Assembly: GCF_002087085.1 (NCBI RefSeq)
Contig: NZ_MWQY01000001.1
Span: forward strand, 124,001-188,000
Direction: 5' to 3'
Length of the DNA stretch: 64,000 nt
In this document: positions 1 through 64,000 of the stretch, piece after piece
Position numbering within the stretch: the stretch's first letter is position 1
Layout of the letters: every line of letters starts with the position of its first letter
Program-made: the position numbers and the translations under genes
Notes under the pieces: generated by a model
Seen by the model: the letters and a program-made list of their open reading frames with translations, nothing else
What the model was told of the DNA's origin: nothing
Databases searched by the model: none

Positions 1-1099
1 GGGACTGAATTGACAGCAGGCTGTGGATCATGTTCATGTTGTTCTTTATGCGATGGTGGGTTTCCTGGAGAAGCAGTTCCTTTTCCCTGAGCAGGTTCTG
101 GAGCTCCTGTCTGCTGTTCCGCAGATCCTCCTCAATTTTCTGTCTCTTCAGTGCAATGCTTGCCTGTCGTACGAAAGCCTCTATGGTTTCGCTGTTCTTT
201 ATGGTGTTCCCCCTTTTCATGAGGAATGTGGAGGTCGCATATATCTGTTTGTCCACCATAAAGGCCATTCCGTATATACTGCCTATCTGAAAAAAACTTT
301 CCAGGGCGCTGCAGACCCTTTTGGGAATTCCCCCGAAGGTCAGCTCATGGAGTCCCCCGGAGAACTCTTCGAGTTTTCCGCCTGCAAGTTCAAATATGGA
401 TGAATCCACCCTGTAGGTATTTCCGACGGGATTGAGACCCATTATGGAAATCAGCCTGTCGTACCTGTTTCCCACCCCCAGCAGGGCCTCCGTGGTCAGA
501 ACCCCCTCGTTCTGGTTAACCGAGTTAACCGTGATGTATGCCTCCGGGACCAGGGTGTGAAGGCATTCGCCTATGTACCTGTAGATGTTCCGGTCCACCG
601 CGGTGTCTATGAACTGAACTGCCGTGTCGGCAAGGAACCTGATATTCCTGAGCTGCTCATTCGCGGCCCCTTCGGCGGATTCCTTCCGGGCGTTCTCCTT
701 TTTCAGCTGGCTCTGGGTTTCAAACAATTCGAAGGCCATGTTTATGGATTCAATCAAAACGAACTCGCCGGCGTACTTGAGAACATAGCCGTACCTGGCG
801 ATTCCCCGCACCTGGTCTACCATCTCCTTTTCCGCGTGATTGGTACAGAAGATTATGGGAAGATCCCGTAAGGTCAGGATCTTTTCTGCGGTTCCGGTGC
901 CATCCGGTTTTCCCGGTCCCAGATCGATATCCATAAGGACCATATTTATTGAAGGGTCCCTTTTTATGCATTCAATGGCCTGTGCCCCGCTGTTTGCCGG
1001 TATGACCGCAAAACCGTACTCCTCGAGGGTCAGTTTCTGACTTGCAGCCACCAGGACTTCATCTTCTACAAGGAGGATTGTTTTTTGTGCCGCAGTCAT
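1..1099 (-). CDS. Hybrid response regulator (REC)-PAS-like-histidine kinase (HisKA_2 type); runs off the left edge of the window
   Basis: Translated by hand; not in the ORF track because no stop lies in the window. N-terminus MTAAQKTILLVEDEV...VLMDIDLG is a receiver domain; the in-frame ETHHRIKNNMNMIHSLL near position 60 is an HisKA_2 H-box. Confidence 0.85.
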   Translation of the reverse strand, partial: MTAAQKTILLVEDEVLVAASQKLTLEEYGFAVIPANSGAQAIECIKRDPSINMVLMDIDLGPGKPDGTGTAEKILTLRDLPIIFCTNHAEKEMVDQVRGIARYGYVLKYAGEFVLIESINMAFELFETQSQLKKENARKESAEGAANEQLRNIRFLADTAVQFIDTAVDRNIYRYIGECLHTLVPEAYITVNSVNQNEGVLTTEALLGVGNRYDRLISIMGLNPVGNTYRVDSSIFELAGGKLEEFSGGLHELTFGGIPKRVCSALESFFQIGSIYGMAFMVDKQIYATSTFLMKRGNTIKNSETIEAFVRQASIALKRQKIEEDLRNSRQELQNLLREKELLLQETHHRIKNNMNMIHSLLSIQS

Positions 1100-1224
1100 T
1101 TGTTTCCTTTCGCAGTCGCAGTTGTACCGGCGAATACCCGTATCCGACAGCAGAATATATCTTATAGTATAGCTGTTTACGGCATTTTTACAAACAGGTG
1201 GAATACCGGAAGATTCGATAAATC

Positions 1225-1254
1225 TTGACACCCCTTCGAGTTCGACGGTACTAT
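1225..1254 (+). promoter_or_regulatory. Sigma70-type promoter of alaS
   Basis: TTGACA (1225-1230), 18 nt spacer, TACTAT (1249-1254), 9 nt before the ATG; no Shine-Dalgarno. Confidence 0.55.
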
Positions 1255-1263
1255 GCTAATCCT

Positions 1264-3060
1264 ATGACAGGCAATGAACTACGAAGCAAATATCTTGATT
1301 TCTTCAGGCGCCACGGCCATGCCGTTATTTCCGGCGCAAGTCTAATACCCGAGAACGATCCCACCGTTCTCTTTACCACCGCCGGGATGCACCCTCTTGT
1401 ACCCTACATCCTTGGTGAGCCCCATCCGGCGGGAACCCGGCTGACGGATGTGCAGAAGTGTATCCGAACCGGCGACATAGACGCTGTGGGGGATCCCAGT
1501 CATCTTACCTTTTTCGAGATGCTGGGAAACTGGTCCCTGGGGGATTATTTCAAGGATGAGGCCATACGGATGAGTTACGAGTTTCTCACCTCTCCGGAAT
1601 GGCTGGGAATCAGCCCGGACAAGCTGAGTGTAACGGTGTTTGCCGGAGACGATGATGCCCCCCGGGACGATGAGTCCGCATCTGTATGGCGTTCCCTGGG
1701 AATTCCCGAAGAGCGCATTTACTATCTGCCGAAAGAAGACAACTGGTGGGGGCCCGCCGGCCAGACGGGACCCTGCGGCCCCGACAGCGAGATGTTCATG
1801 GACACCGGCAGGGAGGCCTGCGGCCCGGACTGCCGGCCAGGCTGCCACTGCGGGAAGTACTTCGAGGTATGGAACGACGTGTTCATGCAGTACAACAAGC
1901 AGGCCGACGGTACATATGCAAAACTGCAGCGGAAATGCGTTGATACCGGCATGGGAATCGAACGGACCATAACGATTCTTCAGGGTAAGGCCTCGGTGTA
2001 TGAGACCGAGCTCTTTACGCCCATCATCGAAGAGATTACCCGGATATCCGGCATCGCCTACGGTGGAGGAGACGAGGCGGATACCTCTATCCGTATCATT
2101 GCAGACCATGTAAAGACCGCAACATTTATTATCGGCGACCCCAGGGGAGTCACCCCTTCCAACCTGGGACAGGGATACATCCTGCGAAGACTGATTCGCC
2201 GGGCAAGCAGGCACGGCCGGAAGCTTGGCATAGAGGGGGCATTTCTCTCTCAACCGGCCCGGATCGTGATTGATATGTACCGGGAGGTCTATCCCGAACT
2301 GGCGGAGAAGATGGACTTTATCCTCAAAGAGCTCACTTCCGAGGAGGAGAAATTCCTCAAGACCCTGCAGAAGGGTGAACACGAGTTCGAAAAGCTTCTT
2401 CCGAGCCTTGAGAAGAACCCGAAGAAGCAGATTCCCGGACGTCTCGCCTTCAAGCTCTATGATACCTACGGCTTTCCCGTGGAGATCACAGAAGAGCTCG
2501 CAGCCGAGCACGGATTTTCTGTCGACAGGGAAGGATTTGACGCGGCCTTCGCCAAGCACCAGGAGGCCTCCAAGAAAGGTGCGGAAAAGACCTTCAAGGG
2601 AGGGCTTGCCGACCAGTCCGAACTGACTACCCGGCTGCACACCGCAACCCACCTGCTGCACAAGGCCCTGCGTACGGTCCTGGGCGAGCACGTCAGCCAG
2701 AAAGGGTCCAACATAACTCCGGAACGGCTGCGCTTCGACTTTTCCCATCCAGACAAGATGAGTCCGGAAGAGATCAGGGCCGTGGAGGACATGGTCAACG
2801 AACAGATCCGGCGGGACCTGCCGGTTACCATGGAGGTTATGACCCTGGAGCAGGCCCAAAAGGCCGGCGCCCTGGCTTTCTTCGGCGACAAGTACGAGGA
2901 AAAGGTCAAGGTCTACACCATGGGAGACTATTCAAAAGAGGTCTGCGGCGGCCCCCATGTAAGCCATCTGGGAGAACTGGGGCACTTCAGGATTCAGAAG
3001 GAACAGTCCTCTTCCGCCGGGGTTCGGCGGATTCGGGCCGTGCTGGAGTCGGTGGAGTAG
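1264..3060 (+). CDS. alaS: Alanine--tRNA ligase, short form without C-Ala domain
   Basis: DPTVLFTTAGM, HLTFFEMLGNWS, GPCGPDSE, DTGMGIER, editing motifs HTATHLLH and CGGPH. ATG 1264 chosen over the TTG at 1225, which is part of a -35 box. Confidence 0.97.
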   Translation: MTGNELRSKYLDFFRRHGHAVISGASLIPENDPTVLFTTAGMHPLVPYILGEPHPAGTRLTDVQKCIRTGDIDAVGDPSHLTFFEMLGNWSLGDYFKDEAIRMSYEFLTSPEWLGISPDKLSVTVFAGDDDAPRDDESASVWRSLGIPEERIYYLPKEDNWWGPAGQTGPCGPDSEMFMDTGREACGPDCRPGCHCGKYFEVWNDVFMQYNKQADGTYAKLQRKCVDTGMGIERTITILQGKASVYETELFTPIIEEITRISGIAYGGGDEADTSIRIIADHVKTATFIIGDPRGVTPSNLGQGYILRRLIRRASRHGRKLGIEGAFLSQPARIVIDMYREVYPELAEKMDFILKELTSEEEKFLKTLQKGEHEFEKLLPSLEKNPKKQIPGRLAFKLYDTYGFPVEITEELAAEHGFSVDREGFDAAFAKHQEASKKGAEKTFKGGLADQSELTTRLHTATHLLHKALRTVLGEHVSQKGSNITPERLRFDFSHPDKMSPEEIRAVEDMVNEQIRRDLPVTMEVMTLEQAQKAGALAFFGDKYEEKVKVYTMGDYSKEVCGGPHVSHLGELGHFRIQKEQSSSAGVRRIRAVLESVE

Positions 3061-3072
3061 GGAAAGAGGTCG

Positions 3073-4131
3073 CTATTCTTTCTTCCCCTTCGTCGCCAGC
3101 TGACCGCAGGCCGCGTTTACACCCCGGCCCTTACGGTGGCGGAGGACGACCGTGAGTCCCAGCTTTTCAAGTTCTTTCTGAAACCAGTCAAGCCTGCCGC
3201 TGTCCGGTTCCTCCAGGGGGAGGCTCCCTTTTTCCGGCAGGTTTACCGGCGGCATGCCCTCTGCGGGGTTCCAGGGAATCAGGTTTATATTGCAGCGCAG
3301 GCCATTGGCGAATTTTCTGATCAGTCCGGGGTCTTCTTTTCGGTCATTTATATTCTTCAACAGTACATATTCAAGGGTTATTCTTCGCCCTCCGGCCTTC
3401 TGGTATTCCAGGAGAGCCTCTTTCAGCCGGGGGAGGGGGTTCCTGATTTCCACGGGCATAAGTTCTTTCCGGATTACTGGCTCCGCACTTACAAGGCTGA
3501 CTGCCAGGCGAACCTGGGGATGTTCCTGTACCAGGCGACTGATTCCTTCAACGAGCCCGGAGGTGCTGATGGTAATGCGCCGCTGCCCCATGTTCCGGCC
3601 TTCCGGATGGGTCAGGATCCTGATTGTCTTTGACAGCTCGTCATAGTTATTGAAGGGCTCGCCCATTCCCATAAAAACGATGTTGTCGATGCTTTTGCCC
3701 CCTGCGGTCTCCTCGAGGAGGTAGAGCTGTTCTATTATTTCCCCTGCATCGAGGTTGCGGATAAAGCCCATGGTGGCGGTCTTGCAGAAGCGGCAGCCCA
3801 TGGCGCAGCCCACCTGGGTTGAGAGACAGGCTGTCACCCGGTCCCCGGCGTCCCGCAGGAGGACGGCCTCGATAAGGGAGCCGTCGCCGAGTTTCAGGCG
3901 GATTTTGACAGTGCCGTCGTCTGCCTCTTCAACAAGGTCGACATGAGAAGTCAGAATTGTGTGCTCAGTTTCCAGTTTCTGTCTGAGGGGCTTCGGCAGG
4001 TCCGTCATTTCGCCGAAGCTTCTGACATTTTTCTGGTGGATCCAGGAAAAGATCTGACGACCCCGGAACGCCGGTTCCGAAGCAAGGACCCCGGAGATTT
4101 CCCGGGGCAGAAGGGCAAGCAGGGATTGCAC
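3073..4131 (-). CDS. rlmN: 23S rRNA m2A2503 / tRNA radical SAM methyltransferase RlmN
   Basis: CLSTQVGCAMGCRFC (CxxxCxxC), FMGMGEP, ITISTSG, AACGQL. Confidence 0.96.
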   Translation of the reverse strand: MQSLLALLPREISGVLASEPAFRGRQIFSWIHQKNVRSFGEMTDLPKPLRQKLETEHTILTSHVDLVEEADDGTVKIRLKLGDGSLIEAVLLRDAGDRVTACLSTQVGCAMGCRFCKTATMGFIRNLDAGEIIEQLYLLEETAGGKSIDNIVFMGMGEPFNNYDELSKTIRILTHPEGRNMGQRRITISTSGLVEGISRLVQEHPQVRLAVSLVSAEPVIRKELMPVEIRNPLPRLKEALLEYQKAGGRRITLEYVLLKNINDRKEDPGLIRKFANGLRCNINLIPWNPAEGMPPVNLPEKGSLPLEEPDSGRLDWFQKELEKLGLTVVLRHRKGRGVNAACGQLATKGKKE

Positions 4132-4135
4132 GGGC

Positions 4136-5275
4136 TTATCTGCCCAGGCGCAGGGTATCCAGCATATTGGAAACGTAGGCGTTACGAATGCCCAGGCGCT
4201 GGAAACTGGTCAGAACCTCCAGGGCCTTCTCTTTTTCCCCGAGTTCAAGATGACAATCGGCGATCTCGGTATAGAGTCGATGGTTCTTGGGATCGTTTTT
4301 CAGGAGGCCCTGAAGGCTGTCAATGGCTTCCCGGTAATTACCCCGGGCCTTATTGATCAGGGCCAGTCCAAGAATCGCGTAGGCGTCGAACTCGATGTTC
4401 AGGGCACGACGATAATATTCTTCGGCTTTGTCAAAGTCTCCCAGGTGCCGGAAGGAGTCCCCGGCGCGGGTCAGAATAACCTTGTTCCGGGAGTCCTTCT
4501 GCAAAATCCTCTGCCAGTACTCAAGGGACTCTTCGTGCCGGTCCAGTCCTCTGTAGCAGTCTGCCATTCCAAAGAGGGCGTAGAAGTTGTTTGGTTCCTG
4601 TTCAAGGGCCTTGCCAAAATAGACCAGCCCTTTTTCGTAGGTTTTCAGCTTGCGGTGACAGTTTCCAAGAGAGGTGAGGACCCGGATATCAACATCGTCC
4701 TGCTTTACTTCCAGCATCTTTTCCCAGTACTGCAGGGCTTCCTCGTATTCCCGGAAGTCATAGTGCAGATGACCGAGGCCTATCAGGGCATAAGGGTTGT
4801 TCTCTTCCATCTCCAGGACCTTCAGGTAGATTTCCTTGGAGCGGCGGAAGTCCCGCACTTTGCGGTAGGCGTCGGCGACCCTGGTCAGGACGGTAACGTT
4901 GCTGGAGTCGTGCTCCAGATAGCGCTCCCAGATGTCGATGGCGTTGGAATACTGGTGCAGGGCTTTGTAGCAGTCCGCCAGGCCGAACAGGGCGTAGTTG
5001 TTCCCCGGATGGGAGGCCAGACACTGCTGGTAGTATTTTATTGCGTCCCTGTGCCGGTTTTTCTTCCGGGCTGCATCTCCCAGTCCGACCAGGGCATAGT
5101 TATTGTTATCGTCCATTTCGAGGATCCTGTTGAAACAGACAATGGCATCCTCGATGAGATTCTCTTTTAAAAGCTGATATCCTCGTTTCGAGAGTTCGGA
5201 TATTTCGTTCAGCCGCTCTTCTTCGGCCTGCTCTTCGGGTGTGAGCTCCCTGATTTCTTCGTTATTGTCGCTCAT
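4136..5275 (-). CDS. Tetratricopeptide repeat protein
   Basis: About 34-aa helical repeats (NNYALVGLGDAA, NNYALFGLADCY, NPYALIGLGHLH, NFYALFGMADCY). Confidence 0.9.
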   Translation of the reverse strand: MSDNNEEIRELTPEEQAEEERLNEISELSKRGYQLLKENLIEDAIVCFNRILEMDDNNNYALVGLGDAARKKNRHRDAIKYYQQCLASHPGNNYALFGLADCYKALHQYSNAIDIWERYLEHDSSNVTVLTRVADAYRKVRDFRRSKEIYLKVLEMEENNPYALIGLGHLHYDFREYEEALQYWEKMLEVKQDDVDIRVLTSLGNCHRKLKTYEKGLVYFGKALEQEPNNFYALFGMADCYRGLDRHEESLEYWQRILQKDSRNKVILTRAGDSFRHLGDFDKAEEYYRRALNIEFDAYAILGLALINKARGNYREAIDSLQGLLKNDPKNHRLYTEIADCHLELGEKEKALEVLTSFQRLGIRNAYVSNMLDTLRLGR

Positions 5276-5282
5276 ATATCGT

Positions 5283-5627
5283 TTACCCCTCTTCTTTTAA
5301 CCATTTACGTACAATTGATGACATTGTTTCTATTAAAGCATCCCGTTTTTCCGGAGCCGGAGCAATCCAGTACATACGCAATGCGTCAATATGTCTATTC
5401 TGCTGTTCATAATACCGGCCGATTCTTATAAGGCCGTCTGAATAACTGGTAGTTAGAAAGATCCGTTTTGCCAGTTCAATCTCACCGCGATTGAACATTT
5501 CATTACCTTTACGAATAAGTGCAGAACGGTCCCGACTGTCCAGGGGGACCTTTTTTTCTGTTGCTACCTTAATAAAACCGTCTGTCGGTATAAGCTCAAG
5601 TGCCTTCTCTTTATTCATCAACGGCAA
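5283..5627 (-). CDS. Hypothetical small helical (TPR-like) protein
   Basis: 114-aa ORF ending 7 nt before the TPR gene start; ALIRKGNEMFNRGEIELAKRIF is TPR-like. Start codon uncertain. Confidence 0.7.
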   Translation of the reverse strand: MPLMNKEKALELIPTDGFIKVATEKKVPLDSRDRSALIRKGNEMFNRGEIELAKRIFLTTSYSDGLIRIGRYYEQQNRHIDALRMYWIAPAPEKRDALIETMSSIVRKWLKEEG

Positions 5628-5744
5628 AACCCGCTTTTCCTACTATAGTAAAATCACACGGCAAAATCAATATAATATGCCTAAACAACTATTAAAATAA
5701 TCAAAATTCTCCAAACATTCATGTGAATTGAAAGCTGTCCTGGC

Positions 5745-6335
5745 TTATTCGTGAAGGGAACCTTTTGTGGAAGCAGGATTACCCTGTTTTCTGATAAAAG
5801 CCTGTCCCAGGGCTTTTCCGAGAGCCTTGAACAGGGCTTCCGCCATATGGTGGCTGTTGTCTCCGTAGCGGCAGCTGCCGTGAACAGTAAGGCCTCCCCG
5901 GGTGGAGAGGGCTGTAAAGAACTCCTTCAGCAGACAGAGGGGAAAGCTGCCGGCGTATTCCTGGGGAAAATCGGCATTGAAAACGAGAAAGGGACGGCCC
6001 GAGGCGTCGACGGTAACTTCACTCAGGGCATCGTCCATGGGGATTACCGAGTGGCCGAAACGCTGTATCGATCCGTAGCTCATTACAGCCTCTCTCAGGG
6101 CATCCCCCAGGACCAGACCCGTATCCTCCACAAGGTGATGGGGATCCACGTCGATATCTCCCGATGCGTTTATCTGAAGGAAGAATCCGCCGTGAAAGGC
6201 CATGGAATTGAGTATGTGGTTGAAGAAGGGAACCGGGGTATCGATCTGCGGCTCCTTCGGGCTGTCGAGGTCGAGGATCAGTCTGATCCGGGTCTCTTTT
6301 GTGTTGCGTTCCTGTGTAATCCGTCGTGTTTCCAT
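5745..6335 (-). CDS. hisB: Imidazoleglycerol-phosphate dehydratase
   Basis: RNTKETRI, DPHHLVED, PMDDAL, NSHHMAEALFKA. Confidence 0.96.
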   Translation of the reverse strand: METRRITQERNTKETRIRLILDLDSPKEPQIDTPVPFFNHILNSMAFHGGFFLQINASGDIDVDPHHLVEDTGLVLGDALREAVMSYGSIQRFGHSVIPMDDALSEVTVDASGRPFLVFNADFPQEYAGSFPLCLLKEFFTALSTRGGLTVHGSCRYGDNSHHMAEALFKALGKALGQAFIRKQGNPASTKGSLHE

Positions 6336-6350
6336 GGCTCTTCCTTGTTT

Positions 6351-6965
6351 TTAACCTTTTACAGTATCGACGAACTCCCGGATTTCCTGAAACCGCAGTT
6401 TAAAATAGGCGGGATTCGCTATCAAATGGACCCTGATCTCCGCCAGTTTTTCCAGAACTTCCAGATTATTGGCCTTCAGGGTGTTCCCTGTTTCCACCAG
6501 GTCCACTATATAGGGAGTCAATCCCAGGACGGGAGCAAGCTCCACGGATCCGTTGAGTTTGATAACCTCCACCGGGATTCCCCGCTCATGGAAATAGTCC
6601 CGGGAGAATCGGGTGAATTTGCTTGCCACCTTGATCATGCCGTTATTCAGGCTGAAACGGGCCCCCTTTTTTCCGGCCAGACACATAGCGGTGGATCCGA
6701 AATCGAAGGTGTGGAGTTTAACGAAGGGGTAGCCGTGTTCGTACAGAACGTCCTCGCCGCAGACGCCAAGGCCGGCGATACCATTGTTCACGTATACCGG
6801 CAGATCGGCGTTCTTTACCAGGAAGATTTTTATCCGCCCGTCGGCATCGTAGGCCACGAGTTTTCTCTTTTCAAATTCGACCTTCAGGCCTACGGTTTCC
6901 ATTCTTTCCAGGACCTGGTCCGTCAGACGTCCCTTCGGGAGTGCAAGGGTCAGCGGGCTGTTCAT
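6351..6965 (-). CDS. hisG: ATP phosphoribosyltransferase, short form
   Basis: LALPKGRL, GSVELAP, IVDLVETGNTLKANNL; 204 aa with no regulatory domain. Confidence 0.96.
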   Translation of the reverse strand: MNSPLTLALPKGRLTDQVLERMETVGLKVEFEKRKLVAYDADGRIKIFLVKNADLPVYVNNGIAGLGVCGEDVLYEHGYPFVKLHTFDFGSTAMCLAGKKGARFSLNNGMIKVASKFTRFSRDYFHERGIPVEVIKLNGSVELAPVLGLTPYIVDLVETGNTLKANNLEVLEKLAEIRVHLIANPAYFKLRFQEIREFVDTVKG

Positions 6966-8059
6966 AGGCGTACGATCCTTCCCCGGGCGCGTTTTTGTAC
7001 AGCATCCCTGTATTTTTCCTGCAGAGTCTCTCCCCGGGCCTGTTCGATGCTTCCCGGAAGGGCGAAACGCTCCGGATTACCCACCAGGGGTTCGATTTTC
7101 CGCAGGAGCAGGGAGAACCCGACGGAGGGACTGTCGAACCCGAAGGTCTCCAGGAGCCTGTCGTAGCGTCCGCCGGAGAGAAAGGCGGAATCCACTCCCT
7201 CCAGGTAGGCCTGAAAAACAATACCGGTGTGGTAATTCTGGCTGCCCGTCTCGGACAGATCGATCCTGACCGGTCCGGAGGAACCGCTGGTTTCGATAAT
7301 TTTTGCCAGTTCCAGGAGCCTGCTCAGATGGGGACTGCAGGCGGGACCAACGGAATCTCCCTGCCGTCTGAGAAACTCTTCGAACTCTCCCGAGCTTCCC
7401 AGAAAGCTGAAAAGCCCGATCAGTGGTTCCGGATCCGCGGCTCCCCCCTGAAGCAGGAGGTTTTTCATGGTTTCCGTGTCCCGCAGGGCAATAGCGGAAA
7501 AGAGTTCCTTTGCTTCTTCGTCCTGCAGGCCCCTGGCGGCTTCATGGGCAAGGGCCGCGGAACCGAGGTGCAGAACCGCATCCACCTTGAGAAACTCAAG
7601 AATCTCAGCCGCCATGAGCAGCACCTCAGCGTCTCCCTCCAGCCCCGGTATGCCGATAAGTTCGGCCCCGATCTGGTAGAATTCATTTTTCGAGATATCG
7701 TCGCTCTGCTGATGCCGCAGTATTGAATCGGCATACCAGACCCGGACGGGAAGGTCTTCCCGGTTCAGGGCCATACCCATCTGCTTGGCAAGAAAAAGGG
7801 TCACGTCGCTGCGAAGCAGGAGCAGTTCTCCCTCCCGGTCCATGAGCCGGTATACCCGTTCGGAGGAGGAGGTATCCAGCAGGGGTTTATAGATATCGTA
7901 AAAATCAAAAACCGGCGTTTCCGCGGGAAGATATCCCCATCCGGTAAAAATGCCGTCGATTTCGCTCAGGATTCTGCGGTGCCGGAAGGCTTCTTCCAGA
8001 AAGAACCCTTCTGTTCCCGGGGGAATCTGAAGCAGCCGTCGTTTCGGGGTCATAGTCAA
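6962..8059 (-). CDS. hisZ: ATP phosphoribosyltransferase regulatory subunit
   Basis: HisRS-like motifs LRSDVT, EFYQIGAELIG, YHTGIVF, GGRYDRLL; overlaps hisG by ATGA. Confidence 0.92.
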   Translation of the reverse strand: MTMTPKRRLLQIPPGTEGFFLEEAFRHRRILSEIDGIFTGWGYLPAETPVFDFYDIYKPLLDTSSSERVYRLMDREGELLLLRSDVTLFLAKQMGMALNREDLPVRVWYADSILRHQQSDDISKNEFYQIGAELIGIPGLEGDAEVLLMAAEILEFLKVDAVLHLGSAALAHEAARGLQDEEAKELFSAIALRDTETMKNLLLQGGAADPEPLIGLFSFLGSSGEFEEFLRRQGDSVGPACSPHLSRLLELAKIIETSGSSGPVRIDLSETGSQNYHTGIVFQAYLEGVDSAFLSGGRYDRLLETFGFDSPSVGFSLLLRKIEPLVGNPERFALPGSIEQARGETLQEKYRDAVQKRARGRIVRL

Positions 8060-8140
8060 AGCTCCTCATATTCAGTCCGGGCTACTATAACAGATACGCC
8101 GGGGGTTTACCAAGAGACGAAGAGGGATATAATTTAAGCT

Positions 8141-9730
8141 ATGCCTTCCATAGAAATGAAAAGCGTGGACCGTCTTGGAAAGGGTGACAGGCTGCTCTTT
8201 GATGCCGGACCCTTTGCCAAAGCCGGTACCATTGTCGATGAACGGATTATCAGGCATCTCGGACGTCATCGGGTACCTGTTGTACCGACCCTTGCCCTGA
8301 GTTACGAAGAGCAGCATAAGACCGAAGGGAAGAGTGAGGATGAGCTTATCCGTCGTTTCCTGGACTCCCAGGAGGATGCCTGGGAACATGTACGCCGGAG
8401 GCTCTATGAAAAACTCAAGAGCAGTTATGTTCCTTTTTCAGAGAACGAACGTCAGTTCCAGGCGTCGGGAAAGCGGAAGCAGATAACGAAGGGTGTTCTG
8501 CTGGAGCCTCGGCCGGAACGTCTCTACCTGGCGGATATCGATGCCGGAAGTCACGCCATTCTGCCGGAGTCCACTGTTCATTACCTTCGGGACGGGATCA
8601 ATACTCTCTACTCCATGCTCTCAAAGCTGAACGTGAGGTCGTCGGAGACCAGGGGAAAGAAACGACGCATTCCCCGTGTGGGATTTCATACCATTCGTCT
8701 GCAGTCCCTGTATGACGGAGAGCGTATTGCCACCGTGGGAGACGCCTTTGTTCTGCACGCCCTGGACTGCTGCTGTTATTTTCTGAATACCATGGTGAAT
8801 ATAAATAAAAAGCGGATTCTTGCCGGAGCTCCCCTTACGGAGCGGAGGTTCGATCCCGGCAACAAGGCCCAGCAGGACTCCCTTTTTCAGTACAGCCAGG
8901 AGTTTATCGTTGACGCGGCTTTAGGGGTGCTTATCGGTTTTCTCGGGTTCTTTCAGGAGGATATACATCATCAGGTCAGCGTTTCGTCGATTATCGACGG
9001 CAGCTCGGCCGCGGAAAAACGCTGCATAAAACTCCTGCAGCGTAATATCCTTGTCCTGCGCAACCTGCTGCGGGACCGGCATGATATTTCCGCCCTCACC
9101 CGGATGACCGCCCTGATGCAGAAGGTCTATGCCGACGGTACGGGTTTTCCTCCCCCCAACGAGAACCGCTATCTTCATGAATTCGTACGTCTTTTTCAGA
9201 TAATAGCTGTCTATGACGAGCTGACCAATCCTGTTATCGGACACACCGGCTACAGCCGTATGGAGGTGATCGGATATCTCCGGCGGAACTCCGGACCCTA
9301 CCGTCACGACTGGGAGCGTTTTACTCCCCGGCCGCGCTTCGACTCAGGCCTTCTTGATGAGTTCCTGCAGATCCTTGCCCCCTTCCGTGCGGGGGAGAAG
9401 GTGTATCTTTACAGCAGGGGAAAGCGCAGCGCCTACATCTTTGTCGGCCGGGTCTACACATACAGCGATGATACAATGCCCCTTATCTCAATTCTGAAGG
9501 ACGAACGTTCCGGAAAAAGCTACCCCTTCGGCCGGCTCCTGATCCACATACCATCTTCGTCGGGCTTCTTTATGCAGAACGGAAAGATCATAAAGCGCTT
9601 CAGGGCCGACTGGGTGGGTGGGCTGCAGATACACGATACAGCGGTGAATCCGGGAGATCTGAGCGAATACCAGGACTTTCTTTACGGCGAAGCCCTGCCC
9701 CTGGCGAGGGGAGTCAAGGGGAGTTTTTAG
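8141..9730 (+). CDS. Degenerate HD-GYP-like domain protein
   Basis: YADGTGFP, RLFQIIAVYDELT and FDSGLLDEFLQILAPFRAGEKVYL follow the HD-GYP C-terminal pattern, but the HD and HHE metal ligands are absent. Confidence 0.6.
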   Translation: MPSIEMKSVDRLGKGDRLLFDAGPFAKAGTIVDERIIRHLGRHRVPVVPTLALSYEEQHKTEGKSEDELIRRFLDSQEDAWEHVRRRLYEKLKSSYVPFSENERQFQASGKRKQITKGVLLEPRPERLYLADIDAGSHAILPESTVHYLRDGINTLYSMLSKLNVRSSETRGKKRRIPRVGFHTIRLQSLYDGERIATVGDAFVLHALDCCCYFLNTMVNINKKRILAGAPLTERRFDPGNKAQQDSLFQYSQEFIVDAALGVLIGFLGFFQEDIHHQVSVSSIIDGSSAAEKRCIKLLQRNILVLRNLLRDRHDISALTRMTALMQKVYADGTGFPPPNENRYLHEFVRLFQIIAVYDELTNPVIGHTGYSRMEVIGYLRRNSGPYRHDWERFTPRPRFDSGLLDEFLQILAPFRAGEKVYLYSRGKRSAYIFVGRVYTYSDDTMPLISILKDERSGKSYPFGRLLIHIPSSSGFFMQNGKIIKRFRADWVGGLQIHDTAVNPGDLSEYQDFLYGEALPLARGVKGSF

Positions 9731-9799
9731 AGATGTCCTTACGAGAATCCGGTGAAAAAACCGGGACTGTGGTATATTTCTGGGGAAGGAAGGTCATCA

Positions 9800-9955
9800 A
9801 TGAACGAGAATCCCCCGGCAGAACTGCAGCGGCGGCTAAAGGAGTACGGCGATTATCAGGCTCAGACAGATGAGCACAGGCCCCTGGAACACGACTTTGT
9901 GCCGGATGATATTCCCCGGCGCTTACGGAGACTGCTCACACTGCTGAACAGCTGA
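9800..9955 (+). CDS. Small hypothetical protein (51 aa)
   Basis: ATG 9800 preceded by GGAAGG; fills the gap before rsmD. Confidence 0.4.
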   Translation: MNENPPAELQRRLKEYGDYQAQTDEHRPLEHDFVPDDIPRRLRRLLTLLNS

Positions 9956-9972
9956 AACGCCATCCCTGCCCG

Positions 9973-10500
9973 TTAATCCCTGAAGCGGTAAAAACCCAGC
10001 CTGGACCTGCCGAAGAGCCGCAGATCGAAACGTACAAGCCTCCCTGTTGTTTCTCCCGGATCATCCTCTTCGGGGAAATGTATCATCAGCAGTCCGTCAT
10101 CCTCCAGACGTCCCTCGGCCATCTGTATGAATTCCTTTTTCCCTCCCAGAGGAAAAGGGGGGTCAAGGTAGATGTAGTCGAATAGACTGTCACCCGTCTT
10201 CAGGAAATGTTCGGCCCCCATGATATGGGCCCTGATGGGCGTTTCCACCATGGAGATATTCTCAAGGAGCACCGGGCGTTTCCCCCGGTCTTTTTCCACC
10301 AGGACCACCGGTTCCGCTCCCCGGGAGGCCGCTTCTATACCCACCACCCCTGAGCCGGAAAAGAGGTCCAGAAATGACTCCCCGGAAATGTTCCCCAGAA
10401 TATTGAAGAGGGATTCCCGCATCCGGTCCATGGCCGGCCGGATGACCCCCTTCGGGCATTTTACTGTCCTGCCGCGGTAGCGGCCTCCGGTAACGCGCAT
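9973..10500 (-). CDS. rsmD: 16S rRNA m2G966 methyltransferase RsmD
   Basis: MRVTGG, IRPAMDRMRESLF, LDLFSGSG, YLDPPF. Confidence 0.93.
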   Translation of the reverse strand: MRVTGGRYRGRTVKCPKGVIRPAMDRMRESLFNILGNISGESFLDLFSGSGVVGIEAASRGAEPVVLVEKDRGKRPVLLENISMVETPIRAHIMGAEHFLKTGDSLFDYIYLDPPFPLGGKKEFIQMAEGRLEDDGLLMIHFPEEDDPGETTGRLVRFDLRLFGRSRLGFYRFRD

Positions 10501-12570
10501 TCAGCCTCCGTTTATCAGCTCTTCTTCAAAGGGTCGGGTACGATTGATAACCTGTCTCAAGAGGGAGTTCTCCGGTTTCAGCAGTCCAGGATCATCCTGC
10601 AGGATTTTTCGCGCCAGATTGCGGGCCCTGAGCATGGTTTCTCCATCCGCCGCGGGGTCCGCGAAGCGGAGGCGCAGGAATCCCGCCTGTTCGGTTCCTG
10701 TCATGTTTCCCGGGCCGCGGATCTTCAGGTCCTCCTCGGCCACTGCAAAGCCGTCGGAGTTCTCCATCATTACCCTGAGGCGCCGTTTTCCTTCCTCGCT
10801 CAGATCCGGTGCGTAGACCAGGAACATATAGCTCTGAAACTCTCCCCGGCCGACCCGGCCCCGGAGCTGATGGAGGGCGGCCAGGCCGAAGCGTTCCGCA
10901 TGTTCCACCACCATGCAGGTGGCGTTGGGAACGTCCACGCCGACCTCCACCACGCTGGTGGAGACCAGGATGTCGATCTCTCCCGAACTGAAGGACCTCA
11001 TCACCGAGACCTTCTCCTCCTCGTCCAGGCGGGAATGAATCAGTCCGAGGCGGAAATCGGGGAAGCGCTGCTTCAGGGCCTCGTACATACCTTCCGCGTC
11101 TTTCAGGTCCATCTTACTGCTTTCGGCGATCAGGGGATAGACGCAGTAGGCCTGTCGTCCGGTCCGGACCTCCTTTTTAAGCCATTCGTAGACCTTCTCT
11201 TCCCGCCCCATGCGGGCCAGATGGGTTATTACCGGTTTACGTCCCGGCGGCATGCTGCGGATAACGGAGACGTCCAGGTCGCCGAAAACGGTCATGGCCA
11301 GGGTACGGGGAATGGGGGTGGCGGTCATGACCAGCGTGTCGGGCTCCTCCCCCTTCTGCGACAAAGCTACCCGCTGGAGGACCCCGAAGCGCTGCTGTTC
11401 GTCGATTATTGCCAGCCCCAGGCATCTGAAACGGACCCCCTCGGAGAAGAGGGCGTGGGTTCCGATAAGCAGGTCGATCTCCCCGGATTCCAGCCGGGAG
11501 AGGATTTCCTCTCTGGCCCGGGACTGCACCGAACCTGTAAGAAGGGCCAGTCGCACCCCCGCGGGTTCCAGAAGTCGGGCGGCGTTTTCCGCATGCTGTC
11601 GGGCCAGGAGTTCGGTGGGGGCCATGAAGGCGGCCTGTTCACCGGCTTCGATGCTTTCACAGGCTGCAAGAAATGCGGTGAGGGTCTTGCCGCTTCCCAC
11701 GTCTCCCTGTATGAGACGCGCCATGGGCCGTGAACCCCTCAGATCCTCCCGGATCTCCCGGAGGACGGTTTTCTGATCCCGGGTCAGCTCAAAGGGAAGG
11801 GACTCCAGTACCCGGCGGGCAAGGGTTCCCCGGGCTGTGGTCCTCTCCTTTCTGGTGGAACGGAGAGCCAGACCCCGGCGGGCGATGCTGAGCTGGAGAT
11901 AGAAAAACTCCTCCCAGGCCAGGGCTCGCCGGGCAAGTCGGACCTCGTCAAGGGTTTCGGGACAGTGAAGTCCCTGGAGCTGCTTCTTTTTACTGACGGG
12001 AATTTCCTCCCGGGCGTATATGGGGGGGAGTTCGTCTTCTATCTGGTCGATGTATTTGGCCAGGCCTTCGTGTATCGCTTTACGGATTGCTCCCTGACGC
12101 AGGCTGGCCCCCGCCGGATAGATCGGTACCAGCGAGCCGAAGGAGCTTGTTCCGGAGGGAGTTTCCGATGCTTCAAACTCGAATGACGAAGCCTGGATTT
12201 CCCCGAAGCGGTAAGAAAACTGTCCGTAAATCCGGATCTGTGCTCCCACGGGGAGCTTCTGCTGCAGAAAGTTGCGGCCGAAGCAGTTCAGGGCGGCCCT
12301 GCCGGAGGAGTCCTCGATCCAGACCTTCAAGGTACGTCTCCTGCCGAAACCAAACCAGTCGTGGGCAATGACGGTGGCGATGGTGTTGACCGGACTGCCG
12401 CCGACTCCTTTGGACAGGGGAACTTCCGTCTTCCGGTCCTCGTAGTATCGGGGGGCGTGGAGCAGGAGATCTCCGAGGCTTTCAATTCCCAGGGAGGCAA
12501 AAGCCTCGGCGGTTCGAGGGCCGATCCCTTTGAGTTCCCCTGGTTGTGTCCGCAGCTCCCGCAGAAACAC
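10501..12570 (-). CDS. recG: ATP-dependent DNA helicase RecG
   Basis: QGDVGSGKT, IIDEQQRFGV, MTATPIPRT, LHQLRGRVGRG, EDLKIRGPG. Confidence 0.97.
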   Translation of the reverse strand: MFLRELRTQPGELKGIGPRTAEAFASLGIESLGDLLLHAPRYYEDRKTEVPLSKGVGGSPVNTIATVIAHDWFGFGRRRTLKVWIEDSSGRAALNCFGRNFLQQKLPVGAQIRIYGQFSYRFGEIQASSFEFEASETPSGTSSFGSLVPIYPAGASLRQGAIRKAIHEGLAKYIDQIEDELPPIYAREEIPVSKKKQLQGLHCPETLDEVRLARRALAWEEFFYLQLSIARRGLALRSTRKERTTARGTLARRVLESLPFELTRDQKTVLREIREDLRGSRPMARLIQGDVGSGKTLTAFLAACESIEAGEQAAFMAPTELLARQHAENAARLLEPAGVRLALLTGSVQSRAREEILSRLESGEIDLLIGTHALFSEGVRFRCLGLAIIDEQQRFGVLQRVALSQKGEEPDTLVMTATPIPRTLAMTVFGDLDVSVIRSMPPGRKPVITHLARMGREEKVYEWLKKEVRTGRQAYCVYPLIAESSKMDLKDAEGMYEALKQRFPDFRLGLIHSRLDEEEKVSVMRSFSSGEIDILVSTSVVEVGVDVPNATCMVVEHAERFGLAALHQLRGRVGRGEFQSYMFLVYAPDLSEEGKRRLRVMMENSDGFAVAEEDLKIRGPGNMTGTEQAGFLRLRFADPAADGETMLRARNLARKILQDDPGLLKPENSLLRQVINRTRPFEEELINGG

Positions 12571-12579
12571 GTGGGCCGG

Positions 12580-13167
12580 TTAAAAGGGCAGGGAGGCCAG
12601 GAGCCCCTGAATCTGGTAGAACACCAGGTTGCCCAGAAGCCGGGTCAAAAGGAGTATGGCGCCGCTGAGGGCAAGGCCGGTCTGATAGGTCACGTTCTGT
12701 CCCCGGAGGATGACACGGGAGAAATATCGGAGGATCGGGGCGATAATAATGTCCAGGGTCTGAATAAAGGGGGAGACCATGGAGGCGCGAAAGAGAAGGG
12801 TAATAAAACGAATCAGAACAAGAATAAAGAAAAAGGTGAGAACCCAGCCGACGGCCCCCCACAGGGAGCCCACGATAATGGCAAGAACGATCCCCAGGGA
12901 TATGCTTCCCGTCAGGGCCAGGCGGTTTGTAATGTTCAGGATAATTACCAGCACGATAAGCGCGGCCAGGGGAGAAAAGTCCATGGAACCCGCCCGCAGA
13001 AAGGGGAACCTGCGGAACCAGTAGAGGTAGGGGTCCGTAACCGAACGGAGAACCTCCATGGCTCTTCCGTAGCTCGCTCCCTGGAACCAGGTCATCAGAA
13101 CCCGGATAAAGATCAGAATCATGTAGACCGAGAGGGCCCCGGAGATAAAGCGCATTACCTGTTGCAT
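12580..13167 (-). CDS. YggT family membrane protein
   Basis: LIFIRVLMTWF...VTDPYL...DFSPL; two YGGT repeats; hydrophobic. Confidence 0.88.
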   Translation of the reverse strand: MQQVMRFISGALSVYMILIFIRVLMTWFQGASYGRAMEVLRSVTDPYLYWFRRFPFLRAGSMDFSPLAALIVLVIILNITNRLALTGSISLGIVLAIIVGSLWGAVGWVLTFFFILVLIRFITLLFRASMVSPFIQTLDIIIAPILRYFSRVILRGQNVTYQTGLALSGAILLLTRLLGNLVFYQIQGLLASLPF

Positions 13168-13170
13168 AGA

Positions 13171-16100
13171 CTACTCCTTCCAGACTTCTTCTATTAAGGG
13201 ATGGGAACCGATTTTCGGTATTACCTCGGGGCTCGTTGAGAGCTGGGCGTTGGCGCGGATAATAACCTCCCGTCCGGCGCTGCCGTTTCCCAGATGAAGA
13301 TACACGGAACAGTCCCCGCTGTGCTCTATCAGGGCAGAGCGGAACTCGTAGAGGAGCTCTTCATCGTGAACATCCCGGGATATACGGATATGGATCTCCG
13401 ATACCGTGGACTCCTTCAGTTCCGCGGGATCGACGATGCGGTCCACCAGAAACTTGGGGTCCTCTTTATTCTTGTCGATTTTTCCTTCCAGGCCTGTTAC
13501 CATATCCACGCTTACCACATCCCGTAGCTGGGCCCAGGTTTTTGGAAAGAAGATCAGCTCCATGCTGCCGTTAAAGTCTTCGTACATGGCAAAGGCCATC
13601 TGATCGCCCTTTTTGGTAATAATCGTCCGCAGAGACTTGATCATCCCCAGCAGGGTATATGTCTTATCCGCTGCGGCATTTTCCGCCCGGGAGACATTGA
13701 GGCTTACGCATTTTTTGAAGATATCCCGGTACTTGTCCAGGGGGTGCCCGGAGAAGTAGTTGCCCAGGTTCTCCTTTTCCATACGCAGGAGTTCCATCTG
13801 GTCGAACTCCTCCCGGGGATCGAACTCAAAGCTGGACAGGCTGGCTTCATCAGCGGGATCGAAAAGAGATGTCTGGCCGAACTCCCTGCTCTCTTTCTGC
13901 TTTATGGTCCACTCCAGTACCTGCTCCAGGTTCCCCAGCAGAGTCGCACGGTTGAGTCCGAAGCGGTCAAAGAGACCCGCCTGAATCAGGGTTTCTATTA
14001 CCCGGCGGTTGACCAGCTTCAGGTCGATCCTGTCGAGAAAATCGGTAAAAGAGTCGTAGGGACCTTCTTCTTCCCGTATCCGGATAATCTCTTCCACCGC
14101 GCCGGTCCCGACATTTTTGATTCCCTGGAGACCGTAGAAGATCTTCCCGTCAACCACGGTAAAGGTCTTTTCCGAAAGGTTTATATCCGGGGGCAGAATC
14201 TCGATTCCCATCTCCTTGGTGGAGGTAAGGTAATCGGAGAAGGCGTCGGGACTGTTTATTTCGTTGGTCAGGTTGGCCGCCATGAACTCGGCAGGATAGT
14301 TGGCCTTGAGGTAGGCGGTTTTATAGGCCACCACGGAGTAGGCGGCGGCGTGGGATTTATTGAATCCGTATCCCGCAAAGGGTTTCAGCATTTCGAAGAT
14401 GTCATCGGCGAGTTTCTTGTCGTAGCCCCGGACGGCGGCTCCTTCAAGGAACTCCTTCTTCATCTTCTCCATTTCCTTCTCTTTTTTCTTACCCATGGCG
14501 CGGCGCAGTATGTCCGCTTTGCCCAGGGAGAAGCCGCCGATTATCTGGGCGACCTGCATTACCTGTTCCTGGTAGACTATTACCCCGTAGGTGGGTTCCA
14601 GTACCTCCTGCAGGTCCGGGTGGGGGTAGCGGATAGGGGCGCGGCCCATCTTGGAGTCGATGTACTGGGGGATGAACTGCATGGGCCCGGGACGGTACAG
14701 GGCGTTCAAGGCTATCAGTTCTTCGATACTTGAGGGTTTTGCCTGTTTCAGGATTCCCTGCATACCGGAGCTTTCGAACTGGAAAACCGCGGTACTTTTG
14801 CCTTCTCCCAGCATTTTGAAGGTGCTCGGGTCGTCCTCGGGGATTTTTTCGATATCGAAGCCGGGATCAATCTTGTGGATGAGCTTTTCCGTGTTCTTTA
14901 TCAGCGTAAGGGTTTTCAGTCCCAGGAAGTCCATCTTGACCAGGCCGCACTCCTCCAGCTGGTCCATGGTGAACTCGGTGGAGACCTGCCCTGTCTTGGA
15001 GTCCTTGTAGAGGGGTACGTAGTCGGTGAGTTTGCTGCGGCCGATGACCATTCCGCAGGCGTGGGTTGAGGAGTGGCGGTTCATACCTTCCAGAACCAGG
15101 GCGGTGTCGATCAGCCGGCGGTAAATGCCTCCCTTTTCCCGGTAATCCTTGAGGCGGGGCTCCATCTCCAGGGCCTTTTCGAGGTTGATCTTGGGGCCGT
15201 CGGGAACGAGCTTGCTGATTTCGTTGGATTCGTTGAAGGGTATATCCAGTACCCGGGCGACGTCCTTCAGCACAGCCTTGGTCTTGAGGGTTCCGAAGGT
15301 ACAGATGGCTCCGACCTTGTCGGCGCCGTACTTGCGGGTAACGTAGTCAATGACTTCGCCCCGGCGTTCGAAGCAGAAATCCACGTCAAAGTCGGGCATG
15401 GAGATCCGCTCGGGGTTCAGAAAGCGCTCAAAAAGGAGATTGTACTTCAGGGGATCGATGTCTGTAATCCGCATGGCGTAGGCCACAAGGCTCCCCGCAC
15501 CGGAACCCCGACCGGGCCCGACGGGGATACCGCTGTTTCGCGCAAAATCAATAAAGTCCCATACGATAAGAAAATAGCCGGTAAACCCCATTCCCTGAAT
15601 AACGCTGAGTTCATACTCGGCGCGTTTGCGGATCTCTTCTGTTATTTCAGGGTAGAGCCTGGCAAGACCCTGGAAAACAATGTGGCGCATATACTCTTCC
15701 GGGCTGGAGAAATCCTCCGGGATTTCGTAATCCGGAAGCAGCGGACCGGGGAGGGGGATCTCGAGACTGCACTGTTCGGCGATTTTCAGGGTATTGGAGA
15801 TGGCTTCCGGGGTATCCCTGAATATGGCGGCCATCTCATCGGGGGTCTTGAAATAGAACTCCTGGCTGTCGAAGCGCATCCGCTTTTCGTCGGAGACCTT
15901 TTTCCCGGTTCCGATGCAGATCAGGATATCCTGAGCTTCGGCGTGGTCTTTTTCCAGGTAGTGAATATCGTTTGTCGCTATCAGGGGAATCCCGGTCTCC
16001 CTGGAAAGCTCTATGATCCGGGGATTTACCTGTTTCTGTTCCGGGATACCGTGGTCCTGCAGCTCGAGATAGAAGCCCTCCGGCCCGAAAAGTTCGCGGT

Positions 16101-16587
16101 AGAACTCCGCCGTCTTTCTGGCTTCTTCGTACTGACCGTTGAGAAGATGCGTCGGAATCTCGCCGGCGAGACAGGCGGAGGTGCAGATGAGCCCCTCGGC
16201 ATGCTCCTGTAAAAGCTCGTTGTCGATGCGGGGTTTGTAGTAAAACCCATCCAGGTAGCCCCGGGATACCAGGACCAGAAGGTTCTGATAGCCCTGACGG
16301 TTCTTCGCCAGCAATACAAGGTGATAGTACTTGTTCTGGTTTTCCGAGCCGCTTTTTACCAGTCTCGATTTCGGTGCCACGTAGAATTCGCAGCCTATGA
16401 TGGGATTGATTCCCTTGTTTTTGCAGGCCTTGTAGAAGCGCAGGACCCCGAACATGTTTCCGTGGTCCGTAAGGGCCAGGTGTTTCATTCCCAGCCCCGC
16501 GGCCTTGTCTACCAGCTTGTCGATACTTGCCGCTCCGTCCAGGAGCGAATAGTCGGAATGGTTATGAAGATGAACGAATTCCGGCAT
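13171..16587 (-). CDS. dnaE: DNA polymerase III subunit alpha
   Basis: PHP motif FVHLHNHSDYSLLDG, GPGRGSGAGS, SMPDFDVDF, GFNKSHAAAY, C-terminal OB fold. Confidence 0.98.
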   Translation of the reverse strand: MPEFVHLHNHSDYSLLDGAASIDKLVDKAAGLGMKHLALTDHGNMFGVLRFYKACKNKGINPIIGCEFYVAPKSRLVKSGSENQNKYYHLVLLAKNRQGYQNLLVLVSRGYLDGFYYKPRIDNELLQEHAEGLICTSACLAGEIPTHLLNGQYEEARKTAEFYRELFGPEGFYLELQDHGIPEQKQVNPRIIELSRETGIPLIATNDIHYLEKDHAEAQDILICIGTGKKVSDEKRMRFDSQEFYFKTPDEMAAIFRDTPEAISNTLKIAEQCSLEIPLPGPLLPDYEIPEDFSSPEEYMRHIVFQGLARLYPEITEEIRKRAEYELSVIQGMGFTGYFLIVWDFIDFARNSGIPVGPGRGSGAGSLVAYAMRITDIDPLKYNLLFERFLNPERISMPDFDVDFCFERRGEVIDYVTRKYGADKVGAICTFGTLKTKAVLKDVARVLDIPFNESNEISKLVPDGPKINLEKALEMEPRLKDYREKGGIYRRLIDTALVLEGMNRHSSTHACGMVIGRSKLTDYVPLYKDSKTGQVSTEFTMDQLEECGLVKMDFLGLKTLTLIKNTEKLIHKIDPGFDIEKIPEDDPSTFKMLGEGKSTAVFQFESSGMQGILKQAKPSSIEELIALNALYRPGPMQFIPQYIDSKMGRAPIRYPHPDLQEVLEPTYGVIVYQEQVMQVAQIIGGFSLGKADILRRAMGKKKEKEMEKMKKEFLEGAAVRGYDKKLADDIFEMLKPFAGYGFNKSHAAAYSVVAYKTAYLKANYPAEFMAANLTNEINSPDAFSDYLTSTKEMGIEILPPDINLSEKTFTVVDGKIFYGLQGIKNVGTGAVEEIIRIREEEGPYDSFTDFLDRIDLKLVNRRVIETLIQAGLFDRFGLNRATLLGNLEQVLEWTIKQKESREFGQTSLFDPADEASLSSFEFDPREEFDQMELLRMEKENLGNYFSGHPLDKYRDIFKKCVSLNVSRAENAAADKTYTLLGMIKSLRTIITKKGDQMAFAMYEDFNGSMELIFFPKTWAQLRDVVSVDMVTGLEGKIDKNKEDPKFLVDRIVDPAELKESTVSEIHIRISRDVHDEELLYEFRSALIEHSGDCSVYLHLGNGSAGREVIIRANAQLSTSPEVIPKIGSHPLIEEVWKE

Positions 16588-16670
16588 GATTCCCCTCTCG
16601 TTTCCACCACTATACCGCTATACGATATCAAGGTAAAGCCAATTAAAACCCGGGAAAAGCAAAAATCGTA

Positions 16671-16714
16671 TTGACAAATACATTCTCCGTACATATATTA
16701 CACATAGAGTGTAA
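16671..16714 (+). promoter_or_regulatory. Sigma70 promoter with overlapping palindromic operator
   Basis: TTGACA (16671-16676), 17 nt, TATATT (16694-16699); palindrome TTACAC-ATAGA-GTGTAA at 16698-16714. Confidence 0.65.
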
Positions 16715-16758
16715 ATAAAACATTGCAAGGGTAATTTTCTTGTGATGGAGGAGTTGAT

Positions 16759-16914
16759 ATGAAACGAACTGTATTGATGGTGGTGTTGTCCTTACTGACG
16801 GTGTCTCTTCTGAGCGGGTGCATTCATCTGAAGGAATTCACCCAGGAAGAACTGGACAGAATAAGTCTCAATAACACTGTTCAGACAATTCAACCCGTCG
16901 GCGTCGCCGCATAG
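16759..16914 (+). CDS. Small lipoprotein (51 aa), below the ORF-track size range
   Basis: MKRTVLMVVLSLLTVSLLSG|CIHLKEFTQEELDRISLNNTVQTIQPVGVAA; GGAGGAG SD, lipobox LSGC, own promoter and terminator. Confidence 0.8.
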   Translation: MKRTVLMVVLSLLTVSLLSGCIHLKEFTQEELDRISLNNTVQTIQPVGVAA

Positions 16915-16934
16915 CAGGATACGCTGATCCCTAC

Positions 16935-16969
16935 GGCCGCCGGTTTTTCCATGCGGCGGCCCGTTTTTT
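16935..16969 (+). terminator. Intrinsic terminator after the small lipoprotein gene
   Basis: Stem GGCCGCCG / CGGCGGCC followed by CGTTTTTT. Confidence 0.7.
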
Positions 16970-17039
16970 CTGAAAAAAGAGTGCATGCTGTGTATAATAG
17001 ACGGCGAATTGATGTACGTATCGGGATGGAGGACAGGCT

Positions 17040-17675
17040 ATGGGGATTCAGGAACGGAAAGAGCGGGATAAGAAGCGGCGTATCAGCGAGATTATTACCG
17101 CTGCCCGGCAGATTTTTATCTCCAAGGGATATACGGATACCACCATGCTGGACATCGCCGAAAAATCGGAGCTGAGTCGCCGTACCCTTTATCTGTATTT
17201 CAAGAGTAAAGAGGAGATTTCCTTCGCTCTTATGTACAATGCCTTCAGGGAACTCTATAAACGGATTCAGGCCTCCTACGAGGGGGGCGGAACGGGGATG
17301 GAAAAGATCGGACGCCTGAAACGTGCCTACCTCGATTTCTATAAGGATGATTTCGATAACTTCTATTTTACCGTCTATTTCAATGTCAAACTGAATTTGC
17401 GCAACATGGAGCAGGAAGATGCCAGGCGCTGTTTTGACGTGATAGAAAAAATACTCTCCCTCTTTGCCGTTATTCTTGAGGAGGGGACCCGGGACGGCAG
17501 TTTTCGGCCCCTGAAGGACTTCAAGTTGACCGCACTGGTTCTCGGAGAGATGATTCAGGCCTCCATGCAGCAGGTGGCGAGCCAGTATGAGCTTCTGGAG
17601 CGTGCAACAGGAAGAACCCAGGAGGAAATCCTGACCGAGCTCTTCGATTTGTCTATTCATTCCATAATCGCGTAA
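17040..17675 (+). CDS. TetR/AcrR family transcriptional regulator
   Basis: IITAARQIFISKGYTDTTMLDIAEKSELSRRTLYLYFKSKEEI helix-turn-helix. Confidence 0.95.
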   Translation: MGIQERKERDKKRRISEIITAARQIFISKGYTDTTMLDIAEKSELSRRTLYLYFKSKEEISFALMYNAFRELYKRIQASYEGGGTGMEKIGRLKRAYLDFYKDDFDNFYFTVYFNVKLNLRNMEQEDARRCFDVIEKILSLFAVILEEGTRDGSFRPLKDFKLTALVLGEMIQASMQQVASQYELLERATGRTQEEILTELFDLSIHSIIA

Positions 17676-17736
17676 ATGATGTAAAGAATAATTCACACCA
17701 TGTGTTGATCTTTGCAGCGTATGTTTACCTGAATAT

Positions 17737-17747
17737 CACATAGAGTG
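17737..17747 (+). promoter_or_regulatory. Second copy of the operator core upstream of the MMPL operon
   Basis: CACATAGAGTG, identical to 16701-16711. Confidence 0.55.
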
Positions 17748-17771
17748 CATATAATGCATCAGGAGTTTTTA

Positions 17772-20462
17772 ATGAGCTGGATAACGAAGCATCCAAAGTT
17801 TGTGCTTGCCATGACATTGATTATAACTATCATTACCGGTCTGCTCATTCCCGGAATTGTCATTAATAACAGCGTAAGGGTCTTTTTCCCCGATGATCAT
17901 CCCTCGAATGTGAAACTTGAGCAGCTTGACGAGACCTACGGGAATCAAATACTGATGGTTGTCTCTTTGACTGATGAAGAGAAGGGCATTCTGACCCCGG
18001 CGCTTATTAATCATGTTTCAGAGCTGGTGAAAGAAATAGAAACCTATGATTTTGTCGAGGATGTAAAGGCCCTGACCAATACGGACTATCCCGTGGGGAC
18101 CGAAGAAGGAATGGAGGTCGGTCCCCTCATCCCCAGGGATTTCTCCGGAAGCGGCGAGGAGATCGAAGAGATCCGCCGCAGGCTGATGGACTGGCCCCGG
18201 ATGTACAGAAAAATGGTCTACAGCGATGACTTGAAAGCTACCCAGCTGATCATTTCAATTGACTATGATCATGAGGCCAGGGACCTGGATATCCTCTATT
18301 CAAAGGTCGTATCCCTGATCAGGGAGAAAGGTCTTTCCGGTGTCGAGTATCGCATGGCGGGACATCCGGTCATAACCCAGCGGGCCAGGGCATACATGTA
18401 TCATGATCTTCTGATCCTGATTCCAGTAGTCCTGGCGGTCATTCTTACGATTCTCTTTCTGGCCTTTAAACGGCCCCGGGCGACGCTGCTTCCGGTAATC
18501 ACTGTCGCAATTGCAACCGTCTGGACCTTCGGTGTAATGGCCCTGGCCGGGATCGAGTTCACCATTATCACCACGTGTCTGCCGGTTCTGTTGATCGCGG
18601 TGGGCAGCGCCTACGGCATCCATGTTCTAAATCATTATTACGATGAACTTTCAGAGACGGATTCCGGGCTTGAGCACACTGAACTGGTCGCCAGGTCTGT
18701 TCGAAGGGTAAGCAAGCCTGTGCTCATGGCAGGCCTTACCACCATTGCCGGCTTTATGTCCATCGTAACCTCCCGGATTGTTCCCCTGCGGATGTTTGCG
18801 ATTTTCTCTTCCCTGGGGACTCTTTTTTCCCTGATTCTGGCAATGACCTTTATTCCGGCAATACTGTGCCTCAAGCCGCCCAAAGATCATGCAAAGATGC
18901 GCGACTCCGGCCATGCAGCTGAAATGCGGGAGCGCTTCTATATAAAGATCTTCAGCTATCTGCGCAGCCGTAAACCGGCGCTCCTTCTGGGAACCGTGAT
19001 CATTATCGCTTTTTCGATCTACGGTCTGACGCAGATCGATATCGAGAGTTCGATGCTCGATTACTTTCCAAAGCAGAGTACCATGCGGCAGCATAACGAC
19101 TACATTGCAAAGACGTTCAGCGGTACCAATATCTTCAGTCTTGTCATCAAAGGAGAGAAGTCGGGGGATCTTGCCAGGCCCGAGATTCTGAAGGTCATGG
19201 ATGACCTGAAAACCTATCTGATCGAGCATCATGAAAAAATCGGCAAGATTATATCCTACTCGGATTTTATCCGGCGGATGAACATGATAATGAACTACCC
19301 CCCCGCGGAGGTTCCGGCGGACGGCGACGTTGTCACGCCTGTGGAGTCCTCATTTTCCTCAGACGACGACGTGGAATTTGCGAGTTTCTTCGACGACGCT
19401 GAACCGGAGGAGGATGCCTCGTTCTCGAGTTTCTTTGGCGAAGAAGATTCCGGGAAAGGGGCCGCGGGAGAGGTGGTTTCCACAATAGCTGAAAAGAAGG
19501 AATCCCCCTTTCCCTACGAACAGTATGCAAAAGAGATGACGTACCGCGATTTTCTTGAACTCATCAGTGAAGCGGCCCTGGAGAAATCCGGCACTGAGCT
19601 GACCGGAGGTGAGCTTGTTACGCTTATCCAGCGAAGGTTCAACTATCGCGGAGCTGCCTTCGACGAAATTCCCTGCGATCCCGGCAGATATCCGGTGGAA
19701 ACCCGGGAGGACCTGGCCGATCTGATCAGCCAGTACCTGCTGCTCTATTCGGGCTCCCTGGATGAGTTTGCCGATGACGCGCTTGAACCGACTGAGGCCT
19801 GCATGACGATACAAATGACCAATAACGCCACCGGACCTGTAGCCGAGGTCATCAAAGACGCCAGGGCCTTCGCGGAACGGAATTTTCCCGATGGGTATGT
19901 GCTCGAAGCGGGGGGTACCGCCGAAATGGAGCTGGCGCTGACCAGGATGGTCACCAGTTCACAGATAGTGAGTCTCGTCGTGGCCCTGGTCATCGTTTTC
20001 ATCATCATTGCCCTGGCCTTCCGCAGTATCCTGGCGGGATTGATCGGCTGTGTTCCTTTGAGCATGGCGATTCTGATCAATTTTGGAATCATGGGGCTCA
20101 CCGGCATCAATCTCGATATTGTTACATCCCTTATAGCATCCATCGCGATCGGTATCGGAGTGGATTATACGATTCACTTTATGACCAACTATCACGAGGA
20201 ACGGTTAAAGAGCGGCGATCTGCAGCAGGTAACCAGGAATTCCCTGAAGCTCTCCGGACGGGCAATCCTGATCAACGCGCTGGCGGTAGGTCTCGGCTTT
20301 GCGGTGCTGCTGTTCTCTGGTTTTGTCGTTCTGCGCTATATCGGCCTTCTTGTGGCGATAATAATGGGAACTTCATCCCTGGCGGCACTGGTTCTTCTGC
20401 CCATTATTCTGAATACCTTCCGCCCCTCTTTCATGACCCGGAAGTCAGGCGGGAAGCAATAA
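17772..20462 (+). CDS. MMPL/RND superfamily transporter
   Basis: Two membrane repeats (IAVGSAYGIH; IAIGIGVDYTIH) with large periplasmic loops; AGGAG SD before ATG 17772. Confidence 0.92.
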   Translation: MSWITKHPKFVLAMTLIITIITGLLIPGIVINNSVRVFFPDDHPSNVKLEQLDETYGNQILMVVSLTDEEKGILTPALINHVSELVKEIETYDFVEDVKALTNTDYPVGTEEGMEVGPLIPRDFSGSGEEIEEIRRRLMDWPRMYRKMVYSDDLKATQLIISIDYDHEARDLDILYSKVVSLIREKGLSGVEYRMAGHPVITQRARAYMYHDLLILIPVVLAVILTILFLAFKRPRATLLPVITVAIATVWTFGVMALAGIEFTIITTCLPVLLIAVGSAYGIHVLNHYYDELSETDSGLEHTELVARSVRRVSKPVLMAGLTTIAGFMSIVTSRIVPLRMFAIFSSLGTLFSLILAMTFIPAILCLKPPKDHAKMRDSGHAAEMRERFYIKIFSYLRSRKPALLLGTVIIIAFSIYGLTQIDIESSMLDYFPKQSTMRQHNDYIAKTFSGTNIFSLVIKGEKSGDLARPEILKVMDDLKTYLIEHHEKIGKIISYSDFIRRMNMIMNYPPAEVPADGDVVTPVESSFSSDDDVEFASFFDDAEPEEDASFSSFFGEEDSGKGAAGEVVSTIAEKKESPFPYEQYAKEMTYRDFLELISEAALEKSGTELTGGELVTLIQRRFNYRGAAFDEIPCDPGRYPVETREDLADLISQYLLLYSGSLDEFADDALEPTEACMTIQMTNNATGPVAEVIKDARAFAERNFPDGYVLEAGGTAEMELALTRMVTSSQIVSLVVALVIVFIIIALAFRSILAGLIGCVPLSMAILINFGIMGLTGINLDIVTSLIASIAIGIGVDYTIHFMTNYHEERLKSGDLQQVTRNSLKLSGRAILINALAVGLGFAVLLFSGFVVLRYIGLLVAIIMGTSSLAALVLLPIILNTFRPSFMTRKSGGKQ

Positions 20463-20493
20463 CACAGCACTATCTTTTTTAGGAGTTAACAAG

Positions 20494-21264
20494 ATGATCA
20501 AAAGAATCGCAGCAGTTGCAGCAGCAGTAATGATCCCCTTGAGCCTCTTCGGGCTGGACGGTACAGAGATCGCCCGCCGGGCTCATGATATTGAGGATGG
20601 GGACACAAGTCACAGTGCGGTACAGATGGACCTTATCGAGAGTGACGGCGAAGTAAAAAGCCGGCTTATCGAGGAATGGGGCAGGGATGAGGGAGACCTG
20701 ACATCCATGGTAATGGTCTTCCGAAGTCCCGCGTCAGTCAAGGATACCCGGTATCTGCAGATTGAGAACGAGAACAGGGACGATGATAAATGGATCTATC
20801 TGCCGGCCCTGAAGCGGGTGAGGCGTATCGCGTCTTCCGAAGGAGACAAATCCTTTATGGGTTCTGATGCGACCTACGACGACATGGAAACACGGGAAGT
20901 GGAGCGGGACCATCACGAGCTTCTGCGGGAAGAGCGCTTCGAGAAATGGGATTGCCATGTGGTCAAGGCCTGGGCCAAGGACCCTGAAGACAGCCAGTAC
21001 TCCTACCGGATCACATGGTTCGATACAGCGAGTTTTGTTCCGGTAAAAGTCGAGATGTACGATAAGCAGGAGACGCTTCTCAAAGTGCTCAGTGTCGAGG
21101 TGCTGGAGCAGGTTCAGGGCTACTGGACTCCGCTGCAGACTCTGATGGAGAACGTCCAGACCGGTCACGCCACCAGGCTTACCTTCAAGAAGATTGTCTA
21201 TGACGAGCCCCTGCCGGATGCGCTCTTTTCCACCTCTTTCCTGGAAACCGGACGCGTCCGCTAG
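20494..21264 (+). CDS. LolA-like outer-membrane lipoprotein-sorting protein
   Basis: Signal peptide; FRSPASVKDT, WIYLPALKRVRRI, FMGSDATYDD motifs typical of MMPL-associated LolA-like proteins. Confidence 0.88.
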   Translation: MIKRIAAVAAAVMIPLSLFGLDGTEIARRAHDIEDGDTSHSAVQMDLIESDGEVKSRLIEEWGRDEGDLTSMVMVFRSPASVKDTRYLQIENENRDDDKWIYLPALKRVRRIASSEGDKSFMGSDATYDDMETREVERDHHELLREERFEKWDCHVVKAWAKDPEDSQYSYRITWFDTASFVPVKVEMYDKQETLLKVLSVEVLEQVQGYWTPLQTLMENVQTGHATRLTFKKIVYDEPLPDALFSTSFLETGRVR

Positions 21265-21275
21265 GGAGGAACGGG

Positions 21276-22685
21276 ATGAAACGAATCTTTACAGCCGTGG
21301 TGCCGGTATGTATTTTGGCTTTTGTTCTGATCGTGCCGGTGTCAGCGGATGATTTCAGCTTTGATGAAATAGAAGGTTTTGACGAGGAGGGCGCTGTTAC
21401 AGGCGCCCTCGAGATAGACGGAGAGCTGATCTTCCGCACCCGTGCCTATGTAAGCGAAAAAGCCCTGGAGGATGCCGGCGACCTGTCGGCGGAGGGAGAT
21501 TCCCTTGAGGCCCTGCCCGGCGCACGAATCAATTTCAGTTATGCCGCGGAAAAGGCCGATATCTTCGTCAACCTTTACGCCGATCGTGCAAAGCTGGCTG
21601 AGCATCCGGAAAAACTGCTGGATGAAGCCTGGTTCCGCTATTACGGCAAGGGGTATGAGCTTGAAGCCGGTCTGATGAAAGTCGTCTGGGGTAAGGGCGA
21701 TCAGCTGCATGTCGTCGATTTCCTGAATGCGGATGATCTTTCCGACGCGGTAAACCCGGATTATCTTGACCGGCGACTGGCGACTCCGATGATAAAGCTC
21801 AACCTCTATCCCGGGGAGAGAGGAAAACTGGAGATAGTCTTCCTGCCGACGCTGAGGGCAGACGAGATACCTCTCGAGGGCCCCTGGGCGCCCGGGGATG
21901 CTCAGGCCCTGGCCGGATACGCGGAAACCCTTGTTGATAATCTTGATCCCGATCCCTCCGGACTGGCAGATTTTCTGGACGGTGATGCCCTGTATCCCGA
22001 TACTGATACCCTGGACTATTCCCAGGCTGCCCTGCGATATACCGATACCGTCGGGGCCCTGGATTGGGGCGTCAGCTACTACTATGGCTTCCTGAAACAG
22101 CCCTCAGTCAAGGTAAGCTTTGTGGATCCCCTTGATCCGGCAACCGTGAACGGACTGAAGCTCTCTTACGACCGGGTAAATGCCTTCGGTCTGGAGGCGG
22201 GAGCTGTCTTCGGCGGCTTCAACATGCGGGGTGAGTCGGCCTTGTATCTGAGCGAGGATGCAGACGGAGACGATCCCTATGTTCACAACAGCAGAATGAG
22301 CTGTCTGGCCGGCTTCGATCGGGATCTGCCCTTCAGTAATATGAATATCAATCTTCAATATACCGGGAACCTGGTTTTGGATGACCGGGAGATCGTCCGT
22401 TCGGATGATGTGGATTACGATCCCGACGGTCGCTACTTCAGGCAGCGACTGATCCTGAAGCTCACCGACTCCTGGGACCATGAGATGCTCAAACCGGAAC
22501 TCAAGGGGATATATACCTTCGAAGACCGGGACTATCTGATTGCTCCTGGAATCGTATTCAAGCCGGCGGACAATTTCGAAGTCGAGCTCCAGGCAGGCTT
22601 CTACGGTGGCGAAGAGGATTACACCGATCTGGCGCAGTACGATGATGCGGATTACGTCGAACTTGGATTCACCTGCGCGTTCTAG
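21276..22685 (+). CDS. Putative outer-membrane beta-barrel protein (DUF1302-like)
   Basis: Signal peptide, LDEAW...G.MKVVWGKGD motif, alternating beta strands, C-terminal Phe. Confidence 0.7.
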   Translation: MKRIFTAVVPVCILAFVLIVPVSADDFSFDEIEGFDEEGAVTGALEIDGELIFRTRAYVSEKALEDAGDLSAEGDSLEALPGARINFSYAAEKADIFVNLYADRAKLAEHPEKLLDEAWFRYYGKGYELEAGLMKVVWGKGDQLHVVDFLNADDLSDAVNPDYLDRRLATPMIKLNLYPGERGKLEIVFLPTLRADEIPLEGPWAPGDAQALAGYAETLVDNLDPDPSGLADFLDGDALYPDTDTLDYSQAALRYTDTVGALDWGVSYYYGFLKQPSVKVSFVDPLDPATVNGLKLSYDRVNAFGLEAGAVFGGFNMRGESALYLSEDADGDDPYVHNSRMSCLAGFDRDLPFSNMNINLQYTGNLVLDDREIVRSDDVDYDPDGRYFRQRLILKLTDSWDHEMLKPELKGIYTFEDRDYLIAPGIVFKPADNFEVELQAGFYGGEEDYTDLAQYDDADYVELGFTCAF

Positions 22686-22706
22686 GAATTATCGCCCCTT
22701 TCTGCC

Positions 22707-22758
22707 GCCCGGCGCAACTTCCCTGTTCTTCTGCAGGCGGAGGACGCCGGGCTTTTTT
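22707..22758 (+). terminator. Intrinsic terminator of the MMPL operon, between convergent genes
   Basis: GCCCGGCG...CGCCGGGC stem with internal pairing, followed by TTTTTT. Confidence 0.7.
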
Positions 22759-22771
22759 ACGCCCCCCGGGG

Positions 22772-24784
22772 CTATTTCAGAAGCTGCCGTACCGAGCGGA
22801 AGCGTCTGATCATGACATCGCTCTCTTTCCGGATCTGCCGTACGAACTCATTCCCGTCAATCGTGCCCAGAACGGCGGTTTTTTCTGCCTCGTTCTGGAA
22901 GTTTACTGTCCTGAAGGGGTCGAGAAAATCTTTGCTGCGGCTTTTATAGACCTCCCCGGCAATCTGCTCCTGAATCTGTTCCGCCGCGGTAAAGAGTCTT
23001 TGCCATCCCGGGGCATCAGGGATATTCCCTTCGAGCAGAAGAAAGCAGGCCCAGGCGTCCCGTATTTTTTCCGCCGGATAGGTCTTATCCCACTTTTCAC
23101 AGCGACGATGGATATCCTGCCATCCCGCCAGGTTTCCGCTGCGGATCTCGTCCCGCAGGAGGTCGACTTTCCGCTCCGGAACCAGCTGTCCTCCCATGTT
23201 GATCCATTCCAGGGGATCCGCCGTATCCGTATCGCCGGGAAGCCCGGCGATCAAACCGGCTCCTTTTTCTTCCAGACCGGGCAGAAGGGTGCTGGCGATG
23301 TAATAGAGAAGCATTTCCCGGTAGGCCTGTCGTGCCGCAGCGGCTTTCAGAATCCGGACTCTCCGCCGGGATCGTTCCACCAGGCCCCGGGGAGCTTCCA
23401 GGTTGTCGGCTTCCCCCGTCGGATCCCACTGGTCAAGAAGTTCCAGGGCGGATCGGATTTCCGCGGCCGTGTCGGGGGCCAGAAAATCAAACTCCAGGTG
23501 CTGACGGGGCTGTATGCGCCTGTCCCTGGCGGCATATTTTCGCGAGTTCCGGACCAGGGCATACATGTTGTAGTTCCACCAGAAGGCGGGGATTATATCA
23601 AGGCACCCGTCATGTTCGTTGTTGTTCACCAGGGAAAAGGGAAGGGGGATGTCCAGTTCCGACGGATAGCTGCCCTTGGCGATCAGGGTGAAGGAGGCGA
23701 ATCTGGAGGGGTGCTTCAGGCTGACGTTCAATCCGGGCCAGAAGCCCCTGCCCGCATGAAGTTCGTTGTCGGCGCTCCGGCTGTTGTGATTCGATCCTAC
23801 GGTTGCCCCGGCGGCCAGATTGCTCTGACCCATGAGCAGGGATGCGATAAGGAAGGAGTTGTTGTGGTGCTGCTCGTGAAAGGGAAAAATCAGGCTGTTG
23901 GAGACTTCGCAGCAGGCAATGGTGGAGTTGTCTCCCACAAAACAGTGGGAGAGACGCAGCCCCTTTGTGAGCGTAACATGGGAGGCCAGAACGAAATCCT
24001 CCGCCATTGCTCCATCGAGAATGCTGCATCCGGGACCGGTAATACCCCTTCGCAGTATGGTACCGAAGCCTATGCTGGTCGGCTCATCCCCGGAAGAATC
24101 AATGCTCAGGTCCTCCAGTACATCCGCTCCCCTGATTCGGCAGAAGCTGCCGATTCGCAGATCGATCAGGCTGCGGCAGCCCTGGATAAAGGTGTTTTCG
24201 CCGATTTCTCCCCTGTCTGATCCGCTGAAGGAGCGGTCTGTAATCTCTTCCAGGCGCCGCATCAGCTCTGAATCCTCCCGGTAACGGGACCAGAGAAAGG
24301 CGTCTGATCCCGTCATTCCGGGGAAGGGCGGTACCCCGCGGTCTCCGGCTTCGTTGATCAGGGAGATGCGCCGACGGGAGGATTCTTCCTCGCCGGGATT
24401 GCGTATTCCGCAGCCGAATTTTGCTCCGGGGCGGGTATAGATCTCCTGTATATCCGAGAGGATGCATCCCTGCCCCAGGTTGAAATTTGCGCAGTACGCC
24501 AGGTTTCTGATTACCGTCTGCCCTCCGATGCGGCAGTCGCGGATTTCGCTGTTGCAGATTCCGACCTCCAGCGTCCTGCCGTCATGACTCCGTCTTTCCG
24601 GATGGAGGCCCTGTATCCTGATCTCTCCGCTGAAGCTGGTGTTTCTGATCAGGTCGGGAAAAAAAGGATCGCAAACAAAAAAGGTGCTCCAGTCTTCCAC
24701 CCTGTTACCGTTGGCAAGGAGCTGCTTTTTCTCTTCCGGGCTGAGCTGCCGGTATTCCTCCGGACCAGGGTTCCGTATAGTCAT
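22772..24784 (-). CDS. DUF4954 family protein (left-handed beta-helix region)
   Basis: NSTIACCEVSNSLIFPFHEQHHNNSFLIA, GATVGSNHNSRS, GRGFWPGL; hexapeptide-like periodicity. Confidence 0.8.
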   Translation of the reverse strand: MTIRNPGPEEYRQLSPEEKKQLLANGNRVEDWSTFFVCDPFFPDLIRNTSFSGEIRIQGLHPERRSHDGRTLEVGICNSEIRDCRIGGQTVIRNLAYCANFNLGQGCILSDIQEIYTRPGAKFGCGIRNPGEEESSRRRISLINEAGDRGVPPFPGMTGSDAFLWSRYREDSELMRRLEEITDRSFSGSDRGEIGENTFIQGCRSLIDLRIGSFCRIRGADVLEDLSIDSSGDEPTSIGFGTILRRGITGPGCSILDGAMAEDFVLASHVTLTKGLRLSHCFVGDNSTIACCEVSNSLIFPFHEQHHNNSFLIASLLMGQSNLAAGATVGSNHNSRSADNELHAGRGFWPGLNVSLKHPSRFASFTLIAKGSYPSELDIPLPFSLVNNNEHDGCLDIIPAFWWNYNMYALVRNSRKYAARDRRIQPRQHLEFDFLAPDTAAEIRSALELLDQWDPTGEADNLEAPRGLVERSRRRVRILKAAAARQAYREMLLYYIASTLLPGLEEKGAGLIAGLPGDTDTADPLEWINMGGQLVPERKVDLLRDEIRSGNLAGWQDIHRRCEKWDKTYPAEKIRDAWACFLLLEGNIPDAPGWQRLFTAAEQIQEQIAGEVYKSRSKDFLDPFRTVNFQNEAEKTAVLGTIDGNEFVRQIRKESDVMIRRFRSVRQLLK

Positions 24785-24789
24785 CTGTA

Positions 24790-25647
24790 CTACTCCGAAT
24801 CGTTGAGGATCTGGAGAAACCAGTTCAGGCTGCGCCGTATGCGGTGGACGTTGAATTTGTCCATCTCCGGATGATTCCGTTCGATCTGCTGGTGAAGCAT
24901 CCGCCCCATTTCGAGTCCGTCCTCCGGGGGTATCGGAAGCTTCCTGCCGATGAGTTCCGCCTCGATGTTTCGTGTGCGTATTGTCAGGCGGTTGCCGATG
25001 CAGAAGCTGGTTCTCAGGTCGCTGATCACATCCTTCTGTTTGCGGACCACCCCGCAGAAAATAAAATGCTCCGGTGTAAAGAGCCGTTCCTGCTGACGGA
25101 ACTGCTCCACATCCCAGTCCATAAAGGGGATACGGATTCTTGTTACCAGTTCTCCCGGCTCAAGGAGCGGTCCTTCGTCTCCGCTGATAAAGCGGTTGAG
25201 GTTTACCCAGCGGGTATTGCCGACGCGACGCAGTTCCAGGCGTACATCCAGCAGCAGCAGGACCGGATATGTCGAAAGCCTGTGACTCCGGGCGCAGATG
25301 TTGCCTCCCAGGGTTGCGTGGTTGCGGACCGCGGCGTTACCGATGTTTCTCAGCGCGGCATACAGGGATCTGGGCATGACATGCCGCCCGGTATTGATTA
25401 TTTTGCTTATGGAGACCGCAGGCCCGATTTCCATGTAGCGTTCGGTACGGCTGATCTGGGATAGTTCGGAAACGTGGCCGAGATCGATAAGCTCACCGCC
25501 GAAACCTTCCCTCGGACCTTTGGACAGAAACAGGTAGGTTCCCCCCGCAAAGGGAACAGCCCCGGGGTGGTCCCGGTAATAGGAAAGAAGGTCCTGCAGG
25601 GTCGTCGGGGAGAATACCTTTGTGTTCCTCTGTTTTCTAACTGACAC
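24790..25647 (-). CDS. FAD-binding subunit, xanthine dehydrogenase/CoxM family
   Basis: FAGGTYL, AVRNHATLGGNIC, PGELVTRIRIP. Confidence 0.88.
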   Translation of the reverse strand: MSVRKQRNTKVFSPTTLQDLLSYYRDHPGAVPFAGGTYLFLSKGPREGFGGELIDLGHVSELSQISRTERYMEIGPAVSISKIINTGRHVMPRSLYAALRNIGNAAVRNHATLGGNICARSHRLSTYPVLLLLDVRLELRRVGNTRWVNLNRFISGDEGPLLEPGELVTRIRIPFMDWDVEQFRQQERLFTPEHFIFCGVVRKQKDVISDLRTSFCIGNRLTIRTRNIEAELIGRKLPIPPEDGLEMGRMLHQQIERNHPEMDKFNVHRIRRSLNWFLQILNDSE

Positions 25648-26116
25648 GGTGCCGGTTCCTTCGCAGACGGCCGGTGTATTGAACCGCCTTCAGGTAGGTA
25701 CGAAAATCGGTACAGCGGCACTTTACGGCCCGATAGTATTCGGCAATCTCTTCCTCTCCCGGGTTCGGGGATATCTCCAGCAGGGCATGGGTGGTCAATA
25801 TTCTGCCTGCGGCGCAGAACCGGCATGGTGAAAGCCCCGCTTCCCGAAAGCCTGCCAGGACCTCCTTGTAGGCGTGCTGCTTGGCGAAACCCTCGATGGT
25901 GGTAACCCTCATTCCCCGTACCCGGAAGAGGGGAGTCATACAGGAGTGGAATATCTCCCCGTTTATCAGGACTATACAGGAGCCGCACTCCCCGGAATAG
26001 CAGCTGGCATGGGTCCCTATCAGGTGGTAACGCTCCCGCAGCACATTGATCAGTCTGGTGTCAGCCTCGGCGTCAACGGTTTCTGAACTACCGTTCAACA
26101 TGAACTGAATTCTCAT
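25637..26116 (-). CDS. 2x[2Fe-2S] subunit, CoxS family
   Basis: CYSGECGSC...SC and CRFC...CRC; eight Cys ligands. Confidence 0.92.
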   Translation of the reverse strand: MRIQFMLNGSSETVDAEADTRLINVLRERYHLIGTHASCYSGECGSCIVLINGEIFHSCMTPLFRVRGMRVTTIEGFAKQHAYKEVLAGFREAGLSPCRFCAAGRILTTHALLEISPNPGEEEIAEYYRAVKCRCTDFRTYLKAVQYTGRLRRNRHRVS

Positions 26117-28143
26117 GTCCCCTCCATATACTGGTGAATATTTCTTGGGGGAAGGGGAAAGCGGTCAAAATAGACCCCCGCCGCCTGACTCAGGGCGGCG
26201 GTGAATGCGGGGGGAATCATGATGTAGGGCAGATCTCCGATACCGGAGGAAAACTTCTGCCGGGAACCGCGGTTGAAGCTGATTTCCACCGGGGGTATGT
26301 CCTTGAGCTTCGGGAGATGAAATGGGGATTCCGAGGTTTCCAGATTCTGCAGGTTTACCGTGCAGCCTTCCACAGCATGCAGGATGCCGGTTTCCAGGAC
26401 GCTTTCGGCCCGGTGGCGGTGGAGAACTTCGCCGCAGTCCACAGCCACCCAGACCCCCCGAACGCTCTTTTCCAGCAGTATGGGATCGAGTTCCAGTTCC
26501 ACCACGCAGGCCGCCCAGCTTCTGGCGGCATAGGGACTTCCCTGAAGCTGGGATTCCTCCCAGCGCCCTTTCGCGGGTAGCCTGAACGACCTGGAGGCTT
26601 CTAGGGGCAGGGGGTTCCGGAAGCGTTTTTTCTGAATGGCCTCGCAGCATCGCTCCACCAGCCGGTACACCACCGTGATGTTTCTGGAAAGTCCCGACGG
26701 CCCGCTCTCCGGAATGCGGTCGGTGTCGTCATTGATGATATGGACCCCGCTCCGGGGAATCCCCAGGATTTCCGCCGCCCGGCGCCGTGCGAGGGATGCT
26801 GTTTTATGCATACCCGAAAGGCCGGAGGTAAAGATGTAGAGGTCTCCTTCCGACTCCAGCCGGGCTGTGACTTTGAAGCGTTCTGTCTCTTCTCCCCGTC
26901 CGAAGAAGCCGTTCCCCTGATAGACCCCGGCGATTCCGATTCCCCGGAGAGGACGGTTTTCCTGCTCGGGACTGCTGCGCCGTTTTTTCGCCAGCTCGTA
27001 GGCGGCATGTTTGCGGCTGAAATCCGAAGCCGCAGCGACTTTGGTGAGGAGTTCCGGCAGAGGGCTCTCCTTTTCATCCAGGTTCCGGAGCTTCCAGTTG
27101 AGAGGATCCGTCTGGGATACCTCGGCTATCAGGCTGGCATGGGTCTCGGAGGCAAAGAAACAGCCCGCAAGACCCGCTCCCGGAGAAAAGTCCAGGGGGC
27201 GCCGGGTTGTTTCTATGAGCCGGGTTGTAACGGAGACGTTTTTGCAGTTGTAGTTTCCCGCCGCCGCCGAGGAAGCCCTCTGCAGGGCTTCTTCGGAATA
27301 GACGGGGAAGGCCCCGGATTCAAGGTTAACCGTCACGTCGATGGCAGCCAGGTCGCCGTTCTTGTCCACCGCGGAGCGATGTTCTATGGCCACCGGGGTC
27401 CCCCGGGGACCGTGATGGAGGAGCTCATTGGCGCTGAGGATCAGTTTGCAGCTTTTTCCGGAAACCTGTGCCGCCAGGGCCGCGTAGGCCGCCAGAAAGG
27501 AGGGGTACCAGAGTTTCTCGTCAAACTGGGCGCTGAAGGCGGTGCGGCGTACGGTAACATCGGTCGGTCGTATATCAAGAACTCCGGCTACCGTTGATCG
27601 CACATGGTGCAGCCACTGGGTAGACGAGTAGACCACGAGGCGTCCTTCTTCATAACGGGCGAATGCTCCCTGGGCATCCAGGGACCAGGGGAGGGTTTCG
27701 TCCACATAATAACTGCCCTCGAGGATCTGAAAGGCCTCCTTCAGAACCTTTTCGGGGTTTCCCCGGCTGAGTCGATGCTCTTTGATGATCTGTTTCTCGA
27801 AAAAGTTCTCGAAAGAAGGCAGCACCGTAATGTCCCGGTAATCGATGCTTACATAGCCGGCGAACTCTTCCATCTCCTGCCGGTTATTGCCGGCGATCAG
27901 GAGCACCGGCTGGCCGAGGTAGTGGATTGTTCCTTCCGCCAGAATGGGGATTTTTCCCGAGGAGAGGTGGATACAGTTCTCTCCCGGAATATCCTGGGCC
28001 CCCAGCACGAGCATTCCGTCGGGGGGGTCAGGGTAGCTGATCAGGTTGATTTTACCCCGTTCAACCTGGGATCGCAGGATGGATACATGGAGCATGGGGG
28101 AGTCGAAGTAGTCGTCTATGTACTGAATGCGCCGTTGTTCCAT
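26113..28143 (-). CDS. Molybdopterin-binding large subunit-like protein, xanthine dehydrogenase family (degenerate motifs)
   Basis: a/b hammerhead region (AQDIPGEN, YLGQPV), YSSTQW, DTDRIPESGP.S.SR, DCGEV; Moco motifs diverged. Confidence 0.85.
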   Translation of the reverse strand: MEQRRIQYIDDYFDSPMLHVSILRSQVERGKINLISYPDPPDGMLVLGAQDIPGENCIHLSSGKIPILAEGTIHYLGQPVLLIAGNNRQEMEEFAGYVSIDYRDITVLPSFENFFEKQIIKEHRLSRGNPEKVLKEAFQILEGSYYVDETLPWSLDAQGAFARYEEGRLVVYSSTQWLHHVRSTVAGVLDIRPTDVTVRRTAFSAQFDEKLWYPSFLAAYAALAAQVSGKSCKLILSANELLHHGPRGTPVAIEHRSAVDKNGDLAAIDVTVNLESGAFPVYSEEALQRASSAAAGNYNCKNVSVTTRLIETTRRPLDFSPGAGLAGCFFASETHASLIAEVSQTDPLNWKLRNLDEKESPLPELLTKVAAASDFSRKHAAYELAKKRRSSPEQENRPLRGIGIAGVYQGNGFFGRGEETERFKVTARLESEGDLYIFTSGLSGMHKTASLARRRAAEILGIPRSGVHIINDDTDRIPESGPSGLSRNITVVYRLVERCCEAIQKKRFRNPLPLEASRSFRLPAKGRWEESQLQGSPYAARSWAACVVELELDPILLEKSVRGVWVAVDCGEVLHRHRAESVLETGILHAVEGCTVNLQNLETSESPFHLPKLKDIPPVEISFNRGSRQKFSSGIGDLPYIMIPPAFTAALSQAAGVYFDRFPLPPRNIHQYMEGT

Positions 28144-28151
28144 ACAGCCCT

Positions 28152-29330
28152 TTATTCCGCTTTACAACCATTCTTGACCGCCTGTATCACCCTGTCAACC
28201 TGGGCATCGTTCATACCCGGATAGATGGGCAGGCTCAGGCAGCGGGAATAGGCATCCATGGCATTGGGAAAGTCTCCGGGAGAAAAGGCGTAGCGGTCCC
28301 GGTAGTAGGGCATCAGATGGAGGGGGATGTAGTGAACGGAGGTGCCGACACCCCGGCGTCGCAGGGATTCAATCAGATTGTCCCGGTTTATCCGGGAATC
28401 CCGGGATACCTTGAGGATGTAGAGATGCCAGGCATGGTCCCCGGAGGTCCGGGGTATATCCAGTTCAGGCATCTCCCGGAAGGCTTCGGTATAGGCTGCG
28501 GCAATCTCCTTTCTGCGGGCGAGAAAGGTCTCCGCTTTTTCCAGCTGGACCCTGCCCAGGGCCGCCGCCAGGTCGGTCATGTTGTACTTGTACCCCGCTT
28601 CCACCACCGAGTAGGCCCACTGGGCCCTGTCCGAGGTGTAGCGGTCCCATATACTGCGGTCGATTCCATGGAGACGCATGGTACGTATGCGTTCGGCGAT
28701 TTTATCGTTGTCCGTCACAACCATACCGCCTTCGCCGGTGGTTATGGTCTTGGTTGCGTAGAAGGAGTATACCCCGGTATCTCCCGATGTTCCTGTCCAG
28801 CGGCCGTCGTCAGATCTGACCGGAAAAGCGTGGGCGGCGTCTTCGACAATGGCGAGGCCGAACTCTCCGGCGATACTTTGAAGTTCCGTCATCCCGCAGG
28901 CTTCGCCGCCGATATGCACAGGTATGAGGGCCTTGAGTCTGTGGCCGTTTTTTTCTGCAGCACGGAGGGTTTCCCGCAGAATCCGGGGGTCGATATTGAA
29001 GCCTCCGGGAGTGATGTCCGAAAAGACGAGCTCCGCCCCCAGGTAGCGTACAACCTCGGCGGTGGCGGTAAAGGTGTAGGGACTGGTCACCACGGTGTCG
29101 CCGGGGCCGATACCCAGGGCTTCCAGGGAGAGGTGCAGTCCCGCGGTGGCGGAATTGAGGGCCAGGGCGCAGGTGCTGCCCACTTTCGAGGCGAACTCCG
29201 CCTCGAAGGCCTGAGTCTCTTTTCCGGTGGTAAGCCAGCCGGAGCGCAGGACCTTCAGCACCGCCTCCTCTTCTTCCCGGCCGATGGAGGGCAGGGCAAA
29301 GGGGATAAACTCAGTACCGGGGTTCGTCAT
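28152..29330 (-). CDS. DegT/DnrJ/EryC1/StrS PLP-dependent sugar aminotransferase
   Basis: SGWLTTG, NSATAGLHL, EDAAHA, SFYATKTITTGEGG, GYKYNM. Start reassigned to MTNPGTEFIPF. Confidence 0.95.
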   Translation of the reverse strand: MTNPGTEFIPFALPSIGREEEEAVLKVLRSGWLTTGKETQAFEAEFASKVGSTCALALNSATAGLHLSLEALGIGPGDTVVTSPYTFTATAEVVRYLGAELVFSDITPGGFNIDPRILRETLRAAEKNGHRLKALIPVHIGGEACGMTELQSIAGEFGLAIVEDAAHAFPVRSDDGRWTGTSGDTGVYSFYATKTITTGEGGMVVTDNDKIAERIRTMRLHGIDRSIWDRYTSDRAQWAYSVVEAGYKYNMTDLAAALGRVQLEKAETFLARRKEIAAAYTEAFREMPELDIPRTSGDHAWHLYILKVSRDSRINRDNLIESLRRRGVGTSVHYIPLHLMPYYRDRYAFSPGDFPNAMDAYSRCLSLPIYPGMNDAQVDRVIQAVKNGCKAE

Positions 29331-30786
29331 CGGGGACCTCGAAGCTTGGAATATGCCTCGCCAGGGTGGAACGGAGGACCCGGCGGTCACGGAAGGTTTC
29401 GGGCTTGAGGGGATCAAAGAAACAGACCGGCTTCAGGTCACGGATCAGATCATCCAGGCTGCCCGTGATTCTGCTGCGATGCCTGAGTCTCAGAATCCGC
29501 TGAAAATCGGTGGCCTCCCCGGTTTCACCTTCCGCCCACAGTCGTTCGCTCAGTTTTTCCCCCTGCCGGAGGCCGATGTAATTAATGGGAATATCCGTTC
29601 CCGGTTCGTACCCGTAAAAACGGATCATCTGCTCCGCCAGCTCCCGTATGGGTACCGGTTCTCCCATATCCAGTACGTAGAGATCCCCTCCGGTTCCCAG
29701 ACCTCCCGATTTCAGCACCAGGGAGACGGCTTCGGGGATCGTCATGAAGTAACGGGTTGCCCTGGGGTCCGTGATGGTTACCGGTCCCCCTTTGAGAATC
29801 TGCTTCTTGAAGAGGGGCACGATGCTTCCCCGGCTGTCCAGTACGTTTCCGAAACGGACAACCATAAAGTGCTGATCGCCGTTGTTCCTGGCGAGGGCGA
29901 GCTCTTCGGATATCATCTTGGAGGCGCCGTATACATAACGGGGTTCCACCGCCTTGTCGGTGGAGATCAGTACCAGCCTGGGCACAGCGCTTTCCCGCAC
30001 CGCCTCCACCAGATGGAGGGTCCCGAAAACGTTGTTCTTGATTACCTCTACGGGATTGCTCTCCGCCATGGGAACGTGCTTGTAGGCGGCACAGTGAAAA
30101 ATAATGTCCGCCTTGAGGCGCTGGATTATGAAGCGGGTATATTCCCTGTCCTTGAGGTCTCCCACCACCGGTACCAGGGTGGCCTTTTCTCCGACTCCCT
30201 CTTCCTGGAGGATCTTCAGCTCCTTTTCAATCTCATAGACGTTGTTCTCGCCGTTGTCGAAAAGGTAGAGACGTTCCGCCCCCGCGGACAGGAGCTGCCG
30301 GGAAAGTTCCGAACCGATGCTTCCCCCCGCACCGGTTATCAATACCCGCTTGTCCCGCAGGTAACTGAGGGTCTCCTTAAGGGGAATACGGACGGGTGTG
30401 CGTCCAAGAAGATCTTCCACGGCAATCTCCCTGGTCTGTATCAGATGAGCGTCGCCGTCGATTATCTGTGCCAGGTTGGGAAGAATGCGGATGCGGTCAA
30501 AGGAAGCGGAAGAGAGATGTTCGTAGATGGTCGTGAGCTGGTCGTTCGTGGCTCCCGGAATTGCGATCAGGGCCTCATCCGCGGGACGGGTCTCAAAAAT
30601 TTTGCTGATACGGGCAATGGGGCCCAGAACGGGGATATCATCAACCTTGGTGCCGATTTTCCCGGGATCATCGTCCAGGAAGGCGACAAGCCGGCCAAAG
30701 GTTCCCTTGGTCTTTATCTCTTCCGCGATTTTGCGGCCTGCGAAGCCTGCGCCCACTATATATATGGTTCTACCGCTTTTTTGCAT
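29311..30786 (-). CDS. Nucleotide-sugar 4,6-dehydratase (PglF/CapD-like), without an N-terminal membrane domain
   Basis: CoA-binding-like N-domain, TGAGGSIGSEL, HCAAYKHVP, STDKAV, YGASK, RFGNVL.SRGS, GEKLSE. Confidence 0.93.
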   Translation of the reverse strand: MQKSGRTIYIVGAGFAGRKIAEEIKTKGTFGRLVAFLDDDPGKIGTKVDDIPVLGPIARISKIFETRPADEALIAIPGATNDQLTTIYEHLSSASFDRIRILPNLAQIIDGDAHLIQTREIAVEDLLGRTPVRIPLKETLSYLRDKRVLITGAGGSIGSELSRQLLSAGAERLYLFDNGENNVYEIEKELKILQEEGVGEKATLVPVVGDLKDREYTRFIIQRLKADIIFHCAAYKHVPMAESNPVEVIKNNVFGTLHLVEAVRESAVPRLVLISTDKAVEPRYVYGASKMISEELALARNNGDQHFMVVRFGNVLDSRGSIVPLFKKQILKGGPVTITDPRATRYFMTIPEAVSLVLKSGGLGTGGDLYVLDMGEPVPIRELAEQMIRFYGYEPGTDIPINYIGLRQGEKLSERLWAEGETGEATDFQRILRLRHRSRITGSLDDLIRDLKPVCFFDPLKPETFRDRRVLRSTLARHIPSFEVPDDEPRY

Positions 30787-30788
30787 TC

Positions 30789-31334
30789 CTATTTTTCTTC
30801 TTCCGATGATGTTTCGATCAGTTCAAAACCGAAATCTACCATAAAAGAGTCTTCGTACATATTCAAGCGGACTTTCGCCCTTCGTTTTCGTCTGTCCACT
30901 TTGATAATTCTGCCTTCAAGGCCTTTCAGGGGGCCTTCCTTGACCTGTATCCGGTTGTTCTCATCAAAGCGTACCTTTGACGCCGCAACCGTTTCCCCGT
31001 GCTCGAGAAAATGGAGGAGTGTCCGGCGGTCTTCCCCGTGGAGGGGTTCGATGTTGGTGTTCGACTTGAGAAACTTGTAAATCCCCTGAACGGGCCGCAG
31101 GGCCCAGTAGACCTCCGGTTCCAGCTTCTCAGCTTCAATGAAGAGATATCCCGGGTAGATTGCGGTGGTTTCCTTCCGCGTTTTTCCCCGCCGTCGGATC
31201 ATAAGGGTTCGCTGAGGGAAAAGCAGACGTCCATAGTTCTCTTCATCCAGTCCCGCCACGCGCATCGCCGCCCGGGCAAGTTTGAGGGCCCTGGCTTCTC
31301 CCCGGGTTTGAACCTGCAGTACAAAATACTCCAT
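30789..31334 (-). CDS. NusG-paralogue antiterminator (LoaP-like)
   Basis: YFVLQVQTRGE, IYPGYLFIE (NGN domain); GPLKGLEGRIIKVDRRKRRAKVRL (KOW domain with LoaP-like basic motif). Confidence 0.85.
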   Translation of the reverse strand: MEYFVLQVQTRGEARALKLARAAMRVAGLDEENYGRLLFPQRTLMIRRRGKTRKETTAIYPGYLFIEAEKLEPEVYWALRPVQGIYKFLKSNTNIEPLHGEDRRTLLHFLEHGETVAASKVRFDENNRIQVKEGPLKGLEGRIIKVDRRKRRAKVRLNMYEDSFMVDFGFELIETSSEEEK

Positions 31335-31415
31335 TGATGATGGGCACATTACCACGGATATGGAAAAGCGATCAAGTCGGAAAAAAAGCAGTCGATACTA
31401 GAACCGGAGGTATCC

Positions 31416-31946
31416 ATGGTTCGTCGTTTGCCAGGCATCGTGTTAGTTCTTGTCTTCTGCGGGGCTGCTCTTTACAGTGATGCGGTTCTTATTTTCACCA
31501 CCAATTCCCTGGATCCTGAACGTCTGTCGGTGATGGAACTGCAGTCGGCCGTGGAGGACGGAGCAATGGCGGCGCTCTTCGACGCAGGACACATTGTGTT
31601 CAATGCCGGAGTGGTTGCCGGGAATCCCAGGTTGAAGGGGCCTTCCGACAGACTCTCCATGAGGATGGCAAAAAGCGGCGGAGCCCTCTTTTTACTGGAG
31701 ATCGATCTGCTTTACGAAGAGCCTGAAACAGACGAGGAACAACTGAATGCCCCTTCGGCGCAGTATCGTCTTTATGATGTTATGCAGGATACGCTGCTGA
31801 CCCAGGGGAGCCTTTCCCCCGGGGATGTCAGGAACCGTGAGGATGCCGGTCCGGAAGAACTCAGTACAGCCCTTGGCAGTGCCATCGCCGATCATGCGGT
31901 TTCGATGCTGCGGCGTCAGGGAAACGGGGAGGCCGGCGATGTATGA
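31416..31946 (+). CDS. Hypothetical secreted protein
   Basis: GGAGG SD, N-terminal hydrophobic signal. Confidence 0.7.
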   Translation: MVRRLPGIVLVLVFCGAALYSDAVLIFTTNSLDPERLSVMELQSAVEDGAMAALFDAGHIVFNAGVVAGNPRLKGPSDRLSMRMAKSGGALFLLEIDLLYEEPETDEEQLNAPSAQYRLYDVMQDTLLTQGSLSPGDVRNREDAGPEELSTALGSAIADHAVSMLRRQGNGEAGDV

Positions 31947-31961
31947 TGAGGAGACAAATGT

Positions 31962-33329
31962 ATGATCAGGACGACAGCTAAAGTTCTTATATTCAGCATA
32001 TTATTCTCTCTGATTTCCTTTTCCCTTTTTTCTCAGTCCGAATGGGAGGGTACCACCGCCATGGGACGCTATGGGGAGTTTCCTTCCTCGGGGCTCTACG
32101 GGGCCTCCAATTCCTTTCCCCGGAATACCCTGGTGGAGGTGGAGAACCTGGAGACAGGTATGTCCGCCACCGTTCTCATTGTCGATCGTCTGGATGATCC
32201 GGGGCTGTTTCTGCTTCTTTCCCGGGAGGCTGCCGAGAATCTCGGCATCGAGGATGACCAGATCGTCCGGTCCCGGGTACAACTGGCGGATAACTCACGG
32301 CGTCTTTCCATAGAGGACAAGGACCGTCCCTATCATCCCGACCCGGATATCAACCCCGGTGCGGAGGATGAGCTCTCCTTCCTGGACCGCTACGCGGCTA
32401 CAGAGGCTGCACCCGGGACAGCGCCTGTTCCCCCGGCAGCCCTGGCTGTTGTTCCGCCGGAACCGGAAGAGACCGGGGATACAGAAGAGTCCCCGGCCCG
32501 ACCTGAACCCGAAGCAGCAGCTGAAGCGCCTCCGGCGGTGGTGGCGGACATCGCAGTGGAGCCGGAGCCTGAACCTGAGGCCCCTGAATTGACCGAAACT
32601 GCCGAACTGGACGAAGGACCTCGTGTTGAAGAGCTCGTGGCCACCGCCCCGGAAGAGGATGTCCCGGATCTTCCCCTGGCCGAACCGGAGCTGAAGGACC
32701 AGGCAGTCGCAATGGGAATAACGGACAACCTCTACGGTGCGGCTCCCGGCGAGGAGGAACTCGCACTGGGCGAGCTCCCGGTACCTTCCGAGGCTGCTGA
32801 ACGGGAAGCCGCCATTGCCGAGCAGTTTCCCCTGCCTCAGCCCCCCTACAACGGAGAAGAGGAGAGCTTCGTTGCCGCCGTTCCACGGCTGATCGAGGAA
32901 CCCCGGCTGGAAGCTGAAGAGGAGCCCGCGGAAGAAGAGATGGCCGCCGCACCTGCGGAGGAGCCTCAGGGCGAGACCGTGGTGGTGCTGGAACCCGCGG
33001 AAGCCCGGCCGCCTGAACCCTCTGAAGGGGAGGAGTCGAAGGCCTTGGTCCAGGCTGAAAAGGAAGAGGTCGAAACCCTGGATGTGCCCACGGCTCTTCA
33101 GGTTGAACCCGACTCCCTCTATCTTCAGCTGGGGGTCTACACCTCGCCGGTAAGCGCCGAATCCACGGCGGCACGTTTTAAAGGTACCTATCCGGTGCTG
33201 GTATTGAATCAGGATAACGCCTATTATAAGGTTCTGGTCGGTCCCTTATCGCCGGATGAAAGCGGAGCCCTCCTGATGAACTTCAGGGCCAGGGGGTTTC
33301 GGGACGCCTTTATCCGCAAAGGGTACTGA
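31962..33329 (+). CDS. SPOR domain protein with RlpA-like N-domain and acidic Pro/Glu linker
   Basis: Signal peptide; GASNSFPRNTLVEVENLETG...LLSREAA (DPBB-like); C-terminal YLQLGVY...YKVLVGP...GFRDAFI. Confidence 0.82.
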   Translation: MIRTTAKVLIFSILFSLISFSLFSQSEWEGTTAMGRYGEFPSSGLYGASNSFPRNTLVEVENLETGMSATVLIVDRLDDPGLFLLLSREAAENLGIEDDQIVRSRVQLADNSRRLSIEDKDRPYHPDPDINPGAEDELSFLDRYAATEAAPGTAPVPPAALAVVPPEPEETGDTEESPARPEPEAAAEAPPAVVADIAVEPEPEPEAPELTETAELDEGPRVEELVATAPEEDVPDLPLAEPELKDQAVAMGITDNLYGAAPGEEELALGELPVPSEAAEREAAIAEQFPLPQPPYNGEEESFVAAVPRLIEEPRLEAEEEPAEEEMAAAPAEEPQGETVVVLEPAEARPPEPSEGEESKALVQAEKEEVETLDVPTALQVEPDSLYLQLGVYTSPVSAESTAARFKGTYPVLVLNQDNAYYKVLVGPLSPDESGALLMNFRARGFRDAFIRKGY

Positions 33330-33358
33330 CAGAATAAACCGGAGAACAAGAGAGACTG

Positions 33359-35425
33359 ATGCCGGACCCGAAACAGGAAATAGACTCGTTATCGGAAAAG
33401 CTGCTTGCATGGCAGCACGAATATTACCAGCTGGCCCGGCCCTCGGTCTCCGATACCGAGTACGACCGGGTTTTTGATCGTCTTCAGGAGCTCGAAAAGA
33501 AGCATCCCGAACTCAAAAAGCCGGATTCTCCCACCCTCAGGGTGGGAAGCGATCTTTCCGCAGAACTCCCGGAGGTCGAGCATACCATTCCCGTCCTGAG
33601 TCTCGACAAGGCCTACAGCGCTGCGGAGGTGGATGCCTGGGTAGCCAAGACCGCGAAAAATGCCGAGGAAGAGCTCTCCTTCGTCGTGGAGGAGAAGATC
33701 GACGGGGCCTCCATCGTTCTTTATTACGAGAACGGGGTCCTGGCCAGGGGAGTTACCCGGGGTAACGGCCGGGTGGGCAACGATGTAAGCGCCAATATCC
33801 GCACAATCCGCTCGGTACCTCTGCGGCTTTCGCAGCCCGTCTCCATCGCCGTCCGGGGAGAGGTTTTTCTGCCCCTGGACCGTTTTGACGAGATCAACGC
33901 CGAGCAGGAGGTTCCCTTCGCGAATCCCCGCAACCTGGCGGCGGGCACCCTGCGGCGCAAGAAGAGCAGCGAGGTTGCCCGGGTGCCCCTGGAAATCTTC
34001 GTCTACGAAGGCTATATGTCCGGCAGCGAAGAAGAGCCCTTCGATCAGCACCACCTTGTCCTGGATTACCTGCTGAGCCTCGGTTTCAAGGTCAATCCCC
34101 GGCTGGGGATTTTCGGGTCCGCCTGTGAAGGCCCGGTTTTCCGTACCGGCAGCGGACTTGAGTTCTCTTCAGGACCCCTTGAAGCAGTGGGCCCTTTCCT
34201 GGAACGCATGAACCGGGGGCGGAGCGGTCTTGGCTATGAAATCGACGGTCTGGTGATCAAGGTGAACGAGCTTGCCCCCCGGGAGCGTCTCGGCTATACC
34301 GGTCACCATCCCCGCTGGGCCATCGCCTACAAGTTCGAGTCCCCCCAGGCTGTAAGCACCGTGGAAAGCATCGATGTCCAGGTCGGCCGTACCGGGAGAA
34401 TTACCCCGGTGGCCAGAATAAAGCCGGTCAGAATCGGAGGATCCACGGTCTCCAACGTTACCCTGCACAATCAGCAGTACATCGAAGCCCTTGAGCTGTC
34501 CGCGGGAGACCAGGTGGCGGTTTCCAAACGGGGAGACGTTATTCCCGCGGTGGAGAAGGTGATAGAAAAGGGTGAATCCTCCGCCCCCGTATGGGCGATG
34601 CCCGAAACCTGTCCCTCCTGCGGGGAGGACTTGAGTCTCCGGGGGGCCCACCACTTCTGTACCAACCGGCGCTGCCCCGACCAGGTACGGGGAAGGATCA
34701 ACTTCTTTATTGCCCGGGACCAGATGGACATCGACGGGCTGGGGCCGGAAACCGCCGCCGTTCTGATGGACGAGGGCCTTGTCGCCGGGATCGAGGATCT
34801 CTACACCTTCGAAACCGAAAAGCTGAACGGGCTTCCCGGTTTCGGCGAGAAAAAGATCGACCTTATACGCCGGGGAATTGAAGAGAGTAAAAAGCGCCCG
34901 TTCAGGATCGTTCTCCCCAGCCTGGGGATTCCGGACCTGGGGCAGAAGGCCGCGGAGCTGCTGATAGAGGCAGGCTTTCGGGATATCGACTCCCTCCTCG
35001 AGGCTGCGGATAACAGGCAGGAGGAAAGACTGGCGGAAATTCACGGCATCGGCGAAAAAACGGCGGCCTCGATTCTCGAGAGTCTCCGGGACCCGGAAAT
35101 CCGGGGACAGATCGATGCCCTCCGCAGAGCAGGACTGAATTTCCGTGAAGAAGAAACGGAAACCCATCGGCAGCTGCCCCGGATCTTCGAAGGCCAGGTC
35201 TGGTGCGTTACCGGGAGCTTTGAAAACTTCAAACCTCGTTCAAAGGCCATGGAAGAGGTCAAACTCAGGGGAGGCCGGGCTGTGGGTTCCATTACGGGCT
35301 CTGTAAGCCATCTTCTTGCCGGGGAGGGTGCCGGAAGCAAGCTGAAGAAGGCCCGGGAGCTGGGAATCCGGATTGTCGACGAGGATGAGTTCCTGAAACT
35401 CCTGGGACCGGAGAGGGAATCCTGA
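33359..35425 (+). CDS. ligA: NAD-dependent DNA ligase
   Basis: EEKIDG, TRGNG, NPRNLAAG, PRWAIAYKF, zinc finger, BRCT domain. Confidence 0.97.
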   Translation: MPDPKQEIDSLSEKLLAWQHEYYQLARPSVSDTEYDRVFDRLQELEKKHPELKKPDSPTLRVGSDLSAELPEVEHTIPVLSLDKAYSAAEVDAWVAKTAKNAEEELSFVVEEKIDGASIVLYYENGVLARGVTRGNGRVGNDVSANIRTIRSVPLRLSQPVSIAVRGEVFLPLDRFDEINAEQEVPFANPRNLAAGTLRRKKSSEVARVPLEIFVYEGYMSGSEEEPFDQHHLVLDYLLSLGFKVNPRLGIFGSACEGPVFRTGSGLEFSSGPLEAVGPFLERMNRGRSGLGYEIDGLVIKVNELAPRERLGYTGHHPRWAIAYKFESPQAVSTVESIDVQVGRTGRITPVARIKPVRIGGSTVSNVTLHNQQYIEALELSAGDQVAVSKRGDVIPAVEKVIEKGESSAPVWAMPETCPSCGEDLSLRGAHHFCTNRRCPDQVRGRINFFIARDQMDIDGLGPETAAVLMDEGLVAGIEDLYTFETEKLNGLPGFGEKKIDLIRRGIEESKKRPFRIVLPSLGIPDLGQKAAELLIEAGFRDIDSLLEAADNRQEERLAEIHGIGEKTAASILESLRDPEIRGQIDALRRAGLNFREEETETHRQLPRIFEGQVWCVTGSFENFKPRSKAMEEVKLRGGRAVGSITGSVSHLLAGEGAGSKLKKARELGIRIVDEDEFLKLLGPERES

Positions 35426-36177
35426 TGGCCCTCTCCTTTGCAGAGCGGGAAAATCTCAAAACCCTTCTTGAAGCCGAAGGATACGGAGTGATTCCCAACG
35501 ACCGGTTCAGGATCGATATGGAGGAATCCTTCAGGCAGCTCTGGAAACGGGTGGAGTCCTTTACCATGACCGGCATGGAACGGGGATACGGCCTCTACCA
35601 GGCGGTACGGTATCTTGAGGAGCGGAATATCCCCGGGGATTTCGTGGAGTGCGGCGTCTGGAAGGGGGGCAGCTGCATGCTCATGATGGGGGCCCTGCAG
35701 GAGCTCGGAGCTGCAGCAAGGACCATCAGGCTCTACGATACCTTTACCGGAATGCCGGAACCGGGGGATGAGGACATCATCGCCTGGAACCGGCGGCCGG
35801 TAAAAGAGAAATGGCAGAGCCACGCCCTCGATTCCTGGGCCGTGGGGCTGGACGAGGTCCGGGCGAATCTTGGCCTGATGAATTACCCGGCGGAAAAGAT
35901 ACTCACCATTCCCGGGGACGTGGCGGAGACCCTGGCTGCCGACCGGCCCGAAGGGATCGCCCTGCTGCGCCTTGATACCGACTGGTACGCCTCCACCCTG
36001 CTGGAACTGGAGCTTCTGTACCCCCTGCTTTCCCCCGGGGGGGTGCTGATTATCGACGACTACGGCCACTTTGAAGGGGCCCGCAGGGCGGTGGACGAGT
36101 ACTTTTCCCGTCCTGAGGTTCCGGGGATTCTGCTCTCCCGGCTGGATTATACCGGCCGTATGGGGATAAAGCATTAA
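35425..36177 (+). CDS. TylF/MycF/NovP-family O-methyltransferase
   Basis: PGDFVECGVWKGGS, YDTFTGMP, LRLDTDWYAST, IIDDYG. Confidence 0.92.
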   Translation: MALSFAERENLKTLLEAEGYGVIPNDRFRIDMEESFRQLWKRVESFTMTGMERGYGLYQAVRYLEERNIPGDFVECGVWKGGSCMLMMGALQELGAAARTIRLYDTFTGMPEPGDEDIIAWNRRPVKEKWQSHALDSWAVGLDEVRANLGLMNYPAEKILTIPGDVAETLAADRPEGIALLRLDTDWYASTLLELELLYPLLSPGGVLIIDDYGHFEGARRAVDEYFSRPEVPGILLSRLDYTGRMGIKH

Positions 36178-36281
36178 GCCCCTTGACGATCCCCCGCTTT
36201 TTCAGGATTTTATACACGGGCACATATAGTACAGGTGCCCATACAGTATATTTTTGACAACAGAATAAGGAGACCTCACAG

Positions 36282-36979
36282 ATGACTCGTGAACAAATAC
36301 TTCAGAACGCCCAGGTGCGGGAGCAGAGCATCCTGCGCAATGTCTATGTCTGGATGACCCTTGGTCTTGGGCTTACCGGGGTTATCAGCCTCGGTATGGC
36401 CTCCAATCCAAACCTGGTCATGTCCCTGGTCCGCAATCCCCTCCTGTTTTACGGGGCAATAATTGGGGAGCTGGTCCTGGTAATGTTCCTCTCCGCCCGG
36501 CTCATGCAGATGAGCGCCACCGCCGCAACCCTCGGATTCGCCGGATACGCCGCCCTGAACGGTGTTACCCTGTCGGTGATATTCCTCGCCTATACCGGGC
36601 AGAGCATCGCCCAGGCCTTTTCGTGGCAGGCGGTACCTTTGCAGGAATGAGCCTCTGGGCCACCACCACCCGACGGGACCTGTCGTCCATCGGCAACTAC
36701 CTCTTTATGGGGCTTATCGGGCTGATCATCGCCATGGTAGCCAACATGTTCTTCCGCTCCGACAGCTTCTCGCTGCTCATCAGCCTGGTGGGTGTGGCTC
36801 TTTTTCTGGGGCTTACTGCCTACGACACCCAGATGATCAAGAGCTGGAACCGGCAGTTCGGTTCTTCCATCGACGAGGCGGGCTATATAAAGCTCTCCAT
36901 TATGGGAGCCCTGAAGCTCTACCTCGATTTTATCAATCTCTTTCTCTTTTTCCTGCGCATCTTCGGCCGCAGGGACTGA
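36282..36979 (+). pseudogene. Bax inhibitor-1/YccA family membrane protein, frameshifted (possibly a sequencing error)
   Basis: ORFs 36282-36650 and 36623-36979 are the two halves (VYVWMTLGL; TAYDTQ, ALKLYLDFINLF). One extra T at 36618-36621 restores AQAFFVAGGTF. Confidence 0.85.
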
Positions 36980-36983
36980 CCCT

Positions 36984-37733
36984 TCAGCAGCCGTCGCGGC
37001 TGCTGTGGCTTAAGGGGTGCCGCAGAACCCGTGCCCGTATCCGGCTGTCGTCGCAGGGCACGAGTTCCGGCAGCTCTCCGGCCATGGCGACGGAGTCATC
37101 GATCAGTATAAGTACTCCCCGTACCCCCGGAAGCCCTGCGATACGTTCCGCGGCTTCCCGTGCACTCGCCGGGTCTCTGCTCAGGTTTCCCGCCAGGGTA
37201 GCTGCGGCATCCGCCAGGGATGCGTCCCCGGCTGATACGGTGGCCAGGCTGCAGTTTCCCAGGGAGAGGGAGTGTCCCATTTTTGAGGATGATGAGCAGA
37301 GGGCAAGGGGAGTCTCTTCCGGAGAAATCTTGAAGGCCACCCTCCCGGAGAGGGCGCTTTCCCCTCCGTACAGGCCGATATAGGCCTCCTCCCGTACATG
37401 CAGAAAGATATCCCCGCCGTTGTTGATTATCGTATCCCGGCAGCCTTCAGTTCTGGCGGCTTCGGCGGCCATCTGGGCCACCGTACCGGCTACCGCGGCC
37501 ATGGGGCCGACGCCGACCAGGAGGGAGGCTTTGTGCATGCGCCGTACCGCCTCCGGGGGCTCCCCGGGCAGCTCTTCCAGGGGGGCCATGGCCCGCAGAA
37601 AATCCGGAAACGCATCGATATAGGCGGCCAACTCCCGGCGGATTCCTTTAACCGCGGCTTTAACGATATCGAAACGTTCAGTTGCCACTATAAAGGCCGC
37701 CTCCCGGTGGCGGAACTCGATAAACTCGTGCAT
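36984..37733 (-). CDS. UPF0280/COG2122 ApbE-like protein
   Basis: VGVGPMAAVAG, NNGGDIF, CSSS..MGHSLSLG, ADAAAT. Start reassigned to ATG 37733, coupled to the upstream stop. Confidence 0.88.
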   Translation of the reverse strand: MHEFIEFRHREAAFIVATERFDIVKAAVKGIRRELAAYIDAFPDFLRAMAPLEELPGEPPEAVRRMHKASLLVGVGPMAAVAGTVAQMAAEAARTEGCRDTIINNGGDIFLHVREEAYIGLYGGESALSGRVAFKISPEETPLALCSSSSKMGHSLSLGNCSLATVSAGDASLADAAATLAGNLSRDPASAREAAERIAGLPGVRGVLILIDDSVAMAGELPELVPCDDSRIRARVLRHPLSHSSRDGC

Positions 37734-38143
37734 CAGATTATGGAGGAACAGGCTCCGTAGGGGCAGTTCTCGATGCAGCTCAGGCATTCAACGCATTTTG
37801 AATCATCGAAAACCACCTCCCGGCCCGGCTCGCCGTTGAAATGGAGGGCCCCGGTGGGACAGTGGGGAATGCAGTTTCCGCAGGAGACGCAGAGGGATTC
37901 ATCCCAGCGGAGGCCCTTCTGGTGTTCCCGGACCTCGATGTTGAGCTCCCGTACCCAGTCGATTCCCCGGGCGATGTCCTCGTCGGAACCGGTCAGGTCC
38001 AGAACAAGGAAGCCCTCTTCGTCGGGGGTCACCTTCGCCCGGAAAATGTTGATGATAAGGTCGTAGTCCTTTACCAGGTGGTAGACGATGGGTTTTTCCG
38101 TCTCGCACCGGGGAAAATAGAGCATCAGGCGCTTGGTTGTCAT
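37733..38143 (-). CDS. NIL domain plus 2x[4Fe-4S] ferredoxin
   Basis: KPIVYHLVKDYDL..NIFRAKVTP; CVSCGNCIPHCP and CVECLSCIENCP. Confidence 0.9.
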   Translation of the reverse strand: MTTKRLMLYFPRCETEKPIVYHLVKDYDLIINIFRAKVTPDEEGFLVLDLTGSDEDIARGIDWVRELNIEVREHQKGLRWDESLCVSCGNCIPHCPTGALHFNGEPGREVVFDDSKCVECLSCIENCPYGACSSII

Positions 38144-39369
38144 CAGCGTACTCCCTGCAGGGCTGCGGGCATTGGGGATGAGCTGCCCGTGGCCGGAAGC
38201 GGGGCAGCCGGGGTGTTGACGGTAAAATCTCCGGCTCTGATCTGGTCGGCCAGAAGGTTCGCCGCCTTCAGGGCCTTTGCATAGGAGGAGAGGCTTCCGG
38301 TCTCAACACTTCGTCCGAAGAGCCGGACCTCTCCCCGGCGCAGATCGGCGTAGCTGACATGGGTCAGAACCTTGCCGGTATTCTTCGGGTAATCCACGGC
38401 ATAGTCGATTACCGGGGCCATGATATCCTCGTCCCGTACGGTACAGCCTTTGAGCACCTCCGGACCGGTGATGGGTATGGGAATGGCCACCCCCAGAGCC
38501 AGGCTGACGCCGTAGCCCCGGATTGAGACCCCCCGCACGAACTCCGGGTCCATCTGCTTGAGATCCCCGGTAAGTCCCAGGGTCCCGGCCCCGTCGACGG
38601 GGACGCCGGTGTCCCCCCTGGGGGCATCCGGACTGTGCTGGGTCCCCGGGGCATAGACGATTCCCGGCGCTCCCGCGAGCCATACCTTGCTTCCGATACC
38701 GATGGAACGGTACCAGGGGTCGTTTAAAAGGGGGCTCAGCTGTCCTGCGGAGGAGTAACCCAGGGAGCCGTAGGCCGGTTTCAGGGCTCCCAGGTAGGTG
38801 TGTATCAGCTTGTCCGAGGAGTTGACCGCCGCGTTGTAGTTCTGGTAACAGTTCCTGGGATTCGTCATGATCGCCTGGTTTATTTCCGCCAGGCTGAACT
38901 CACTGCGAAGCTCCCGTAAAGGGTACTCGTCGGTACCGTAGGAGCGGGCGTAGAGCTGTACCTTTTCTCCCCGGACGAGCTTTTCTATGACATGTCCGCC
39001 GCCGAAGCGAAACTCCCCGGGATAGTAGAGGTTGGCGGGATCGTTGACCTGGAGCTGGGTCGCGCCCAGGTACAGATCCACCGCCGCGATTCCGGAATAG
39101 ACCTCCACATCGTCTATCCAGGCCTGGGTTATGCGGATCTTGGGTTTCGAGTGCCCCAGGTTCATGAATACCCCGGAGGAGCACATGGGACCGAAGGTGG
39201 CAGTGGTAACCACGTCGATCTCCCGGGCCGCCTCCTGGAGGCCCTTCCTTTCCACGTAAGCGATAACCTCTTCGGCGGTCATTACCACGGCCTTGCGGGA
39301 TTCGATCTTTCTGTTGATATCGTCGATGCTTTTCAGCTGATTCTGTCTCTGAGCTTCTGGTTTTTTCAT
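38143..39369 (-). CDS. DUF39 homocysteine biosynthesis protein (aspartate-semialdehyde sulfurtransferase), no CBS domains
   Basis: AVVMTAEE, DVVTTATFGPMCSSG, GGGHVIE, NPRNCYQNY, GQLSPLLNDP. Confidence 0.9.
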   Translation of the reverse strand: MKKPEAQRQNQLKSIDDINRKIESRKAVVMTAEEVIAYVERKGLQEAAREIDVVTTATFGPMCSSGVFMNLGHSKPKIRITQAWIDDVEVYSGIAAVDLYLGATQLQVNDPANLYYPGEFRFGGGHVIEKLVRGEKVQLYARSYGTDEYPLRELRSEFSLAEINQAIMTNPRNCYQNYNAAVNSSDKLIHTYLGALKPAYGSLGYSSAGQLSPLLNDPWYRSIGIGSKVWLAGAPGIVYAPGTQHSPDAPRGDTGVPVDGAGTLGLTGDLKQMDPEFVRGVSIRGYGVSLALGVAIPIPITGPEVLKGCTVRDEDIMAPVIDYAVDYPKNTGKVLTHVSYADLRRGEVRLFGRSVETGSLSSYAKALKAANLLADQIRAGDFTVNTPAAPLPATGSSSPMPAALQGVR

Positions 39370-39380
39370 TTCCTGTCCTT

Positions 39381-40259
39381 TTATCCCCTGTATCGATAAC
39401 CGGGAGCGCCGCTGACACCGGGCTCGAAGGCGAAGATTCCGCCCGCCTCAGGATACTTCCTGAGCCCCTCAGGGTCCATCCCCTGCCGGGCGGTGGTCAC
39501 GAAGAGGGTCGCCCGATCTTTGCCGCCAAAGCAGCAGGAGGTAACATGGGGTGCGGGGATTCCGACCTGTTCGATCATTTCCCCGTTTTCCGGATTCCAC
39601 CTGGCGACGCAGGCTCCCCGGTAAAAGGCAATCCAGAGCATTCCTTCATCGTCGATGGTCATGCCGTCGGGGCTTCCAAGTTCCGGGGGGGTGGAAAAGG
39701 CGATCCGCGGCGAGGATATCTCCCCGTTTTCCATGTTGCAGGAGAAGGCAACCACGCATTTTGTGGGGGTGTCGATATAGAACATCAGCGAGCGCTTCAG
39801 GTCCCAGGCAAGGCCGTTGGAGACAGTAACCCCCTCCACCCTGCGGCTTACAGCCCCTTTCTCGTCGAGACAGTAGAGGGCGGCCGTACCGGTGGTGCGG
39901 CTCAGGGACATGGTTCCGGCCCAGAACCTTCCGGCGGGGTCGCATTTGCCGTCGTTGAAGCGGCTGTCCGGATTGTCCGTCTCGGGAGAGGCGATTTCCT
40001 CAGAGTCGCCGCCTTCGGAGGAGAGGCGGAAGAATCCCTTTTCTCCGGCGGCGATAAAATTGCCCTCCCTGTCGAGGACCGCCGCTCCCACCTTCTGGCC
40101 GGCTGTAACGAGGGTATCCGTACCCGGAGAGGGATCACAGCGATGGATCTCTCCGGCATTGATATTGACCCAGTAGAGATGCTGGTCCTCTTCGTCCCAG
40201 AAGGGTCCCTCCGCAAGCTCCGCCCGGGCGTCGAGAATGGTACGTACTGCGTATTTCAT
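39381..40259 (-). CDS. SMP-30/gluconolactonase family protein
   Basis: LAEGPFW, RFNDGKCDPAGRFWAGTM, SNGLAW, PDGMTID. Start reassigned to MKYAV. Confidence 0.93.
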   Translation of the reverse strand: MKYAVRTILDARAELAEGPFWDEEDQHLYWVNINAGEIHRCDPSPGTDTLVTAGQKVGAAVLDREGNFIAAGEKGFFRLSSEGGDSEEIASPETDNPDSRFNDGKCDPAGRFWAGTMSLSRTTGTAALYCLDEKGAVSRRVEGVTVSNGLAWDLKRSLMFYIDTPTKCVVAFSCNMENGEISSPRIAFSTPPELGSPDGMTIDDEGMLWIAFYRGACVARWNPENGEMIEQVGIPAPHVTSCCFGGKDRATLFVTTARQGMDPEGLRKYPEAGGIFAFEPGVSGAPGYRYRG

Positions 40260-40378
40260 CCCTCTATGGTAGAAACTTGCAGGCGTCTTGTCAAAGACTT
40301 TATTGGTGTTCCGGTTCCCTGGAACGGACACGGTCAGCCTTGTCCCGGTCCGGCAGGAACAGTACTATAGAGCACAGC

Positions 40379-41860
40379 ATGAGATTATTTACCAATGCCC
40401 GCTTCTGTTCCATGGAAGCCCCGGACGACCATTACGACGCCCTCCTCGAGAAGGGGGGATCCATTCTCCGCCTCTATCGCCGGTCCGGGGAGATTCCCGC
40501 CGACCTGCACGCTGAGCGAATCGATCTCGACGGGGCATGGGTATACCCGGGCTTTACCGATACTCATACCCATTCCTTCGACGGAGGTCTCTATTCCCTC
40601 TGCCTTGACCTGGGAGGCTGCAGCAGCCTCAGGCAGGTGATCGAGGCCCTGGCGGGAGTCCGCCCTCTCGGTGGGCTTGCCTTTGCCTGGAACCTGGATG
40701 TTCACAGGATTCGCGAGGGACGCTTTCCGAACCTGACTGAACTGGACAGGGCGGTTCCGGATATCCCCCTTATCGTCAAACGGGTTGACGGCCACTCCTG
40801 CATGGTCAACAGCGCCGCCCTCAGGGCGGTCCCCTGGAAAAGCGGTTCTGCTCCCCAGTTACTGCCCCTGACCCGGGAGCTGAGCAGGGAGGCTTCCGCC
40901 TGGTTTCAGAGTATGGTGGATGAGGAGGGAATCCTCTCCGCCTACGACGCGGCCTCTCGAATCGCCCTGAAGGCGGGATTGACCCGTGTCCATACCATGG
41001 TGGGGGACGGAGAGAGCGACCCCCGTCATTTCGTCCTGCTTCGGGACAACCTGGAGCGCTTTGACGTCGACTTTGTTCCCTATCCCCAGATCAGCAACGT
41101 GAACAGGGCCCTGGAGCTTGGATCCCCCCGGGTGGGGGGCTGTCTCCTGAGCGACGGCTCCATCGGCAGTCATACGGCGGCCCTGAATGCACCCTACGCC
41201 GACCAACCGGAGAGCAGGGGAACACTCTACCGTGACCAGGACTTCTGGTACCGTTTTGTCCGGGAGGCCCACAGGGAAGGTCTTCAGGCCTGCGTGCATG
41301 CCATAGGGGAGGCTGCGGTGGAACAGATAGCCGGGGTGCTCAGAAGGGTGTACGATGAAGATCCCAAAGCGCTTCATCATCAGATTATTCATTGCGAGAT
41401 GGTGAGCGACAGGAGCCTCGAGCTCCTTGAGGGACTGCCCGCAGCGGCTCCGGTACAACCGGCCTTTGACGCCCTCTGGGGAGGCGAAGGGGGATTGTAC
41501 GAGAAACACCTGGGGAAGGAAGGTCGTGCCCGGTGCAACCGCTACGCTTCCCTCGCCCGGGCGGGGGTACTGCTTACGGGAGGTTCCGACTGGTATATAA
41601 CGCCCCTGGATCCTCTGGGGGGTATTCGGGCCGCGACCCGGCTGTCAAACCCTGCCGAAAGGCTTTCTCCCTTCGAGGCGATCCGTCTCTATACCGTAAA
41701 CGCAGCAAAGCTCACCGCTTCGGATGACCGGCAGGGATATCTCCGGGAAGGATACGAATGCGACCTGAGTATTGTCTCCGGTCCCGGGGAGGGGGAAAAA
41801 AGTGCCGTAAAAGGGGTGGTAAAGGAAGGAAAACTCCTCTTCCTGCGGGGACGGACTTGA
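40379..41860 (+). CDS. Amidohydrolase 3 (YtcJ-like) metal-dependent hydrolase
   Basis: PGFTDTHTH, DGHS, DGSIGSHTAAL, HAIGE, GSDW. Start reassigned to MRLFTNA. Confidence 0.9.
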   Translation: MRLFTNARFCSMEAPDDHYDALLEKGGSILRLYRRSGEIPADLHAERIDLDGAWVYPGFTDTHTHSFDGGLYSLCLDLGGCSSLRQVIEALAGVRPLGGLAFAWNLDVHRIREGRFPNLTELDRAVPDIPLIVKRVDGHSCMVNSAALRAVPWKSGSAPQLLPLTRELSREASAWFQSMVDEEGILSAYDAASRIALKAGLTRVHTMVGDGESDPRHFVLLRDNLERFDVDFVPYPQISNVNRALELGSPRVGGCLLSDGSIGSHTAALNAPYADQPESRGTLYRDQDFWYRFVREAHREGLQACVHAIGEAAVEQIAGVLRRVYDEDPKALHHQIIHCEMVSDRSLELLEGLPAAAPVQPAFDALWGGEGGLYEKHLGKEGRARCNRYASLARAGVLLTGGSDWYITPLDPLGGIRAATRLSNPAERLSPFEAIRLYTVNAAKLTASDDRQGYLREGYECDLSIVSGPGEGEKSAVKGVVKEGKLLFLRGRT

Positions 41861-41935
41861 ATTTTTCGCCTCCTTCGTTAGAATTATTAATCAGACACCC
41901 TGGTGCGTGCATATCCAGGAACGGGGGTAGATGAT

Positions 41936-42376
41936 TTGAAAACCAAGATGGACTTTCCCTCCATAAACCAGAAGGATCCCGAAGGGATCGGCCCCAACGG
42001 CAAACCCTACCGGGTCATGATAGTGGACGATTCCATGTTTGTAAAAAAGCAGCTCGGACAGATTCTTACCTCCGAGGGCTTTGAAGTTGTGGCAACCGCC
42101 GGAACCGGCAAGGAAGCCCTGGAAATCTATCAGGAGAAGAAGGGCGGCATCGATCTGGTTACCATGGATATCACCATGCCGGTGATGGACGGGGTTACCG
42201 CCCTGGAGAGGATCATGGCGCTGGATAAGGATGCGAAAATCATCATGGTCAGCGCCCTGGGAAAGCAGGACCTGGTAAAAAAGTCCTTCATGCTTGGAGC
42301 AAAGAACTATATTGTGAAACCCCTGGACCGGAAAAAGGTGCTTGAACGGATAAGCAGGGTTCTGCAGGGCCTGTAA
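41936..42376 (+). CDS. Stand-alone CheY-like response regulator
   Basis: IVDDS, MDITMPVMDG, VSALG, YIVKP. Start uncertain (TTG 41936 or ATG 41948). Confidence 0.92.
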   Translation: MKTKMDFPSINQKDPEGIGPNGKPYRVMIVDDSMFVKKQLGQILTSEGFEVVATAGTGKEALEIYQEKKGGIDLVTMDITMPVMDGVTALERIMALDKDAKIIMVSALGKQDLVKKSFMLGAKNYIVKPLDRKKVLERISRVLQGL

Positions 42377-42492
42377 GGGCCGCAATAGTAAAATTGTTCA
42401 GTTTTTTGGTAACTTCCGTCTATTTACAGGTGACTGTCCCGGCCCCATACTGGTACCGCTGAATCATCAGTACCAGTAAAGGAGATACCGGA

Positions 42493-43541
42493 ATGTTACC
42501 TGAACAATGGAACACCCTGGAGAGACTGGTCCAGGGTAAAGAGAAGAATGTAAACGCTGCATTGATTGTCGACAGCCCCTGGATTCCCCCGTTCCTGAAT
42601 ATTTCCACCGCCGAATACCTGAAGAACCCGGAACTTCATTTCCGATCGAACATGGAGATAATCCGGAAGTACCCGGAGATTATCTTTTTCCCGGGGTTCT
42701 GGGTGGAGATGGGAATGGCCGCCGAACCTTCAGGCTATGGTACTCCCGTTGAGTATTACGACAATCAGCCTCCCACCATCAAACATATAATCGAGGATAT
42801 CAGCGAGGTCGACCGCCTCAAACCGCAAATCCCGCCAGGGACGGACTGATGCCGGATATTCTAAAACGCTACCGGGAGCTTCTTCCCCTGGTCAGGGCGG
42901 AGGGTATGGAGATCAACGTGATCGCCGCCCGGGGACCCATGACCCTGGCGTCCCATCTTATGGGGGTGACCAACTTCCTGATCGGGCTGAAAACAGAGCC
43001 GGAGCTGACCCATCGTCTTCTGAAGATGACGACAAAAACGGTAATACAGTGGCTCGAAGCCCAGGCTGAGGTTCTCCCGGAAGTCCGGGGTATATTTGTT
43101 CTGGACGACATTATGGGTTTTCTCTGCGAAGAGGATTATCTGGAGTTTGCCCATGACTATTTCAGGGAGATCTTTTCCCTGCCGGCAAAGATAAAGGTTC
43201 TCCATAACGATACCCCCAACCCCGTATCCTTCAGGTTTCTTACGGACCTGGGAATAGATATGTTCAATTTCTCGCATCAGGTTCCCATACCTGATCTTCG
43301 AAGGCTCGTTGGAGACAGGATTGTGCTCATGGGCAATATCTCTCCCCTGGACATCATGGTAAAGGGGAGCGAAGAGGAGGTCTATGAGGCCGCGGTTTCC
43401 TGTATTGAACAGAACGCCGGAAACCCCCGTTTTCTGCTCTCCGCGGGGGGAGGGGTTTCCATGGGGACCCCGGAATCGACCCTGGGAGGGATTATCCGGG
43501 CGATTTCCGACGCAAACAGCGGGAAAATTCAGCTCCGGTAG
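42493..43541 (+). pseudogene. Uroporphyrinogen decarboxylase/MtaA-like family protein, frameshifted (possibly a sequencing error)
   Basis: ORFs 42493-42849 and 42849-43541 join if one base is added near 42823-42825, giving KPANPARDGLMP; motifs RGPMTLA, LMGNISP, LSAGGG. Confidence 0.8.
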
Positions 43542-43574
43542 ACAGAGGGATCATCGCACCTGTATATTTCACTG

Positions 43575-44885
43575 ATGAACCGCAGCGATCATGAGGCGGA
43601 AGGAATTCTTTCCACCTATGCAGAAACAGCCCTTCTTGTTGTTCCCCGTTTTCCCGGTCAGAGCGATCATGACTGTACCGCCGCCCTTTCTGAACTGGCG
43701 AGCCTGGTGGACACCATGGGGCTGGAGGTCCGGGAGGGCCTCATTGCCCCGGTCCGTGAGCCGAAATCGCGGTACCTCTTCGGCAGCGGAAAGGCTCAGG
43801 AGATTGCCGATCTGGCGGAAGAGCTGGAAGTGGACTGCATTATCTTCGACGAGGATCTTTCTCCCTCCCAGCAGCGCAACTGGGAAACCTTGAGCAGGCG
43901 CTGCGTTATCGACCGGCATGAGGTAATCCTGGATATCTTCGCCTCCCGGGCTTCAACCAGGGAGGCGGTGCTGCAGGTGGGTCTTGCCCGGATGGAGTAC
44001 TCCCTGCCGCGGCTGACCCGGGCCTGGACTCACCTGAGCCGTCAGCGGGGAGGCAGCCGGGGTACCAGGGGCGAGGGTGAGACCCAGCTCGAGGTCGACC
44101 GGCGCATCGTCCTTCGCAGGATCGCCCGCATGAAGGAGGAGCTGGAACAGGTCAGGCGGAACCGCAGCACCATGCGCAAACAGCGTGAATCGGTGCCCGT
44201 ACCCACCGCGGCGATCGTGGGGTACACCAATGCGGGAAAATCCTCCCTGCTCCACAAACTGACCGGTGCGGATCTGCTGATCGAAGACAAGCTCTTCGCC
44301 ACCCTGGATCCCACAACCCGCAGGATTAAGCTGGAGGGCGGAAACGAACTCCTTTTAACCGATACGGTAGGTTTTATCCGCAAGCTGCCCCACGATCTGG
44401 TGGACGCCTTCAAGTCGACCCTGGAAGAGACGGTCCTGGCGGATTTCCTGCTCCATATCCTGGATGCCTCGAACCCGGAGGTGGAAGACCATATGGCGGT
44501 TACCCGGCAGGTCCTTAAGGAGATCGGCGCCGGGGACAAGCCCGTCCTTACCTGTTTCAACAAGACCGACGCCTGCGACAGGGAGACCCTTGATCACCTG
44601 ATGCTCCGTTACCCCGGGGCCGTGTTCTTTTCCGTCCGCAGCGGCGAAGGGCTTGATAAGCTGCCGGAGGCACTGGAAAAGATGCTCTACCACGGCCTTG
44701 AGGTGGACCGATTTCTGATTCCCCCGGACAGACACGATCTTGTCGCCCTGGTACACCGGAACGGGAAGGTGAGCAGGGAGGAGTACTCTGAAGAGGGTAT
44801 TCTGCTTGTGGCCAGGGTCCCCGACAAGGTCAGGGGACTCCTGAAGGAGTTTCGGACCGGGAGGGATCAGAATGTCCGGGTTTGA
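43575..44885 (+). CDS. hflX: GTPase HflX
   Basis: LSPSQQRN, GEGETQLEVDRR, GYTNAGKSS, DTVGFI, NKTD. Confidence 0.97.
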   Translation: MNRSDHEAEGILSTYAETALLVVPRFPGQSDHDCTAALSELASLVDTMGLEVREGLIAPVREPKSRYLFGSGKAQEIADLAEELEVDCIIFDEDLSPSQQRNWETLSRRCVIDRHEVILDIFASRASTREAVLQVGLARMEYSLPRLTRAWTHLSRQRGGSRGTRGEGETQLEVDRRIVLRRIARMKEELEQVRRNRSTMRKQRESVPVPTAAIVGYTNAGKSSLLHKLTGADLLIEDKLFATLDPTTRRIKLEGGNELLLTDTVGFIRKLPHDLVDAFKSTLEETVLADFLLHILDASNPEVEDHMAVTRQVLKEIGAGDKPVLTCFNKTDACDRETLDHLMLRYPGAVFFSVRSGEGLDKLPEALEKMLYHGLEVDRFLIPPDRHDLVALVHRNGKVSREEYSEEGILLVARVPDKVRGLLKEFRTGRDQNVRV

Positions 44886-45855
44886 TCTGCTTACCCCTGA
44901 GCTTGTCCTTCAGGCGGTGACCCAGGCCTGGGGATTCTCTCTTGAAAGCAGCCTGAGCCCTTTTCCCAGCTATATAAACCGGGTCTACGGTCTCAGGGAC
45001 GATGACGGCAGGGAGTACGTTACCAAATTCTATCGGCCCGGCCGCTGGAGCTACGAGGCGATCCTCGAAGAGCACCGGTTCCTGGAGGACTGTCGCGAGG
45101 CGGAACTTCCGGTTGTAGTGCCTGTCCCGGACGAAGAGGGATATACCCTCCAGGATGTGATTGCCGTGGATGACGAAGGAAACGAAGAGGAGTATCTCTT
45201 TGCTCTTTTTCCGAAGCGGGGAGGGCGGAATTTCGATGCCGAGGGCGAAGAGGAGTGGCTGCGTCTGGGGAGGCTCCTTGGTCGGCTTCACCAGGTGGCC
45301 GGCGAGCGGGAAGCTGAACACCGGCTGGTGCTGCATCCGCAGGAAACGACCATGTCCCACATCCGGGAGCTTTCCGACCTTGTACATCCGGATCTGCGGG
45401 TGGAGTTCGAGGATTTTTGCCTGGAGGCGGTGGAAAGAATCAGCCCGGCTTTTGAGGGTCTCGACTATCACCGGATTCACGGGGACTGCCACCGGGGAAA
45501 CATCCTGGACCGACCGGGGGAGGGGCTTCTTCTGATTGATTTTGACGATATGGCCGTCGGTCCCGCCGTTCAGGATTTGTGGCTCCTTCTGCCCGGCCGC
45601 CGGGACGAGTGCTCCCGGGAACTCAACCTGCTCGTGGAGGGCTATGAGGAGTTTTTATCCTTCCCCCGCCGCTCCCTGGACCTGATAGAAGCCCTTCGCT
45701 TTATGCGGATCCTCCATTACAGCGCCTGGTGTACCCGGCAGCGTAAGGACGCAGGCTTTTTCAAACACTTTCCCGGATGGGGGAGCAAGGCCTACTGGAC
45801 CAAGGAGCTGGAGGACCTGAAGGACCAGGTCAGGCTGGGGCTTTCGGCGGTATAG
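44872..45855 (+). CDS. srkA: Stress response Ser/Thr kinase SrkA (RdoA/YihE)
   Basis: SYINRVY, KFYRPGRWS, HGDCHRGNIL, IDFDD, GPAVQDLW. Confidence 0.9.
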   Translation: MSGFDLLTPELVLQAVTQAWGFSLESSLSPFPSYINRVYGLRDDDGREYVTKFYRPGRWSYEAILEEHRFLEDCREAELPVVVPVPDEEGYTLQDVIAVDDEGNEEEYLFALFPKRGGRNFDAEGEEEWLRLGRLLGRLHQVAGEREAEHRLVLHPQETTMSHIRELSDLVHPDLRVEFEDFCLEAVERISPAFEGLDYHRIHGDCHRGNILDRPGEGLLLIDFDDMAVGPAVQDLWLLLPGRRDECSRELNLLVEGYEEFLSFPRRSLDLIEALRFMRILHYSAWCTRQRKDAGFFKHFPGWGSKAYWTKELEDLKDQVRLGLSAV

Positions 45856-45861
45856 ACAGAT

Positions 45862-46512
45862 CTAATTCATCAGGCTGGAAAAATCGATCTCAGCTCCCAG
45901 CAACTCCTCGATCTTCTTCTCGGCCCGGCGCTGCTTGAGGCGATCTTCTATTCTCCGTACTCCCCGTTCAAGGCGCTCCTTTGTATTCTGCATTTCCAGG
46001 AGGGTCTGTTTTTCTTCCAGGGAGAAGAGCCCGGTTCCGCAGATCAGAAGGGATACCGCCTCCGGTTCAAGGCTCTGAAGAAGTTCTCCGTCCACGTTGA
46101 ACTCCTCCAGGGCGGCAAGACTCATGAGCCCCCCGGACGCACGGCTGGAGAGATCTTTAAGCCGCGGAAGTTCCGGCGCAGATACTGGAAGGTCCCGGAA
46201 AAACTGGACCTCCGCCTCCAGGTGGGACTGGTCTTCAAAGAAGCGGCGCACCATAAAGCGTTCATGCCCGAGGGACAGGATGTCGAAGCGTCCGTCCGCG
46301 TATTCCTTGAGAAAGCCCTCGACCTTCGCTGTGCAGCCGACCCGGGTCAACTCCTTTCCGGTATGCAGAATTACACCGAACTCCTCCTTGTCTTCAACAC
46401 AGCGGCGAATCATGCGCCGGTACCGCAGTTCGAAGATGTGCAGCGGCAGGGGCATGTTGGGAAACAGAACCAGATTAAGGGGAAAAAGGGGTATTCGCTG
46501 GACTCGTACCAT
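45862..46512 (-). CDS. Stand-alone LON peptidase substrate-binding domain protein
   Basis: IPLFPLNLVLFP, LHIFELRYRRMI, DGRFDI...G.ERF. Confidence 0.9.
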   Translation of the reverse strand: MVRVQRIPLFPLNLVLFPNMPLPLHIFELRYRRMIRRCVEDKEEFGVILHTGKELTRVGCTAKVEGFLKEYADGRFDILSLGHERFMVRRFFEDQSHLEAEVQFFRDLPVSAPELPRLKDLSSRASGGLMSLAALEEFNVDGELLQSLEPEAVSLLICGTGLFSLEEKQTLLEMQNTKERLERGVRRIEDRLKQRRAEKKIEELLGAEIDFSSLMN

Positions 46513-46587
46513 ACCTGTTCTTTACCTCTCCTGTCAGTAAAATACCGCTTTTTCAGGGGAAAGAACAGGTTTGCCCCGGGATTAAAG

Positions 46588-46628
46588 TTGACAAATATAG
46601 TAATGTATAGTACATTGGTCAGACCAAT
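46588..46628 (+). promoter_or_regulatory. pfl promoter with FadR/GntR-type operator
   Basis: TTGACA (46588-46593), 17 nt, TACATT (46611-46616); palindrome ATTGGTCAGACCAAT at 46614-46628. Confidence 0.7.
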
Positions 46629-46684
46629 AAGAAAAACGTGCATAGTGTAAACCGTGGGAAAACTTTATTAACAGGAGTGTTTCA

Positions 46685-48955
46685 ATGAAATCTCATACTT
46701 TTTCGTCCGCAGGTGTTTCAGCCGAACAGGAAGCATGGAGGGGATTCTCCAGGGCTGACTGGTGTGGAGAGATTGACCTGCGGGACTTTATACAGAGTAA
46801 CTACGAACCCTACACCGGGGGAGCCGATTTTCTGCAGGGGCCCAGCGCTGATACGCTGAAGCTCTGGGAGAAGCTCAAAGATCTTCTGGGGGAGGAAAAC
46901 CGTAAAGGAGGTACCCTGGATGTGGATACCGACACGGTCTCCGGAATAAACGCCTATTCCCCGGGCTATATCGACAGGTCCCTGGAAAAGATCGTGGGCC
47001 TGCAGACCGATGCGCCCCTCAAGCGGGCGGTCATGCCCTACGGCGGCATACGCATGGCCTCGAAGGCCTGCGAGGCCTACGGTTACACCCTTTCGCCCCA
47101 GATGGAGAAGATCTTTACCCGATACCGGACCACCCACAACGACGGGGTTTTCAGCGCCTACACCGAAGAGATGAAGGCCGCCAGGAAGGCGGGAATCATA
47201 ACGGGCCTGCCCGACGCCTACGGGCGGGGACGCATTATCGGAGATTACCGCAGGGTGCCCCTCTACGGTGTGGACCGGCTGGTTGAGGACAAGCTTTCCC
47301 AGCAGCGGAGTATCCGCCCCGCGGCCATGGACGAGGAATCCATCCGCTTGAGGGAGGAGATTACCGGGCAGCTGAGGGCCCTGAAAGAGCTGGCCGCCAT
47401 GGCGGATTCCTACGGCTTTGATATCCGAAAGCCCGCCCGGAATGCTGCGGAGGCGGTTCAGTGGCTCTACTTTGCCTATCTTGCTGCGGTGAAGGAACAG
47501 AACGGCGCCGCCATGAGCCTGGGAAGGGTCTCCAGCTTTCTGGATATCTACATCAAACGTGACCTGGATGAAGGAGTAATTACCGAACAGGAAGCCCAGG
47601 AGCTGATAGACCAGTTCGTCCTCAAGTTGCGGATCGTGCGCTTTCTGCGTACCCCGGAGTACAATGATCTCTTTTCCGGGGATCCCACCTGGGTTACCGA
47701 GTGTATCGGTGGCATGGGCCTGGACGGGCGGACCCTGGTTACGGCTACATCCTTCCGAATGCTCCAGACCCTGATAAATCTGGGTGCCGCACCGGAGCCG
47801 AACATGACGGTCCTCTGGTCGAAGGATCTGCCCCGACCCTTCAAGGAGTACTGCGCCAGGGTTTCCGAGGAGACCAGCTCGATTCAGTACGAGAACGACG
47901 ACCTGATGCGCCCCTACTGGGGAGACGATTACGGTATCGCCTGCTGCGTCTCCGCCATGCGTATCGGCAAGCAGATGCAGTTCTTCGGTGCACGCTGCAA
48001 TCTTGCAAAGGCCCTGCTGTATGCGATCAACGGCGGCCGGGACGAGATCAGCGGCGCCCAGGTTGCACCTCCTCTGGCCCCCCTCGAGGGGGAGGTCCTG
48101 GATTATGATGAACTGACAGGTCGCTTCGATGCGGTTCTGGACTGGATCGCCGGTCTCTACATGGATACCCTGAACGTCATCCACTACATGCACGACCGCT
48201 ACAGCTACGAGAGCCTGCAGATGTCTCTCCACGACCGGGACGTCTACAGGACCATGGCCTGCGGGGTCGCCGGGATTTCCGTCTGTGCCGACTCCCTGGC
48301 GGCGGTTAAATACGCGAAGGTGCGGCCGGTGCGGGACGAGAGGGGTCTGGCGGTGGATTTCGAGATTGAAGGGGAGTACCCCGCCTTCGGCAACAACGAC
48401 GACCGGGTGGACAGCCTGGCATCGGATCTCGTAAAGAGCTTCATGAGCAAGCTCAAGGAGCGGAAGACCTATCGGAACGCCGACCCGACCTTGTCAATCC
48501 TGACCATCACCTCCAACGTTGTCTACGGCAAGAAGACCGGAGCAACCCCGGACGGCCGCAGAAAAGGAGAACCCTTCGCTCCGGGAGCCAACCCCATGCA
48601 CGGACGGGACACCCGGGGCGCCCTGGCCTCGGCATCCTCGGTGGCAAAGCTTCCCTACGACTACGCCCGGGACGGCATCTCCTACACCTTCTCCATCGAG
48701 CCCGGGACCCTGGGCAAGGCGGGGGAGGACCGGGTGCGGAACCTCATTTCCCTGCTGGACGGGTATTTCGGCCTCAAGGGGCACCATATCAATGTGAACG
48801 TCCTGAACCGTTCCGTACTCATGGATGCCATGGAGCATCCCGAGCTCTATCCCCAGCTGACCATCAGGGTATCCGGGTATGCCGTCAACTTTGTCAAGCT
48901 GACCCGGGAACAGCAGCTGGATGTCATCAACAGGACCTTCCATGAAAGGATTTGA
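46685..48955 (+). CDS. pflB: Pyruvate formate-lyase (formate C-acetyltransferase)
   Basis: [23 protein letters not shown] (catalytic Cys pair), RVSGYAV (glycyl radical site). Confidence 0.98.
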
Positions 48956-49742
48956 GGGAAACAGAAGCAGGATAGAAAGCCCCACGAGTCTCGGAAACAA
49001 AGTCGCCCGGATTCATTCGGTGGAGACCTTCGGTACCCTGGACGGGCCGGGAATACGCTATGTTATCTTCTTCCAGGGATGTCCCCTGCGCTGCAAATAC
49101 TGCCAGAACCGCGACAGCTGGGACCCCCGCCTGGGGAGCATCAAGACCCTGGACGAGGTGGAGGAGGATATCCTGCGCTACAGTTCCTTCTTTCTCTCCT
49201 CCGGCGGCGGGCTTACCGCCGGCGGGGGGGAGCCCCTGCTGCAGGCGGAATTTCTCTTTTCTCTCTTTAAAAGACTGAAAAAACGGGGTATCCACACAGC
49301 CCTGGATACCTCGGGCTACTGTTCCCTTTCGCCGGCGGTCAGGGAGCTTCTTTCGGTGACGGACCTGATTCTTCTCGACATCAAGCACAGCGATGAGTCC
49401 CGGCACCGGGAGCTTACCGGGGTCTCCCCTGCGCCTGTCAGGGCCTTCGCGGAATACGCCGCCTCCCGGAAAGTGCCGTTCTGGATCCGTCATGTGGTCG
49501 TTCCCGGTTACACTGACGACCCTGAGTCCGCCGAAAGAACGGCGGGTTTTATCAGCACCCTCCCGGGGGTCGAGCGGGTGGACCTGATTCCCTACCATGA
49601 GCTGGGAAAGTTCAAATGGGAGGCCCTGGGGCAGAAGTATCCGCTGGAGGGTGTGAAACCCCCGGGAAAGGAGACCATGAAGATGGTGGAGGAGATTTTT
49701 ACCGCCTGCGGGCTGCCTGTGGCGGGAGGCGGAGGTGAATAG
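48942..49742 (+). CDS. pflA: Pyruvate formate-lyase activating enzyme
   Basis: [39 protein letters not shown]. Start uncertain. Confidence 0.95.
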
Positions 49743-49900
49743 CGCTACGTCAAAATATAAAACTGGCCGACGGTTGTCCAAGAATATAGGAGCAGAATTG
49801 TGATTATTGTTGCATGTTTATCGTAGCCGCATTATTCGGATTTAATCAATATCCCCATACCCTGCAGCGAGGATAGTTTAAATTGGAAAGTGATAAGTAG

Positions 49901-50617
49901 TCATTCCCGCCATTCTTCTGCGGCTAAAGGCAATTCGTTAAGTTCAGCTCGGGCCTCTTGCCAGCCTGGATAGTGCTTTGTGAGCAAGGAAATAAAACGG
50001 TCGCTGTGAGTTGGCTCTACCAGGTGGAGCATCTCATGTACAACAACGTATTCTATCAGATCCTTTGGTTTTTTGACTAGTTCAGTGTTTAACCTGATAT
50101 GCCCCGCCGTGTGATTGCACCCACCCCATTTGGTCTTCATTCGCTGAAGAAAATAGGCTGTTACCTGTACACCGAGTTTTGGTTCCCACTTACTGATCAG
50201 GGTGGGGATAAGCTCATGCAGGAGGGTCTTATGCCATTTGTGGATAATTGATGCTCTTTTAGACTGATCGCTTCCTGGTCGAATACTCAGTGTGATCCGT
50301 TTATGGTCAACCTTTACAAAAGGTTTTGCGTCCTGTTCAAGAACTGAAAGCAGGTGTCTCCGTCCCCATAAATAATGGCTTTCCCGTTCAATGAATTCCC
50401 GTGGTGTTTCCCGATCCTGGCTACGCAGTTTTTCTTGCTGCTCACGTATCCAACCAATCTTTGTGATCGCGTAGGCACGAGCTACTTCAAGTCGTGTTTC
50501 CTTAGGGGCGGATAATGTCACACGGCCTTCTGGCGGATGAACGGAAAGATGGACATTTTTAATGTTCTTCCGTGTCACCGCAATTGCGATATCACCAATT
50601 AAAATCGTCTCGTTCAT
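49901..50617 (-). CDS. M48/YgjP (DUF45) family metallopeptidase-like protein associated with type I RM
   Basis: [26 protein letters not shown] (HExxH); overlaps the hsdR stop by ATGA. Confidence 0.9.
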
Positions 50618-53600
50618 GCATAGCCCGGCTGGTTCTTGATAATTTCAAATATCGCCTTTGTTGCTTCACGATCCCGCCCAACAAGAGGAAACAGCGCATT
50701 GAGGACTTGTTTCTCACGTGTGTCGTCACCCCTCCATCCTGCCGGGGCTTTTTCTCTCATGGCATGGTCGATTTCAAGCGTCAGGTCAAGTCGCGTTGTT
50801 CCGAAGTACTCCGGGGTTTCTCTTGCTTCTCCGGCAGCAGTCGGATCGGCAAGAATCGAGGGCAGATTATTGTAGATCACCATCGCTTCACGTTTACCAA
50901 CCAGTTCAGCCGGGATTTCCTCATCAGCCTGACCTTTGGCCATCTGCTCAACCAGAGCTTCAGCTTTACGGAGAAAAGCTTCATAGGATTCCGTGTCATC
51001 GCGCTTTTGTTTTATAAGGTCATCAAACAACTTCGACAGTTCTTCGTAAAACCTGGGATCGGTCAACTGATCGCGAATGATCGTCTTGCGAACGTTGTTG
51101 ATTATGCCCTCGGCAACAGCATTCTTTGAGAGTTTTCCTTTATCGTTGAGCTTCTTCGCGATGGCGTCATGGATACCGGTCTCTATGATCAATTCAACCA
51201 GTGAATAGTTGTTCACCGTTCCCAGAGGGTCAGCTGGTTCGGCTTGAATATAGGTGTTGATGAGGTGGCGCATGTCCGCCTCATAGGGCTTGATGTCAAG
51301 CTCTTCACCGGAGTGCTTCTTGATCGCAGCACGAATCTCACTGAAGAATTCAACTTCTCTGTTCAGCAAGGCGATTTCGGTAGAGGAGTAACCGGCTTCT
51401 TCGAGATCCTGAGAAATGGCGGCAAAAGCCCGAACAAAGGTTGCCACCGATTTGTAGAACGAAATACGCAGAGCCTCAGTGTCATTCAGCGCATTTGGAT
51501 CATTGGCGTCACCACAGAAGTAGCGCAGATACTGCTCTACCTCACGCGGTGCAGGAACCGGCTCACAAAGATATTTCAAGGCTTCGCGGGCAGCTTCGAG
51601 CTTCGCTTTTCCCTCTTTCAACCAATCCCTGAGATGGATGTTGTTGCTCCCACCGCTGCCTTCGTCAATGTCCAACTTGTCCGAGCTGTAAACCGCAATG
51701 GCCTGCTGCACGTCCCTAAAAAGCTCCTTGAAATCGACGATATACCCATAATCCTTATCGTCTCCATCGAGACGGTTTGTGCGACAAATGGCTTGAAATA
51801 GATTATGGTCGTGTAGTTCGTTATCGAGGTAGATATAAGAACAGGATGGGGCATCGAAGCCGGTTAAAAGCTTGCTGACCACGATCAGCAATTTGCAGTT
51901 GGCAGGCTCTTCAATAAAGCGCCGCTTGGTTTCATCCTCATACTGTTTGGTCGTCTGGCCGTTCTTCAGCACATGCTGGGTGTAGGTATCGAACTTGTAG
52001 CGCTCATCGCTGTTGGCGGGCTCTCTTGAGATCGCGTTATGGTTTGGCTCGTAAGAGGTGATGATGCCACAGTACTGGCCAAAAGAAGTGTTCTGGAACA
52101 GCCGGAAATAGTGACAGGCGTCATAAATGGAAGCCGCAACCAGAATGGCCGTACCCCGATCGTTATTCAGACGCGGTTTGAGGCCAAAATCCTCGATTAT
52201 GTTGGCGACAATGCGTTGCTTGCGCTCCCCTGCGCTCATTAATTCTTCCATGGTTGCCCATCGTTTGCGCAGAATAGCCTTCTGGAAATTATTCAGGTTC
52301 CTGGTCTTTCGATCGAACCAGGCATCAATGGCGTTCTGTGATGTCAGTCGCTGCGGTACGTCGCGGGCTTCGTATTTGAGGTCAAGAATTACGCCGTCGG
52401 CGACTCCTTGATGAAATTTATAGGTATGGATATAAGTACCGAACACCTCACGGGTGGTCTTCCTGTCTTTACGCAGCAACGGGGTACCGGTAAAGCCGAT
52501 GAAGATGGCGTCTTGCATCCAGTGTTTCATCTGTTTGTTCATATCGCCACCTTGGGTCCGGTGGCACTCATCCACAAAGATGTAAAAACGCCCATGAATC
52601 GGCGGCGGGTCATTCTTGATGCCAGGATCGAACTTGTGGATGAGCGCACAGAGCAGGCGTGGTGTGGTAGCGCTGAGTTTCTCCAAGAACTGCGCTCGCG
52701 AGGTAATACGAGGCGATGGTGCTTCCTCGCCGATCACCCCGGCGTTGCGCACGACACCCTCGATTTGCTTATCCAACTCGTCGCGGTCGGTTATAACCAG
52801 AATTCGCGCATTCGGATCGTGCTCCATCAGCCATTTGGCGATCAACACCATGAGAATGCTTTTGCCGCTGCCCTGGGTATGCCAGATGACTCCCCCTTCT
52901 CGTTGTCGGATGCGCTCCTGAGCTGCTTTGACGCCGAAATACTGGTGAGGTCTGGGTACCTTCTTCTGACCCGCATCATAAATTATGAAGTTGCGGATCA
53001 TGTCCAGCAGTCGCTTTTTATCGCACATCTGGGCTATAGGTCTGTCGAGCAATGTCCCGGTCTCCATTGCACTGCCACCTTCCTCGTCTTTCCATTGAAC
53101 GAAGAACTGCTCGGGGGTACCGGTGGTGCCGTAACGGAGTCCCTGAGAATCGCTGCCCGCGAAGACGAGCTGAACCGTGCTGAAAAAGCCGATATTAAAA
53201 ATCTCTTCCTGGTTGGTAATCAGCTGGCGTACACCGTCAGCCAGTTCCACTGAACTGCGTTTAAGTTCGATCACGCCGATGGCGATACCGTTGATATACA
53301 AAACCAGATCGGGGCGTCGTTCATAGCCGCCTTTCAGAGTTACTTCCTCGGCCAGGGCAAAATCGTTTTCCTCCGGATGCTCCCAGTCGATGATGTGCAC
53401 ATCTACGTGTGGTTGACCTGGTGCAAGCAGCACCTTGACCGGGTAGCGCAACAGGTTATAGGTGCGCATGTTGGCCTGGTAGAGGGCGACGCCAGTGGTG
53501 TCGGCAGCGGTTTCCAGCTTTTGCAGAGCGGCGGATATGTGGGCATCCGAATAGCCGCGCCTATTGAGGTTTTCCCTGAGATAGTCTGTCTCGATTGGAC

Positions 53601-53724
53601 GGTTGTTTTCTCGTTTGTGCCAGTCTCCAAGGTAGTGATAACCCAGATAACTCGGGTTGGTTGCATCTGTAAAAAGAGATATTACCCGGGTTTGGGTGGT
53701 TCGTTCGGGTCGTACTCTCTCCAT
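50614..53724 (-). CDS. hsdR: Type I restriction endonuclease subunit R
   Basis: PDLVLYING...IELKR nuclease motif, [35 protein letters not shown]. Confidence 0.96.
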
Positions 53725-55658
53725 CACGTTAAACCATCCCGTGGCTGACCCTCGAATACCGCCTCTTCTACATCCTCGTCGCGAAGGCGGTCAATTTCAT
53801 CATCGTCTTCTGTTGTAGTATCAAAAGCATCTGCAATGTAGAGCAAATTCCCCAACTCTTCTCTAAGAATTTCTCGTCGGGCATTGAAGAATTCCGGGAA
53901 GTCGTCAAACGCTAACTTCAATTCCTCAGGGAAATAGTTGCTCGTGATGAAATGCTCACGTTCACGATTGGACATTCTCTGAAGCCAGTCCTTCAATGGT
54001 GTTGCGTTCTTGGACTGATTCTGCGACCCTTCCATAAGTTGCAGATTGGGAACCTGGTCGCGCCATTCCCACCATTGTGCGTACTGCTCAGAATTAATGC
54101 CCATTGCCTCAAATTCTTCACGACAGAACTTTGAAGCCGGATGGATATGGTCCTGATGGAAAGAATTCTCTCCGTACCGTAGCTGAGGATAAAGCAGTTG
54201 TAGTACGGCAAATGCGGCAGGTCCTTTGCGGTATTCAATAAACCGATTTACATCTTCTGCGGTAACCTTGAGTGATTTGCCGCCCGGCAACTGTACATCG
54301 GCAAAACATCTAAAGTCAAATGTCTTGTAGGTATCTCTAAGTGGATAAAACCCATCGGATTGTCGGGCGTCTGCTCGTAATGTATTTCGAATTTTGCTGA
54401 GGAGCTGGTCCTGGGATGATCCAAAAACTTGTTTCAGTAATGCATGAACCAGATAAAGTCTCAGCTCATTCCGGGACTTTTTATCCAGAGAACCACCTTT
54501 ATATATGTAGTACACAATTGGGATAGTAGCATTGTTGGATGTGAGTGTCTCTTTTGAAAAACCGAACTCTACCAATAGTTCAACCGTTCTCACTATGGCT
54601 TTGGCAATCTTTTGCCACTGTTCACGTATTGTCTGTACATTTTCAGCCTTGAACGAATGAACCTTATAAAGCACAGGGCCGTCGCTGAGAACAAGACAAC
54701 AACGCATAAGATATTCTGTACCAAATCCAAAACCCTGACCTAATCCGTTAATTGTTTTTTGAATTGTTTCGATCTCTTCTCGCCCGTTGTCCCAGGTGGC
54801 TACAATGGTCGAAAACAGAAGATCTGTTTTGCTTAATACAGTCCCGCCACTGTTGACTCGCACGAATATCTTCAGGATGTCTTCTAGGTCATCCTTGGAG
54901 ACCTCAAAATAGTTAATCAGAGGTTCTTCCCGAACCCGCTTGTTAAGATCCGCCAACCCTTTGCGGACAAACCTGCGTGCACCACGAAGCGCTTCCGCTT
55001 GTGACGAATCAACGCAGGAGATGGCCACCTGGTCGATGTAGTGATCAATGTCGGGATCTTTCGGCCATTCCATAATCTCTCCGACGCGGAACCAGCACAT
55101 ATGTTCTTTGTTTGTGGGATTATCCTGCGTTTGACGCATGGTGTGGCTATTGACAGCAGCCGTGGTTAGAAAGCGAAATTCAAAATTTCGCTGTTCATCT
55201 TGTTCTAGCCCCCCGTCTATGTTCTGTCGATAGGGCAGGGAGAGAAGGTTTAGATATAGATATGTTTTCTTGTATGCATCCGGGCTTGATGAACGTTTCC
55301 GGTAGCCCTTTTCGGTATGTGTACCCTGGAGCCCAATATAGATTGAGCTCAGTCGTTGCTGGCCGTCTAGTACACCGGTAATTTTATCCGGTGTAAAGGC
55401 ACCGACTTTCCTATCATTGAAAGGTGTTCGCTCGTCGTAGAATCTATTGAACTCGTAAAACACATAGTTATTCGCGTTCTTTTTATCGAGTTTCCAAAAA
55501 AGAAAAGTCCCAAAGGGATAACCACGCATAATCGAGTCGAATAGCAACTCAATTTGCCCTTTGCCCCAAACAAAGCGTCGTTGCAGTGCGGGCAGAAACA
55601 TACGGCCGCCTTCGATCTCGCTTATAGCATCATACAGAGACATTTTATGGTAACTCAT
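53724..55658 (-). CDS. GmrSD-type (DUF262 plus C-terminal HNH/DUF1524-like) modification-dependent type IV restriction enzyme
   Basis: [30 protein letters not shown]...DL; C-terminal HQDHIHP...NLQLM....NQSKN. Confidence 0.9.
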
Positions 55659-55778
55659 ATCAACCTCTTTTTCTCGTTAATAGTTTGCACATTATGGCAG
55701 AACGGAACATACAGGAGATTTTACGCCGCTGTTTAAGTTCTGCGAGCCCTGGATCCAATAATATTTTGTCGATTTCTT

Positions 55779-56789
55779 TTATAGCTTGTATAGTGTGCGA
55801 TACCAATCCGCCCACTCCTTAAGTGAATTATTTCGAAGTGTTTCTGCTGCCTGGATAACATCCCTCGAAGTAAATATTGAAAATTTCGAATTGTTGCCGA
55901 TCAGGTCTATGTAGTCTTTGATGGAAGCATCAAGAGCCGTATTCCTGGGATGCCGAACAACTGAGAAGTGGGCATGCATGAAGGTCCCTTGCTGTTCTAC
56001 TGCGAATGTCAGCAGTTGGTTACGCCAAAGCTGGTTCATGCCTCCCTGGAATGGACACTCTTCGTGTTTTGCATGATTTACAAAGAAATCTCGGTGGATT
56101 TCAGAAATGTCCCAGTACCTGTACCCACAGATATCGTGGTAGTAGCAGGAATCTTTGCTTTCCATAATCTCACGGAAGTTTCGCGTACAGTCGTGGCGTA
56201 TTTTATCCGTACGCCCCTTGCTCTTATATCCTCCACATTTCGTGAACTCCTTTTCCGTCAACTTGTGTTCAATCAACCAAAGGCATGGTTCGTCGTTGTG
56301 GTTGTAGTAGGCAATCGCCAGATCAGCATCGGTTCCGGCCATTGCGCTCTTATCGTTAAGCGCACCTGTGGGTTCATCCCAATATTCAATTCTCCAGCCG
56401 TGATCCAATTTATCAGTGGCGAGACGTGCGAAGTCTGGATTAAGTTTTCTGATAATCTCATTTGCTCCGGGATTCAGTAAAATTGGCAAGAACAGATTAA
56501 TGTTTGCCGCCTGCGAGCTGGCCATGTGGTTGAAGTACTTGTGGATACGGAAAGGGAAACGATCATGGTGTTCCATCATCCGTGAGACAAGGTCCCTGTG
56601 CAGAACCCGGAGATTTTCAGCGTACCGTTCTGGCAGGATGGCATCATATTCAATGCCGCGGTCGTGTCCAGGATCCTTGGTGATATTTTCCCATTTCCAG
56701 TTGATTAGGTGGACATACATTTCGAGTTGGAAGTTGTTTAGATTATTGGGCAGTTTGTAATCTTGTCCGTCTATTTTTTGTATTCTCAT
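55779..56789 (-). CDS. Putative PD-(D/E)XK restriction-endonuclease-fold nuclease (PGN_0703-like), Cys-rich
   Basis: HMASSQAANINLF, IEY, GTDADLAI, IEHKLTEKEF (D...ExK), C...C...C...CPF, NQLWRNQLL. Confidence 0.72.
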   Translation of the reverse strand: MRIQKIDGQDYKLPNNLNNFQLEMYVHLINWKWENITKDPGHDRGIEYDAILPERYAENLRVLHRDLVSRMMEHHDRFPFRIHKYFNHMASSQAANINLFLPILLNPGANEIIRKLNPDFARLATDKLDHGWRIEYWDEPTGALNDKSAMAGTDADLAIAYYNHNDEPCLWLIEHKLTEKEFTKCGGYKSKGRTDKIRHDCTRNFREIMESKDSCYYHDICGYRYWDISEIHRDFFVNHAKHEECPFQGGMNQLWRNQLLTFAVEQQGTFMHAHFSVVRHPRNTALDASIKDYIDLIGNNSKFSIFTSRDVIQAAETLRNNSLKEWADWYRTLYKL

Positions 56790-56823
56790 ATCAATATAGT
56801 CCTGCGGATAAGGTGTCTGTTCA

Positions 56824-57369
56824 TCATGATTTCACAATAAACGGTTGAGGGCTTAGATTTCCCGGTAGATATAACGGATGAGTCGGTGTTCCGTTTTTTG
56901 TCAGGCGCAGATAGCAGAGTCGCGGATGATCGCTGAGGAGAGCGACCACTTCGTTGCTATGCCGATGAAGTGCTTTGGGAGGCAAGCCGTACGCCAGTAC
57001 CACGGTTTCGGCTTCGGCGGCCATCTCAATAATCATTTGATCGTTTTGCGGGCCCACCGGGTCATGCACCTTAAGCAGTCGATTCTTGTCGGTTGCCCGG
57101 TAGGCATGGACATTGCCTACCAGCTGTCCGCCAAAACCCCAAGAGCGTGAAAACTTGCCTGTCTTACGGAGCGTTGGATCGCTGAAGTCGAGGCACGCTA
57201 CGCTGGGATTCATCAACAGCCAGAGCACCAGCGGTCGAGACGGGTCCCAAATTTCGCGCAACTGATAACGGTATCGCTGGCATGGGGAAAATACGGCGGT
57301 GACCTTGGAATCGTCCGGCCAGGCGGGGCGTACCTTGCCGCTTGGGTCGTGTTTTGGAGACGGGCTCAT
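56824..57369 (-). CDS. DUF1643 domain protein
   Basis: FSPCQRYRYQL...W, LMNPS, DPTLR, WGFG, NVHAYRAT, VVLAYG, TKNGTPTHPLY; its ATG overlaps the hsdS stop. Confidence 0.88.
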   Translation of the reverse strand: MSPSPKHDPSGKVRPAWPDDSKVTAVFSPCQRYRYQLREIWDPSRPLVLWLLMNPSVACLDFSDPTLRKTGKFSRSWGFGGQLVGNVHAYRATDKNRLLKVHDPVGPQNDQMIIEMAAEAETVVLAYGLPPKALHRHSNEVVALLSDHPRLCYLRLTKNGTPTHPLYLPGNLSPQPFIVKS

Positions 57370-58658
57370 ACAGTTGTTCTCGACGTTGCTACGAGTCGTG
57401 TCTTCCCGGTCAGCAGTTCCTGCATCATGGTCAGTTTGAGATCTTTGGTTTTGTCGCGGCGCTGTTCCAGAACGGCGATCTCGGCGTCCATGTCGGAGAG
57501 GACGGTGGCGATGGCGGTTTGCTCTTTGGTCTCTGGGACTGGAATATCGATCTCAAGATATTCATTTATTCGGATGTTGGGATATGTCGATGCCTCACAC
57601 AATGATGGCAACATACTTTTTATGCGATTTGAAGTGAGGAAAAAATATAAGAAGTTCGGGAAAATCGCTTTCGGACGAAGTCGCATCAGGAAATTGCTGA
57701 ATAGAAAAGCTCCAGCCAATGACCGATCAATAAGGACCATCTTTCCGGACTGAATGCTTGCCGCTGAGCCACTGGATTTCACAACGACCAAATCGCCAAC
57801 CGAAACGCCATAAGTCGCTACCTGTTCAGAGGTAAAGAACCGTGTTTGCATGATTTTGCCATTCCATCGGTCATCGTTCGAAATTTGGGCGGTTGTTGCG
57901 ACTGGCATTGGCAACAAAGTTGGTGATTGCCGTTCGACACCATATGTCCCACTCGGAGCGCAGTCGACTATCTCCCTAAGGCGCTTAACCTCCCACTCCC
58001 CCTCAAACCCCGGCAGGCGGGTCTCGCCGGTGAGGAGTTGCTGCATGGCAGCCTGTTTGAGATTGCGCTTCTTGGCGATCAGCCGGTCAAGTCCATCCAG
58101 CAGGGCATCCACGTCGCTCAAGGCGGTGGCGATGGCGCGTTGCTCGGGAAGCGTTGGAATGGGTGCAAGGACAAGCCCGAGATTCTGTTGCCCAACATTG
58201 GCGCGAACTGCGCCTTGTCCCATTGGAACAATTTGTGAACGGATGACGGAAGCGCGGAGTGCATACCCGGAATATACAGGGTTAAGGCGCTTGTTGAGCG
58301 GTCTACCTCGAATGACAAATCCTCCAAAAACGACACGTTCGGTTCCAAGATATGTTGCCGCTAAAGCAACCTCATCCTGCGTCTCCGAGGTGCGATTGAA
58401 TAGCACGTCACCCATGTGGACTGCGTAAGAAGAAATTACTGATTCAGGCAACGTAACCTGGCCGGTAACTTCAGGCCCGTGAATATGAGTATAGGTAATC
58501 GGTTCAAGCACATTGATAAAGCGGACACCCTGACCATACGATGCTTTGTCTGCATTGACACCGTTGCGGAATGCAAAGAGCTCAGCAAATGGTACTATCT
58601 CCCAATCTTCCGGAATCACCCCCACCTCGGTTTGTTTGTATCCCGGCTTCAGTTCCAT
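57366..58658 (-). CDS. hsdS: Type I RM specificity subunit
   Basis: GYKQTEVGVIPEDW; two TRDs each followed by a conserved P..EQ.AIA..LSD.DA...MQ.LLTG.TRL helix. Confidence 0.95.
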   Translation of the reverse strand: MELKPGYKQTEVGVIPEDWEIVPFAELFAFRNGVNADKASYGQGVRFINVLEPITYTHIHGPEVTGQVTLPESVISSYAVHMGDVLFNRTSETQDEVALAATYLGTERVVFGGFVIRGRPLNKRLNPVYSGYALRASVIRSQIVPMGQGAVRANVGQQNLGLVLAPIPTLPEQRAIATALSDVDALLDGLDRLIAKKRNLKQAAMQQLLTGETRLPGFEGEWEVKRLREIVDCAPSGTYGVERQSPTLLPMPVATTAQISNDDRWNGKIMQTRFFTSEQVATYGVSVGDLVVVKSSGSAASIQSGKMVLIDRSLAGAFLFSNFLMRLRPKAIFPNFLYFFLTSNRIKSMLPSLCEASTYPNIRINEYLEIDIPVPETKEQTAIATVLSDMDAEIAVLEQRRDKTKDLKLTMMQELLTGKTRLVATSRTTV

Positions 58659-61387
58659 ACCGCCCCCATTCGCTTGAGGTGTTCATCGACACGGGCCGAC
58701 AGGTCTGTCACTTCGCTCACCAGTTTCGGGAGCGGCGTGTCGTACCGTTCGGCAAGCTGACGAATGCGGGTGGTGAGAGTCTGAGAGACGCGATCCAGTT
58801 CACCCTGCACGGCCATGGCCAGAGTGGCCAGCCACTTGTCATCTACGACCAGGGTCTTGATCTCGTCCACGCTGAGCTGTGGGTATTTTTCATAGGCCAG
58901 CTTGTCCAGTGCGGCATCCGCTTCCTTGACCTTGCTTTTGAGTGCGCTTTGCTCGTCGAGCAGCGCCAGGAAACGAACTGTGGCATGCAGATCGACAAGA
59001 TTCTCCGGCAGAGGGTCGGCCTTGAGTCGCTTCTGGTATTGCTTCTCTACTTTGGCGAGAAGCTCAGACGCTTCTTTGGTTGCAGCCTTCTGCTCTTTGT
59101 CCGCTTCAAGATAACTGGTAAGTATCGCGCTCTCCTTCGGATCGCTGGTCGCGGCCAGTCGATCTTTGACTGCCTTGAGGGTCAAATTGCCCTTGTTGTT
59201 CTTCAACACGGAAATAAAGTGGTGATCGGTGAGAACTCGGATCTGCGTAGCGTGTTCCTCGGCCTGATCCATGAGGGCGCTGTAAGCGCGACTTGCGGTT
59301 TTGTCTTCCTCATTCCACACAGCGACGAGCGCCTGGGTGTATGCCTCCTGGGCGTCGCCCTTGGTGGAAACATCCTTCAGCGCACCCTCTTCACCGCCGT
59401 GCTCTTCGGCTAACTCGATGAGGCCGGTGCTAACAGCATCCAGTTCGTTTTGAAGGGCATCCAGCTCGGCCTGCTCTTCGGCGAAATAGCGAGCGACGAT
59501 AGTGGGTTTGGGGATCAGGTCGCAGACCCAGCCTTTGTCTTTCATCTCGCCCTTTTTCTTGCCGCTCTTGACCTCTTCCATGACACGATAGGGCCTGGCC
59601 ACCCAGCCATCGGCGGCGATCAGGTAGCAATCGTCCTGGATGGCTTCAGCCCAATAATCCATGAGGTGCTGGTAGATGTCATAGGCATCAAGCAGCGGGG
59701 CATTACGGAAATTTGTCAGCAAGTCCTCGGCAATGGTCTCAATCAGCGCTTTGGGGTGTCCTTCCTTGTTAAAGCCTTTCAGGGCCGGTGTGTTGGTTGT
59801 GCGCCAATGATCAAAGATTTTCGTTACGGCCGTTTTAAATGCCGTAAATTCGCTGTGACCCAGAATGGCCGACTTCACAGTAGAAATAGGCGATTTCAAC
59901 CTGGAATAACCGGGACGACCAGCGCTTTCGAAGAGTTCTTGCCGAACGCCGGGGATCACCTGCCAATAGGCATTCAGTGCATTGATATCCCGGTCGGGAA
60001 TCCCTCCGCGCAAATGACCGTCGATGTCCTGAATGTCCTCCGGGGAGGTAGAGTCGATGTAGCGTGGCAGATTAAGGTTGTAATCGTTTTTGGGGCCGGA
60101 AATCTCGTCGAAAGGCACCATGCGGGCATAGCGGGGTGTATTGGTCTGCTTGTTAAAGGTGTCGACAATCCTATGGATGTCCTGCTCGCGCAGACGGTTC
60201 TTGTTGCCGTCCTTGATAAAACCCTTGGAGGCGTCGATCATGAATACGCCCTTGCGCGCAGGCGCATTTTCCTTGTCGAGCACCAGGATGCATGCGGGAA
60301 TACCGGTGCCGTAAAACAGGTTGGCAGGCAGCCCGATGATACCTTTCAGATACCCGGAGCGGACCAGACGCTTGCGAATAACGGCCTCGGCATTGCCGCG
60401 AAACAGCACACCGTGCGGCAGGATGCAGGCCGCTTTGCCGGTACTTTTCATAGAGCGAATAATATGCAGCAGGTAAGCATAGTCACCCTGTTTTGCAGGT
60501 GGCTCTCCCCATTCAAATCGCTGGTACAGATCAGCGGCAGGCGAGAATCCGGTACTCCAGGCTTTGTCCGAAAACGGCGGATTTGCTACAACAAAGTCGT
60601 AGGTCCGCAAGTTCTCGCCATCCTTGAACTTTGGAGATGCGAGCGTGTTCCCATTAAGGATATTGGCTGTCGGAAAATCGTGCAGTATCATGTTCATGCG
60701 GGCAAGACCTGCGTTGGTCACGTCTTTTTCCTGCCCTTCAAGGGTGATGCGTGTGTCTGCCTCGGCAGCCACCTTTAAAAGCAGTGATCCGGATCCACAG
60801 GTCGGGTCATAGGCTGTAGTTGAGGCAACAGCATTCTGTGCAGAAATACCTATGACCTTCGCCATGACGCGGCTGACCTCAGAAGGTGTATAGAACTGCC
60901 CTTTGCTCTTGCCGCTCTCAGTAGCAAAGTGCCGCATGAGGTACTCGTAGGCATCCCCTAGAATATCGTCGTGATCGGCGCGGTTCCTGGAAAAATCGAG
61001 CTCAGGCTTTTGGAAGATGCTCACCAGATTGGTGAGTCTATCCACCATCGCCTTGCCCTCTCCGAGTTTGTTCGGGTCGTTAAAGTCGGGAAAGTCGCTG
61101 CGGGCCAGACGTGTATTGTTGTCAATCAGCGGCTGAATGATCTGCGTGTTGATCTTGTCGCCGATATCGCTCTTGCCCTTGAGTTTAATCATATCCTGAA
61201 AGCTGGAACCTTTTGGTATGACTACTGGTGGCTCAAACCCATCGTAGTTGGCGTATTTATCGGATATATATTTTATAAACAACATAAAAAGGACATAGTC
61301 CTTGTACTGGCTGGCATCCATTCCGCCGCGTAATTCATCGCAACTAGCCCAAAGGGATGAGTAAAGCTCAGATTTCTTGATGGCCAC
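58649..61387 (-). CDS. hsdM: Type I RM N6-adenine methyltransferase subunit M, with long C-terminal helical extension
   Basis: LWASCDELRGGMD, GQFYTP, DPTCGSGSLL, NPPF, LPHGVLFRG. Start reassigned to GTG 61387 (MAIKKSELY). Confidence 0.96.
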   Translation of the reverse strand: MAIKKSELYSSLWASCDELRGGMDASQYKDYVLFMLFIKYISDKYANYDGFEPPVVIPKGSSFQDMIKLKGKSDIGDKINTQIIQPLIDNNTRLARSDFPDFNDPNKLGEGKAMVDRLTNLVSIFQKPELDFSRNRADHDDILGDAYEYLMRHFATESGKSKGQFYTPSEVSRVMAKVIGISAQNAVASTTAYDPTCGSGSLLLKVAAEADTRITLEGQEKDVTNAGLARMNMILHDFPTANILNGNTLASPKFKDGENLRTYDFVVANPPFSDKAWSTGFSPAADLYQRFEWGEPPAKQGDYAYLLHIIRSMKSTGKAACILPHGVLFRGNAEAVIRKRLVRSGYLKGIIGLPANLFYGTGIPACILVLDKENAPARKGVFMIDASKGFIKDGNKNRLREQDIHRIVDTFNKQTNTPRYARMVPFDEISGPKNDYNLNLPRYIDSTSPEDIQDIDGHLRGGIPDRDINALNAYWQVIPGVRQELFESAGRPGYSRLKSPISTVKSAILGHSEFTAFKTAVTKIFDHWRTTNTPALKGFNKEGHPKALIETIAEDLLTNFRNAPLLDAYDIYQHLMDYWAEAIQDDCYLIAADGWVARPYRVMEEVKSGKKKGEMKDKGWVCDLIPKPTIVARYFAEEQAELDALQNELDAVSTGLIELAEEHGGEEGALKDVSTKGDAQEAYTQALVAVWNEEDKTASRAYSALMDQAEEHATQIRVLTDHHFISVLKNNKGNLTLKAVKDRLAATSDPKESAILTSYLEADKEQKAATKEASELLAKVEKQYQKRLKADPLPENLVDLHATVRFLALLDEQSALKSKVKEADAALDKLAYEKYPQLSVDEIKTLVVDDKWLATLAMAVQGELDRVSQTLTTRIRQLAERYDTPLPKLVSEVTDLSARVDEHLKRMGAVWN

Positions 61388-61510
61388 AATTCTATCCTTT
61401 TGATGTTCTTTTAGTCGACGTTCCGCCGGATTTTTTGAAGCGCTGAGTCGTAAGATCACACACCGTTATTTATAACATATTTTTGGCCTCGATGTGAAAT
61501 TACAAACGAT

Positions 61511-62431
61511 CTATACTGGAACCGCCCGGCCTCCGGGCTTCGCCCGGGAGATCCCTTCCATGATCCGGGCGAGATTCAGAGCGTCTTCTCCGCTGCAAAG
61601 GAGGGGAGAGCCGGCGGTCAGGGATTCCACAAAGTTCTCGACAATCCCCCAGTGACTGAAGGGAAGCCCCGGAACGGAGAGGCTGATCTTCTCTTCTCCA
61701 CCCCGGGCAATAACGAGGATCTCTCCCCCTTTAAGGTCCTGCAGATGGACTATCCCCTGATCGCCTTCAACAAGCAGCCCTTCGGGCATTCCCGTCTCCG
61801 TCCATTTCAATGACATGGTCACCGGTATGCCCTTCCCGGTCATGAGGCAGAGGAGGGGTGATGCCGTATCGTACCCGATATCGGAGACATCGGCGGATCT
61901 CAGGGAGATCTCAGCCATCTCTCCCATAAGATAGCGCATAAGGTCGATACGCTGGCTGGTGGAGAATTCACTGTTGACGTAGCCCGCAATAGGAGTACCG
62001 ATGAGGCCGCTCTGAACCACAGTCCTTACCTTCTCTACGGAAGGGTATCCCCTGCGGTAGAGGGCAACGCCGAGTTTTCGTTTCGCCCTATCCGCTGCCT
62101 GAAGCATTCGTTCACAGGATCCGGAGCCCGGTGCCATGGGGTGCTCGACGAGAACATGCTTTCCCGCTTCCAGCGCGCCCAGGGCCTGCTCCTCGTGGAG
62201 CTCCGTGGGAGTGGCGATATACACCGCATCGATGTCGCCGCTCTCGACAAGTTCGCTGAAACTTTCCACGTAGCGTCCCTTGCCGTGGCGGATGACGAAC
62301 TCCTCTCCCTCTTCGCGGTTCCGCCGGTGAACCAGCTCCAGGGATGAGTGTGCCACGAGATACAGGGGAGGCCCCGACATGTTTTCGCAGACATGACCGG
62401 CTCCGACGACGCCCCAGCGAACATGTTCCAT
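61511..62431 (-). CDS. Gfo/Idh/MocA family oxidoreductase
   Basis: WGVVGAG, DAVYIATP..LH, GKHVLVEHPM (usual EKP is EHP). Confidence 0.88.
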   Translation of the reverse strand: MEHVRWGVVGAGHVCENMSGPPLYLVAHSSLELVHRRNREEGEEFVIRHGKGRYVESFSELVESGDIDAVYIATPTELHEEQALGALEAGKHVLVEHPMAPGSGSCERMLQAADRAKRKLGVALYRRGYPSVEKVRTVVQSGLIGTPIAGYVNSEFSTSQRIDLMRYLMGEMAEISLRSADVSDIGYDTASPLLCLMTGKGIPVTMSLKWTETGMPEGLLVEGDQGIVHLQDLKGGEILVIARGGEEKISLSVPGLPFSHWGIVENFVESLTAGSPLLCSGEDALNLARIMEGISRAKPGGRAVPV

Positions 62432-62533
62432 AGAATAAGGCTACCATGGAACAGGGGAGTTGTCGACACAATCCGGACCGACAGCTGAAAGCGGCTTGCC
62501 CTTTACGGTAAATTACGGCATCCTTGAAGCGGT

Positions 62534-63592
62534 ATGGAAAACCGAACAATTCTGCTGCTGATCCTCACAGGGGCCCTGATCCTGTTTGCCTATATTACGC
62601 GCTTCTTTTTCGTTCCCATTGTTGTGGCCCTGACGATCGCCAATCTTTTTTATCCCCTCCATGAAAGGATAGTCCGCTCTCTTAAGGGGCGCCGCGGTGC
62701 GGCTTCGTTTTTTACAACCTTTCTGATATTCCTGGTTGTGGCTGTCCCCGTCTATCTTGTGGCCCAGCTTCTGGTCGTGCAGGCCCTGGATCTCTACAGT
62801 TTTCTGCGTGCTTATCTCAAGGACCCGGGAATCGAGGGCCTGATAGGGCAGATCAAGGGCCTTACCATTCTGCAGCGCTTCGATCTGCCCAGGGTAGACT
62901 GGGCTTCCGTGGCCAGCCGGAGCCTTTCCCAGACAGCCTCCTTTGTGTCGGATCTTATAAACAGGACCTCCGCGGGCATCCTCTCCGGGATAGCGGATAC
63001 CTTCGTAATCTTCTTTTCCCTCTTCTTCTTTTTCAAGGACGGCCCGACCATGCTGGAGGGGTTGAAAACGGCTCTGCCCCTGGAACCCCGGCATGTTGAA
63101 CGGCTGGCGGGGGAGTTCCGCCGGACCAGCAAAGCGGCGGTTTCCGCAACGGTAATAATCGGGCTCATTCAGGGATTCATCGGCTCCCTGACCTTTCTGT
63201 TTGTCGGTATCAAGGCCTGGCTGCTCTGGGGAGTCATCATGACGATTCTCTCCATCGTGCCCCTGGTGGGCTCCTACCTTATCATGGTGCCCGGAGCCCT
63301 GATACTGCTCGCCCAGGGCAGGGTCTGGGCCGCGGTCTTCGTGCTCTTCATGGCAAGCGCAGTCTCCTACGGAGCCGATTACCTGCTGCGTCCGCGCCTG
63401 GTGGGACGGGACGCCAGGCTGCACGATCTGCTTGTGTTTGTCGCTTCCCTTGGGGGGCTCGCGGTCTTCGGGCTTATGGGATTCATCGTTGGGCCGGTAG
63501 TGGCCAGCGTCCTGGTGGCCATGCTGAACATCTTTAAAGAGGGCTTTGAGCTTCCCGGCTTGGAAGACGGGGCAGTGGGGGAAGAGGAGTGA
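62534..63592 (+). CDS. AI-2E family transporter
   Basis: FFFFKDG, LIQG, SIVPLVGS, DYLLRPRLVG, GGLAVFGLMGFIVGP. Confidence 0.92.
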   Translation: MENRTILLLILTGALILFAYITRFFFVPIVVALTIANLFYPLHERIVRSLKGRRGAASFFTTFLIFLVVAVPVYLVAQLLVVQALDLYSFLRAYLKDPGIEGLIGQIKGLTILQRFDLPRVDWASVASRSLSQTASFVSDLINRTSAGILSGIADTFVIFFSLFFFFKDGPTMLEGLKTALPLEPRHVERLAGEFRRTSKAAVSATVIIGLIQGFIGSLTFLFVGIKAWLLWGVIMTILSIVPLVGSYLIMVPGALILLAQGRVWAAVFVLFMASAVSYGADYLLRPRLVGRDARLHDLLVFVASLGGLAVFGLMGFIVGPVVASVLVAMLNIFKEGFELPGLEDGAVGEEE

Positions 63593-64000
63593 TCCCCTGC
63601 GCCATAATCGGGCTCGGGCGTATCGCCTCGCTCCTGGAAGACGATACAAAAAGGGAGAAACCTGCCAGCCACGCCGGTGCTGTCAGCGCCCACCCTGAGA
63701 CCTTTATCGCCGCCGGCATGGACAGCGATCCGGAGCGGAGGGAACTCTTTTCCCGGCGCTGGGGCGACGTGCCGGTCTACGACGACCCCCGGCTGATGCT
63801 GCAGGACAGCTCCCCCGAAATCCTTCACATCTGCACCCACGCGGACTCCCATCTCGATTATCTGGCCCTCGCCCTGGAGTACCGGATACCCGTGGTGGTC
63901 CTGGAAAAGCCGGTAAGCGATTCCCTGGGCAGAGCGAAACGCATGCTGAAGCGTCTTCAGCGCAGCAGTACCAGGGTCGTGGTCAACCATGAACGGCGTT
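63589..64000 (+). CDS. Gfo/Idh/MocA family oxidoreductase; runs off the right edge of the window
   Basis: Translated by hand from GTG 63589 (GTGA overlap): MIPCAIIGLGRIAS...ICTHADSH...VLEKPVS...VVNHERR. Confidence 0.85.
   Translation, partial: MIPCAIIGLGRIASLLEDDTKREKPASHAGAVSAHPETFIAAGMDSDPERRELFSRRWGDVPVYDDPRLMLQDSSPEILHICTHADSHLDYLALALEYRIPVVVLEKPVSDSLGRAKRMLKRLQRSSTRVVVNHERR

Follow-up and report, generated by a model that had tools for sequence, protein, structure and literature searches.

A probably separate origin for three single-gene cargo modules in the hsdS-hsdR interval of a Type I restriction-modification operon

Do three genes lying between hsdS and hsdR of a single Type I restriction-modification (R-M) operon form one defence system, or are they separate passengers of a shared slot? 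The question is raised by a stretch of 64,000 nucleotides (the window), in which the ORF list confirms seven co-oriented minus-strand genes at the coordinates given in an earlier note, in the order hsdM-hsdS-DUF1643-nuclease-GmrSD-like-hsdR-YgjP-like. All seven match their Pfam families far beyond chance, and the genes look intact, with all motifs present and lengths that are modal for each family. We think it probable that this is an intact Type I operon whose slot after hsdS gathered three separate single-gene modules, and not a three-part machine.

A single operon brings together the constituents of a Type I R-M system, namely an N6-adenine methylase HsdM, an HsdS with two TRDs and an HsdR that combines a nuclease with an SF2 motor. 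The hsdM gene (58649..61387, minus strand, 912 aa) matches Pfam N6_Mtase (8e-95) and HsdM_N (4e-13), PADLOC MTase_I (E=0) and NCBIfam TIGR00497 (263.7 bits, cut-off 242.75). Its start was taken to be the GTG at 61387, with AGGA upstream; the longest ORF begins at 61459, and the PADLOC match of that ORF starts only at residue 26. Roughly the last 440 aa of HsdM form a C-terminal extension to which no Pfam family matches. The specificity subunit encoded by hsdS (57366..58658, minus strand, 430 aa) comprises two target-recognition halves and matches Pfam Methylase_S in two stretches (7e-17) and PADLOC Specificity_I (2e-81). The restriction and translocase subunit, encoded by hsdR (50614..53727, minus strand, 1037 aa), matches HSDR_N (1e-31), SWI2_SNF2 (1e-67) and T1R_D3-like (2e-31), as well as PADLOC REase_I (E=0 across 7-1033) and TIGR00348 (472 bits against a cut-off of 284.55). 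Pfam, PADLOC and gene order thus bear out the earlier description of a Type I R-M operon that carries cargo between hsdS and hsdR. The last gene (49901..50617, minus strand, 238 aa) had been labelled M48, but a YgjP-like/SprT-like metallopeptidase fits better (Pfam YgjP-like 4e-56, SprT-like 8e-8). YgjP-like homologues follow hsdR as 20 ORFs in nuclease-centred loci and 14 in DUF1643-centred loci, and this metallopeptidase regularly closes operons of the same Type I family.

Direct reading of the sequence confirmed the overlapping junctions that had been claimed. The hsdS stop and the DUF1643 start share ATGA at 57369-57366; the stop of the GmrSD-like gene (TGA, 53726-53724) overlaps the ATG of hsdR (53724-53722, with an in-frame GTG at 53727); and hsdR and the YgjP-like gene meet in ATGA at 50617-50614. 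There is also a 10-nt overlap between hsdM and hsdS. The two junctions within the cargo do not overlap: 34 nt separate DUF1643 from the nuclease, and a 120-nt spacer (55659..55778, minus strand), in which AAAGAGG provides a good ribosome-binding site 6 nt ahead of the ATG, separates the nuclease from the GmrSD-like gene. This spacer is the only junction of the operon that could hold a promoter of its own, and a scan for promoters and minus-strand terminators returned nothing above shuffled expectation. The cargo modules would ride on transcription of the operon.

The island appears to be of horizontal origin. GC content is 45-55% across it compared with about 59% in the flanks, the nuclease family was found in none of five genomes of the same genus, and the closest hsdR match within the genus is only 30-32% identical. 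On these grounds the Type I operon, with its long HsdM, HsdS, HsdR and trailing YgjP/SprT-like metalloprotease, was probably acquired horizontally. No convincing direct or inverted repeats flank the island at its boundaries.

Whether the cargo genes belong together was examined in two surveys, one of nuclease-centred genome loci (the best 80 of 152 confirmed matches) and one of DUF1643-centred metagenome loci (the best 80 of 168 confirmed matches). By phmmer or the DUF1643 profile, DUF1643 stood near the nuclease in 0 of the 80 nuclease-centred loci (best 80 of 152), the lone weak match (4e-5, in L060) lying 2.4 kb from the nuclease on the opposite strand; conversely, a nuclease stood near DUF1643 in 0 of the 80 DUF1643-centred loci (best 80 of 168). 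The earlier note had treated the three genes as a cassette and held that it would fail if they never co-occurred elsewhere; in the surveyed loci DUF1643 and the nuclease come together in 0 of 160, so that the trio is not a recurring cassette there. Both surveys are samples, the best 80 out of 152 matches in one and out of 168 in the other, and the closest relatives of the nuclease (60-70% identical, metagenomic) lie outside them; a rare true trio may exist elsewhere. The Type I systems with DUF1643, as well as the nuclease-only L032 and L084, belong to the window's own subfamily (hsdR phmmer 1730-1828), and in the hsdS-hsdR slot of this same Type I family each of the three modules occurs without the other two. 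Elsewhere the slot holds GmrSD, McrB-like, CBASS-like and Zeta-toxin-like genes and nucleases.

These counts weigh heavily on the idea that DUF1643, the nuclease and the GmrSD-like protein, or at least the first two, are one cooperating system in which, for example, a glycosylase leaves abasic sites that the nuclease then cuts. In its favor, the three genes lie side by side in one orientation, the first two only 34 nt apart, the chemistry is plausible, and the Brig3-BapA operon, in the available text of its report, is a precedent for a defence glycosylase with a helper gene (bioRxiv 10.64898/2026.02.25.707755). However, besides its absence from all 160 surveyed loci, the pair is contradicted by how often each gene is the sole cargo and by the closest DUF1643 relatives (85% identical, L085-87), which have a Zeta-toxin-like gene next in place of the nuclease. 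Furthermore, in related loci the nuclease is flanked upstream by the hsdS end itself, as would be expected had it formerly stood first in the slot. We therefore regard a cooperating system as very improbable and favor three modules that would have collected just after hsdS one by one.

The hsdS 3' end itself may offer a way for this to happen. Its conserved part (57386..57430, minus strand) encodes ..MMQELLTGKTRLV, followed by seven extra codons and then the ATGA common to DUF1643; the same seven-codon extension is present at all 17 hsdS-DUF1643 junctions listed. When nhmmer was run with a profile of 40 hsdS ends, the window's hsdS end matched at E 1.8e-12 (3.8e-16 on a short segment), and a second copy was found after the cargo (E<=1e-3) in 12 loci (L010, L032, L033, L072, L085-87, L091, L108, L112, L117 and L162). 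Clear copies stand after DUF1643 in L085-87, L108, L112 and L117. These repeats suggest cassette-like insertion at that sequence, and because modules are bounded by hsdS-end repeats in related loci, we infer that cargo may enter and stack there by recombination. In the window, nhmmer detected no second copy in the spacers after DUF1643, before the GmrSD-like gene or before hsdR, even in a 424-nt search. Between the DUF1643 stop and the nuclease start (56789..56827, minus strand), a hand count gives 22 of 39 bases identical to the hsdS end, possibly a decayed copy; as nhmmer finds none there, the match is a weak positional hint only. The cargo-bounding repeats of related loci may thus have given these operons a simple route to gathering and stacking passengers.

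Of the three modules, the third is the most readily assigned. It encodes a GmrSD-family Type IV enzyme of BrxU/HEC-05 type (53724..55658, minus strand, 644 aa; Pfam GmrSD_N 1e-27, PADLOC HEC-05 1e-188 over 1-607). The N-terminal DUF262 domain carries the DGQQR motif and the protein also has the DHIHP..N..N motif; Pfam GmrSD_C gave no match to it at E<=0.01. With a full-length HEC-05 match and both DGQQR and DHIHP kept, the GmrSD-family identity proposed earlier for one cargo gene holds. Enzymes of GmrSD/BrxU type are NTP-dependent nucleases that cut DNA with modified cytosines. Since the family cuts such DNA, this module may cover phages that escape HsdR, whose modified-cytosine DNA it would cleave. 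The earlier suggestion of layered cover against modified phages is thus supported by family evidence for its GmrSD-family member, but not for the three genes as a recurring cassette. In the portions available of two reports, the GmrSD family acts on modified phage DNA and GmrSD-family genes inside Type I loci are already published as a complementary layer (PMC11411939; bioRxiv 10.1101/2024.01.29.577857). The idea of layered defence is itself not new, because Type I back-up defences and GmrSD in that slot were already known.

Several characterized systems resemble this arrangement in part. In TgvAB, as in the window, a GmrSD-family modification-dependent enzyme lies between Type I hsd genes, and TgvAB protection is independent of HsdR and has been proposed as a complementary layer. 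However, TgvAB consists of two adjacent DUF262 proteins, both of which are required, whereas the window operon has one DUF262 protein and adds two further unrelated cargo genes. TgvAB identity was therefore rejected for what is a single BrxU/HEC-05-type protein; TgvAB-like pairs (about 600 aa and about 820 aa, both DUF262) do occur in related loci L013, L019, L031 and L162. Closer to the window protein are BrxU and HEC-05, with which it shares the full-length PADLOC match, the DGQQR motif and an embedding in another defence operon. The DHIHP of the window protein resembles the DHIYP nuclease motif of BrxU, as given in the available part of the source (bioRxiv 10.1101/2024.01.29.577857). The differences are that BrxU/HEC-05 are hosted by BREX or Hma and the window protein by Type I R-M, and that Pfam GmrSD_C did not match the window protein.

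The prr locus and the Campylobacter rlo genes use the same slot and follow the same logic, with a back-up gene housed in a Type I operon. The E. coli prr locus has the order hsdM-hsdS-prrC-hsdR, and its PrrC and Type I enzyme are functionally coupled. PrrC joins an ABC-type ATPase head to an anticodon nuclease, whereas Pfam finds neither an ABC-ATPase nor a HEPN or anticodon nuclease domain in the window's cargo, and a PrrC-type anticodon nuclease was discarded as a candidate for any of these genes. Nothing in the window shows a coupling similar to that of PrrC. Among the rlo genes, RloF is named in the accessible part of PMC11411939.

The first cargo gene encodes a DUF1643 protein (56824..57369, minus strand, 181 aa; Pfam DUF1643 4e-36), a candidate N-glycosidase or DNA glycosylase. 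The papers found to name the family give no function for it, and no family in PADLOC-DB 2.0.0 matches it at E<=0.001. Among the DUF1643-centred loci (best 80 of 168), 21 of 80 place the gene in a Type I setting and nine place it directly between hsdS and hsdR (L092, L093, L095, L096, L098, L100, L108, L112 and L157). L088, which is cut off just upstream, is outside these nine, and in L097 and L099 (2 of 80) DUF1643 was placed by the locus table and hsdS-end matches. Pairing with a GmrSD-like gene does recur, DUF1643 standing with a DUF262 protein in 4 of the 80.

DUF1643 might instead serve the Type I enzyme as an accessory, whether by regulating it, by alleviating restriction or by guarding against anti-restriction. 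DUF1643 overlaps hsdS by 4 nt in 16 of the 16 loci with hsdS directly upstream, always after the same seven-codon extension and all within one Type I subfamily; embedded copies cluster on a quick tree (9 changes compared with 17.8 in shuffles, 0 of 500 as low); and one distant relative adjoins a Lar restriction-alleviation gene. However, in 11 loci the nuclease is coupled to hsdS by the same 4 nt, and the coupling therefore belongs to the slot and not to DUF1643. Moreover, of the 78 loci with room on both sides, at least 26 have members of the same clade (about 70% identical) with no hsd gene in the neighborhood, operons of this Type I subfamily exist without DUF1643 (L032, L084), and starred branches of the quick tree force at least three separate placements of embedded copies. 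A Type I accessory thus seems distinctly unlikely to us.

A role outside immunity has to be weighed as well, in which DUF1643 is a repair or nucleotide-sanitizing enzyme for any replicon and hitch-hikes in the slot. Its relatives are 70-85% identical across phyla, which is unusual for a defence gene, and the superfamily numbers 14,824 representatives (about 15,000 sequence clusters) at E<=0.001. Members of the wider family were found in phages (149 records) and in plasmids (1169 records, 910 of them conjugative); it is part of the IncC backbone and is found on other conjugative plasmids and SCCmec elements. Where hsd-free DUF1643 loci were examined, the neighbors looked like housekeeping genes (PQQ_2, DUF1501, CorA, VTT), and the structural matches include the nucleotide hydrolase DNPH1. 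The mobile-element and Lar settings are as compatible with offence or repair as with defence. Against this, the slot otherwise holds defence genes, and the window's genome already has three UDG-family genes. We consider such a hitch-hiking enzyme unlikely, and the preferred reading of DUF1643 is that of a separate defence module.

What this module might do is suggested by its predicted structure (pLDDT 95.6), whose best full-length matches are UDG-superfamily members, although Toprim, TIR, CheY-like and esterase folds match at the same Z. N54-P55 after strand 1 and H164-P165 near the C-terminus are invariant or nearly so, and N86 ends strand 2. The UDG superfamily carries a GINPG or GMNPG motif after strand 1 and HPSPLS before the C-terminus, and we take these DUF1643 residues to occupy the UDG motif places. 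With shallow alignments, hhalign gave a probability of 0.6% (P 0.11) against 30 family-4 UDGs, with strands 1 and 2 and the NP loop in the expected register, and of 0.2% against a MUG-type alignment; neither value is significant. Foldseek against the PDB returned nothing at E<=0.001, sequence and profile searches of PDB sequences gave 0 matches (the profile at E<=10), and the ESM Atlas, searched with PF07799 excluded, yielded a single unnamed cluster at 0.76, short of the useful range. One DUF1643 relative is fused to a PIF1 helicase. By putative fold and motif places, DUF1643 can be likened to the Brig glycosylases as a small single-gene enzyme in defence loci; Brig1, Brig2 and Brig3 are described in the available parts of their reports as defence DNA glycosylases (PMC11078745; bioRxiv 10.1101/2025.10.29.685425; bioRxiv 10.64898/2026.02.25.707755). 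By this analogy the DUF1643 module may be a base-excising N-glycosidase that would remove unusual bases and leave abasic sites in phage DNA, a reading to which the model lends weak support. Any activity assigned to DUF1643 would annotate very many genes.

The middle gene encodes a PD-(D/E)XK nuclease of the REase-ARP/PDDEXK_13 family (55779..56789, minus strand, 336 aa; Pfam REase-ARP 9e-19, PDDEXK_13 1e-14). The profile match is above cut-off, the conserved D..(D/E)xK motif lies on a restriction-endonuclease fold, its D..ExK site is intact, a Cys cluster is conserved, and the protein has no methylase partner. No PADLOC-DB 2.0.0 family matched it at E<=0.001, Foldseek found no PDB structure similar to its model at E<=0.001, PDB chains searched by sequence and by profile yielded chance-level matches only, and the term REase-ARP was not found in a literature search. 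Among nuclease-centred loci (best 80 of 152), 26 of 80 have hsd genes on both sides of the nuclease, at least eight have it as the sole cargo directly between hsdS and hsdR (L006, L008, L016, L018, L032, L038, L042 and L084), and seven have a DUF262 protein directly downstream. From this context and the intact site, the gene is a candidate stand-alone defence nuclease, one that would act alone and whose activity may require DNA modification or licensing. It is plausible, from weak fold evidence and from context, that DUF1643 and the nuclease both target modified DNA. More tentatively, the DUF1643 clade, with its divergent UDG-like fold and NP and HP motifs, might be a new family of defence DNA glycosylases carried as a Type I cassette bounded by hsdS ends, with the hsdS end as the attachment site for stacking and the REase-ARP clade as a second uncatalogued single-gene defence at the same site. 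Both clades are widespread, highly conserved and uncatalogued single-gene families that recur in the slot. A UDG-family gene beside the nuclease in L029 was considered as a pairing and rejected, being an ordinary MUG-type glycosylase. In genome G035, two homologues of the nuclease stand among mobile-element genes (RadC, RecT, Gam and HTH).

The earlier note described seven co-oriented minus-strand genes at 49901..61387, and all seven open reading frames are present there. Pfam assigned them to hsdM (N6_Mtase, 8e-95, and HsdM_N), hsdS (Methylase_S in two stretches, 7e-17), cargo 1 (DUF1643, 4e-36), cargo 2 (REase-ARP, 9e-19, and PDDEXK_13, 1e-14, both above cut-off), cargo 3 (GmrSD_N, 1e-27), hsdR (HSDR_N, 1e-31; SWI2_SNF2, 1e-67; T1R_D3-like, 2e-31) and, as the last gene of the operon, a YgjP-like/SprT-like metallopeptidase (4e-56); hsdM and hsdR were also above cut-off in NCBIfam models. 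The overlapping junctions that had been reported were confirmed as ATGA at 57369-57366 (hsdS/DUF1643), GTGATG at 53727-53722 (GmrSD/hsdR) and ATGA at 50617-50614 (hsdR/YgjP-like), and there is a 10-nt overlap between hsdM and hsdS. The DUF1643/nuclease junction is open (34 nt), as is the one ahead of the GmrSD gene (120 nt, containing a strong ribosome-binding site), and a consensus scan for promoters and terminators gave no signal beyond shuffled expectation. The whole operon is a horizontally acquired island, since its GC content is 45-55% vs ~59% in the flanks, the nuclease family was absent from all five same-genus genomes examined, and the best same-genus hsdR match was only 30-32% identical. 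A pyruvate formate-lyase activating enzyme gene and an oxidoreductase gene flank the island. HsdM has 912 aa, and its last ~440 aa (58649-60000, the C-terminal half of hsdM) match no Pfam family and seem to contain many charged helices; its relatives are mostly 800-830 aa, with a few at 903-908 aa. Elsewhere the genome has a further, distant hsdR-like gene (33% identical; G000:C15:35671-37386) and three UDG-family genes of its own, on G000 contigs C9, C12 and C56.

We then considered the proposal that the three cargo genes form a cassette, acting as a layered defence against modified phage DNA. On the nuclease side, one genome per species was surveyed and the best 80 loci of 152 confirmed relatives were used, a sample that leaves out the closest nuclease relatives (60-70% identical); open reading frames were called and labelled by phmmer with the window's seven proteins as queries. 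Among these best 80 of 152, the nuclease was flanked on both sides by hsd genes in 26 loci, had hsdS and hsdR as its immediate neighbors in at least 8, and had no hsd gene on either side, with room to see one, in 34; the hsdS stop and nuclease start overlapped by 4 nt in 11. DUF1643 adjoined the nuclease in none of the 80 by phmmer, and a DUF1643 profile run over the same loci gave a single weak match (4e-5, in L060), on the opposite strand and 2.4 kb off. On the DUF1643 side, metagenomes yielded 168 confirmed relatives, and the 80 best of these were used. DUF1643 had a Type I setting in 21 of them (19 from gene calls, plus L097 and L099, placed via hsdS-end matches) and stood immediately between hsdS and hsdR in 9; wherever hsdS was called directly upstream (16/16 loci) the two genes overlapped by 4 nt. 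The nuclease occurred in none of these best 80 of 168. The DUF1643-carrying operons belong to the window's own Type I subfamily (hsdR phmmer scores of 1730-1828), as do L032 and L084, two loci with the nuclease as their sole cargo.

With co-occurrence at 0/80 and 0/80, DUF1643 and the nuclease were never found together elsewhere within the two samples, the outcome that the earlier note had named as refuting its proposal, and these samples do not support the trio as a recurring cassette. A DUF262 protein directly followed the nuclease in 7/80 loci (best 80 of 152) and DUF1643 in 4/80 (best 80 of 168), so each GmrSD pair does recur, at roughly the general GmrSD-like occupancy of the slot. The DUF1643-nuclease pair, the sole such pairing of the trio, is unique to the window among the surveyed loci. 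The earlier interpretation holds in part: the locus is a Type I operon carrying stacked cargo; the view of the trio as one system gives way to independent passengers, an arrangement of a known kind. One cargo gene, the GmrSD-like one, is already catalogued, and the DUF1643 and nuclease families are recurrent and uncatalogued.

The GmrSD-like protein gave a full-length match to the PADLOC HEC-05 models (1e-188) and retains DGQQR as well as a DHIHP..N..N nuclease motif; it had no match to Pfam GmrSD_C. HEC-05 is equated with BrxU (bioRxiv 10.1101/2024.01.29.577857). TgvAB, a GmrSD-like pair carried within the Type I operon of V. cholerae VPI-2, confers HsdR-independent protection against glucosyl- and arabinosyl-hmC phages (PMC11411939), and the same paper cites earlier notes that GmrSD homologues, e.g. 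RloF, are common in Type I loci. GmrSD-like cargo within a Type I operon is already described in the literature.

Pfam scans of neighbors in the surveyed loci identified the hsdS-hsdR slot as a general collecting point. Its occupants include GmrSD-like genes (TgvAB-like pairs among them), McrB-like AAA_5 genes with a partner, nucleases (NucS_C-like, PDDEXK_3 and YhcG), DUF429, DUF4062 and Fic-like proteins, and a Zeta-toxin-like gene in L085-87, the closest DUF1643 relatives among the best 80 of 168. In L091 (10586-15149) DUF1643 is followed by an AAA_13 ATPase, a SMODS+AGS_C nucleotidyltransferase and a SLATT_4 effector, a CBASS-like set within a Type I operon. The nuclease with a TgvAB-like pair occurs inside Type I operons and also outside them (L019), and may represent a single composite that is spreading in Bacteroidota and their relatives. 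In L013, L019, L031, L036 and L050 the nuclease precedes a GmrSD-like protein of ~590-600 aa, all of one cluster; a second DUF262 ORF comes next in the first four, 816-832 aa in three and truncated to 85 aa by the contig end in L036. Four Type I operons with DUF1643 as sole cargo (L093, L095, L096 and L100) have a 370-aa Mrr_cat restriction endonuclease gene ahead of hsdM.

The most interesting remainder is DUF1643 as a possible divergent defense glycosylase, together with hsdS-end repeats as an insertion site. The hsdS 3' end, encoding ..MMQELLTG(R/K)xRLV, is near-identical in DNA across loci. An nhmmer search of all loci with a profile of 40 hsdS ends (E≤1e-3), which also matched the expected internal HsdS repeat, detected an extra copy of ~45 nt downstream of the true hsdS end in 12 loci (L010, L032, L033, L072, L085-87, L091, L108, L112, L117 and L162). 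By gene-map comparison each copy directly follows a cargo gene, and most abut the next gene's start; direct repeats of the hsdS end thus flank the cargo in these 12 loci, which suggests cassette-like insertion there. Cargo would enter by recombination at the conserved hsdS 3' end, leaving direct repeats behind, and repeated insertion could stack modules. Every hsdS-DUF1643 junction compared, including the window's, has a 7-codon hsdS extension ahead of the shared ATGA. On a quick tree the embedded DUF1643 copies cluster, with 9 label changes vs 17.8 in shuffles (0/500 shuffles as low), and its starred branches require at least three separate placements. In the window, the stretch running from DUF1643 stop to nuclease start (39 nt) opens with ATGATG and, counted by hand, agrees with the hsdS end at 22 of its 39 positions; nhmmer detected no hsdS-end copy in this stretch, and we regard the likeness as a hint rather than a finding. 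The sequence TTGATATGAG (repeat D18) is common to the nuclease start (56773-56794) and the GmrSD-gene start (55642-55663); since ATGA at the nuclease start is family-wide, with a second codon beginning with A, this repeat is probably not a scar.

The nuclease has more than 1000 homologues, mostly of exactly 336 aa and 56-70% identical across phyla. Across 30 sequences D154, D156, E174-H175-K176, Cys185, Cys201 and Cys245 do not vary, and Cys215 is almost invariant. That cargo 2 is a nuclease is well supported; it has no cognate methylase, had no match in PADLOC, NCBIfam or PHROG, and, we infer, may depend on DNA modification. Two REase-ARP homologues in one other genome (L171 and L172, G035) lie outside restriction operons, beside mobile-element genes (RadC, HTH, RecT, Gam-like and DUF6573).

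The window's DUF1643 clade spans Acidobacteriota, Planctomycetota, Nitrospirota and Verrucomicrobiota at 70-85% identity, within a superfamily of 14,824 cluster representatives (E≤0.001). R34, N54, P55, D64, T66, N86, G128 and H164 are invariant in a 93-sequence alignment, and N54-P55 and H164-P165 may be tentatively compared with the MUG/SMUG and HPS motifs. AF2 gave a confident model (pLDDT 95.6, pTM 0.91), but the fold assignment is not confident: Foldseek gave no match at E≤0.001, and profile comparisons with a MUG-type family (0.2%) and with 30 family-4 UDGs (0.6%) were not significant, the latter, non-significant alignment bringing strand 1 together with the NP loop, and strand 2 together with N86, into the expected register. 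One relative, P0379, is a 618-aa fusion of DUF1643 to a PIF1-like helicase, which fits a role on DNA. Our best guess, at roughly even odds, is that DUF1643 would be an N-glycosidase on DNA or nucleotides.

Several points argue against a purely defensive role. Conservation is very high for a defense gene, and at least 26/78 DUF1643 loci have no nearby hsd gene, with housekeeping-like genes as the neighbors checked. The wider family extends to 149 phage records (Pseudomonas, Caulobacter and Mycobacterium) and 1169 plasmid records, of which 910 are conjugative, and sits at one fixed place in the IncC backbone; these relatives are distant (32-60% identical). On a P. aeruginosa plasmid the DUF1643 gene overlaps a Lar restriction-alleviation gene (L173 and L174 among the plasmid/phage loci). 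In the 14 papers found to name DUF1643, the term serves as an annotation label only.

Follow-up and report, generated by a model that had tools for sequence, protein, structure and literature searches.

A candidate divergent base-excision-type enzyme: the DUF1643 protein from the hsdS-hsdR slot of a horizontally spread type I restriction-modification operon

Type I restriction-modification operons can carry additional genes between hsdS and hsdR, and PrrC is the paradigm of a gene embedded at this position. Further hsdS-hsdR embedded genes are the Hma-embedded candidates of PADLOC, such as HEC-05. Next to these positional relatives, the closest described systems in terms of a possible activity are Brig1, Brig2 and Brig3, defence glycosylases of the uracil-DNA glycosylase (UDG) superfamily (PMC11078745; bioRxiv 10.1101/2025.10.29.685425; bioRxiv 10.64898/2026.02.25.707755). 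The Brig proteins are encoded by single small genes in defence or mobile contexts, they are horizontally spread, non-canonical bases are their proposed targets, standard tools recognise them as members of the UDG superfamily and their activities were shown. A glycosylase gene of the hsdS/hsdR defence-island kind was not among the literature titles listed. In UDGs, motif A follows strand β1 and is found in the variants GQDPY, GINPG, GMNPG, GE(A/G)PG, GLAPA and GSLPG (families 1–6 and UdgX), whereas motif B follows strand β4 in the variants HPSPLS, HPSPRN, HPAAVL and HPSPLN (PMC4787834).

Here, a gene of the family DUF1643 that occupies an hsdS-hsdR slot was analysed within a stretch of 64,000 nt of the contig NZ_MWQY01000001.1, which is called the window in the following and to which all coordinates refer; the gene product is called the window protein. 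The gene shares its operon position, and a slot filled with varied defence cargo, with the embedded genes collected by PADLOC. Unlike these, it is small, it contains neither an ATPase nor a nuclease domain and it is conserved in its operon lineage, whereas the others occur sporadically. In contrast to PrrC-type embedded genes, there is no sign that the restriction complex restrains DUF1643. With Brig1, Brig2 and Brig3 it has in common the single small gene, the defence and mobile contexts, the horizontal spread and non-canonical bases as proposed target; the difference is that standard tools do not recognise DUF1643 as a member of the UDG superfamily. The operon runs on the minus strand in the order hsdM-hsdS-DUF1643-REase-ARP-GmrSD-hsdR-YgjP and consists of the following features:

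58649..61459, minus strand: hsdM, type I N6-adenine methyltransferase, 936 aa (Pfam N6_Mtase, E 8.1e-95, plus HsdM_N; PADLOC MTase_I)
57366..58658, minus strand: hsdS, type I specificity subunit, 430 aa (Pfam Methylase_S; PADLOC Specificity_I, E 2e-81)
57366..57369, minus strand: ATGA overlap, DUF1643 start codon on the hsdS TGA stop (read from the sequence)
56824..57369, minus strand: DUF1643 gene, 181 aa, ATG start, pI 9.5 (ORF list; Pfam PF07799; PHROG 3230)
55779..56789, minus strand: PD-(D/E)XK nuclease of the REase-ARP / PDDEXK_13 type, 336 aa (Pfam)
53724..55658, minus strand: GmrSD-type (type IV) enzyme, HEC-05, 644 aa (Pfam GmrSD_N; PADLOC HEC-05, E 9.9e-189)
50614..53727, minus strand: hsdR, type I restriction subunit, 1037 aa (Pfam; PADLOC REase_I)
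49901..50617, minus strand: YgjP-like / SprT-like metallopeptidase, 238 aa, overlapping hsdR by 4 nt (Pfam YgjP-like, E 4e-56)

Neighbouring genes have overlaps of 10 nt between hsdM and hsdS, 4 nt between hsdS and DUF1643 and 4 nt between the GmrSD gene and hsdR. The REase-ARP gene is a separate cargo gene, which begins 34 nt past the DUF1643 stop and is separated by 120 nt from the GmrSD gene. A consensus scan resulted in 19 terminator-like sites compared to 13.2 expected, and no convincing minus-strand terminator was found by it between the operon genes. As an accessory gene of the operon would, DUF1643 lies between hsdS and hsdR on the same strand, no convincing terminator intervenes and the arrangement recurs in related operons. 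The island has a GC content of 0.45–0.55 compared to 0.59–0.61 in the flanks, with the minimum over the REase-ARP and GmrSD genes. Neither DUF1643 nor the operon was found in the five same-genus genomes (0/5 each), in which the best HsdR is only 31% identical, and within the phylum the DUF1643 family was found in 4 of 301 genomes sampled. The GC contrast and the absence from the same-genus genomes show that the island is foreign to this genome.

An earlier note, made from the letters of this DNA, had assigned the protein to DUF1643 and had proposed that it is translationally coupled to hsdS, and both statements hold. The window protein matches the Pfam family PF07799 over the complete profile (positions 1–134 of 134; E 3.7e-36; 124.6 bits compared to a gathering cut-off of 22.5) and PHROG 3230, a family of unknown function (E 1.3e-44). 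It is a full member of both families, carrying the invariant residues without any difference. NCBIfam and PADLOC contain no model for DUF1643, and no functional study of DUF1643/PF07799 was found in the full-text literature searched. As to the coupling, the start codon of DUF1643 is placed on the hsdS stop at positions 57369–57366, and the same ATGA junction is present in seven of the ten related loci in which the junction was inspected (L003, L004, L007, L008, L011, L014 and L017). In one of them, L007, the gene upstream of the junction is an unknown 224-aa ORF and not hsdS. Because of the translational coupling, DUF1643 would be produced each time the operon is expressed.

The close subfamily of the window protein comprises 119 other proteins listed, which are 70–83% identical to it and are derived from Acidobacteriota, Planctomycetota, Verrucomicrobiota, Nitrospirota and Alphaproteobacteria. 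The arrangement hsdM-hsdS-DUF1643-(cargo)-hsdR-YgjP is found again, across several phyla, in 8 of 36 related loci: the operon is complete in L003, L004, L007, L008, L014 and L017, it ends at a contig edge in L009 and it is decayed in L001. HsdR is 74–76% identical in L003, L004, L008, L009, L014 and L017, compared to only 34–36% for hsdS, and the YgjP gene follows hsdR in these six loci and in L007. Four further loci (L010–L013) have retained only a 3′ remnant of hsdS upstream of DUF1643, other type I genes lie beside DUF1643 in L024 and L032, and in 22 of the 36 loci no type I gene is present in the available DNA, seven of these contigs being shorter than 3 kb. The interval between DUF1643 and hsdR is variable. 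It is empty in L008, L009, L014 and L017, it contains an AAA_13 ATPase in L003 and L004, and in L004 a SMODS cyclase in addition. The cargo found elsewhere in the hsdS-hsdR slot includes AAA_13 ATPases, a SMODS cyclase, REase-ARP, PDDEXK_3, GmrSD and Fic proteins. Other close copies are neighboured by WYL and GmrSD genes (L011), AbiEi/AbiEii (L023), an AAA_13 ATPase (L006) or DUF2779 (L022, L025), and transposases adjoin DUF1643 in L005 and L027. Altogether, at least 17 of the 36 related loci have defence-type neighbours of DUF1643, as does the window. These loci show that a type I operon which has spread horizontally contains DUF1643 as its conserved fifth gene, a passenger in the hsdS-hsdR cargo slot.

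The nuclease gene next to DUF1643 was considered as a functional partner, in a pair of glycosylase and nuclease, and rejected. In none of the 36 loci is DUF1643 accompanied by a REase-ARP homologue, and the only two loci in which REase-ARP homologues were found, both of them Bacteroidales type I operons that carry the gene in the hsdS-hsdR slot, lack DUF1643. In one of these the next gene encodes a GmrSD_N protein, whereas HTH, M78 peptidase and Fic genes come next in the other. The slot is thus a cargo site with the two genes as independent passengers. A paper explaining the term "ARP" was not found in the full-text literature.

The position of DUF1643 raises the question of whether the protein might assist the type I enzyme in a non-catalytic or regulatory way and depend on the complex, acting for example in restriction alleviation or assembly. 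The 4-nt overlap with hsdS and the fixed place before hsdR, which are kept across phyla, point in this direction. Against this stand the copies outside of operons: at least 22 of the 36 close copies have no type I gene (with the seven contigs shorter than 3 kb among them) and nevertheless remain 65–81% identical to the window protein, compared to 72–84% for the copies inside operons. A separation of in-operon and outside copies into distinct clades was also considered and was not obtained; in a poorly resolved tree of 31 of the 36 loci, the window protein and three representatives, from which the truncated or frameshifted L032–L036 were left out, the labels are mixed and 6 of 32 inner branches are starred. 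That the outside copies are equally conserved and mixed with the others in the tree argues for an autonomous function. Moreover, the wider family occurs in phages, on plasmids and at a truB locus without hsd genes, and the invariant Asn, Asp and His residues at the strand ends look catalytic. A role as a mere partner of the type I enzyme is therefore very unlikely.

What this autonomous function might be is suggested by the residues that the family does not change. The sequence alignment used here, A1 (n = 114), consists of the window protein, 4 of 120 listed close homologues and 109 of 150 listed representatives; fragments and long or fused forms were left out, and identities to the window protein range from 34 to 74%. 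R34, N54, S56, D64, N86, G128, H164 and L166 are invariant (114/114), and near-invariant positions are P55 (113), T66 (113), P165 (112), R91 (110) and Y167 (106). The codons of the conserved loops are located as follows:

57202..57210, minus strand: codons N54-P55-S56, motif-A-like loop after strand 47–52 (N and S 114/114; P 113/114)
57178..57186, minus strand: codons S63-D64-P65 (D64 114/114)
57172..57174, minus strand: codon T66 (113/114), which together with S63-D64-P65 makes a conserved D-P-T loop before helix 65–76
57112..57114, minus strand: codon N86, final residue of strand 81–86 (114/114)
56869..56880, minus strand: codons H164-P165-L166-Y167, motif-B-like loop after strand 151–153 (H and L 114/114; P 112; Y 106)

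The earlier note had described four UDG-like motifs in a given order, and all of them were located in the protein: VLWLLMNPS at residues 48–56, LVGNVHAY at 83–90, VVLAYG at 123–128 and HPLY at 164–167. Their key residues N54, S56, N86, G128, H164 and L166 are kept in all 114 sequences, and given this invariance across diverse relatives the motif pattern is more than chance. In UDG families 1 to 3, the water is positioned by the third residue of motif A, which is Asn or Asp. DUF1643 shares with the UDG superfamily the Asn-Pro after β1, the Asn ending β2, a small residue and Gly ending β3 and the His-Pro after β4 in the same order, as well as a similar domain size and colinear predicted elements. 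In pattern, families 3 (SMUG, GMNPG / HPSPRN) and 2 (MUG, GINPG) are nearest, with which it has the N-P of the motif-A-like loop in common. However, both motif-A glycines are replaced in DUF1643 (L/M-L/M-N-P-S compared to G-x-N-P-G), and in the motif-B-like loop H-P-L-Y the His-Pro is common to UDG motif B and the remainder differs. The window protein has three cysteines, C30, C59 and C151. Among the 114 sequences of A1, 77 share C30 and 6 share C59; the four-cysteine set for the 4Fe-4S cluster of UDG families 4 and 5 is not present in the window protein.

The three dimensional arrangement of these residues was assessed in an AlphaFold2 model built from A1, with a mean pLDDT of 96.3 and a pTM of 0.91. 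In the model, an N-terminal hairpin (22–27/33–40) is followed by a β-strand (47–52), a helix (65–76), a β-strand (81–86), two helices (95–100 and 109–119), a β-strand (122–125), a helix (132–144) and a last β-strand (151–153). N54-P-S, N86, G128 and H164-P each directly follow one of four successive strands, and this order of β1-NPS, β2-N86, β3-VVLAYG and β4-HPLY matches the UDG order of motif A, Asn strand, β3 and motif B. The invariant polar residues at the C-terminal ends of β1, β2 and β4, present in 114 of 114 aligned sequences, look catalytic, and they agree with motif A, the Asn strand and motif B of UDGs in spacing as well as in order.

Profile comparisons give a colinear picture at low significance. 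A local hhalign comparison of A1 with 28 family-4 UDGs from the relatives' genomes was colinear and not significant (P 0.38); its register pairs N54 with the third position of GEAPG, P55 with the P, N86 with the conserved Asn of the family-4 UDGs, R91 with the Arg of CRPP and G128 with the G. In a looser setting, the alignment extended over 166 columns and the His-Pro was placed at a distance of 4 residues from HPS of family 4, where the alignment has low confidence. The comparison with 16 SMUG-like UDGs yielded 17 columns only, around β1-NP (P 0.008), and nothing was returned against them in global mode. None of the 114 family members matches the Pfam UDG family (PF03167) at E ≤ 10, and the three UDG-family ORFs of the genome are not among the best 40 of 8,900 ORFs ranked by the DUF1643 family HMM. 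Searches of the PDB by sequence resulted in chance rows only, both with the single protein (coagulation factor XI, E 0.26) and with the 114-sequence profile (a GTPase, E 0.011).

The earlier note had named a Foldseek comparison as a check for the UDG sandwich, and its outcome is mixed. The longest structural alignments are those with UDGs, covering 126–138 of 181 residues, and families 4, 5 and UdgX (126–129) are nearest to DUF1643 in structure; yet no PDB match reached E ≤ 1e-3, no UDG was among the matches listed and the top row was DPP9 (E 1.6e-3, TMq 0.30). In the viral structure database BFVD, two DUF1643-type phage proteins were significant and no others, and a viral UDG was not among the matches listed. 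The ESM Atlas returned one unnamed cluster at 0.76. Hence, the suggestion of a UDG-like nature stands as far as the motifs, their order and the order of the model elements are concerned, but not with respect to recognition by Foldseek, where no UDG was listed, and by the Pfam UDG model (0/114). The fold match is too weak as proof. The window protein may be a basic single-domain enzyme that is either a very divergent relative of the UDG superfamily or a convergent look-alike, and from sequence and model this description is held with slightly less than even confidence.

Alternatively, DUF1643 might not be a DNA glycosylase but a different enzyme with the widespread 2-1-3-4 Rossmann-like sandwich. 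Examples would be an N-hydrolase that acts on free nucleotides, comparable to DNPH1, nucleoside 2-deoxyribosyltransferase, MilB or TIR, or an unrelated hydrolase. An N-hydrolase of this type could deplete or detoxify a (modified) nucleotide. However, structural alignments to such folds cover 88–108 residues compared to 126–138 for the UDGs, and the protein is basic (pI 9.5) and its phage neighbours are DNA-metabolism genes. To our knowledge, an N-P/H-P pair of the kind seen here does not occur in other Rossmann-like folds. The combination of N-P after β1 with H-P after β4 corresponds to the UDG signature (PMC4787834). An enzyme of this other type is rather improbable.

The distribution of the family outside of the close subfamily bears on the question of what a base-excision-type enzyme might be used for. 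DUF1643 comprises at least 13,333 representative clusters at 50% identity (E ≤ 1e-3). It is present in 149 of 50,697 phage records (71 of them begin with Pseudomonas in the organism name, 32 with Caulobacter and 7 with Mycobacterium), with two SPbeta-like Bacillus phages among the matches listed, and in 1,122 of 72,556 plasmid records, of which 901 are conjugative; an IncC plasmid is an example. According to two published studies, it is found among the small conserved ORFs of SCC elements, where it is grouped with domains of unknown function (PMC7581432), and as insertion-sequence cargo (PMC13231603). In a second phylum sample, 44 of 401 genomes contain DUF1643, and truB adjoins it in 10 of the best 30 loci, in three of which it overlaps the truB stop. 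For a Thioclava strain, Tn-seq data classify a DUF1643 gene as essential in most conditions (PMC9226611). In locus L110, DUF1643 is followed by an ORF with RTX repeats and then by rpsO, and the essentiality in Thioclava could be explained by polarity if its DUF1643 gene has the L110 arrangement, with truB on one side and rpsO on the other. A locus search with the distant family member P0128 yielded 5 loci only.

These contexts would also be compatible with a repair glycosylase that is carried by mobile elements or methyltransferase operons for the care of their own DNA, as Vsr is carried with Dcm. Such an enzyme would remove deaminated, mis-alkylated or otherwise damaged bases and would not act on phage DNA, and its presence in the operon would reflect self-care or hitch-hiking. 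Phages and conjugative plasmids often carry the family, and some of its neighbours fit to this role: a DNA methyltransferase is located within 3 kb in two of seven phage records sampled, namely in Purky with a methyltransferase on either side of DUF1643 and in LKA5 with a C5 methylase two genes upstream; in L130, one of the best 30 loci of the 401-genome sample, the gene is placed between a D12 and a Dam-like methylase; Roseobacter phage RDJL Phi 2 has endonuclease V as a neighbour of DUF1643, and one SPbeta-like phage has a HIRAN protein there; and repair or replication genes lie near DUF1643 in other sampled phages. Moreover, the truB adjacency in 10 of the best 30 loci suggests a housekeeping use in one clade, but this linkage may go back to one ancestral insertion. 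A nearby methyltransferase is present only in a minority of the sampled phage and genome loci, three canonical UDG-family genes are already encoded in the genome studied here, and in the close subfamily the neighbours are mostly restriction, abortive-infection and other conflict genes. A repair enzyme of this kind is an unlikely, though substantial, alternative.

The earlier note had suggested that DUF1643 is a possible anti-phage effector. We infer a defence role of DUF1643 from its neighbours only, and since phages, conjugative plasmids, SCC elements and a truB-linked chromosomal locus frequently contain the family as well, defence is not the sole possible role.

The reading that we prefer, with a confidence that does not quite reach an even chance, is that DUF1643 is a divergent base-excision-type enzyme, which is autonomous and rides in the cargo slot of the operon. 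In the mechanism proposed, the base would be flipped out of the DNA and its N-glycosidic bond hydrolysed, leaving an abasic site. N54 of the NPS loop might position the water, N86 at the end of β2 might read the base and H164 of the HPLY loop might stabilise the base as it leaves. Uracil is not necessarily the substrate, since Thr66 aligns to the position at which family-4 UDGs carry an aromatic residue in the loop after motif A. Within the operon, the enzyme would attack DNA with non-canonical bases that is beyond the reach of methylation-sensitive restriction, and it would do so alongside the GmrSD enzyme of the same slot, independently and not as a subunit of the restriction complex. Brig1, Brig2 and Brig3 set the precedent for such a use.

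As a summary, a known family is placed in a newly described conserved operon context, and a mechanism is proposed for it from sequence and predicted structure. DUF1643 is among the commonest uncharacterised small genes on mobile DNA, being found on plasmids, in phages, in the SCC core and as insertion-sequence cargo, and the four named residues N54, D64, N86 and H164 make its function directly testable by mutation. If the proposed activity turns out to be false, the family would serve as a warning that motifs on a generic Rossmann-like sandwich, however perfect their pattern looks, are insufficient for calling a fold. It is conceivable, although doubtful, that DUF1643 represents a very large unrecognised branch of base-excision enzymes that forms, in this operon lineage, a two-pronged immune unit with the type I enzyme. 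In such a unit, the type I complex would cut unmodified foreign DNA, and the co-translated glycosylase would destroy DNA whose non-canonical bases evade restriction. If excision of a non-canonical base is true, DUF1643 would be a new family of base-excision enzymes, and restriction-modification operons would be able to carry a second weapon that acts at the level of the base, or a repair tool of their own.

Downstream of the DUF1643 gene, the type I operon carries a cargo insert between DUF1643 and hsdR. The insert and two further genes of the operon are:

49901–50617, minus strand: YgjP-like/SprT-like metallopeptidase, overlapping the hsdR stop by 4 nt
53724–56789, minus strand: insert of a REase-ARP nuclease and a GmrSD/HEC-05 enzyme
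58649–61459, minus strand: HsdM, 936 aa

The GC content of the insert is low in the window (0.445–0.467). In the corresponding slot of a Bacteroidales type I operon (L136, 4001–6858), the gene of a GmrSD_N protein comes after that of a REase-ARP, and because this order recurs there, REase-ARP and GmrSD may form a pair. Further defence cargo occupies the slot, shared with the window operon, in two related operons:

L003 8569–11169 and L004 8586–11207: AAA_13 ATPase of 866–873 aa, 3′ of DUF1643
L004 11274–12584: SMODS + AGS_C nucleotide cyclase

The metallopeptidase gene comes after hsdR in seven related operons, with identities of 50–73%. At the other end of the operon, the methyltransferase domain of HsdM ends at about residue 472 according to Pfam, and the approximately 460 C-terminal residues gave no Pfam match.

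On the 5′ side of DUF1643, several loci around close DUF1643 homologues carry the following:

L007 7312–7986: 224-aa ORF between hsdS and DUF1643
L010 7694–7975, L011 7831–7983, L012 5365–5484 and L013 7858–7974: remnants of the hsdS 3′ end
L022 3703–5226 and L025 33–1502: DUF2779 nuclease gene

The ORF in L007 has no Pfam match and is linked to DUF1643 by an ATGA overlap, as found at the hsdS–DUF1643 junction of the window. The four remnants comprise 39–95 residues as detected by tblastn and are positioned immediately 5′ of DUF1643, the remainder of the operon being absent, which may reflect either decay of the operon around the DUF1643 gene or mobility of the DUF1643 gene together with a conserved hsdS tail. 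In L025, the DUF2779 gene immediately adjoins DUF1643.

DUF1643 is also found in a chromosomal context. Among the best 30 DUF1643 loci of the 401-genome sample, the gene is located immediately 3′ of truB in ten (L103, L104, L108, L113, L116, L118, L120, L125, L126, and L128), and in six of these ten an RTX-repeat ORF flanks it on the side opposite truB. In L110, which is outside the ten, an RTX-repeat ORF lies 3′ of DUF1643, and rpsO comes after this ORF. The position beside truB is a stable chromosomal home of the otherwise mobile DUF1643 gene.
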